Shown here: piece by piece, positions 1-64,000 of the stretch | How positions within the stretch are numbered: the stretch's first letter is position 1 | Layout of the letters: each line of letters starts with the position of its first letter | Assembly: GCA_951406725.2 (NCBI GenBank) | Contig: OX597833.1 | Coordinates: 58,962,001-59,026,000, forward strand | DNA length: 64,000 nucleotides | From: Octopus vulgaris | Taxonomy: Eukaryota | Reading direction: 5' to 3' | The notes under the pieces: generated by a model | The model's database searches: none | What the model saw: the letters and a program-made list of their open reading frames with translations, nothing else | What the model was told of the DNA's origin: nothing | Program-made: the position numbers and the translations under genes

Positions 1-113
1 TATAGCCCGTGGCTATAGTAGAAGACACTTACCCAAGATACCACGCAGTGGGCCTGAACCAGGAGCCATGTGGTTGGTAAGCAAGTTACTTACCACGCAG
101 CCACTCCTACGCC
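1..113 (-). mobile_element. SINE family A, 5' part (cut by window edge)
   Basis: Reverse complement of the tRNA-like head GGCGTAGGAGTGGCTGCGTGGTAAG...GGTTCAGGCCC. Confidence 0.85.
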
Positions 114-280
114 TATAACTAATATTTTCAGATAACACTATGAAGCAAAAAACTGACACAAAGAGAATACCAAGTTTGATCGAACTCTACTGGTTCAGAC
201 CAGCGACAGAAAACATTAACATGATTAGACTTGAGCCGTCGATTGAGAATAAGATCAGAGATTAATTCATTAGTCTCATA

Positions 281-685
281 GGTGCAGGAGTGGCTGTGTG
301 GTACGTAGCTTGTTTACCAACCGCATGGTTCCGGGTTCAGTCCCTCTGCGTAGCACCTTGGGCAAGTGTCTTCTATTATAGCCTCGGGCCGACCAAAGCC
401 TTGTGAGTGGACTTGGTAGACGGAAACTGAAAGAAGCCCGTCATATATATGTATATATATATGCGTGTGTGTGTTTGTGTGTCTGTGTTTGTCCTCCTAG
501 CATTGCTTGACAACCGATGCTGGTGTATTTACGTCCCCGTTACTTAGCGGTTCGGCAAAAAAGACCGATAGAATAAGTACTAGGCTTACAAAGAAAAAGT
601 TCTGGTGTCGATTTGCTAGACTAAAAAGCGATGCTCCAGCATGGCCGTAGTCAAATGACTGAAACAAGTAAAAGAGTAAAAGAGT
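281..685 (+). mobile_element. SINE family A (tRNA head, CORE-like segment, internal TA/TG microsatellite, CR1-like tail)
   Basis: A box TGGCTGTGTGG, B box GGTTCAGTCC, ACCTTGGGCAAGT segment, 3' end CAGCATGGCC..AGTCAAATGACTGAAAC + (AGTAAAAG)n. About 20 copies in the window. Confidence 0.9.
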
Positions 686-706
686 ATATATATATATATA
701 TATATG

Positions 707-3700
707 ATTGATTGATTGATTGATTGATTCTAGTTTCAGCTTATGAGCTGTGGCCATGCTGGGGCACCGCCATTTGGTGTTGCTACTTGGTTTCACTTCA
801 TGGAGGCTTTCTAGCAACTGCTATTTGGTGCATGAGAGAGTTCGATGCAGCTGCCCTCATCTGCCCCTCCTGCCGTGAAGTTGGTTCATCTGGGACACCT
901 GACAGGAAGAGATCCAGCTTCATTTTAAAGACATCTGTATCCACCCCATGCAGGTCTCTCAGGTTCTTCGGGAGGATATTGAAGAGCTGTGGGCCTCGGA
1001 AGCCCAGGCTATCACAGAATCTTGTCCTACATCTTGATGGCAGGTTTGGAGTCCTAGGCACCACGCAGTGGCGCCCAGTTCTGGCATTTGCGTAACTCTC
1101 GATGCCAAAGTTCAGGACACTTCCCTCCAGGATCTTCCAGATGTATATTATGGCATATCTTTCCCGCCTACACTCCAGGGAATATAATTTTAATCTCTTG
1201 AGTCTTTCCCAGTAGCTTACATTCTGCATAGAGGCTATCTTCTTTGTGTAGCTTCGTTGGATCGCCTCAAGTTCTGTGATCAACTTGACACTGGATGGTG
1301 ACCATAGCTGAGAGCAATAGTCAAAGTGGCTTAGGACAAGTGTCTTCCAGAGGACCATCATGGTTTCTTGTTCTCTTGTTCTAAAGGTTCTAAGAATCCA
1401 TCCAGCCAGCCGTCTACATTTCATTGTCAGTTTAGCAACATGTACATGAAAGGTCGCGTCATCACTCATGTGAATACCCAGGTCACGCACTGATTGTGCC
1501 TCTGGGATTGCAATCCCTCCGGGTCCAGTGTATTCATTGGGTATTGCATTCAGTTTTGCATGCTGATAGTATAAAGCTTGAAACTTTCCAGCATTGAACT
1601 GCATGCTATTCTTTTCAGCCCACTTGTATATTTCGTCCAGCTCACATTGCAGGTGTTTAGTGTCCTCAGGGTTCTGTATTGCCTGTGAAACTTTTGTATC
1701 ATCTGCATAACTTGTGATCGTGGCTCTCTGCGTGGCTGAGGGCATGTCTGAGAGGGCCATTATGAACAGTAGTGGTCCCAGAACAGTGCCCTGCGGAACA
1801 CCGCTCACTATTTGTGTGTTAATGGAGGTGGACCCATTGGCTACTACCACCTGACTTCTATCCTTCAGAAAGTCATGAAGCCATTCTCCCAGTTTTCCAA
1901 CTATGTTGAGATCACGCAGTTTGTGACATATCATTCCATGATCGACTTTATCAAAGGCCTTTGCAAAGTCGAGATATATCACTTCCACATTTGAGTGGTT
2001 GAGCAGCCGTTTCAGCACCCAGTCATAGTGTTGTAGGAGCTGAGTTAAACAGCTTCTCCCTGGTCGGAAACCATGTTGGGTGTCGGGCAGCAAGTCATTC
2101 TCTTCAAGGAAGGTGATCAGCTTCCTTCTGACTATTCGTTCCATGACCTTGCTGATGTGTGAGGTCAGAGAGATAGGTCTATAGTTCTTGGCTTCCGCTC
2201 TGCTACCTCCTTTATGAATGGGGCATATTTTACCTTCCTTCAGTTTTCCTGGAAGTTTGCCAGCTGCAAGGAAGCTCTGAAAGAGGAACTGCAGTGGTCT
2301 TGCTAGGACTCTCTTACATGCTTTTAGGAGGATTGCCGGGAATCCATCGGGGCCAGTAGCTGAGTCTGTTTTCATTTCATCTATAGCCTTGGTTACATCG
2401 TCTTCCTTTATATCGATGTAATCTATCGTCACCGCCTCTGATTTTAAATCTGCAGTGGTAAAAAAGTCAGTTGGATTGGTGATTTGGAGATGCCCAAGGG
2501 GTGGAGTGAAAACACTCTTGAATTGCTCATTCAGTATTTCACTTACCCTCATTGGTTTTCCTGTAAGTGTGCCATCCTTTTCGAGGAGTGGCCCTATTCT
2601 ACAGTGCACTGTAGCTGTTTCTTTGGCATACCTGTAGAAAGCTCTGGGGTTAGATTTTATGTTTTCTATAGCCCAGGCCTCTTTGTCTGCTCTTTCTTTT
2701 TCATGGGAGAGTTGCAGACATTTTTCGATTTCCAACAGTTTTATTTTTAGGCGGGACTTTTCACTGCTTTCAATCTGTTTGTTTAGGCGATTTGAAAATT
2801 TCGTACGCCGTCTCATTAAAATTTTCCTCTCTCTGGGGATTTTGTTCTTGTGTACAGTGGCCTTTCTCTCTGGGACACATTTGTAGCATATGGCTTGCAT
2901 TACAGACATGAATTGTTGAAGTTTCACGTCGATGTCTGGCGAGGAGAGACATTTAGGCCAGTTTTGTTTGAGGATCTCTTTCTCAATTTGTTTCCAGTTT
3001 GCCTTATGGTAGTTCAAGCTGGAAAGATTTTGAGGGTTTCTTGTAGGCTGCATGTCCGTGCTCTCTTTTGGCCCGTACATGGTCAGCTCTATCATGTTGT
3101 GATCCGAGAGTAGTGTCGGTGTCACTTTCACATTATGGATGAGATCCATGTCATTTGTGAAGCAGAGATCCAGTGTGTTACCTGCCCTGGTTGGTTGGAG
3201 TATTACCTGCTCCATGTACAGGGTGTTGATGAGGTTCAGGAGGGACCTCGCCTGTCCTCGTTCACATCTTGTCATTCCTGGGAGAGAAAGGCCCTCGGGC
3301 CATCTGACATTGGGCAGATTGAAGTCTCCCATAAGAAGCACACCTATGTGTTGTTCTAATGTGGTTAGAATTTCTTCTATTTTTATAAGGCAGTCTTCAA
3401 ACTTGCCCACATGGCTTGGGGCATCTGGAGGGCGATATGTAGCACACACAACTACATCAAGTTGCCTAATATGTACAATTAGTGTGTCACACACCGAGTT
3501 TGAGTATGACAAGAGGACCTGGGGTGTGAGGTCCTCACGGATGTACATAGCAACACCTCCATGACTCCTTTCTTTCCTGTCGGTCCGTAGTACAGCATAC
3601 TGTGGTATGTGTAACTCCGCATCTGCTATGTCCGGTTTCAGGTGCGTTTCTGTAAGTGCTATGCATAAGGCTTGATTGCATGCAACAAAGTCTCTCAGGA

Positions 3701-3726
3701 ACGGGATCTTTGTCCTGTTACTGAGT
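707..3726 (-). mobile_element. CR1-group non-LTR retrotransposon (LINE), 5'-truncated, with (ATCA)n 3' tail
   Basis: ORF2 with APE and RT domains, a short 3' UTR (730-797) and an (ATCA)n tail read as gattgattgatt on + (707-729). (TA)n flanks both ends. Confidence 0.93.
798..3725 (-). CDS. LINE ORF2: apurinic-type endonuclease + reverse transcriptase (N-terminally truncated)
   Basis: APE motifs IALTETHL, RTDR..R.HGGVA (read in frame upstream of the track's Met at 3548), MGDFN, LDL and SDH. RT motifs NYRPISL, QHGFR, YLDFAKAFDKV, GVPQGTVLGPLLF and YADD. CR1-type C-terminus FN.LP...FK.KLD. No stop codon from 3725 to 801. Confidence 0.95.
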   Translation of the reverse strand, partial: LSNRTKIPFLRDFVACNQALCIALTETHLKPDIADAELHIPQYAVLRTDRKERSHGGVAMYIREDLTPQVLLSYSNSVCDTLIVHIRQLDVVVCATYRPPDAPSHVGKFEDCLIKIEEILTTLEQHIGVLLMGDFNLPNVRWPEGLSLPGMTRCERGQARSLLNLINTLYMEQVILQPTRAGNTLDLCFTNDMDLIHNVKVTPTLLSDHNMIELTMYGPKESTDMQPTRNPQNLSSLNYHKANWKQIEKEILKQNWPKCLSSPDIDVKLQQFMSVMQAICYKCVPERKATVHKNKIPRERKILMRRRTKFSNRLNKQIESSEKSRLKIKLLEIEKCLQLSHEKERADKEAWAIENIKSNPRAFYRYAKETATVHCRIGPLLEKDGTLTGKPMRVSEILNEQFKSVFTPPLGHLQITNPTDFFTTADLKSEAVTIDYIDIKEDDVTKAIDEMKTDSATGPDGFPAILLKACKRVLARPLQFLFQSFLAAGKLPGKLKEGKICPIHKGGSRAEAKNYRPISLTSHISKVMERIVRRKLITFLEENDLLPDTQHGFRPGRSCLTQLLQHYDWVLKRLLNHSNVEVIYLDFAKAFDKVDHGMICHKLRDLNIVGKLGEWLHDFLKDRSQVVVANGSTSINTQIVSGVPQGTVLGPLLFIMALSDMPSATQRATITSYADDTKVSQAIQNPEDTKHLQCELDEIYKWAEKNSMQFNAGKFQALYYQHAKLNAIPNEYTGPGGIAIPEAQSVRDLGIHMSDDATFHVHVAKLTMKCRRLAGWILRTFRTREQETMMVLWKTLVLSHFDYCSQLWSPSSVKLITELEAIQRSYTKKIASMQNVSYWERLKRLKLYSLECRRERYAIIYIWKILEGSVLNFGIESYANARTGRHCVVPRTPNLPSRCRTRFCDSLGFRGPQLFNILPKNLRDLHGVDTDVFKMKLDLFLSGVPDEPTSRQEGQMRAAASNSLMHQIAVARKPP

Positions 3727-3874
3727 ATATATACATATTACTCTTTAACAAGAAGAGTGTTGATAGTAACTTCAAAGTTTTAGCCTTCCTTGGTGAGGGC
3801 TAATCAGGTAGAAACTTAGATGTCGCTGACAAAACTATTATTACTAAAGAATAATAACTATATAAGTGCATTTA

Positions 3875-4224
3875 TTCCATGTGTGTGTGTATGTATGTAT
3901 GCGTGTGTGTGTGTGTGTGTGTGTGTAAAACGTGTATGTGAATTTATATATATGTTTGTGTGTGAGCGTGGATGGGAATGTAAAGAGACGATGTAGAGAG
4001 AGTTTGCTTTCATTCATGATAAAACGCAACAAAAAAAAATTCAAATTCATATTTGTGTGTGTGTGTGTGTGTGTGTGTGTATTCTTTTTGTATGTGAGTG
4101 TGTACATGCGAGTAGATATATGCGTGTGTCTGTTCATGCGTACACATACGCACATGCATATACATACATGTATAGACAAATGTGTATGTACTTACACAAA
4201 CAAAGCTTTATATACGCATGTATG

Positions 4225-4261
<37 letters not shown>

Positions 4262-4342
4262 GTGCACATATGTATTTATGTATATAAAATATATGTTATT
4301 TCATTTATATACATATACACATATATATGCTCACACATAAAC

Positions 4343-4398
<56 letters not shown>

Positions 4399-4559
4399 GA
4401 ATGTATAAATATGTGTATGTGTGTGTGTGTGTACACTATATTCAAATGTTTATGTATATTTAATGTGTTTCGTTAGATATGTGTGAGAATCTATTCATAT
4501 ATAAACATTAAGTATAAACATTTCACAATAAAGAAAAATTACTCACTCGTGTGTGTGTG

Positions 4560-4600
<41 letters not shown>

Positions 4601-5130
4601 CACACACACATATATATATATGTATGTATATATACATACACACGCATATATGCATATATATACACACATATATGCATATATATATATATACACACACATA
4701 TACATACACATATGTATGTATGTACACAAACAATGGCCGTCATTCCCACTTCACCGCCATTACACCACCGCCGTCATCATAAACCGCCACCGTCACGATC
4801 AACATCACAATCATCATCACCACCACCAGCAATATGCATCATGAAATCATCCAATCAGATGAGTTTCTCTGTATTGTGTTCGTGCTGTCTCGAATGGTGG
4901 GGTGGCTTTTGGGTTGGTGATTGTGTGTCCGTTTGTTTGTTAGTACATACATAACATACATGTGTATGTGTGTATATATATGTGTGTGTGTGTGTGTATA
5001 CACATATCATATATATATACATATATTTTATATATATATATATATATATAAAATATATGTATATATATATGATTTATGTATATACACACATATATATATA
5101 TATATATACATATATTTTATATATATGTAT

Positions 5131-5161
<31 letters not shown>

Positions 5162-5418
5162 CATATTATATATATATACACACACACACATATATCATAT
5201 ATATATATATTATAAATGGAGATATACACACACACATATATGTATACACACACACACACACACACATATATATGTATCATATATATATATACACATATAA
5301 TGTACGTATATATAAAATGTATTTTTGTATATACATAAAGTATTTGTATACACACACATACACACGTGTGTATGTATGTATTTGTAAGTATCTATGTGAG
5401 TGTGTGTGAGAGAGAGAG

Positions 5419-5456
<38 letters not shown>

Positions 5457-5818
5457 TGTATGTGTGTGTATGTGTGTGTGTGTGCGCGCGCGCGCAAGTT
5501 ATATAGATTATACTTGAGCAGCGCCTGCAAATGTTAACAATCAGAGCCATTCATTCGAAGTCGAGTACATGTAGTGTGTAGTATGTAGTCCATCTCACAT
5601 GTTGTAACATGTAGTATGTACATGCAACATGTAATACGCACAGTCTTTGCGGCTGTCTGGAGCAGTAAAGAAAAACGTGGCAAGATTTATATCCAGAGAT
5701 CTTTTATTTATCTCTTAAAAAGTAAATCTTACAGGCAGCTATTACATGTGTTGTACTTCATGAAGTACACCTACACACAGTATATACACCTACACACACT
5801 TGTATATACATACACGGC

Positions 5819-5859
<41 letters not shown>

Positions 5860-5910
5860 GTTTCATATATACATATACTTACATATATACATATATTACA
5901 TATATATAAA
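3875..5910. repeat. Compound (TA)n/(TG)n/(CA)n microsatellite field
   Basis: Dinucleotide runs; the ORFs here are YI/HT/VC repeats. Confidence 0.9.
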
Positions 5911-6313
5911 TACTCTTTTACTTGTTTCAGTCATTTGACTGCGGCCATGCTGGAGCACCGCTTTTAGTCGAGCAACTCGACCCCGGGACTTATTCTTTGT
6001 AAGCCCAGTACTTATTCTATCGGTCTCTTTTGCCGAACCGCTAAGTGACGGGGACGTAAACACACCAGCATCGGTTGTCAAGCAATGCTAGGGGGACAAA
6101 CACAGACACACAAACATACACGCACACACACATATATATATACATATATACGACGGGCTTCTTTCAGTTTCCGTCTACCAAATCCACTCACAAGGCTTTG
6201 GTCGGCCCGAGGCTATAGTAGAAGACACTTGCCCAAGGTACCACACAGTGGGACTGAACCCGGAGCCATGTGGTTGGTAAACAAGCTACGTACCACACAG
6301 CCACTCCTGCGCC
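5911..6313 (-). mobile_element. SINE family A, full length
   Basis: Complete reverse-complement match to the family A layout. Confidence 0.9.
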
Positions 6314-6426
<113 letters not shown>

Positions 6427-6513
6427 CATATATATATATGTATATATATATATATACATACATATATATATATGATATATATATATATATATATATACAT
6501 ACATACACATATA

Positions 6514-6821
6514 TGAAGTCGCATAGCTCAGTGGTTAGAGCTTCGCGCTTACGATCGTGAGGTTGTGAGCTCAAATCCCGGACCGGGCTGCGTGTTGTGT
6601 TCTTGAGCAAGACACTTTATTTCACGTTGCTCCAGTTCACTCGGCTGTAAGAAATGAGCTGCGACGTCACAGGTGCCAAGCTGTATCGGCCCCTTTGCCT
6701 CTCCCTTGGATAACACTGGTGGCGTGGAGAGGGGAGGCCGGTATGCATATGTGACTGCTGGTCTTCCATAAACAACCTTGCCCGGACTTGTGCCTAGGAG
6801 GGTAACTTTCTAGGTGCAATC
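6514..6821 (+). mobile_element. SINE family C (tRNA-Arg-like head)
   Basis: TAGCTCAGTGGTTAGAGC...TTACGAT...AGCTCAAATCC head followed by TTGAGCAAGACACT; near-identical to 13533 and 25792. Confidence 0.85.
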
Positions 6822-7744
6822 TACATACACATATATTTACATATATATATATATATTTATATATATACATATATATATATATATATACAATATATACGAT
6901 ATTCTAAGCACTTCGAGACCTCCTAGAACAGATTCTGAAGTGAGAAACGCATAAGAAAAAAGACATCTTCACGGCAATCCGTATGGTTATCGCTCTGTTT
7001 ATATTCAATACGGTGATAAATAGATTTCATCTCTGACGAGAGCAATCTGCAGGTCGTTTTGTATTTTGCAGTTGGTCTTTGAACTTGGTTCCAACAACAT
7101 CTTTCCTAACTCAACTCTCTCTTCCACTTTTTCTCTTCATCTGGTCATCTTTCTCTTCCTCTGGTCATCTTTCTCTTCATCTGGTCATCTTTCTCTTTTC
7201 CCCATTAACCCAATTCCTGACTTTTTTCTTTAACACAAAATCTTTTCTCTTGCTAACTAGTTTCTTTCTGTCTCCCATCTATTCGAACCTCTGACATATT
7301 GAGTGGCAATTCCCCTGCTTCCTATACTACAATAAACTACTACTACTACTACTACTACTACTAGTAGTAGTAGTAGTAGTAGTAGTAGACACCTCTCCGC
7401 CACTCAGGCGACAACCCGCCAACCCATAGGTCAGTCGGAGGGCAAATCCTACTTCAACCACTTTTTTAGTCACCTTTCTTTTGCAATATGCAGATGGAAC
7501 CGTTGGATATACTCTTTGGCATACTGGTCCTCCACATAACACTAAAAGAACGTGAAATGACATGTTTTGCTCCAGAATACAACCTGCCGCCCAGTCCGAC
7601 CTGGCGATCATGAATACAACACCCTAAACACAAGAACACGAGCTTTTACAAGCGTGGAAAAACAAAAAAAAAAAACAAAAAAACTGGCAGGATAAACAAA
7701 ACAAAATCTAAAAGCAAAAAAGGAACTCCGGATCATGAGACCAA

Positions 7745-8385
7745 GCTGTAAAATATTCTTTTCAACTCTAGGCACAAGCCCCGAAATTTGGGGGAATATT
7801 AAATCGACCGCTGTACGCAACTCGTACTTAATTCATCGACACCAAAAGGACGAAAAGCAAAGTCGACCTCGGTGGAATTTGAAGTCAGAACGTAAAGACA
7901 GATGAAATACTGCTAAGCATTTCGAACAGTGTGCTAACGTTTCTCATTTTTTTATTGCCCACAAGGGGGCATAGAGGGGACAAACAAGGACAGACAAAGG
8001 GATTAAGTCGATTACATCGACTCCAATGCGTAACTGGTACTTAATTTATCGATCCCGAAAGGATGAAAGGCAAAGTTCACCATGGCAGAATTTGAACTCA
8101 GAACGTAAAGACAGACTGCCAAGAATTTCGCCAGGCGTGCTAACGTTTCTTATTTCTTTATTGCCCACAAGGGGCTAACTATAGATGGGACAAACAAGGA
8201 CAGACAAAGGGATTAAGTCGATTACATCGACCCCAATGCGTAACTGGTACTTAATTTAACGACCCCGAAAGGATGAATAGCAAAGTTGACCATGGCGGAA
8301 TTTGAACTCAGAAAGTAAAGACAGATGAAATACAGATAAGCATTTCGCCCGGTGTGCTAACGTTTCTGTCAGCTCGTCGCCCTCC
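7745..8385 (-). mobile_element. SINE family B (Meta-domain-like), tandem multimer of ~3 units
   Basis: Repeated reverse complement of GAGTTCAAATTCCGCC-GAGGTCGACTTTGCCTTTCATCCTTTCGGGGTCGATAAATTAAGTACC. Confidence 0.85.
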
Positions 8386-8414
8386 TCTGACCGATAATAT
8401 TACTGAGGCAAATT

Positions 8415-8540
8415 GAATCGCTAGCACGCCGAGCAAAATGCTTAGCGGCATTTCGTCCGTCTTCCCGTTCTGAGTTCAAATACTGCCGGGGTCGACTTTG
8501 CCTTTCATCATTTTTCAGTGGGATCGATGTAATCGACTTA
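8415..8540 (+). mobile_element. SINE family B, partial
   Basis: Head gaatcgctagcacgccgagc...gagttcaaat...gtcgactttgcctttcatc. Confidence 0.75.
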
Positions 8541-8703
8541 ACCAAGTAGTTCCCAAACTTTTTTCGGGCTGCTGTACCATTCACACCCACCCTACACTCC
8601 TTGCGCCCCCACCACCAGTTAACATAGACTTCTTTCTGAAGCAAATTCAAAACAACAGTATTTCACAAATAAACTTAACCTAATTATCCCATTATTTTGT
8701 TGT

Positions 8704-9792
8704 TTTTAGACGAATCGCTCACCCATTATCGTCCCACATTTTACACGAATCGCTCCCCCATTATCGTCCCACATTTTACACGAATCGCTCCCCCATTATC
8801 GTCCCACATTTTACACGAATCGCTCCCCCATTATCGTCTCACATTTTACACGAATCGCTCCCCCATTATCGTCCCACATTTTACACGAATCGCTCCCCCA
8901 TTATCGTCCCACATTTTACACGAATCGCTCCCCTATTATCGTCCCACATTTTACACGAATCGCTCCACCATTATCGTCCCACTTTTTACACGAATCGCTC
9001 CCCCATTATCGTCCTACTTTTTACACGAATCGCTTCCCCATTATCGTCCCACATTTTACACGAATCGCTCACCCCATTATCGTCCCACATTTTACACGAA
9101 TCGCTCCCCCATTATCGCCCCACATTTTACACGAATCGCTCCCCCATTATCGCCCCACATTTTACACGAATCGCTCACCCATTATCGTCCCACATTTTAC
9201 ACAAATCGCTCACCCATTATCGTCCCACATTTTACACGAATCGCTCACCCATTATCGTCCCACATTTTACACGAATCGCTCCCCCATTATCATCCCACAT
9301 TTTACACGAATCGCTCCCTAATTATCGTCCCACATTTTACACGAATCACTCCCCCATTATCGTCCCGCTTTTTACACGAATCGCTCCTCCATTATCGTCC
9401 CACATTTTACACTAATCGCTCCCCCATTATCTTCCCACATTTTACACGAATCGCTCCACCATTATCGTCCCACATTTTACACGAATCGCTCCCCCATTAT
9501 CGTCCCACATTTTAAACTAATCGCTCCCCCATTATCTTCCCACATTTTATACGAATCGCTCCCCCATTACAGTCCCACATTTTATACGAATCGCTCCCCC
9601 ATTATCTTCCCACATTTTATACGAATCGCTCCCCCATTATCTTCCCACATTTTATACGAATCGCTCCCCCATTATCGTCCCACATTTTACACGAATCTCT
9701 CCCGCATTATCGTTTCACTTTTTACATCAATCTCTCCCCCATTATCGCCCCACATTTTACATGAATCGCTCTCCCATTATCGCCCTACTTTT
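8704..9792. repeat. 35-bp minisatellite, ~31 copies
   Basis: Unit TTTTACACGAATCGCTCCCCCATTATCGTCCCACA arranged head-to-tail without spacers. Confidence 0.95.
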
Positions 9793-10069
9793 CTTCAACG
9801 TCCCCTTGGAACTTTCCAATACCACCCACTTTGGAAAAACCCCTCCCTTGAAAATGCAGGCATTGTGCCAAAATTTGAAATCAATATTTCCAAGTCAAAT
9901 TTTACTTCAGTGGAATTCTAAAACATTACTGTTGAGTGAAAAGAGAACCGCTTGTAAAAAAAAATGTTAATGTGAGAGTAAATAAAGAAATCTTCCGTAT
10001 TTGCTTGCAAAATTGATCGGAGCAGTTCAAGGTGTTGACTATCGATGCAGCGTAATGTCTGTAACCTAA

Positions 10070-10392
10070 TTAGCGGCACCCCGTCGGTTACGACGACGAA
10101 GGTTCCAGCTGATCCGATCAACGGAACAGCCTGCTTGTAAAAATTAGCATGCAAGCGGCTGAGCACTCCGCAGACACACGCGTAGCCTTAACGTAATTCT
10201 CAAGGAGATTCAGCGTGACACGGAATGTGACAAGGCTTCTCCCTTTTGAAGTACAAAGCCCAACTCATTTTTGCTAGCTGAATGAACAGGAGTAACGTGA
10301 ACTTAAAGTGTCATGCTCAAGGACAAAACGCGCCGGCAGGAATCGAACTCACGACCTTATATGACTGCGAGCCGAATACCCTAACTACGATG
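10070..10392 (-). mobile_element. SINE with C-type head and D-type 3' region (degenerate)
   Basis: 3' region matches 37120-37290 in reverse; the head has a GAGTTCGATTCC B box and TTGAGCATGACACT. Confidence 0.75.
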
Positions 10393-10460
10393 CCCTCACT
10401 GTAGCCGAATACAAAACCGGACGCAAACATGACAGGGAAGTGGTTACTCTTTCTCTCTCT

Positions 10461-11057
10461 TACTCTTTTACTTGTTTCAGTCATTTGACTGCGGCCATGC
10501 TGGAGCACCGCCTTTGTAGTCGAGCAAATCGACCCCAGGACTTATTATTTGTAAGCCTAGTACTTATTCTATCGGTCTCTTTTGCCGAACCGCTAAGTTA
10601 CGGGGACGTAAACACACCAGCATCGGTTGTCAAGCGATGTTGGGGGGACAAACACAGACACACAAACACACACGTATATATAGTCAGTGTGATCTTTCGT
10701 TATTTTTCCTTCTATACCTGCGTGAATTATTTTTGAGTATACCTTGTCTGGGAGACTTTTCTTATAGTAGAGGAAATAGCTAAAAAAATGTTTTGGCTGC
10801 TATTTCTAAAAGTTCGGTGTGTGGTAAAGTAAATTTTTTTACTGAACCCTAATTATATAACATATATATATATATATATTTACATATACATATATACGAC
10901 GGGCTTCTTTAAGTTTCCGTCTACCAAATCCACTCACAAGGCTTTGGTCGGCACGAGGCTACAGTAGGAGGCACTTGCCCAAGGTGCCACGCAGTGGGAC
11001 TGAACCCGGAACCATGCGGTTGATGAGCAAGCTACTTACCACACAGCCACTCCTACG
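10461..11057 (-). mobile_element. SINE family A with ~180-bp insertion in its internal microsatellite
   Basis: Tail at 10461-10675 and head at 10895-11057, separated by unrelated sequence. Confidence 0.85.
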
Positions 11058-11332
11058 TTCAAAATTCCGCTTGTTAATCATAAGGTTATTAGTGTGAGGT
11101 CTTTGCGTGGCCCTGTGGCCGAGCGTCTTTTACCATTTGCTCGGTTCGACATAAGGACATTTGAAAGAAATCAAGGCGACAGAAACTATGTCGAAACACA
11201 TCGGACGGATTCGACCTTAGATTTGGTTTGAGTATTACGTCATGTCTATGGAATACTCGGCCAGCCGCTTACACGCTAATTCAATGCGCAGCCATTTCAC
11301 TTGATCGAACAAGTGGGATAATCATTACTCTG

Positions 11333-11536
11333 TTACTCTTTTGCTTGCTTCAGTCATTTGACCGTGGCCATGCTGGAGCACTGCATTTAGCCGAGCAAAT
11401 CGACACCAGGACTTATTGTTCGTAAGCCTAGTACTTATTCTATCGGTCACTTTTGCCGAACCGCTAAGTTACGGGGACGTAAACACACCAGCATCGGTTA
11501 TCAAGCGATGTTGGGGGGACAAACACAGACACACAA

Positions 11537-11577
<41 letters not shown>

Positions 11578-11748
11578 CATATATACGACGGGCTTCTTTC
11601 AGTTTCCGTTTACCGAATCCACTCACGTGGCTTTGGTCGGCCCGAGGCTATAGTAGAAGACACTTGCCCAAGGTGCCACGCAGTGGGACTGAATCCGGAA
11701 CCATGTGGTTCGTAAGCAAGCTACTTACCACACAGCCACTCCTACGCC
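11333..11748 (-). mobile_element. SINE family A
   Basis: Full layout; shares private variants with the inverted copy at 11977-12410. Confidence 0.9.
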
Positions 11749-11976
11749 TCATTGTCGAGATTAATGGAGATCCATTTAATGGTTGTAACGAAACCAGAAC
11801 GCGTTAATTCTAAAAAGCTAATCCGTATATATCCCACCAAATTTCACAGCAGAATTAATAGCTTTGTTCTAAACCAGTGGTTTTCAACAGCGGTCCAGAT
11901 AGGATTTTGCTTTTAAAATGTTTGTGCAATGAGCTGGTTATAAAGACATTTTCCGCGTTTGCTAAGTTCAAGGCTT

Positions 11977-12190
11977 AGGAGTGGCTGTGTGGTAAGTAGC
12001 TTGTTTACCAACCATATGGTTCTGGGTTCAGTCCCACTGCGTGGCACTTTGGGCAAGTGTCTTCTCGGATCGATCAAAGCCTTGTGAGTGGGCACCTTGG
12101 GCAAGTGTCTTCTACTATAGCCTCGGGCCGACCAAAGCCACGTGAGTGGATTTGGTAGACGGAAACTGAAAGAAGCCCGTCGTATATATG

Positions 12191-12229
<39 letters not shown>

Positions 12230-12410
12230 TTGTGTGTCTGTGTTTGTCCCCCAACATCGCTTGATAACCGATGCTGGTGTGTTTACGTCCCCGTAACTTA
12301 GCGGTTCGGCAAAAGTGACCGATAGAATAAGTACTAGGCTTACGAACAATAAGTCCTGGTGTCGATTTGCTCGGCTAAATGCAGTGCTCCAGCATGGCCA
12401 CTGTCAAATG
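11977..12410 (+). mobile_element. SINE family A with internally duplicated segment
   Basis: GGCAC(T/C)TTGGGCAAGTGTCTTCT occurs twice (~12043 and ~12091). Confidence 0.88.
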
Positions 12411-12613
12411 AGATGCAGCACGGACTTTGTCAGTGAACAGGTCGCGGATTTTAGCGACGAAAATATTTTGACAAATTAAACTTAAATGTTGGAGTGAATC
12501 GAACGGCTTTTGTGTGTTTCTTAAATGGCTTATAAACACCTCCCACGCTGCAATTGTTTTCGTTTCAGCACACGATCTCAGATCAAATTACTTGCTATGC
12601 GAGTACATCTCCG

Positions 12614-12659
<46 letters not shown>

Positions 12660-12889
12660 ATATATACAAATTGAGATAGGGGTTGTGAGTGCAACCGTCT
12701 ATGGGATAACATATATCCAATATACTGCAAGTAAAGCACCCAATAAAGTTAATACATAAACGCTAAGAATTGCGATGCAATTAATTCATTTATTGTATTA
12801 TATGGGTGAAGGTAAAATGTTTTACCTCAAATTCATAATACAAAATAAGAAAATAGAGGAATACACTTTAATCAATAATCAACTTGTGT

Positions 12890-13125
12890 CTATGTTTGTG
12901 TGTGTGTGTGTGTGTGTGTGTTTGCGTGTCTGTGTTTGTCCCCCCAACATCACTTGACAACCGATGCTGGTGTGTTTACGTCCCCGTAACCTGGCGGATC
13001 GGCAAAGGAGACCGATAGAATAAGTACCAGGCTTCCAAAGAATAAGTCCTGGGGTCGATTTGATCGACTATAAAGGTGGTGCTCCAGCATGGCCGCAGTC
13101 AAAGGACTGAAACAGGTAAAAAAAA
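12890..13125 (+). mobile_element. SINE family A, 3' half
   Basis: TG repeat, then ...ggtggtgctccagcatggccgcagtcaaaggactgaaac. Confidence 0.85.
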
Positions 13126-13532
13126 AGTATCGATGCCTAGTTATGTCTGTAACCTATTTACTGGCACCCCGTCGGTTACGACGACGAAAGTTCCGGCTGA
13201 TCTACAATAAACATAAGCATTTTTTAGAATACAATCACATAGAGATATACGCATGCGCAAATGAAGACAGATACAATAGAAATACAAAATGGCTGATGGT
13301 TAGTAAGGAGAGACACAGAAATAAGAAAGAAGAAAGCAAAGGACCACTGATGCGGTCACGGGAGTGTGACGAAAGAACTCTGGCCGAAATAAGATTAAGA
13401 TTAATGTAAAAAATTAATAACACTGAAGCAAAGTAACACCAAATATATAGTGCGTGTGTTTTTATTGGCTAAACTGGCAAAATGACCATTCCTAAATACA
13501 ACAATGAAATATAATCCCTAATATTTAATTGG

Positions 13533-13805
13533 TGAAGGCGCATGGCTCAGTGGTTAGAGCGTCGAGCTTACGATCGTGAGGTTGTGAGCTCGAATCCCGG
13601 ACCGGGCTGCGTGTTGTGTTCTTGAGCAAGACACTTTATTTCACGTTGTTCCAATTCACTCAGCTGTAGAAATGAGTCGTGAAGAGGAGGCCGGTATGCA
13701 TGGGCGACTGCTGGTCTTCCATAAACCACTTTGCGCAGACTTGTGACTAGGAGGGTAACTTTCTAGGTTGCAATCCCATGGTCAGTGTCGTGACCGAAGG
13801 GATCC
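13533..13805 (+). mobile_element. SINE family C (internal deletion)
   Basis: Same head as 25792; lacks a central segment. Confidence 0.85.
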
Positions 13806-14118
13806 CCCACCCCCACCCCGAATATTTAATTATAAAAGTATAACAAGATTTTTTAAACATTAAATGGCTATGACGGCCAACCCCTGAATAAAGTAAGAAT
13901 AAGAGAGATCCACGGGCAAAAAATGGCTGAGTATCAGTTCTAAACCCTTCCACATTCTCGATATTTTAATTCTGACCCCAGTCCTTTTGTCCAACTCACA
14001 TCTAGTATTACTTAAAGAGGATCTAAAATACATTCTATATTTAAGAGACGAGGAATTATTTACATTATTTACATTGTTTACATTCGACGGATATTTGTCT
14101 TCATCTTGTTTGTTGTTA

Positions 14119-14162
14119 ACACAATGTTTCGGCTGGTATAACCTCCAGCCTTCTTCAGGTGT
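14119..14162 (-). ncRNA. Minimal type I hammerhead ribozyme motif (one probable CpG-decay change)
   Basis: ACAC-CTGAAGA-A-GGCTGG-aggttata-CCAGCC-GAAAC-AT-T-GTGT: stem I ACAC/GTGT, perfect 6-bp stem II, conserved core CUGANGA/GAAA. Confidence 0.7.
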
Positions 14163-14211
14163 CTTGGGGAAATTTCGAAAAAGTTTTTTTTTTTCCTAAA
14201 GTATATTTTAA

Positions 14212-14442
14212 GGCGGTGAGCTGGCAGAAACGTTAGCACGCCGGGCGAAATACTTAGCGGTATTTCGTCTGCCGTTACGTTCTGAGTTCAAATTCCGCCG
14301 AGGTCGACTTTGCCTTTCATCCTTTTGAGGTCGATAAATTAAGTGCCGGTTACGCACTGGGGTCGATGTAATCGACTTAATCCCTTTGTCTGTCCTTGTT
14401 TGTCCCATCTATGTTTAGCCCCTTGTGGGCAATAAAGAAATA
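14212..14442 (+). mobile_element. SINE family B, full length
   Basis: GGCGGTGAGCTGGCAGAA...GAGTTCAAATTCC...GCCTTTCATCCTTT...CCCCTTGTGGGCAATAAAGAAATA. Confidence 0.9.
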
Positions 14443-14694
14443 ATACCCTTCAGCCTTCTTCAGGTGTCTTGAGAAAATTTCGAACCTCGGTTCTCATTCC
14501 TAAAGTATTTTTCGATATTATTATTATTGTTGTTAGTGTTCAGGTCACTGCTTGGAATTGAACTCGGAATTTTGGGGTTAGTAGCCCGCAGTTCATAACC
14601 ACTACGCCTATTGTGGGGATCTGCAATAGCTTAAATCTTTAGAGAAAGGTTAGAACGGTTTGCTGTGAGATGTTGAATGCTAGTAGCAGTGCCG

Positions 14695-15140
14695 ATGAGG
14701 AGGAGGAGGAGGAGGAAGAAGAAGAAGAGGAAGAGGAGGAAGGAGAAGAAGAAGGAGAAAAAGAGGAAGAAGAAGAGGAAGGAGAAGAAGAAGAGGAAGG
14801 AGAAGAAGAAGAGGAAGGAGAAGAAGAAGAAGAGGAAGGAGATGAAGAAGAGGACGAAGATGAAGAGATGAAGATGAAGATGAAGAGGAGGATGGGAAAG
14901 ATGAGGAGGAGGAAGACGAAGATGAGGCAGATGAGGAGGAGGAAGACGAACATGAGGCAGATGAGGAGGAGGAAGATGAGGGGGAGGAAGATGAAGAGGA
15001 GGAAGATGACGAAGAGGAAGATGAGGGGGAGGAAGATGAAGAGGAGGAAGATGAAGTGGAGGAAGATGAAGTGGAGGAAGATGAAGTGGAGGAAGATGAA
15101 GGGGAAGAGGAAGATGAAATGGAGGAAGATGAGGCAATGG
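14695..15140. repeat. Purine-rich GAG/GAA/GAT trinucleotide low-complexity tract
   Basis: GAGGAGGAAGATGAA-type units. Confidence 0.9.
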
Positions 15141-15457
15141 ATTTAGTAAGGAATCATAGCGAGATGAGGAAGGAGTTATAACGTCAAGAGGGTTTAGCGC
15201 CGTTGTATAAATGTGTTAGCAAAACCAGACTCAGTAAATTTGTCCAAACGAGGTAGAAATATGTGGTGTATTTGTATGTATGGAAGAGGAAGGAGAAGTG
15301 TCTTGCTTAAGGAGAAATGCCTTATTTTATATCATCTGGGGAATGTTACTTTTGAGAGGCTGGCGTCTTATGCAGGGATGAAATACATCTCAACTGTATT
15401 TCTGCAGCAGGCCATTTTCTTCTGTATTGTACCTCTGTCTGTCATAGGAGAGAGGTC

Positions 15458-15754
15458 GGATCTTTTCGGTTTGAACGGCAGTTTTTTTTAAATAATTTCC
15501 ACGTAACTAAACACTTTTAAACTTCGTACACTGGTAGAATGTATTTATAAAGCATCTTTTTCTCTTGGCTTTATTGAGAAAATTCTATAGGCGCAGGAGT
15601 GGCTGTGTGGTAAGTAGCTTGCTAACCAACCACATGGTTCCGGGTTCAGTCCCACTGCGTGGCATCTTGGGCAAGTGTCTTTTGCTATAGCCCCGAGCCG
15701 ACCAATGCCTTGTGAGTGGATTTGGTAGACGGAAACTGAAAGAAGCCTGTCGTA

Positions 15755-15823
<69 letters not shown>

Positions 15824-16288
15824 TTGTCCCCCTAGCATTGCTTGACAACCGATGCTGGTGTGTTTATGTCCCCGTCACTTAGCGGTTCGGCAAAAGAGAC
15901 CGATAGAATAAGTACTGGGCTTACAAAGAATAAGTCCCGCGGTCGATTTGCTCGACTAAAGGCGGTGCTCCAGCATGGCCACAGTCAAATGACTGAAACA
16001 AGTAAAAGTAAAGTAAGTAAGTCTGTAAGATTTTTTTCTTCAATTTCAACCAATCAATGAGGTCTATTTTAGGTGAAAACATTCTGTGCTGTATGAATAT
16101 GTCCCTTGTTTAAGAAACAGATTGGGTTTATTTACATTTCTGAAGAAAAAAAATATACCCTTCCCCCACCCCTTCCCCTAACCCTAAAATAGATTGAAAT
16201 GCAATAGATCGATACTAGGGTCATAATTATGGGTGACAATTTCATATGACACCGCTAGAAAAAACTGCCGTTCAAACCGAAAAGATCC
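15458..16288. mobile_element. MITE / non-autonomous DNA transposon with 29-bp TIRs, containing a SINE A
   Basis: GGATCTTTTCGGTTTGAACGGCAGTTTTT ... AAAAACTGCCGTTCAAACCGAAAAGATCC. Confidence 0.85.
15589..16020 (+). mobile_element. SINE family A nested in the MITE
   Basis: Full family A layout. Confidence 0.9.
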
Positions 16289-16524
16289 CCATTTTCTTCT
16301 GTATAGTACGTCTGTCTGTCATAGGAGAGAGAGAGCATTATTTCAGGTAGACTAGTTTTCTCTCCAGTGTAAGAGTCATCTTTCTTTATTCGTCTAAGTG
16401 TGGAAGGAGGGGAGGGGGAGAGTTATTTTGAGATCATTTTCGGAGTTAGAGAGGGAGAGTGAAGGAAGAGAGAAACAATGTCTGTGTGTGTGCGAGAGAG
16501 AGTGTATGTGTGTGCGTGAATGAA

Positions 16525-17538
16525 TGAATGCGTGTGTGTGTATGTGTATGCGTGTGTGTATGCGTGTGTGTATGCGTGTGTGTATGCGTGTGTGTATGCG
16601 TGTGTGTATGCGTGTGTGTATGCGTGTGTGTATGCGTGTGTGTATGCGTGTGTGTTAGCGTGTGTGTATGCGTGTGTGTATGCGTGTGTGTTAGCGTGTG
16701 TGTATGCGTGTGTGTATGCGTGTGTGTATGCGTGTGTGTATGCGTGTGTATGCGTGTGTAAACGTGTGTAAGCGTGTGTGTATGTGTGTGTGTATGCGTG
16801 TATGCGTGTATGCGTGTGTGTATGCGTGTGTGTATGCGTGTGTATGCGTGTGTAAACGTGTGTAAGCGTGTATAAGCGTGTGTGTATGTGTGTGTGTATG
16901 CGTGTATGCGTGTGTGTATGCGTTTGTGTATGTGTGTATGTATGTGTGTATGTATGCGTGTGTGTATGCGTGTGTGTATGCGTGTGTGTATGTGTGTGTG
17001 TATGCGTGTGTGTGTATGCGTGCGCGCGTTTCTGTGTATGTGTGTGTGTGTGTGTGTGTGTTTGTGTGTGTGTTTGTGAGTGTGTGTGTTTGTGAGTGTG
17101 TGTGTTTGTGAGTGTGTGTGTTTGTGTGCTTGCCTGCCTATTAGTGTTTGTGTCTATATTAATGTGCGTGTGGTGTGCTAATGTGTATTTCTGTTAAATG
17201 TATGTGTGTGTGTGTGTGTGTATTATTGTGTATGCTCGTATCTGTTAAAAATGTTTGCGTATGCCTAAAACTGTTTGTGCGTATGACAGTGTGTGTGTGT
17301 CTGTGTGTGTGTTCGCATAACTGTTAATGTGTGCGTGTGACTATTTTAATGTGTTAGGCGTATGCCCAATAATGTGTGAGCGCGTGTGTTTAATAATGTA
17401 TATGTGAATGTGTATGTCTAATGTGTATGAATGTGCTTCTGCTAGCGTATGTGCCTACGAGTCTTAATGTGTTTGTGTGTACATCGATTAATGTGTGTAG
17501 GTGTACCTGTACGCTTTTTGATGTGTGTGTGCCTGTGA

Positions 17539-17591
<53 letters not shown>

Positions 17592-17651
17592 TATGAGTGT
17601 ATGTAGGAATCTTAGTGTGGGAGAAGTTTGCGAGTGCGTGTATGTGTATGC

Positions 17652-17723
<72 letters not shown>

Positions 17724-17803
17724 GTGTATGTGTGTGTGTCTATGAGTGTATGTAGGAATCTTAGTGTGGGAGAAGTTTGCGAGTGCGTGTATGTGTATGT
17801 GTA

Positions 17804-17849
<46 letters not shown>

Positions 17850-17850
17850 G
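16525..17850. repeat. (GCGTGTGTGTAT)n 12-mer and (TG)n field, including a ~150-bp duplication
   Basis: 12-bp period at 16545-17020; ctatgagtgtatgtaggaatcttagtgtgggagaag occurs at ~17590 and ~17740. Confidence 0.85.
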
Positions 17851-18315
17851 TGGAGAAACAAAGGAAGATGAATGAGTGAAAGAGAGGGAGTAAATAGTCT
17901 ATAGGGGGGAGATATAGAAAGGTAGATGTGTGATAGAGACGAAGGGGGGTGGGAAGAGATACGAAGCGGGGAGGGTGAGAAGGGATAGCCATTAAGGAAC
18001 ATTTAATATCAATGTTCGCACGAAAGCACCATTTTAAAACCACTACAGGTGTGTATATGTGTGTGCATATGTGTATATATATGTGCTTACGACTATGTAT
18101 CACCGTATGCATGTATATGTATATATATATATGTATGGGTGCGTGTATGCGTGTGTATCTGTGTGTGTATGTGTGTGTGTTGTTATCAGTTGCTAACGGT
18201 GCTTGCGTGTGTCACTTTAAATGCACATTTTTACAGGGACATTCCCAGCAAATGACGAATGTTGATAATGCACAAGTCGCTCTACCATTTACTTTTATGT
18301 GCCAGTTCACACACT

Positions 18316-18373
<58 letters not shown>

Positions 18374-18424
18374 ACACGCGTTAGTGTGTGTGTGTGCATA
18401 GTCATATAAAATGTATATATATTT

Positions 18425-18863
18425 TTTTCTACTCTAGGCACAAAGCCCGAATTTTTTTTTTTTTTTTTTTTTTTGGTGGGGGCCAGTCTATTAGATCGAC
18501 CCCAGTACGCAACTGGTACTTAATTTATCGACCCCGAAACGATGAAAGGCAAAGTCGACCTCGGCGGAATTTGAACTCAGGACGTAAAGACAGACGAAAT
18601 ACCTATTTCTTTATTACCCACAAGGGGGCTTAACACAGAGGAGACAAACAAGGACAGACATAGGTATTAAGTCGATTACATCGACCCCAGTGCGTAACTG
18701 GTACTTAATTTATCGACCCCGAAAGGCTGAAAGGCAAAGTCGACCTCTCGGAATTTGAACTCAGAACGTAACGGCAGACGAAATACCGCTAAGCATTTCT
18801 CCCGGCGTGCTAACGTCTCTGCCAGCTCACCGCCGTATATAAAATGTATATTGATGCTTGTGT

Positions 18864-18894
<31 letters not shown>

Positions 18895-19120
18895 TAATAA
18901 TAATCCTTTCTACTAAAGGTGTAAGGCCTGAAATTTTGGCGGGAGTGGACCAGTCGATTATATCGACCCCAGTGTTTCACTGGTACCTATTTAATTGACC
19001 CCGAAAGGATGAAAATCAAAGTTGACCTCGGTGGAATTTGAACTCAGAACGTAACGAGTGGCGAAATACCGCTAAGCATTCCGTCCAACGTACAAACGAT
19101 TCTGCCAGCTCGCCGCCATA
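18425..19120 (-). mobile_element. SINE family B cluster (dimer 18425-18835 + monomer 18905-19120)
   Basis: Repeated GGTACTTAATTTATCGACCCCGAAAGGATGAAAGGCAAAGTCGACCTCGGCGGAATTTGAACTC. Confidence 0.87.
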
Positions 19121-19227
19121 TTAATAATAATAACAATAATAATAATATATATGGTATGCGTATACTCACGTACACTTATATATCTAGTATACACATGTAT
19201 ATATACACTCACATATACAATATACTT

Positions 19228-19267
<40 letters not shown>

Positions 19268-19470
19268 TCCTACGTAATACACATATATATATTCCTACGT
19301 AATACACATATGTATACACCTACATATATTATAGATACTCCTGTACATCATACAAATATATATATATATACATATATACATACATACATATATACATACA
19401 TGCACACAAATAATTCATACATGAATAGGTATTATACACATGACAGATATGTATGACATAAATGTATCTA

Positions 19471-19537
<67 letters not shown>

Positions 19538-19956
19538 AAACAAAAATCCATACATATCCATATATCTTATTTCGTGCGCACATGTATATATGCACGCACA
19601 TGTATATACACACGCACACACTCGTATACATACAATAGCCTGTAATTAAACAGCCTGTTCTGAGAATGGGCATGTATGTGTAAAACATATATACATGCGT
19701 GTGAATTGCGTGTGATTGTGTGTATATGTGTTTGTATAAGTGTATGTGCGTGTGAATATGGAGTGAATTAGTGTTCAGGTGTGTGTTTTGATTCGTATAA
19801 ACACAGAAAACTGTGCGCACACACAAACAAATACCACCACACACATACATACACATAGATACACATATATATATTTATATATATATGCAATCATATATAT
19901 ATGCAATCATATATATAGATACACATATATATATTTATATATATATGCAATCATTA

Positions 19957-19987
<31 letters not shown>

Positions 19988-19997
19988 GCAATCATTA

Positions 19998-20053
<56 letters not shown>

Positions 20054-20512
20054 ATACATATATATATGCAATCATTATATTTATTTATATATATGCAATA
20101 CATATATATATGCAATCATTATATTTATTTATTTATATGCAATACATATATATATGCAATCATATATATAGATATACATATATATATTTATATATATATG
20201 CAATCATATATATGCAATCATATACATATATCGTTATACAAACATGTACACATTTAAACAAACTGTTCATATGGAGTGAACACCCCTTTCTACACATAGC
20301 TTCACATACATATATACACACGCACGCACCATCAGGTGCGTGTACACACATACACACACATGCACACATACATACGTGCATACGTACAAAAATTGGCTGC
20401 GCGAACACATGCGCGCGCGAGCACACATCAACACACACACACACACATTCACACACACATTCATACATACATACACACACAGGCACACAAACACACACAT
20501 ACACACACACAC

Positions 20513-20562
<50 letters not shown>

Positions 20563-21844
20563 ACAGACACACACACACATACGTGCACGTAGAAAGACAT
20601 TTACGGAACTGAACGGCTTCAAAGGGGCTGTTTTATGCGCGTCGGTCACGTGATGTCAGCGCGTGACGTATACACCAGCATCCCTGTGATGCGATCGATT
20701 ATCAAACAGATTCAGAAATGAATCGTGATGGAGCAACAAGGCGGTAGCTGTATCGACAGGATTGTGTTTCGATACCAGCGGAGGCTTACACTGAAATATC
20801 ACTTACTCTACCTTTTTATTGTTTCATTAATTCTTTGAAATTGTGTTTGAGCTAAACTTACACTGATTAAAAGTAGAAGTTAATATTATACATACCTTAT
20901 ACATACATTTACATATATATATATATATATATATACATACATACATATACACACGCTTACATATGCATTAACATATACACATAGGCATGTGTTTGCATGC
21001 ATTTATAAGTGAATAAGTTTAAATGGACACACATACACACATAAATTCACACACACATCAAGAATTAGGTAAATGCACATGAATGCCTATATAGCTATAT
21101 ATACATATAAACACACGTACACATATGCATACAATACAAATACATGCACAGACAAGCATGTGTTTATATAATAATAATATTTGAATATAAACATATACAA
21201 ATTAATAAGAAAATAGCATAGACACAGTAGAGCATAAATACACACGCACACGAACGTAGATTTATTATCTCACGTATTTGTATATAAATCTGCATTAAAA
21301 GTACCTGTACAACTAAAGATATACACACGTTGATGCATACACGCACAAAACCACTGCGAATATCAACAAGTCAGTTAACAAACACAGAGAAACACACACA
21401 CTACAGCACATATATACACACACATATATATATATATTCATATATACATACACACACACAGTTATATTTGTTTACATGGCGTCACATTTCCAATGTTGAT
21501 GTTTTGTGCAAGTTTCCAGGATATATAATAATATAGCAGCACCATATATATATCTATATATATATATACATATATATATTTATAGATAAATACATATATA
21601 TGTGTGTGTATGCATTTTTGAGCTGAAAAAAAAAAAAAAAAAAACTATTTCGTCAGGAATATCCATTTCTCCGAAGAACTCCAAGATAAAGGTAAGACAC
21701 TTCATGCCTGGCTTTCATTACCTCCTTTAGAATCTGGCTGTTTTTGTTTTGCTTTTTCTTTTTATCGCTACCTGTAGGCGTCCGTCAATATATATATATG
21801 ACTATTTATATACCACATGCACGCGCAGTTATTTACACGTTCAA

Positions 21845-21954
21845 CCATATATATATATATCTCCATGAATATATATACATATATATATATGTATATATAT
21901 ATATATATCCATGTATATATATACACATATATATATATATATATATATATCTCC

Positions 21955-21993
<39 letters not shown>

Positions 21994-21997
21994 CATG

Positions 21998-22029
<32 letters not shown>

Positions 22030-22086
22030 TCCATGTATATATATATACACATATATATATATATATATATCTCCATGTATATATAT

Positions 22087-22122
<36 letters not shown>

Positions 22123-22125
22123 ATG

Positions 22126-22156
<31 letters not shown>

Positions 22157-22163
22157 CACCATG

Positions 22164-22198
<35 letters not shown>

Positions 22199-22300
22199 CC
22201 CCATGTATATATATACATATATATATATATATCTCCCTGTGTATATATATATATGCATATATATATATATATATACGGATACATATGATATATATATAAA
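21845..22300. repeat. TA-rich minisatellite with CTCCATG anchors
   Basis: Repeated (AT)nCTCCATGT(AT)n. Confidence 0.85.
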
Positions 22301-22951
22301 TGTGTATGTATGTATGCATGTATGCATATTATAATTATATTTTTGTATCAATAGATATCGACTCATATAAACACGCACATGCTTGTGGGTGTATAGGTGT
22401 ACGTGTCTACAAGTATATATATAAACATATATATATGTGTGTGTGTGTATAAAGCAAGTGCGTATTTGTTGTCATCCTCAGGAGAGACTTGATCGAGCGC
22501 AGGCAGACCTGTGATCAACGGCCTTCCACTGGTGGCCACCCCCCCCCATCTTTATGTAGAGCACGTGTGTAACGTGTCCTCTCCAGTTTTCAAGGTGTTA
22601 ACACGAGGAATATTTAGCTGCTGTTTCTAACAGGTGGTTGGATTACGCAGAAGGCTTCTGTGTACCTGTGCAAATATTTACATAGACACGTGTGCGCATA
22701 TATGGTTTCGTAGTTGGGGGACACACGTGTATTAAATATATGACCAAGGGGACAAACAGCTTTATTTCGCACATCGACACCTGGCCTGCACATACAGTGA
22801 ACTGTGGACCCAGGGAGGTTCCAGTCATGCATTTACCTGTCAAGCGATTTAATGTAGGGATTCAGGTAACAATGAAAGAGACACCTTTTAACGGCATATC
22901 ACATAATTTCGTCGAAGAAGACAATACTAACATAAGTGCATGTGCACACCA

Positions 22952-23052
<101 letters not shown>

Positions 23053-23221
23053 ACGTACAAATGATATATACATACATGTACATGATATATATGTGTATCT
23101 ATCTATCTATAAATATATATATAAATAATACGATATATATATAAAAAAAATACCTTACGTGATATAAATAAGATATATACATATATAAATGTGTGATATG
23201 ATTTACATAAATATCTAAAAA

Positions 23222-23259
<38 letters not shown>

Positions 23260-23465
23260 CGATGTATGTCGTATATATAATATATACCTTACGTGATATA
23301 AATAGGAACATATAAATAGGATATATATATATAAATGTGTGATATGATTTACATAAATATCTAAAAATAATATATATATATATTATTTTTAGATATCTAT
23401 GACGAACATGATACATGTAATATATGATATATAAATATGCGACGTATATTGTGATATGAATAATA

Positions 23466-23575
<110 letters not shown>

Positions 23576-25471
23576 GTTGGTGTTAGGTTTTTTAAAGACA
23601 TCAAGTATTGCATTCCGTCCCGTGCGTGAAGCATGTATGATTGTACTAAAATACAAATATATGTTTGTTTTTATTTATGTGTGTGTGTGTGTGTGTGTGC
23701 GTGCGCGCGCGCGCGCATTAAAGTTTTAAACCTAAAAATTTCGATTGACACAAATTGATACATGCCGTATTCATACCTGTATAATTAAGAAAAAAATTCA
23801 ATAAAAAGAAAAAAAAAAAGAAAATATTGCGAGTCGGTTGTGCAAAATTGTTGGGGAGCGCCATAAAACATCTAAAATAAAACGGTAAAGAGTTTTTTCT
23901 TTTAGGTACAAAAAACTGGACTATTTTGTAATCCAGATGACATTGAATAAAAGAATAAATAGGATAGTATAGTGTAGCAATTTTTTTGTTTTATATCGAA
24001 AACGATTAAATATCTTTTTAGGAACCAAAGTCTGCAATGACTAAATATTTTCTAAAATCACCTGGCTACTATCTATAATTAATAATTTACTAACATATGT
24101 TTCTATGTGGTTATGCAGTATTTCATTGTTAAAGTAAGCTCGGATCGACGTTCCTTTAACAAAGTAGCTTCTTGTTACAAGAAGCGGTAAAACAAATTGG
24201 GTAATTTTTTCTTCTTTTATTTCAGATTCAGTAATAGAAAACGTAAAACTCCTTTGTTTCAATGTCCCATTCAATCTCAAAGGATGAACATATATCGTTA
24301 AACGAGATAATCATTTTCCGAAGAATCATAAATTACATGAAGTTTTTAATAGAAATAACGTTAAATTTAGTTTTAGCTGTACATAATTTTGCAGCAGAAA
24401 TAGCCAGACAGCTATAATAAAAATTTAAAAACAACCTTCTACATCTAATATTCCCGCTCGTATCTTTGTCCCGCAAATTGTCCATTAAAGGGTTTATCTT
24501 ATTTTTATGTTTTTTGCTTTTTTTTTAAATCGACGAAACATTGTAATTCGATGTTCAAAGATTATATTGAGTTTGAAATAAATTTAAAGGATGATTTGAT
24601 CCGCGTCTACACCCTTTCAGAAAGATATTTGAACACAAGTGGCCAAAATACCTATATTCCTTGAAAAATATAAACTGTTTGGAAAATCTTCAGTTTACCA
24701 AACTTCACAAAGAGAGAAACGGTGATTGTCACCTTCACCTCTCAGAGAAAGATATAACATAGTGTTTTATAAGGTTCCACCTTGAATAAATGTTCAGAAC
24801 TGATATCTTTTCTGACGTCAAGGATTAAAATCGAAACTGAATAACCCAATGACAGAAAATCCGATAATCGCCTAACGCATTCAGCTAGACTCTTAGAAAA
24901 ATTCAAAAATTTTCTTCAGATGAAATGAATGCAGGCAATCCGTTACTTTCGCCGTCATAAATAACTATAAAAAAAATTACTAATAACTTTATACAATAAT
25001 CTTCTGACGATATCAAATGCTTTTATAATATTAACATGATCATTTAGAGTTGATAGCGAATACAAATACAAAATTGTCTCACTTACGACACTGGTGGCTG
25101 GGAAAAATCAATAAAACCTACACTATTAGTCACAGTCGACGGAGTTTCGATTTAAATTATAATTTATTGTCTACTCTAAATCATTGCATTGAGTCCCACA
25201 AAACTCTGGTTATATAGTTCCTTGTTCTCTCCGTGAGTGTGTGTATGTGTGAGGGAGAATGTGTGTATGTCTATATGTCTGTGTATATACTTGTTCGAGT
25301 GAATTTCTGAGCGTATGAGTTTTATTTGTATGCATGTTACACATACACGCATGTGTGTGTATGTATACACAGACAGACACACACACACATTAACTTATAT
25401 GTAACATTGTATATAACATTTGTATGCATATTTGTATAAGTTTGAATACGTGCGTTTACGAATATATATAT

Positions 25472-25516
<45 letters not shown>

Positions 25517-25641
25517 TACACATGCATGTCAATATCTATAACATGTATACACATATATATATATATAGATATATACATGCAAACATATGTATATGTGTAT
25601 ATCTACATACATATATATATATATACATATATGTTTGCATG

Positions 25642-25687
<46 letters not shown>

Positions 25688-25791
25688 TATACACATATAT
25701 GTTTGCATGTATATATATATACATACATATATATATATATACACATATATGTTTGCATGTATATATATATACACACATATATATATATACA

Positions 25792-26131
25792 TGGAGGCGC
25801 ATGGCTCAGTGGTTAGAGCGTCGAGCTTACGATCGTGAGGTTGTGAGCTCGAATCCCGGACCGGGCTGCGTGTTGTGTTCTTGAGCAAGACACTTTATTT
25901 CACGTTGCCCCAGTTCACTCAGCTGTAGAAATGAGTTGCGACGTCACAGGTGCCAAGCTGTATCGACCTTTGCCTTTCCCTTGGATAACACTGGTGGCAT
26001 TGAGAGGGGAGGCCGGTATGCATGGGCGACTACTGGTCTTCCATAAAACAACCTTGCCCAGACTTGTGCCTCAGAGGGTAACTCTCTAGGTGCAAACCCA
26101 TGGTCACTCATGACCGAAGGGGGTCTTTACC
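25792..26131 (+). mobile_element. SINE family C, full length
   Basis: tRNA-like head GGCGCATGGCTCAGTGGTTAGAGC...TTACGAT (ACG, Arg-like)...GAGCTCGAATCC; 3' hairpin GGTCA-ctca-TGACC, then GGGGGTCTTTACC. Confidence 0.88.
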
Positions 26132-26169
26132 TTTTATATATATACATATATATACACATATATGTTTGC

Positions 26170-26200
<31 letters not shown>

Positions 26201-26220
26201 TATATACACATATATGTTTG

Positions 26221-26268
<48 letters not shown>

Positions 26269-27237
26269 GCATGTATTTCCAATATCTATACTCATATATC
26301 TAACTGTAATACATACTAAATTGAGGTTTACTAATCAGATGGATCTCTCAATGGGTGATTATCTCCCCTGATTATACCTATATACGTGTGTTCAGTAATA
26401 ACTTGTGTGCCTGGTATGACAACCATTGTCCTTCGCGAATTACTAGTAGATACGTGGTTTGATTCTAATTCCTACTCCTGGTTCGTCAGTTTCTCACGAG
26501 TTTCTCTTATTGGTTCTCTAAACTGCTCCCTTCAACTAACCCCCTTTTAGTACTATTAATATTAATATCCTTCTGTGTTAATCATCCTCAAAATCTCTCT
26601 AATCTCTCCCTCTCTTTACTACTTCAGTTATCTTTCTAAACACACTTTTTCATCTCTCCTATTATTTTATTCCGCACATAATCTAACTATGGCGAAATCA
26701 CGTTACTTTAATCAGATATTGAATTAACATAGATTTGTTGACCCTAGAGATGACTTTTACAGGCCGAATCTTATCAAACATCCAACACAAGATGAAAATT
26801 GAAATACGTTGCGGGAGATTTCAAAATGGCGGCTGAGAAAGTTTCCATCAATATACGCTCTGGGTTGTTTGATTACGTAATACTTGGAGCTAACCAGATT
26901 TCGTAAACTGCTTCTCTTTCTGCGAATATGCGTCTGTTTCTATGAAAATGTATGACTTTATAGATTTATCTCTATATGTGTGAGCTTGTATTGTGTGTGC
27001 AAATACTGAAGCTATACATGTCTGTCCTCTGTTCGTGCATAAACATATGCTAGCGTTTGTGCGTGTGTGTGTATTTGTGTGAGTAAGTGCGCGTATTATC
27101 TGTGTGTACAGCTGTGTACAGTAACATAATTGTGTTCGCATGCCTTTGACATCTTAGTAAGTTTGTAAAGCGTTGCTGGACGGTTTGTGCATGTGTGCAT
27201 AAACACACACAAGACAGACGGACTTGGAGACAAACAA

Positions 27238-27276
<39 letters not shown>

Positions 27277-27393
27277 TATGAAAGAGAAATGCATCATTGT
27301 GTGTTTTTCATTCGTTAGGATGAATGAACTAGGACAGACTTTGAAGCTCTCATCATCTCGACGTGGTGTGAACATATGCACATACATACAGAT

Positions 27394-27429
<36 letters not shown>

Positions 27430-27430
<1 letters not shown>

Positions 27431-27711
27431 CTCTTTTACTTGTTTCAGTCATTTGACTGCGGCCATGCTGGAGCACCGCCTTTAATCGAGTAACTCGACC
27501 CCGGGACTTATTCTTTTGTAAGCTCAGTACTTATTCTATCGGTCTCTTTTGCCGAACCGCTAAGTAACGGGGACATAAACACACCAGCATCGGTTGTCAA
27601 GCGATGTTGGCTATAGCAGAAGACACTTGCCCAAGATGCCACGCAGTGGGACTGAACCCGGAACCATGTGGTTGGTTAGCAAGCTACTTACCACACAGCC
27701 ACTCCTGCGCC
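27430..27711 (-). mobile_element. SINE family A (internal deletion)
   Basis: Tail and head joined at gatgttgg|ctatagc, with the microsatellite segment missing. Confidence 0.85.
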
Positions 27712-27843
27712 TATATATATATATATATATATATATATAGATATAGATATAAAGGGAAAGTTTACGAAAATAAGCAAAAGACGAAGGCAGGTGGAGTACA
27801 AACAAACAAATGTATTAGTATGGCGCTGAGGAATAGAAAAAGC

Positions 27844-27879
27844 CTTTTATGTTTTGAGCCTATGCTCTTCGACAGAAAG
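27844..27879 (-). ncRNA. Degenerate hammerhead-like motif in a probable PLE-derived repeat
   Basis: Minus strand CTTT-CTGTCGA-A-GAGC-atag-GCTC-AAAAC-AT-A-AAAG: stems I and II pair, but core positions are altered. Confidence 0.4.
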
Positions 27880-28189
27880 GGATACTGGAAAAAACAAGGA
27901 GAGAAACAAAGAGAGAAAAAAATGCGTGTAGTAGCTAACGATCTATCTTATTTGTTTCAGTCATTAGACTGCGTCTATGCTGGGGCATCATCTTGAATTT
28001 TAGCCGGACGAGTCGACCCCCAGTACTTATTTTATCGCTGTCTTTTGCTGAACCGCTAAGTTACGGGGAGGTAAACACACAAACACTGGTTATCAAGCGG
28101 TGGTAGGGCAAAACACAGACACAAAATCACACACACAGACATATATATATATATACATACATACATCCACACACACACACACACACATA

Positions 28190-28258
28190 TATATATTAGA
28201 GAGCTTGATAGATAGACAGAGAGACACACATCTATTAGAGAGCTTGACAGACAGACAG

Positions 28259-28294
<36 letters not shown>

Positions 28295-28363
28295 TAGAGA
28301 GCTTGATAGATAGACAGACAGACACACACACACATCTATTAGAGAGCTTGACACGCACGCACG

Positions 28364-28414
<51 letters not shown>

Positions 28415-28485
28415 TAGAGAGCTTGATAGATAGACAGACAGACACACACACACATCTATTAGAGAGCTTGACAGACACACACACA

Positions 28486-28520
<35 letters not shown>
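28190..28520. repeat. Minisatellite with ATTAGAGAGCTTGA anchors
   Basis: Six ATTAGAGAGCTTGA motifs separated by GATA/GACA/CA repeats. Confidence 0.85.
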
Positions 28521-28535
<15 letters not shown>

Positions 28536-29589
28536 CGGGGAAATGTTTATTACAGAAAACCATCAAGAAAATTTCTTACAGAAATACGTGCGTGTGTGTG
28601 TGTATATATATACAATCACAAGTGTGTATATATAGTTACATATACACTCATGTACATGCACATGTGTATATATGGTTGCATACACACACACACAGATGCG
28701 TACACATGTACAAACACACAGTCGGTGTTCTCAAGTGTTTTCTTGACTTCTCAAATTAAAATCAATAAAACAGTAAGGTTACAATATGGCGGAATATATT
28801 TAGATCTCCCTCACCAAGTCTTTTCCCCACTCCTCATTTGTGTGTATGAGTGTGTATACACACACGCACATATATATACATACACACACACATATATATA
28901 CATACATACATATATACATACACACACACGCATATATATATACATACACACACACACACATATATATATATATACATACACACACACATATATATACATA
29001 CATACATATATACATACACACACACACATATATATACATACACACATATATATACATACACACATATATATACATACACACATATATATATATATATATA
29101 TACATACTCACACACACAAATATATATATACATACACACACACAAATATATATATATACATACACACACACACAAATATATATATATACATACACACATA
29201 TATATATATATATATGTATACATACACACACACACATATATATATATATACATACACACACACACAAATATATATATATACATACACATATATATATATA
29301 TATATGTATACATACACACACACACACATATATATATATACATACACACACATATATATATACATACACACACACACATATATATACATACACACACACA
29401 CATATATATATACATACACACACACACACATATATATATATACACACATACATACACACACACACATATATATATATGATGTATGTACGTAATCTTGTAA
29501 TTTAAAAAAAAACACTTCACACAAACCACATCTGAACTTACAAAAAATCATACTATTCTCTTACGTCTTAGAACTAATAATAGGTTTGT

Positions 29590-30030
29590 TTTCAAATTTT
29601 GGCACAAGTCAGCAAATTTAGGGAAGTGGTTAAGTCGATTACATCGGACCCAATCCTCAGTTGGCACTTATTCTATCGACCTCGAAAGAATGAAATGCAA
29701 AGTCGACCCCTGCGGAATTTGAACTCACAACTCACAACGTGAACAAAGACAAAATGCCGCTAAGCATTTTGCCCGACGTGCAACTGGTTCCCTCGTCGCC
29801 TTAATGATAATAACGGCTTGAAATTTTGCCACATGGGCAACAATTTTGCTGAAGAGGATGAGTCGATTACATCAATTCCAGCGTTCAACTGGTACTGTTT
29901 ATCGAAGAGGGTGAAAGGTAAAGTCGACCTCGGCGGAATTTGAACTCAGAACGTAAAGATTGACGAAATCTTTACGGCGGCTAATCATTTGACCCGGCAT
30001 GCTAACGACTCTGCCAGCTCACCTCCTTAA
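29590..30030 (-). mobile_element. SINE family B dimer (older, alternative tail)
   Basis: Two diverged GTCGATTACATC...AAAGTCGACC...GGAATTTGAACTC units. Confidence 0.8.
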
Positions 30031-30363
30031 TAATGATAATGAATGATGATTTCTTTTCATTGGCTACAAGGGCCCAGCATATTGAAGATTATTCAAGGAT
30101 GGAAAGCAAACGCTCAAAACGAATGTGTGAGGGTGCATCGAGTAAAAATAGATAAACAAAACAAGATTATAACAACAACGTCTAACAAGAACAATAATTC
30201 GCTAGTAGAGAAGAAAAACCTTCCCGAGTAATTTTAAGGGAAACCCCCCACGGAAATGCTTGGGTTTCTCTGTCACATCCAAGTGCCCCACCTCCTCGTT
30301 TCTTTATTCCTGATTAGAAAGCCATATACAGTGTCGGCACGGTCAGCTTTACCGATCTCATTG

Positions 30364-30903
30364 CAAATCTTGCTAGAAGGGCAGCAATTTTTAGGGAGGA
30401 GATGAGTCGATTACATCGGGCCCCAAATCTTGCTAGAAGGGCAGCAATTTTGAGGGAGGAGATGAGTCGATTACATCGGGCCCCAAATCTTGCTAGAAGG
30501 CCAGAAATTTTTAGGGAGGAGATGAGTCGATTACATCGGGCCCCAAATCTTGCTAGAAGGGCAGCAATTTTTAGGGAGGAGATGAGCCGATTACATCGGG
30601 CCCCAAATCTTGCTAGAAGGGCAGCAATTTTTAGGGAGGAGATGAGTCGATTACATCGGGCCCCAAATCTTGCTAGAAGGGCAGCAATTTTTAGGGAGGG
30701 GATGAATCGATTACATCGGACCCCAAATCTTGCTAGAAGGGCAGCAATTTTTAGGGAGGAGATGAGTCGATTACATCGGGCCCCAAATCTTGCAAGAAGG
30801 GCAGCAATTTTTAGGGAGCAGATGAGTCGATTACATTGGGCCCCAAATCTTGCTAGAAGGGCAGCAATTTTTAGGGAGGAGATGAGTCGATTACATCGAC
30901 CCC
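30364..30903. repeat. 60-bp tandem array x9 derived from the SINE B 3' end
   Basis: Unit CAAATCTTGCTAGAAGGGCAGCAATTTTTAGGGAGGAGATGAGTCGATTACATCGGGCCC; the last unit runs into a SINE B body (30900-30985). Confidence 0.92.
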
Positions 30904-31381
30904 AGTATTCAACTGGTACTTGTTTTATCAACTCCGAAAAGATAAAAGGTAAAGTCGACCTCTGCGGAATAAGTCGACCTCGGCAGAATAGCAACAATAA
31001 CATTAATAATATACACATGTACATCATACATATTTATACACATGCATACATGTATCTATTTAAATAACTATATATACAGGCATATTCACGTATGCGTTTG
31101 TGCGCATGCGTGTGTATGAGTGCGTGTGTGTTTGTAATTAGTCTCATTATTTCTCCTCCCCGTCTCTTTAAGTCCCCCTCCTCGTAACTCTGTAGCGCAA
31201 TTATCCTCCTCTCCACTGAATATTTCCCTATTTCCGTTCTCATCGGAACACAACCCTCTCTCCCCGGCTACGAGCAATTGTTATTTTCTAAGACATCAAT
31301 ATATTATTCAATCACAGACTCACTTTCCATCTCAAATATCCCACATCCATCATATAGGACGAACCACTATACTCTCTGTTT

Positions 31382-31764
31382 TACTCTTTTACTTATTTCA
31401 GTCATTACACTGCGGCCATGCTGGAGCACCGCCTTTAATCGAGCAACTCGACCCCGGGACTTACTCTTTATAAGCCCAGTACTTATTCTATCGGTCTCTT
31501 TCGCCGAACCGCTATGTAACGGGGACATAAACACACCGGCATCGGTTGTCAAGCAATGCTAGGGGGACAAACACACACACACATACACATATATATATAT
31601 ACGACGGTCTTCTTTTAGTTTCCGTCTACCAAATCCACTCACAAGGCTTTGGTCGGCCCGAGGCTATAGTAGAAGACACTTGCCCAAGGTGCCACGCAGT
31701 GGGACTGAACCCGGAACCATGTGGTTGGTAAACAAGCTACTTACCACACAGCCACTCCTGCGCC
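31382..31764 (-). mobile_element. SINE family A
   Basis: Full layout. Confidence 0.9.
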
Positions 31765-32053
31765 TATATAGATATCCTGCGTCTAGATATAAGTAGAAGA
31801 TTTTAGTTTCTCTCATTGCCAACGGTGCAACATGAATGCCTTTTGAGACTGAAGTGAAGTTCTTACATCGTACTACGACTCAAAATTTTCTTTATACCTG
31901 AGAAAATGGAAATATTGTAACCCGACATTCACGAAAATAGGACACAGACTTGAACGAAGCCTTGTACTTCAGTGTGTCTCTCTCTCTCTCTCTTTCTTCC
32001 ACTACTGTACAATATTACCTCTCTTCAGTAATATGCTCTGTCTGTCTATTTTC

Positions 32054-32127
<74 letters not shown>

Positions 32128-32129
32128 GT

Positions 32130-32527
32130 AGGTGCAAGAGTGGTTGTGTGGTAAGTAGCTTGCTTACCAACCACATGGTCCTAGGTTCAGTTCCACTGTG
32201 TGTCATCTTGGGCAAGTGTCTTCTACTATAGCCTCGGGCCGACCAAAGCCTTGTGAGTGGATTTGGTAGACGGAAACTGAAAGAAGCCCGTCGTATATAT
32301 GTATATATATATATGTGTGTGTGTGTGTGTCTGTGTTTCTCCCCCCCACCCACATCGCTTGACAACCGATGCTGGTGTGTTTACGCCCCCGTCACTTAGC
32401 GATTCGGTAAAAGACACCGATAGAATAAGTACTAGGCTTACGAAGAATAAGTCCTGGGGTTGATTTGCTCGACTAAAGGAGGTGCTCCAGCATGGCCGCA
32501 GTCAAATGACTGAAACAAATAAAAGAA
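32130..32527 (+). mobile_element. SINE family A inside a (TATC)n tract
   Basis: Full layout. Confidence 0.9.
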
Positions 32528-32553
32528 TCTATCTTATCTAACTATCTAATATA

Positions 32554-32596
<43 letters not shown>

Positions 32597-32944
32597 CTAA
32601 TCTAATCTGATATCTCTCTCTTCCAACACTGTACCATACTGTCTCTCTCTCTCTCTCTCTCCCTCTCTTACTCTCCCCTCTCGTCTCTTTCTCTTTCCTC
32701 CGCCTCTATTCTCTCAATCATCATTGTACCATTATACCTTTTTGCAGGGCCGGATTTTTAGACCCGGTGTGCTTCCCGGGGCCAATAGGCTTGGATGTTG
32801 GGGGCTTACTATTTTGCCTACGAAATTTTCAGCTGTTTAGATTTATATAATAGAAACTTGCAAATATAACATCGTAAATAATCTAAATACAAACATAATT
32901 TCATATCAATCATATTTTTTTCCTCAAAAATTTGTTTGCAATTT

Positions 32945-33124
32945 ACACACACACACACACATATATACACAACAGGCTTCTTTCACTTTCTCTCTGCCAA
33001 ATCCACTTGGTCGGTCCGAGGCTATTGCAGAAGACACTTGCCCAAGGTGTCATGCAGTAGGACTGAACCCGGAACCATATGGTTGGTAAGCAAGCTACTT
33101 ACCACATGGATGCCAGGTCTTTGG

Positions 33125-33189
<65 letters not shown>

Positions 33190-33550
33190 GAAGGCGCAGG
33201 CGTGGTTGTGTGGTAAGTAGCTTGCTTACCAACCACATGGTTCCGGGTTCAGTCCTACTGCGTGCCACCTTGGGAAAGTGTCTTCTGCAATAGCCTCGGA
33301 CCGACCAAGTGGATTTGGCAGAGAGAAAGTGAAAGAAGCCTGTTGTATATATGTGTGTGTGTGTGTAAATTTGTGTATGTGTTTGTTACCCACCATCGCT
33401 TGACAACCGATGTTGGTGTTTTTACGTCCCCGTAATTTACCGGTTCAACAAAATGAGGCCGATAAAATAAGTACTAGGCTTACAAAGAGTAAGTTCTGGG
33501 TTCGAGTAAAGGCGGTGCTCCAGCATGACTGAAACAAAAGGATAAAAGAA
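32945..33550. mobile_element. Head-to-head SINE A pair (32945-33107 minus; 33193-33550 plus)
   Basis: Both copies share the same internal deletion and private substitutions. Confidence 0.85.
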
Positions 33551-33774
33551 AACAGTACTGTTTCTACTTCGCGGATTTTCACCTATCGCGGGATGTTCTG
33601 GAACGTAACACCCGCGATAGTCCAGGGATTTCTGTTTATATATATATATACATATATATAAAATAAGAAAACGGAGGAATAGATTTCTTTCAATCATCAA
33701 CTTGGTACTTTACTGGCAGTATATTGGATAAATGATATCCCATAGTGGGTTACACTCATAACCCCTATCTCATT

Positions 33775-34790
<1,016 letters not shown>

Positions 34791-34794
34791 ACTA

Positions 34795-35120
34795 CCGGCA
34801 GGCCGTCGATTACGAAGGCCTGGGTTCCCAGTTGAACCAATCAAATGGGACACCCTGTTCGTGAAGTTAACGTGCAACTGCCTGGACATCCCCCAGATAC
34901 GTGTACTCTTAATGTAGCTCCCGGTGAGATACAGTGTGGCACGGAATATGACAAGGCTGGCCCCTTGGAACACGGATATTATTCATTTTTACCAGCTGGG
35001 TTGAGTGGGACAATGTAAAATGAAGAGTCTTACTCAAAGACACAACACGCTGACGATGATGGAACTTACGACCTCACGATCATGAGCAGAATACCTCAGC
35101 CACTAAGCCACGAGCCTTCG
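34795..35120 (-). mobile_element. SINE with C-type head and D-type 3' region (degenerate)
   Basis: Collinear with 10070-10392. Confidence 0.7.
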
Positions 35121-35380
35121 CTCATGCATATCTAATGCGCTTGGCTTAAATTGTCCTTTGGGGCTGGCCAGATCGGAGCAATCTCAAGATTAATCAGCCA
35201 AGATTAATCAGCCGGTTCTTGACTGAAGATTGAAGGCTTCGAATGTCCCGTCCGTGTTTTTTGTATCGTCTTCTAAACGTTTTGCGTTCTTGTCCCAGTT
35301 TGTATTTTTTTACATATATATATATACATACATCGTATATTCACAGATGTACGTACGTGAACAGTATAACTATTTGTGTG

Positions 35381-35547
35381 CGCGCAGGAGTGGCTGTGTG
35401 GTAAGTAGCTTGCTTACCAATCACATGGTTCCGGGTTCAGTCCCGCTGCGTGGCACCTTGGGCAAGTGTCTTCTACTATAGCCTCAGGCCAACCAAAGGC
35501 GGTGCTCCAGCATGGCCACAGTCAAATGACTGAAACAAGTAAAAGAG
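35381..35547 (+). mobile_element. SINE family A, head fused directly to tail
   Basis: Junction ...ACCAAAG|GCGGTGCTCC, a deletion at an AAAG microhomology. Confidence 0.85.
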
Positions 35548-35646
35548 CATATATATATATATACTCAAAATAAGCAACAAGAATGACTCCGGTAATTTGG
35601 TACAATTGTTTCGCACTACATCATTTTATTAAAAGTTGTATTACAC

Positions 35647-35677
<31 letters not shown>

Positions 35678-35711
35678 TATATATATACCATTCACATGTG
35701 TAATCATATCA

Positions 35712-35772
<61 letters not shown>

Positions 35773-36134
35773 AGTGAATGCGTGTAGCACAGTACATTCT
35801 GTTGACTGCCAGTCGTCGACGACTAAACCGGGTACCCTACGAAGCTCGCCTCATGAGAATTTTGGACACCTTGTAGAATGGAAAATAATACCTGCCAAAG
35901 ATTGAATAAACTCACGGGAGTCAACCGCCTTCTTATAGTGTGTGCATTTGTGTGCATTTAAACATGCACGTAAACGCACGCTGGATACTCTTATATGAAA
36001 TATGCAGTCCATGCTTTAATTTAGCCTAAGTTGGACGGCTTCAAACATTATGAGAAAGCGTGTGGCTTCATGTTCCACAAGTGATGGCCATTATCAGACT
36101 GAGTTGGATCTCGTGTAACAAGTGATGGTCATTT

Positions 36135-36166
36135 AGAGGAAAAGGAAGAAAGGAAGAAGGAGAGAG

Positions 36167-36205
<39 letters not shown>

Positions 36206-36206
36206 G

Positions 36207-36237
<31 letters not shown>

Positions 36238-36545
36238 AAGAGAGAGAGAAAGAGAGAAAGAAAGAAAGAAAGAAAGAAAGAAAGGAAGAATGAGAGAGAG
36301 AAAGAAAGAGAGAGAGAGAACGAGAAAGAAAGTGAAAGAGAGAGAGAGAGAGAGGGAAGAAAGAAAAAGAAAGAGAGAGAAAGAGAGAGAGAAAGAGAGA
36401 AAGAAAGAGAGAAAGGAAGAAAGAAAAGAAAAGAAAAGAAAAGAAAAGTAAAGAAAAGAAAAGCAAAGAAAAGAAAGAAAAGAAAAGTAAAGAAAAGAAA
36501 AGTAAAGAAAAGAAAGAAAAGAAAGGACAGGAAAGAAGAAAAGGG
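36135..36545. repeat. (GA)n/(GAAA)n purine tract
   Basis: Direct reading. Confidence 0.92.
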
Positions 36546-36909
36546 CGATTATTATATCAGAATCGTGTTTCATGTAACACAGGGGTTGGTCGCTATAGAA
36601 TTTTATGTCTTCCTACCTGTTGCCCCATTTTTTTCCCTAAGTAAGTAAAGACCGGAAATTCTTAAAGCCACAATCAGCCGTTGGATTTTTTCGTTGTGGT
36701 GGTCAGCAAAAGTTGACATAACCCTTTTGTTTTTATTAAACTGACATAAGTCGTTCAAGTTGCGTATGTGAATACATCAGCTCTTCCGTAATACAAAAGT
36801 ACTGCTCAGTCTCCACCACAAAAGATACACTTGTGTCATCATTAAACCCAATTCACGAATGTTATTTGAAAACCTCTACGTCTTTAATCTACCTGTTTCT
36901 TCACTTTTG

Positions 36910-37292
36910 TGGAGGCGCAATGGCCCAGTGGTTAGGGCAGCGGACTCGCGGTCATAGGATCGCGGTTTCGATTCCCAGACTGGGCGTTGTGAGTGTTTAT
37001 TGAGCGAAAACACCTAAAAGCTCCACGAGGCTCCGGCAGGGGATGGTGGTGATCCCTGCTGTACTCTTTCACCACAACTTTCTCTCACTCTTACTTCCTG
37101 TTTCTGTTGTACCTGTATTTCAAAGGGCCGGCCTTGTCACTCTCTGTGTCACGCTGAATATCCCCGAGAACTACGTTAAGGGTACACGTGTCTGTGGAGT
37201 GCTCAGCCACTTACACGTTAATTTCACGAGCAGGCTGTTCCGTTGATTCGGATCAACCGTAACCCTCGTCGTCGTAACCGACGGAGTGCTTC
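36910..37292 (+). mobile_element. SINE family D (tRNA-like head)
   Basis: GGCGCAATGGCCCAGTGGTTAGGGC...GGTTTCGATTCCC head; 3' end CCCTCGTCGTCGTAACCGACGGAGTGC. Confidence 0.82.
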
Positions 37293-37331
37293 CTTCCCTC
37301 TTCACTTATATTTTGTCTATCATCAAATCGT

Positions 37332-37485
37332 TTATCCCTCAAAACTGTGTCTCATTAGGCCGGACAAAAAGAAGTCGAAAGATGCCAAGTCTAGGCTGTT
37401 TGGTCGATGGGAGACGCTGACCAGTTCGATTCGCTGATTGCATGATTTCTTGCCAAAGATGCGTGTGGATGCGTATTCTTGTAGG
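37332..37485 (-). pseudogene. Decayed mariner-type transposase fragment
   Basis: HRPNSLDLASFDFFL resembles the mariner HPPYSPDLAPSDFFLF motif. Confidence 0.5.
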
Positions 37486-37491
37486 GGAATA

Positions 37492-38258
37492 GGCGGCGAG
37501 CCGGTAGAATCGTTAGCACGCCGGGCGAAATGCGCAGCCGTATTTCGTCTGCCGTTACGTTCTGAGTTCAAATTCCGCTAAGGTCGACTTTGCCTTTCAC
37601 CCTTTCGGAGTCGATAAATTAAGTACCAGTTACGCATAGGGGTCGATATAATCGACTTAAACCGTTTGTCTGCTCTTGTTTGTGCCCTCTGTGTTTATCC
37701 CCTTGTGGGCAATAAAGAAATATATATATATATATATGCTGAAAATTTACATATTTTTAAGGCGGTGAACTGGCAGAATCGTTAGCACGCCGGGAGAAAT
37801 GCGTAGCCGTATTTCGTCTGCCGTTACGTTCTGAGTTCAAATTCCGCTAAGGTCGACTTTGCCTTTCACCCTTTCGGAGTCGATAAATTAAGTACCAGTT
37901 ACGCATAGGGGTCGATATAATCGACTTAAACCGTTTGTCTGTCCTTGTTTGTGCCCTCTGTGTTTATCCCCTTGTGGGCAATAAAGAAATATATATATAT
38001 ATATGCTGAAAATTTACATATTTTTAAGGCGGTGAGCTGGCAGAATCGTTAGCACGCCGGGAGAAATGCGTAGCCGTATTTCGTCTGCCGTTACGTTCTG
38101 AGTTCAAATTCCGCCGAGGTTGACTTTGCCTTTCATCCTTTCGGGGCCGGTAAATTAAGTACTAGTTACGCACTGGGGTCCATATAATCGACTTAAACCG
38201 TTTGTCTGTCCTTGTTTGTCCTCTCTGTGTTTAGCCCCTTGTGGGTAGTAAAGAAATT
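37492..38258 (+). mobile_element. SINE family B tandem trimer
   Basis: Three near-identical units with the linker (AT)nGCTGAAAATTTACATATTTTTAA, flanked by a CGTATTCTTGT duplication. Confidence 0.9.
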
Positions 38259-38427
38259 CGTATTCTTGTGGGAAATGTGGTTCGTTTTCAGGACAGGAAA
38301 ACGAGTTACTCTATTAGCATATGCAATTTGGACGACCTATGTCTGATAATAAAAAGTTATGCGTTCTCTTGCCTTGCTTTTTGTGCAACATTTGCATCAG
38401 TTACAAATTGTGAATAATACCCAGATG

Positions 38428-38595
38428 ACGTTCTGAGTTCAAATTCCGCCGAGATCGTCTTTGTCTTTCATCCTTTCTGGGTCGATAAATTAAGTACCGG
38501 CTACGCACTGGGGTCGATATAATCTACTTAATCCCTTTATCTGTCCTTGTTTGTCCCCTATATGTTTAGCCCCTTATGAGCAATAAAGAAATAAA
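38428..38595 (+). mobile_element. SINE family B, 5'-truncated
   Basis: acgttctgagttcaaattccgcc...caataaagaaata. Confidence 0.85.
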
Positions 38596-38794
38596 TAATA
38601 CCCATATGAAATTTAAGTCGAAAACAATTTATACACACCACAGTATCACTCGTCAATATGTAAATACCAAGAGAAATACTAAAGCAAGTTATCTTCCTAA
38701 GTAATATGTCAACCATTCCGCTTTTTTACTATCATAATAATCTTCTCGCGAACTGCTATTACAATAATAAATAAGGGAGTCTCTCTCTCTCTCT

Positions 38795-39191
38795 TTTACA
38801 CTTTTACTTGTTTCAGTCATTTGACTGCGGCCATGCTGGAGCACCGCCTTTAGTCAAGCAACTCGACCCCGGAACTTATTCTTTGTAAGCCCAGTACTTA
38901 TTCTATCGGTCTCTTTTGCCGAACCGCTAAGTGACGGCGACGTAAACACACCAGCATTGGTTGTCAAGCAATGCTAGGGGGACAAACACAGACACACAAA
39001 CATACACACATATATATATATATACACATTTATACGACGGTCTTCTTTCAGTTTCCATCTACCAAATCCACTCACAAGGCTTTGGTCGGCCCGAGGCTAT
39101 AGTAGAAGACACTTGCCCAAGGTGCCACGCAGTGGGACTGAACCCCGAACCATGTGGTTGTTAAACAAGCTACTTACCACACAGCCACTCT
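38795..39191 (-). mobile_element. SINE family A
   Basis: Full layout. Confidence 0.9.
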
Positions 39192-39647
39192 TGACTTAAT
39201 TCCAAATACTACGACCCCCTTCATATAACAGCCGTGTAAAACAAACCTTCCTTTAGCAGTAAATGAACAGATTAACGTTTTTAACCATCACCGTTACAGG
39301 TAAAACTGTAGATGCGAGAATTTTATAAAACCCAGCAACAATACTTAGCTACACGATGAGAGCAAAGAGATAAATGTGATATATCTCTCCTGAAAAAAAA
39401 AAACGAAAGCGGATTAAATGTTCCCACACGTCAGCATATAGAACAAACCCTCCAGGACATCGGGTGAAATTATCTCAGTTGGAAAAGGAAGAATTATGGC
39501 ACTTAACGATGCAGAGTAGGATGCTGAGTGAATTCCCAGACCTGGGTTGACTAAGTGAAAACAGCGGAAGAGAAAAAATTATGAAAATCAGCAGTACATA
39601 TACTAAAATTATGAAAATCAGCAGTACATATACTAAAATTATGAAAA

Positions 39648-39662
39648 TCGGCAGTACATATT

Positions 39663-39695
<33 letters not shown>

Positions 39696-51911: not shown

Positions 51912-52126
51912 TATATATATTTTCATTCAAAAATGGAGATGAACACCATTCCTCCTTGTGATCAGCTTGAAAAATTAAGACATCAAGATATTTTTTTATA
52001 CATGAAACCAATGGTAGCCTTAATACTAAAAAAAAATAAATTTTATCCGCCAATGCGGTGTTAAACACTTATTCTCGTTCAGCAGTTACGTATTCATGTG
52101 TGTGTGTATAAGTGAGAGATAGCGAG

Positions 52127-52350
52127 AAGGCGCATGTATTAGTTGTTAGGATGTTGCGCTCACGATTACGAGATCGTGGGTTCGATTCTCAGACCGGTCG
52201 TTGCATTGTGTTCTTGGAGCAAAGCACTTCATTTCACATCGCTCTACGATCATTACGTCATCTGACATGTAGCAAACGGTACACCTGTACAGGTAATGTC
52301 GATTTGACGGAGGGAGTGTGTACAAACATTTGATCATTATAAACAAATCA
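52127..52350 (+). mobile_element. tRNA-headed SINE (C/D-like head, another 3' region)
   Basis: GGTTCGATTCTC B box followed by TTGTGTTCTTGGAGCAAAGCACTTCATTTCAC. Confidence 0.65.
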
Positions 52351-52404
52351 TCGCACACGCACACACACACATGACTAGCACGCACGCACGCACACACTTA
52401 CACG

Positions 52405-52438
<34 letters not shown>

Positions 52439-53728
52439 TATATGCATACACACACAGATATATATTTACACACACATACATACATAGATATATAAACATA
52501 TGCATATATATTTACACACACACACACACACAAATATATGCACATATATTTACACACACATACACAAATATATACACATATTTACACACACATACACAGA
52601 TATATACACATATATATTTACACACACATACACAAATATATACACATATATTTACACACACATACAGATATATACACATATTTACACACACAGATATATA
52701 CACATATTTACACACACATACACAGATATATACACATATGTATATATATTTACACACACACACAAATATATACACACATATTTACACACACGCATACACA
52801 GATATATTACATATACTTACACACACATACACAGATATATACACATACAGATATATACACTTATTTACACACACATACACATATATATATGTAGCATGTA
52901 TATAGTATGCATACAATATATATATATATATATATATTTATTAAAATGCACCAAATATACAATGTACGCACAAAAACATTTCAGCGTAAATGACTACCAA
53001 AACTGTCTTATTCCATAAAATCATCAGGTGTAGTTGGTGAATGGTTTCGAACCGACTACCACCCACCCCCTCTCTCCCCTTCTCCTCGCCCCCTTCTCTC
53101 TTTTCCGTTTCCTCGCCGTCCGCCATATTTGTTTACACGGACATTTTTTTCATGGAAAGTGAACAACTTCACTCTTAATCTCGATCGCGTTAGAAATATC
53201 GATTTTTTTTTTTTTTTTTTACTTTTTATTTATTTTTATTTATTTATTTTTTTTTTTTCACGTAAGAAAAAACAACAACAACAACAACAAAAACAAGAAC
53301 AATAACAAATGAAATGTTTTTTTTTTTATGGTCAACCGTTAAGTTGATTCGGAAAAATGATTCGCCATTCGAAAGAAAAGAGAAGAAAAGCTTTAATTAA
53401 AAAATAAAGACAGCTTTTTTTCAAAGAAGAAGAAAGAAAACGAACGATGATCTTCAATAATATTTGGTCTGTTTTGCGTATATATACACGTCGGTTATAT
53501 TTCCGTGTTTTATGTGTGTGTGTGTGTGTGTGTGTATTATAAGTCTATGTGTTAGGAGTATATTATGTATTGTGTGTGTATGTGCGCAAAACGTTATGCG
53601 TATTATCAGCTACGTACAGATTATGGATGTTACGAGTGTGCCTCTTAGATGTGTGCGTGTGTTTGTTACACGGATGTGTGTGTGCTTGCATATGTCTGTT
53701 ACTTTGTGTGTGTGTGTGTGTGTGTTTT

Positions 53729-54270
53729 TACGTACGTGTGTATGTGTGTCTTATGTGTGTATGCATATGTTTTACGTGTGTGTTGTGTATGTGTGTGTCT
53801 ATTTAGTGTATATGTATGTGTTTATTACATGGGTGTATATGTCTGTTACTTGTGTGTGTGTGTATATTACGTGTGTATGTGTGTGTGTGTGTGTGTTTAC
53901 GTACGTGTGTATGTGTGTCTTGTGTGTGTATGCATATGTTTTACGTGTGTGTTGTGTATGTGTGTGTCTATTTAGTGTATATGTATGTGTTTATTACATG
54001 GGTGTATATGTCTGTTACTTGTGTGTGTGTATATTACGTGTGTATGTGTGTGTGTGTGTGTGTGTTTACGTACGTGTGTATGTGTGTCTTGTGTGTGTAT
54101 GCATATGTTTTACGTGTGTGTTGTGTATGTGTGTGTCTATTTAGTGTGTATGTATGTGTTTATTACATGGGTGTATATGTCTGTTACTTGTGTGTGTGTG
54201 TATATTACGTGTGTATGTGTGTGTCATGTGTGTATGCGTATGCTTTACGTGTGTGTTGTGTATGTGTGTG
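53729..54270. repeat. 169-bp TG-rich tandem repeat x3
   Basis: TACGTACGTGTGTATGTGTGTCTT at ~53729, ~53898 and ~54067. Confidence 0.85.
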
Positions 54271-54364
54271 TCAGTGTCTGTATGTGTTTATTACATGTGT
54301 GTATATGTGTCTTTGAGTGTGTGTGTTTGTTAGATGTGTGCATATGTGTTCCAGGTTTTTTATA

Positions 54365-54440
<76 letters not shown>

Positions 54441-54939
54441 TGTGTATGTGTGTTTGTGTATGTGTTTGTGTGTGTTTATGTGTGTGTGTGTGTATAGGTG
54501 GTTGTTTGTTGTATTGAAAACCCAACTGTGTTCTAGTTTATTATCACCACCACCACCACTACCACCACCACCACCGAAGTGTTTCTCACATTCCTATGAT
54601 CTTCACTTTATCACGGTAAATTTCTGATATCCATCCTCAACATTTCTAGGCCTTCATGGTCTCATCTTCTGAATAAAGTGATGTTGGAGAATGTTGCTTT
54701 TTTCTTCCTTTACAACAACCAGGAGCCATTAATGTAGTTATTAACGCCGGAATCACATTATTTGAAAGCTTTATGCGTCATCAGTCAGTTGTTCATCATC
54801 AATGTATGTTATGTGTGTATTGCATAATTACAAACAATAAGTTCGTGAAGGATTAATGTACTGCAGGAGTTGCTGATGAAGGAGCTAAACCTCCTGAGAT
54901 ATGGCCTATATGCCTATGAGATATGGCCTATATGCCTAC

Positions 54940-55144
54940 GGGGCTTTCTCCGTCCGGGTTGCGGATCCGTGGAATAAGCTGCCGGACGAGATAGTGAAGA
55001 TGCCGACGACCGCTCGGTTCAAAGTCTCCCTTGACCACAAGTGGTCTGAACTCTTTACATGAACACCACCCTGTACATAACTCCATGTCCCCCTACATGG
55101 CCTTGCTTTTTGCTTTTTGAGACAAAAAATTAACTAACTAACTA
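54940..55144 (+). mobile_element. Second CR1-type LINE, 3' fragment with (TAAC)n tail
   Basis: GAFSVRVADPWNKLPDEIVKMPTTARFKVSLDHKWSELFT* (stop at 55060-55062) matches the CR1 C-terminal FS.RV..WN.LP..FK..LD motif. Confidence 0.85.
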
Positions 55145-55409
55145 CCTATTTTTCTATCTTCGATCTCACTGTTGTTTACATTAGGCGTATTCGAATACGA
55201 AACTTAAATCAGTGCTGGCTCTAATTTCTATGGAAAACCTTTAGAGATAACCTGAATATAGTTAATAGCACTGCTAACACAGTAGAACGCAGAATTGACT
55301 TGTAAAAGCGTTTAATATACTTTATAGCATATCATGGTTGCGTAACGAAATATGGTGTTCCTACAAGTCAATTTATTTTAGTATTATTCTGTGGTATGGT
55401 TATGGGTTT

Positions 55410-55922
55410 CAAATTTTGGCAAATAGCCTGCAATTTCGGGGAACGGGGAAATCGATTATATCGGCCCCAATTCTCAGCTGGTACTTATTTTATCGAACCG
55501 AAAAGAATGAAAGGCAAAGAGGACCTTTGCAGTATTTCAACGTAAAGAAAGACGAAACATCGGTAAGCAATTCGCCCGGTGTGCTAACGATTCTGCCTTA
55601 TAGAAAAATAGTAATGATGATTTCAAATTTTAGGCACAAAGCCAGCAATTTTGAGCGAGCGGGTAAGTTGATTACATCGACCCCAGTGCTTAACTGGTAT
55701 TTTATCGATCCTGAAAGGATGAAAGACAAAATCGACCTCGGCGGAATCTGAACTCAGAACATAAAAACAGACAGGAGTGGCTTCCCAACCACATGGTTCC
55801 GGGTTCAGTCCCACTGCGTGACACCTTGGGCAAGTGTCTTCTACTATAGCCTCGGGCCGACCAAAGCCTTGTGAGTTTGGATTTGATAAACAGAAACTGA
55901 AAGCCCGTCGTATATATATATG

Positions 55923-55986
<64 letters not shown>

Positions 55987-56250
55987 TATGTTTGTGTGTC
56001 TGTGTTTGTCCCCCTAACATCGCTTGACAACAGATACTGGTGTGTTTGAGTCTCCATGATTTAGCAGTTCGGCCAAAGAGACCGATAGAATAAGTACTAG
56101 GCTTACAAAGAATAAGTCCCGGGTGTCGATTTGCTCAACTAAAAGGCGGTGCTCCAGCATGGCCACAGTCAAATGACTGAAACAAGTAAAAGAGTAAAGA
56201 GAGAGTAAGTATTTTACCCGGTGTGCTAACGTTTCTGCCACCTCGCCGTC
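55410..56250. mobile_element. SINE B dimer (minus) interrupted by SINE A (plus, 55773-56205)
   Basis: B body up to ~55770, then the A copy, then the B head remainder taagtattttacccggtgtgctaacgtttctgcc. Confidence 0.82.
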
Positions 56251-56379
56251 TTTTTGTGGTATTGATTGCGTAATTATATTGGTTGTGTCTATTTTAAGAT
56301 CATGGTTTAATAGTCCGAGTGGTGTGCATAAAATCGCGAGATCGTTGTTTCTAAACCAGCCATTCCTGTTCCTAGATTA

Positions 56380-56754
56380 TCTCTCTCTATATAAACGGCA
56401 GTTTGTCTGTGCGTGTTTCTGTGTGTCTGTTTTCTCGTACCCTCACCCTGACCACGGCTTTCAACCGATTCTGATGAAACTCTGACACACACATAGCCCA
56501 ATGTCATAATTCAAAACTAACGCAGCGAAAATTTTGAAAAGTTCCCCCAGTTCTGAAAATAATCGATAAATTCGACATGGGGTCGAGAATCAAAAAAAAT
56601 AAACCACAGACTGTCTAGGGGACGCAACTCAACCTTTTTTTACTCTAAAAAAAAAATTTACCATCATTTTTTTTCTATTTTTTTGCTATTTTTTGGCTAT
56701 AACTCTCTAAAAATGCTTTATAGTTATTTCCCTTACAAACCTGAGCAACGCCGG
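56380..56754 (+). mobile_element. Non-autonomous Helitron, 3' end incomplete
   Basis: 5' TC(TC)nTATATAAA..GTTTGTCTGTG start; 3' CCTGAGCAACGCCGG hairpin shared with 59531-59546. Confidence 0.7.
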
Positions 56755-59166
56755 CCATTCCTGTTCCTAGATTATTTAGATAATATAGTAAATAAAAGTG
56801 TTCTCCTTGCGTAGTTGTAAGATATATAAAACTGCATGATCTCTAGTATGTTCTTTTATAATTTTAGATAATGATACGATATGAGAGCTGTTTCGGCGGG
56901 TTAAGTGTCTGCGCCGAGGTTTTCTCTTGTTGGTAGAAATACGCTGTTGTTTACTTTCTGTTGCTGTACAGCCTAGATCGGTCCAGATAGAACAAACCTA
57001 TGATATAAAAGCGTCCCACTTGTGACCAGCCCGACTTTTCTTTATCATGAATTAAGCCATCCAAAACATCCTTTATTTAAGGTGTTAGGTTAGGATGTGA
57101 GGAAGGCATGACTGCTATATCTAGCAGACAAGTGACTGTAGATGATCCCCTACTGAACATCAAGATTATTTTATATACATGTCGGTGGGGGAGAAGTGTT
57201 GCAAAGAAACGATACAGCAAACAAAGCAGACGAGAATCTCTCTCTCTCCCTCTCTCTCTCTATTTGCCTATTTTCTGCTTATTTTTATTTTAGAAAGGAC
57301 CCTTTGATACTGAACGTGTAAAACAAAACTGCGAATTAAAATTTCAAATTCATTGCTCCATATGAATAAATGCGAATTTCTGTGAATAACTTTCTAGCTT
57401 ATTAACTCAGACCCCTCGGGATCTGTCCTCACAGATGGCATATATTTCCGATCAGGGTAACTCCGGGGATGTTGCTATTCTATTTTAATTCACCATCTGC
57501 GGCGCAGATTCGAACCACCGTATACCAACTATAGTTTTTACGCCGAGCAAAATTCGAACAAAGAAACATAACAAACCTTTTTACGATAAGCTTAAGATCC
57601 GAAATTTCGTAAGTAAGGGCGAGTTGATTACATTGACCCCCAGCAGAAGTTACTTTTACCAAATGCCATGCAGCAGAATTGAATCCATTTTCCAAATTTT
57701 ACGATCTTGGTTTAGGACGAAGGCTCACCAGCCCTCCACAATAGCTAGACTAAGCGATCGTTCGGGAAATGGTTCTTTGGCTAAACTGAATATTTGGCCG
57801 TCTCCCTTCTCAGCAAAAAACACCTTCCCCAATTAACCATTACCCCATATCACTTCTTTCACAAACCTCATTCTCTGAAAAGGAATGACATAGAAAACGA
57901 GTGGGTGGGGAGAGAAAGGGATAGAGAAAGAATGTATCGAAGTGGACACACAGACAGACATCTCGACTGTGCCTGTCTGAAGTCGAACGCCAACTGAAAA
58001 AAAAAACGTTTATAGAACAACAGAATATCCAAACTTCTCACCAATTGGGAGGTGGGGTCAACAGATCGACTGCGAACCGTTCTTTTCTGTTGAATAAAAG
58101 ACAAAAATGAAACTTACTTTGAATTCATCTGATTGGATGGCGCTGTTGGTTTTCCAGGTCTCGTTTGAAGATATTTTTAAGATAATTTAAAACATCGTTT
58201 GGCACTGTGTGATTTTCGAATCTATTAAAATATTTGTTGATTCAATGCCTCAAATTAGCGTCGAATGAAACGTTGAATATCAAGCAGATCTGATTAGATG
58301 AATTGTATCTGTCTTCATGCAAATGGCTGCTAAAAATAAGAAAACGAATTTTACTGCTGATCCATCAAATTATTTGATTGGGTTGGCTGTTTCGACACGC
58401 TGCTACTGCTGTTTGTATTTTCTTCTTTCTCCTCCGGTTTTAAATACAGACAGACAATATATTATCAGCGCCCATCTACTTCATTATGTGTTCCTTCCCT
58501 TGCCACCTCTTTACCTCCTCATAATTCTTCCTATGTTCCGCTAACTTCACTTTTGAAAGCATCTTTTAGATATCAAAATTTAGGAGAAAAAAATAGTATT
58601 ATTAATTTGGAGATTTAAATTTCTTTCAATTCCAGACCAACAAAAAAAAGAAAAGAAAAAGAGATTTAAATAGTTATTTCATAAATTCTAGTTTTTAGTA
58701 TGTATGTATGTACGTATGCATATATGAATACATGAACGTATATATATGCGTATATATTTGTGTGTGTACATGATGTATGTATGAATGTACTTTTATGTGA
58801 ATAGATATGACATACTGATGTCGGAAAAACCGCTTTAGTTTCATATTTGGAATCGTCTTCAGTGAATCAACTTCTGAGATCAAAGCACGGTTTAATCAAT
58901 GATGCATTTCTTTTCCATCATTTTAGAAATGCCAGAAATGTGTTGGGATTGCTTAAACCAAAACTACCCGTATATAACCTAGAGCATCCTCGTCTAATTT
59001 TCAAGTTCATTGTCAATCGTAAACAGTGCCTAAACTTTCTTGGTGAACATGATTAAGATCGCGACTGTACAGTCAGACACAAAACACACATTAATTATAT
59101 TAGCCAGGAAATTATCAGTAAGTCTGAAATAAGACAATACTCAATATAAGTAATAACATCTGTATA

Positions 59167-59558
59167 TCTCTATATATACAAAGCTGAAGTTGTCTATGTA
59201 TGGCAGGTTTGGCAGCCTTCAACTAACACTATCTCCTCCGAGACCCTGCGACGCAAGTTGACCAAAATTGAGAGTATGATAGAAGGCTTGCTCTTCATTC
59301 TGTAGAAGATAAAATTCAAATCGGACCATGTTAACACCAAAAATTATTTACATCAAACAGGTGCTTTTTTTTTTCTATGAAAATCCCTATTTTTTACGAT
59401 TTTTTTACTGCTGTGTTGCCATTTTTCTGTGTATTTCAACCAGAAAAATGTTCACTTAAAGAAAATAACAAGCTATATAATGCAAAATTCTTACTTTTCA
59501 AAAATTCCAATTCTAAAAGGTCGAAACATACCCGAGCAACGCCGGGCGATACTGCTAG
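59167..59558 (+). mobile_element. Non-autonomous Helitron
   Basis: A|TC 5' end (TCTCTATATATACAAAG..TTGTCT); 3' hairpin CCCGAGC-aac-GCCGGG followed by CTAG. Confidence 0.8.
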
Positions 59559-59725
59559 ATTTTATATAAAGCTCAATAATGTACTACAGTTGACAGTATA
59601 CAACAGGTCACAATGTTATCGTCGGTTTGGGTTGAATGTTACACAATAAGTAATATTCAACGAGAATACCGACGATAGTATCCACCACCCCCTGCTACAT
59701 GTCGTAACTGTAGTATAAAGCTTGA

Positions 59726-59759
<34 letters not shown>

Positions 59760-59841
59760 GCACGCACACACATATATCGTATTTTACAAACAAGAAGGTA
59801 ATCGGTTATTTGAGCTTTATTAGACGGGAAAAGTTGTAAGC

Positions 59842-59912
59842 TGACAGCCACGGGACTCGAACCCGCACCCCTCAGATAACGGCTGAGTATTTTACCATTA
59901 ATCTAGACGGTC
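59842..59912 (-). pseudogene. tRNA-like sequence (GTT/Asn-like anticodon), pseudogene or SINE head
   Basis: GACCGTC TA GATTAATGGTAAAATA CTCAG-CCGTTAT-CTGAG GGGT GCGGG-TTCGAGT-CCCGT GGCTGTC A; acceptor mismatch and C33 in place of U33. Confidence 0.65.
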
Positions 59913-59921
59913 TGCTGACAA

Positions 59922-60174
59922 CAATCTCCGTCGAATTAAACGCTAAATATTATAGTTTTTGAAATGCAACAATATTTTGGAAACAAATTTTGGAAGCGTC
60001 GAATGTGCTTCGCATTTTACAGACAAAACGTAATATTTCAAACGCAGTATGGCCAAGAAAACAGCAGAAATATTGGATATTTTACAGTTATAAGACGGAA
60101 AAAAGTTGCCAGCAGACAAAATGTTGTAACATTCCAAAAGCTATAATATCTAGCGTTTAATTTGACGGAGATTG
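59922..60174. mobile_element. MITE with ~58-bp imperfect TIRs
   Basis: CAATCTCCGTCGAATTAAACGCTA... / ...TAGCGTTTAATTTGACGGAGATTG; the inverted match extends inward. Confidence 0.8.
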
Positions 60175-60573
60175 CTTAATGAAGCTCTGAGATCCGTACC
60201 CGACGTTTCCAGACCTTCACAGTCTCATCACCAAGAACTGAATTGAATATCTTAAGCGCTTGTGTTGTTTCTTATATTGAAACTGCACAACCGTACACTG
60301 TTGCCAACACGGTTATCGACCGTCAGCAATGTATCTCAGTAGTGACATGTGGATTTGCTCGCAATGTATGTATATATATGTGTGTGTGTGTGTGCATACA
60401 TATATACATATACATATAATTACATGTATGTATACACACACACACACATATATATACATATATATATTTATTTTATAGAAGGAGCTTATAAAATACTCTG
60501 CAATAAATTAATTTACTCTGCTATGTATTGAGTACCTTATTTACTGTGGTTAACCCCGACTCAACCCGGGACC

Positions 60574-60619
<46 letters not shown>

Positions 60620-60669
60620 CACACACACATACACACGCACACGATATACATATATTTCTGAGCCACTGT

Positions 60670-60842
60670 GTTCGGAGTTCAAATTCCGCCGAGGTCGACT
60701 TTGCCTTTCATCCTTTCGAGGTCGATAAATTAAGTACCAGTTACGCACTGGGGTCGGTATAATCGACTTAATCCGTTTGTCTGTCTTTGTTTGTCCCCTC
60801 TGTGTTTGACCCCTTGTGGGTAGTAAAGAAAAAAAAAGAAAT
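60670..60842 (+). mobile_element. SINE family B, 5'-truncated
   Basis: gagttcaaattccgccgaggtcgactttgcctttcatcc...cccttgtgggtagtaaagaa. Confidence 0.87.
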
Positions 60843-62061
60843 ATATATATATATAGACACACACACATACGTATACATACACACGATATACATATATTTC
60901 GGAGATCTACTTGCCTGACAAATAATTTGAATGTGTGTGCGTGAGTGAGTGAGTGGAATGTGCGTGTGTGTATACGATAAATACACATACACACACACAT
61001 ATATATAGAAAAAGAGAGAAAAATATATAGAGAAAAATAAATGCCATAAAAATTCAACTGGATTGAGTCATTCACGATACTGTTCATTTCAAGATACCTC
61101 CAATCGTTGGTCTCTTTCGCAAATGTGCGTGTGAGTGCGCGTGCGTGTACGCGTGTAGTATTCCAACGAGTTCAAATCGAAGACCTCTTACTGCGCCATT
61201 CATTGATAAGTTTTCTTTTCGATTAGAGAAAAAAAAAATAAGAAGAATATTAGACTTTTTAATATAATTTTTGCTGTCGATATTTTCGTTTTTAGGCATT
61301 GCCAATTCTCAGAGATATCTCGGGAAAGGAAAAAAAAAAAAACGTTTCCATCTGTTGTGTTCCGTAGATTGGAATATTTATTTTCTAATAATAATAAGCT
61401 GGATTCTTTTGCTAATATATTAAACGGTAATATAAGCAAAACAAGCAGGAAATATATAGAGAGAAAGCATAGTTAAAACTAGAAAGTGAACCAATATCTT
61501 CGGTCTGTCACAACTAAATGCCAGAGAGAGAGTAGTTTGTCAGTCTGAGATTTCATACAACAACCGAACAAATACGGGGAATTCAACAAAGAAATTATAT
61601 TAAAAAATGTCTAAGTGAATTCGCTCTCAACGATACGTTGTCATCTATTTGATCTGAGCTAATTTTTTTCCATCGAGTAGAGTCAACCCCAAAACACATT
61701 ATACACACATCTATATACACATACATACACGTATGCGTACACATCTGCATACACACACTCTCACATAGCTTGCTCGACGTTAGAATTGTATGGCGTTTAC
61801 TTATATAAGAATATAATAATATACATCATTTTATTGTATGAAAAACGAATGACAGACATTTTGTAGATAAAATCTATTAACGAGTTGACATCAGAGGAAA
61901 TATTAGCATTTGTCATTTTTCTGCCATTTTGTTTGTACTTAAAGAGAAAAACATTATTTACGTTACATTGTAACAGATTTAAACACACAGATATATAATA
62001 TGTAAATATACATATATATATATATATATATATGCGTGCATAATTAATGCATCTATCTATA

Positions 62062-62118
<57 letters not shown>

Positions 62119-62825
62119 GTTTGTCAATCTATTTGTCTGTCTGTCTGTCTAGTTATCTATCTATTTGTCAATCTCTTACTCTCCATCTGTGTGTGTAAGT
62201 GTGTGTGTGTATGTGTGTATGTAGTAACATCTTTTCGAGCGTGTGTGCACGCACACATGTGTAAAGATATATATATATATATATATATAAATATATATAT
62301 GTATTTATGTATGTATGTATGTATATATATATATGTGTGTGTGTATGTATATATATATATATATAAGCACGGATGCGCCCACACATAATATAGTTACATG
62401 AATTGCATATGTTATTGTCTCTCCAAATTGTATTGCGTCTACTTACACTTGGCGGCGTCCAACGTCTGTCCAATCGTTTCAAAACCGATCGAAATTAATC
62501 AACTGTTTTCTCAGAAGAGACCAATGCCAAACCAATAGACATGTTGTTTATTCTTATATTAAGTTCAAATTCCGCTAAGTCTTGTGCCTATAGAAGAAAG
62601 GGTCGTCGTCGTCGTCGACGACGAACGACGAGTTAAGTTCTCAACTCTCTCTGTCTTACTAACTCTGGTTGATTCAGTGAGGACGGACAGCAACTTGCTG
62701 TCAGAGGTTACACAGGGTCGCTTTCTGAAATTATATAACTTGGTACTTGGATGTTAACTATCGTGGAAGATAGTAGTAGTAGTAGTAGTACTAGTAGGAG
62801 GAGGAGGAGGAGGAGGAGGAGTAGT

Positions 62826-63232
62826 ACCCACAAGGGGCTTAACACAGAGAGGACAAACAAGGGCAGACAAACGTATTAAGTCGATTATATCGACACCAGT
62901 GCGTAACTGGTACTTATTTAATCGACCCCGAATGGATGAAAGGCAAAGTCGACCTCGGCGGAATTTGAACTCAGAACGTAACGGCAGACGAAATACCTAT
63001 TTCTTTACTACCCACAAGAGGCTAAATACAGAGAGGGCAAACAAGGACAGACAAACGTATCAAGTCGATTATATCGACACCAGTGCGTAACTGGTACTTA
63101 TTTAATCGACCCCGAAAGGATGAAAGGCAAAGTCGACCTCGGCGGAATTTGAACTCAGAACGTAGCGACAGACGAAATACTGCTAAGCATTTCACCCGGC
63201 GCGTGCTAACGGTTCTGCCAGCACGCCGCCTT
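62826..63232 (-). mobile_element. SINE family B dimer
   Basis: Two consecutive reverse-complement units. Confidence 0.88.
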
Positions 63233-63534
63233 TCGCTGCCTTAATAATAAAAATTATAATCATCTCAAAATGAATTGTACGATGTAGTTTCGATTCGCAG
63301 CTGGAACCTCTCACTTTTGTTGTAAATTTATACATTTTGAAAAAGACATAGATCTTACAATTTCACCCTTTGTCAGCACTCAAAATTTTCATGCCCCACA
63401 ATAAAAGAAATTTATAATAAAGATATTACCCTTCTTCTTCTTATTTCTTTTCATCTCCCTTACGTCATTCCTTTCAAGTAGCTTTAGTTCTTCCTTATAT
63501 GCGAAACAGATTCGAAGCAAACAGTAATAATAAC

Positions 63535-63579
<45 letters not shown>

Positions 63580-63809
63580 TATCATGCACATATATCTTCG
63601 ATATACAGTTGCACTGAGGAGCATTTGGCAATCAAAGAATGTGTTTCTTAAATCGATGCCAGATCTCGGCAGTCGGTTCCGTGTTCTCTTTGATCAAACA
63701 TTGATTTACCAACAAAGGCCAACAGAGTTTCGCTCTGACCAATTACATACGTAAAACTCTCTTAACTTCATTGCTAGTCATGACTTCCGCCATGCTGTGC
63801 ATATGTGTC

Positions 63810-63851
<42 letters not shown>

Positions 63852-63887
63852 TGCGTATATATATATATATATATATACATATATGCG

Positions 63888-63933
<46 letters not shown>

Positions 63934-63937
63934 TGCG

Positions 63938-63977
<40 letters not shown>

Positions 63978-64000
63978 TATACATATATATCTATATATAT

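What the first reader, a model, noticed from the sequence alone, without database searches (positions are those of the whole stretch)
621..797. LINE, dominant SINE and U6 chimera share a 3' stem-loop with compensatory changes
Seen: SINE A ends GGCGGTGCTCCAGCATGGCCGC-AGTC-AAAT-GACT-GAAAC. The LINE ends GGCGGTGCCCCAGCATGGCCAC-AGCT-CATA-AGCT-GAAAC. The U6 chimera has GGTGGTGCGCCAGCATGGCCGC-GGCC-TTCG-GGCT-AAAAC. The hairpin sequence changes but pairing is kept, and the variable T/C/G base sits in the loop of TGC-NCCA-GCA. Each has its own terminal repeat (AGTAAAAG, ATCA, TTTAAGGA). Known: stringent LINEs (CR1/L2) recognise a 3' stem-loop that partner SINEs borrow. Inference: this CR1 clade mobilises SINE A, and the covariation defines its RNA recognition signal. 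Here the LINE and a SINE A lie tail-to-tail, forming an imperfect inverted repeat.
Basis: partly seen in the sequence, partly recalled or inferred. Interest (0 to 1): 0.7.

Follow-up and report, generated by a model that had tools for sequence, protein, structure and literature searches.

The report
Octopus SINE borrows two-hairpin LINE tail
In this probably octopus genome, a very common short jumping repeat and a stray copy of U6 RNA end in nearly the same 39-letter tail as a long jumping gene, a tail predicted to fold into two hairpins that likely let the passengers borrow the long element's copying enzyme, which is a new example of a well-known partnership.

Summary
A 5'-truncated EN+RT LINE (about 975 open codons, closest named relative from Argonauta), 16 SINE A tails and one U6 chimera share a 39-nt tail (19 matches, 0 expected). 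The tail has two predicted hairpins. Hairpin 1 (G·G mismatch, NCCA loop) differs at only 1-2 of 20 bases. Hairpin 2 varies freely with pairing kept. On these three elements alone covariation is marginal (2 pairs). It firms up with metagenomic relatives at 40-49% protein identity: an octopus-only model ranked three of their 3' UTRs first, and a two-hairpin descriptor fits 9 of 19 in-clade 3' ends versus 0 of 38 outside (partly circular). The likely mechanism is stringent tail recognition, with loop 1 as identity and hairpin 2 as shape. The partner is this LINE clade, not shown to be this exact family. Precedents exist: CR1/CORE-SINE tails with compensatory changes in bivalves, and U6-L2 chimeras in platypus. 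I did not find the octopus pairing or the clade-wide two-hairpin tail in ten paper searches. Earlier scan notes did not report this LINE; one notes an ORF1-only element with a SINE A tail and no partner. Verdict: new member of a known kind.

The parts
281..684 (+). SINE A copy: tRNA-like head with A/B-box-like motifs (by eye), CORE-like middle (label recalled), (TA)n(TG)n stretch, shared tail, (AGTAAAAG)x2.5
   Evidence: 5.8% from the majority of 8 full copies
627..665 (+). SINE A tail: hairpin 1 (627-646, 3 changes in the 39 nt against the family majority), hairpin 2 (648-661), AAAC
685..705 (.). (TA)10 run, the target into which the LINE inserted; TATATATACTC (minus strand) occurs at both LINE junctions
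705..732 (-). LINE terminal repeat (ATCA)x6, preceded by TAGA
733..771 (-). LINE 3' tail: hairpin 1 (752-771, loop CCCA), hairpin 2 (737-750, loop CAUA), AAAC
   Evidence: pair probabilities 0.84-0.99 in 140-nt context; z = -2.3
798..3726 (-). LINE ORF2, open for about 975 codons, 5'-truncated in the endonuclease N-terminus; APE endonuclease + RT (YADD at residue 677)
   Evidence: read cover ends near 3780
2778..2867 (-). basic patch between EN and RT (residues 291-320, IP-R/K-x-x-R/K-I/L core kept in 15 of 15 aligned proteins): candidate tail-binding region, by analogy
   Evidence: analogy PMC4176376
39571..39638 (+). two extra 30-nt units at the 5' junction of the U6 chimera (flank plus start of the U6 piece, repeated)
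39639..39745 (+). U6 snRNA match (Rfam RF00026, 105.7 bits); the first bases do not match the model, so the U6 piece is 5'-truncated; ends in its T run
39751..39789 (+). third form of the tail: hairpin 1 (loop GCCA), 4-bp hairpin 2 with a C(UUCG)G loop, AAAAC
   Evidence: z = -0.5, not more stable than shuffles
39790..39815 (+). terminal repeat of the U6 chimera, about three imperfect ATTTTAAGG units; no target duplication of 7 bp or more found

Best explanation
SINE A and the U6 chimera carry a 39-nt tail of the same type as this LINE's, and they were likely copied into the genome by the ORF2 protein of this LINE clade (this family or a close sister), which is predicted to bind a two-hairpin RNA tail. 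Shown: shared sequence, separate terminal repeats, an open EN+RT frame, a repetitive LINE family. Predicted: hairpin 1 (3 bp, G·G mismatch, G·U-led 4 bp, NCCA loop) and hairpin 2 (4-5 bp, free loop), then RAAAC and a short tandem repeat. Inferred from zebrafish L2 experiments: the basic patch between EN and RT grips the stems generally and reads loop 1 specifically; the endonuclease nicks DNA and reverse transcription primes at the terminal repeat. SINE A likely took the tail once by template switching and spread under its own tRNA-type promoter. The U6 chimera is likely a single dead-end event, by template switching or RNA ligation, from a sister LINE with its own hairpin 2 and repeat. The tail-to-tail layout likely arose when the LINE inserted antisense into the (TA)n run after a SINE A copy.
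For: Tail shared by 16 SINE-type copies, the LINE and the U6 chimera. Both hairpins form at pair probability 0.84-1.0 in 140-nt context for LINE and SINE. Model R1, built only from 7 window tails, searched over 28 loci (80,676 bases): its top 3 of 12 hits are the 3' UTRs of L031 (E 1.5e-4), L003 (6.5e-3) and L002 (0.17). A sequence-only alignment of 3 window tails and 4 relatives gives 97% of cells paired and 5 of 10 pairs with two-sided changes; 0 of 500 shuffles reach the score, and slid controls pair 43% at most. Model R2's top held-out hit is the L004 3' UTR (E 0.005). The descriptor fits 11 of 19 in-clade 3' ends (9 after I drop two AT-rich hits) against 0.2 expected from shuffles, and 1 of 38 outside (an AT-rich repeat); other mismatch types fit 1 of 19 each. 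All such loci lie in one clade with the window LINE, support 0.998. Loop 1 is NCCA in all three window elements but differs among relatives. The LINE is repetitive in two DNA runs: 114,861 and 60,840 contigs laid on 560-4000 (SINE tail included), with cover along the whole ORF. Stem swaps are tolerated and loop swaps are not in ZfL2-1 (PMC4176376, passages).
Against: LINE and SINE A differ at 8 of the last 19 tail bases and in the terminal repeat, so the direct partner may be another family. R1 missed 15 of 19 in-clade 3' ends and R2 recovered only 1 held-out 3' end below E 1; R2's second hit (L032, E 0.19) is not at an ORF2 end. The descriptor missed 8 of 19 in-clade ends and was written after I had seen these UTRs. 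The four relatives in the covariation count were chosen because they align, and the shuffles ignore relatedness. The U6 tail is no more stable than its shuffles (z -0.5). A shared TA target preference was not significant: 5 of 16 tails against 17.7% background, p = 0.14. No binding or mobilisation data exist here.
Confidence: 0.72

Rival explanations
1. The hairpins are selected for another step (3' end formation, stability, or positioning the terminal repeat for priming), not for ORF2 binding; the tail is still clade-derived.
For: Covariation shows structure, not its partner. Hairpin 2 loops share nothing (AAAU, CAUA, UUCG) and hairpin 2 is not found in L004.
Against: Position just before the terminal repeat and an internal mismatch match tested RT-recognition stem-loops (PMC5135761 passages; PMC4176376). 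A pol III-type SINE and a U6 chimera both keep the whole module.
Confidence: 0.14
2. The tail is a relic: SINE A took it from this clade long ago but is now copied by another LINE (Tx1, RTE or other) that ignores it.
For: SINE A's hairpin 2 and repeat differ from this LINE's. Earlier scan notes describe active Tx1 and RTE families in this genome (unchecked).
Against: Young SINE A copies (1.8-7.6% from majority) keep both stems, and no position in either stem is fixed as a break among 16 tails. The LINE clade is present with an open frame and many near-identical contigs. The second SINE family in the window has a different tail.
Confidence: 0.1
3. The U6 element is one copy of a U6-headed SINE family (SINEU-like) rather than a one-off chimera.
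For: Its tail is 10-11 changes from both other tails, with its own repeat and a UUCG loop, and it holds only about 4 bases of non-U6 sequence before hairpin 1.
Against: One copy in 64 kb. The U6 piece ends in its T run before the tail, which would stop pol III (established knowledge), and snRNA promoters lie upstream (PMC4494074, passage). Platypus has 40 U6-repeat chimeras, mostly 5'-truncated U6 plus a short L2 piece (PMC4476161, passages).
Confidence: 0.08
4. The similarity or the pairing is chance.
For: The three-sequence covariation alone is marginal.
Against: 19 matches against 0 expected; held-out model hits at 3' UTRs.
Confidence: 0.03

Closest known systems
Bivalve BivaCORE-SINE1 and BivaV-SINE2 with CR1-14_CGi (Nishihara 2016, PMC4824008, passages; Matetovici 2016, PMC4758252, passages; Martelossi 2024, PMC11481361, passages and one supplementary figure)
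   Same: Mollusc tRNA-type SINEs sharing a 35-61 bp tail with a CR1-group LINE; stem-loops with compensatory changes were already reported.
   Different: The printed bivalve CR1-Zenon, CR1, Nimb and L2 tails do not resemble this tail by eye. Octopus SINE partners are not covered in the passages read.
Stringent L2 elements UnaL2, ZfL2-1, ZfL2-2 (Hayashi 2014, PMC4176376, passages; review passages in PMC5135761)
   Same: 3' stem-loop with an internal mismatch just before a short terminal repeat, no poly(A); basic region between EN and RT.
   Different: One stem-loop there, two adjacent hairpins here; tested there, only predicted here; different clade.
U6-L2 and U6-Mon-1 chimeras of platypus, U6-L2/RTE/SINE chimeras of Anolis, one U6-CR1 candidate in turkey (Doucet 2015, PMC4476161, passages); U6/L1 by RtcB ligation (Moldovan 2019, PMC6789731, abstract and opening text)
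   Same: 5'-truncated U6 joined to a short stringent-LINE tail with little or no target duplication.
   Different: Invertebrate host; the U6 5' junction is tandemly repeated; the donor family was not identified.
Octopus OR1/OR2 SINEs (Ohshima and Okada 1994; seen only as cited in PMC4824008 and PMC4758252)
   Same: Octopus tRNA-derived CORE SINEs; SINE A may well be one of them.
SINEU of crocodilians (Kojima 2015, PMC4494074, passages)
   Same: snRNA-derived head on a retroposon.
   Different: U1 or U2 heads and true families; here U6 and one copy seen.

Membership tests
APE-type non-LTR retrotransposon (LINE) | APE endonuclease plus RT in one ORF | tested here: met
   PF14529, PF03372, PF00078; best PDB matches L1 ORF2p
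APE-type non-LTR retrotransposon (LINE) | 5' truncation, 3' terminal repeat, short target duplication, many copies | tested here: met
   the duplication lies in a TA run, so its length (8-11 bp) is ambiguous
CR1 group, named clade (CR1, CR1-Zenon, L2, Crack, Daphne) | RT phylogeny with named reference elements | not testable with these tools
   tree of 93 unnamed sequences only; the CR1-group label is recalled from sequence character and the lack of poly(A)
Stringent LINE/SINE pair | SINE 3' end homologous to LINE 3' end | tested here: met
   30 of 39 identical, 19 of the first 20
Stringent LINE/SINE pair | conserved stem-loop before the terminal repeat | tested here: met
   (predicted structure)
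Stringent LINE/SINE pair | ORF2 needs the stem-loop and mobilises the SINE in trans | not testable with these tools
   needs binding and retrotransposition assays
tRNA-derived CORE SINE (OR1/OR2) | tRNA-derived head | tested here: inconclusive
   no tRNA match for one head by Rfam and none of the heads called by ARAGORN; A/B-box-like motifs by eye
tRNA-derived CORE SINE (OR1/OR2) | CORE domain and identity with OR1/OR2 sequences | not testable with these tools
   reference sequences not in the texts or supplements read; CORE likeness is recalled
U6/LINE chimeric pseudogene | U6 joined co-linearly to a LINE 3' end | tested here: met
U6/LINE chimeric pseudogene | flanking target duplication | tested here: inconclusive
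   longest shared word between the flanks is 6 bp and not at the junctions; platypus chimeras have 1-9 bp or none
SINEU-like family | many copies with one shared junction | not testable with these tools
   no genome held; one copy in the window

The most novel reading that the evidence does not exclude
A whole invertebrate LINE clade uses an undescribed two-hairpin tail in which a G·R-mismatch stem is the shared handle and loop 1 is a family address. This clade is the missing engine of the dominant octopus SINE and of several other passengers (further SINE forms, an ORF1-only element, U6 chimeras), which gives a natural lock-and-key series for decoding how ORF2 picks its RNA.
Probability: 0.4. 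Interest if true: 0.5.

Novelty: new member of a known kind. Interest (0 to 1): 0.32.

Why it matters
SINEs dominate the octopus repeat landscape (PMC9068888, passage), so naming the enzyme source of a major octopus SINE helps explain how that genome grew. A review passage states that no experiment had confirmed a 3' stem-loop role for such invertebrate pairs, although it also lists the silkworm element SART1 as tested (PMC5135761). This tail is short, has natural stem swaps and lineage-specific loops, and sits beside an almost complete open ORF2, so the loop-as-address model can be tested outside fish. The principle itself is old and would not surprise a specialist.

Tried and rejected
No whole genome is held, so the donors of the SINE A and U6 tails and the copy number of the U6 chimera could not be sought. 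The tail pattern found 0 matches in viral contigs and 1 in bacterial genomes (Chitinimonas), which I take as chance and did not examine. The protein scan of viral contigs confirmed 0 of 119 stretches. Shared TA-microsatellite targeting was not significant (5 of 16, p = 0.14; second SINE family 3 of 10); TA precedes 7 of 11 heads but may belong to the SINE itself. The first folding survey placed several termini wrongly and found no repeat for 6 of 27 loci (tail z mean -1.4 against -0.1 in ORFs), so I rely. My structure string had hairpin 2 out of register; one search replaces it. The first tree run failed at printing; one search replaces it. The 14 hairpin labels include five set by eye (L004, L014, L018, L019, L020); later folds gave two hairpins for L014, L019 and L020, while the L018 window began too late to test. 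Some of the 38 outside loci may not be true 3' ends (L051, L074). A function for the inverted repeat was rejected: 69% match, a by-product of insertion. Look-ups of earlier notes by sequence and by words found nothing. Ten paper searches found no octopus LINE/SINE tail study, no invertebrate U6/CR1 chimera and no covariation study of this tail. The 1994, 1996, 1997 and 2005 Ohshima/Okada papers, Repbase, SINEBase entries, unreadable supplements (file 1 of PMC4758252 and of PMC4824008, the FASTA of PMC11481361) and all main figures were not seen and may hold it. PMC11838501 (abstract) and PMC9223172, PMC10294476 (passages) added only background.

Full report
Setting. The window is repeat-rich animal DNA. 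No genome is held for it. The LINE protein's closest relatives are unnamed at 89% and 69-70% identity, then an Argonauta hians protein at 64%, then many at 45-50%, so an octopod host is inferred.

Observation. The tail pattern occurs 19 times in 64 kb and never in 100 shuffles. Sixteen are whole SINE A-type tails, one ends the LINE at 733-771 (minus) and one follows a U6 match (Rfam 39639-39745) at 39751-39789. Over 39 nt the three forms differ pairwise at 9, 10 and 11 positions, only 1-2 of them in the first 20. Each has its own terminal repeat.

The LINE. The frame 798-3737 (minus) is open for 979 codons and holds APE endonuclease and RT domains. Its match to P0001 starts about five residues in, so the copy is 5'-truncated near 3726. 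The word TATATATACTC lies at both junctions, which fits insertion into the TA run after the SINE with a short duplication or microhomology. In two DNA runs 114,861 and 60,840 contigs lay on 560-4000, with cover along the whole ORF that ends near 3780. Many contigs are 95% or more alike and some only 80-85%, so sister families exist. Summed contig depth is no copy number, but the SINE tail bin is about ten times the ORF bins. Loose ends at 628 and 632 (1,888 and 2,056 contigs at 632) show at least one more upstream body joined to the same tail. Two runs guessed to be RNA also hold LINE contigs; expression is not shown.

Structure. LINE and SINE tails fold into two adjacent hairpins (z -2.3 and -3.0; the copy at 620-680 -2.1). 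The U6 tail folds the same way but no better than its shuffles (z -0.5). Hairpin 1 is 3 bp, a G·G mismatch, 4 bp led by G·U, and loop NCCA. Hairpin 2 has 5 bp (4 in the U6 tail) and unrelated loops. On 7 window tails, 2 pairs of hairpin 2 change on both sides; 29 of 500 shuffles reach that number and 0 of 500 reach the covariation score. A simple null for the LINE/SINE pattern gives 0.048. That is suggestive only.

Relatives. A metagenome scan returned the best 80 of 543 confirmed loci. In a midpoint-rooted FastTree of 93 sequences the window LINE groups with 23 loci at support 0.998; no named references were available, so the clade is unnamed and 'CR1 group' is my recalled label. Nineteen of the 23 include a 3' end. 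Test 1, held out: a model built from window tails only, run on 28 loci, ranked the 3' UTRs of L031, L003 and L002 first (E 1.5e-4, 6.5e-3, 0.17), found L001's at E 4.9 and missed the other 15. Test 2: a plain MAFFT alignment of the three window forms with L003, L031, L002 and L001 gave the same two hairpins by RNAalifold. Of 70 cells 97% pair, 5 of 10 pairs change on both sides (3 in hairpin 1), no shuffle of 500 reaches the score, and slid controls pair 43% at most. These four were picked because they align, and the shuffles ignore kinship. Test 3: a second model found L004's 3' UTR first among 32 held-out loci (E 0.005), L010's and L014's only above E 2, and nothing else useful. Test 4: a descriptor (3 bp, G·R mismatch, 4-7 bp, short spacer, second hairpin, AA) fits 11 of 19 in-clade 3' ends against 0.2 expected, and 1 of 38 outside against 0.9. 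Three of these hits are AT-rich and misplaced, which leaves 9 of 19 and 0 of 38. Other mismatch types fit 1 of 19 each. The descriptor was written after I saw the UTRs, so this test is partly circular. Across the 9 loci and 3 window forms the second inner pair takes all four Watson-Crick forms, the mismatch is G·G in 11 of 12 and the first inner pair is G·U in 10 of 12 (read). Loop 1 varies by lineage: NCCA in the window, CCCA in L009 and L019, UCC or ACC in L003 and L031, and 7-nt purine-rich loops in the related L005, L075 and L020.

Mechanism. In zebrafish ZfL2-1 a stem swap is tolerated and a loop swap is not, and a basic region between EN and RT binds the tail (PMC4176376, passages). This ORF2 has its most basic 30 residues at 291-320, with a core kept in all 15 proteins aligned. 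I infer that ORF2 grips the stems, reads loop 1, and primes at the terminal repeat. SINE A likely gained the tail once and spread. Eight full copies lie 1.8-7.6% from their majority, so it was active recently, as was the LINE. Because hairpin 2 and the repeat differ, the direct donor may be a sister family. The U6 element has a truncated and tandemly repeated 5' junction, an intact U6 3' end, about 4 further bases and then the tail. This matches platypus U6-L2 chimeras (PMC4476161, passages), and RtcB ligation is an alternative route (PMC6789731, abstract and opening text). A U6-headed SINE family is not excluded, since copy number could not be measured, but the T run before the tail argues against it.

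Comparison with print. Tails shared by mollusc SINEs and CR1-group LINEs, with stem-loops and compensatory changes, are published (PMC4824008; PMC4758252; PMC11481361). The bivalve tails printed look different from this one. Octopus OR1/OR2 are cited as CORE SINEs, and SINE A may be one of them, but I could not read the original work or the sequences. Ten searches (listed under Tried and rejected) did not find the octopus pairing or a clade-wide two-hairpin tail; subscription papers and Repbase were not searched. Earlier notes of this scan (unchecked) describe Tx1-linked SINEs, a U6/RTE chimera and an ORF1-only element with a SINE A tail whose partner was not found. This LINE clade is a candidate for that partner, which I did not test.

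Verdict. New member of a known kind; interest 0.32.

Noticed in passing
window 560-674, loose ends in runs X1, X2, X4, X7: A different upstream body (ending in AAAACCCTTCAAGG) joins the same tail in about 2,000 contigs per DNA run: a further SINE family or subfamily on this tail. The older copy at 27954-28164 (minus) may be related.
   Followed up: partly
window 40163-40210 (+) and 35381-35545 (+): A tail with no SINE body before it, and a SINE head of about 115 bases joined straight to the tail.
   Followed up: no
window 7798-8325, 14400, 18627, 37400-38600, 60800, 63021: A second abundant SINE (Nin/Deu-like, label recalled) with a different tail, often in tandem or nested in its own head, as earlier scan notes describe.
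   Followed up: no
window tail positions 12-20 and the U6 match: A 9-base word of hairpin 1 also occurs inside U6 itself; probably coincidence, though it could favour U6/tail pairing or switching.
   Followed up: no
L032:123-161 (+): A two-hairpin-like match (E 0.19) far upstream of that locus's RT match, possibly the tail of another element.
   Followed up: no
L008:4117-4150 (+): A hairpin-1-like stem with a G·G mismatch before a (CAGTT)n repeat, about 130 bases past the ORF stop and without hairpin 2.
   Followed up: no
window 59842-59912 (-): tRNA-Asn(GTT) match, 44.4 bits; gene or pseudogene not decided.
   Followed up: no
window 41684-42157 (-): A 157-codon frame that looks like the C-terminal GIY-YIG part of a Penelope-like element (recalled).
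   Followed up: no
window 8704-9782, 29500-31000, 43900-46300: A 35-bp minisatellite of about 31 units and two other tandem arrays.
   Followed up: no
window 12700 (+) and 33744 (-): A short repeat, present twice, that also folds as two hairpins with a G·A mismatch; AT-rich and unrelated in sequence to the tail.
   Followed up: no
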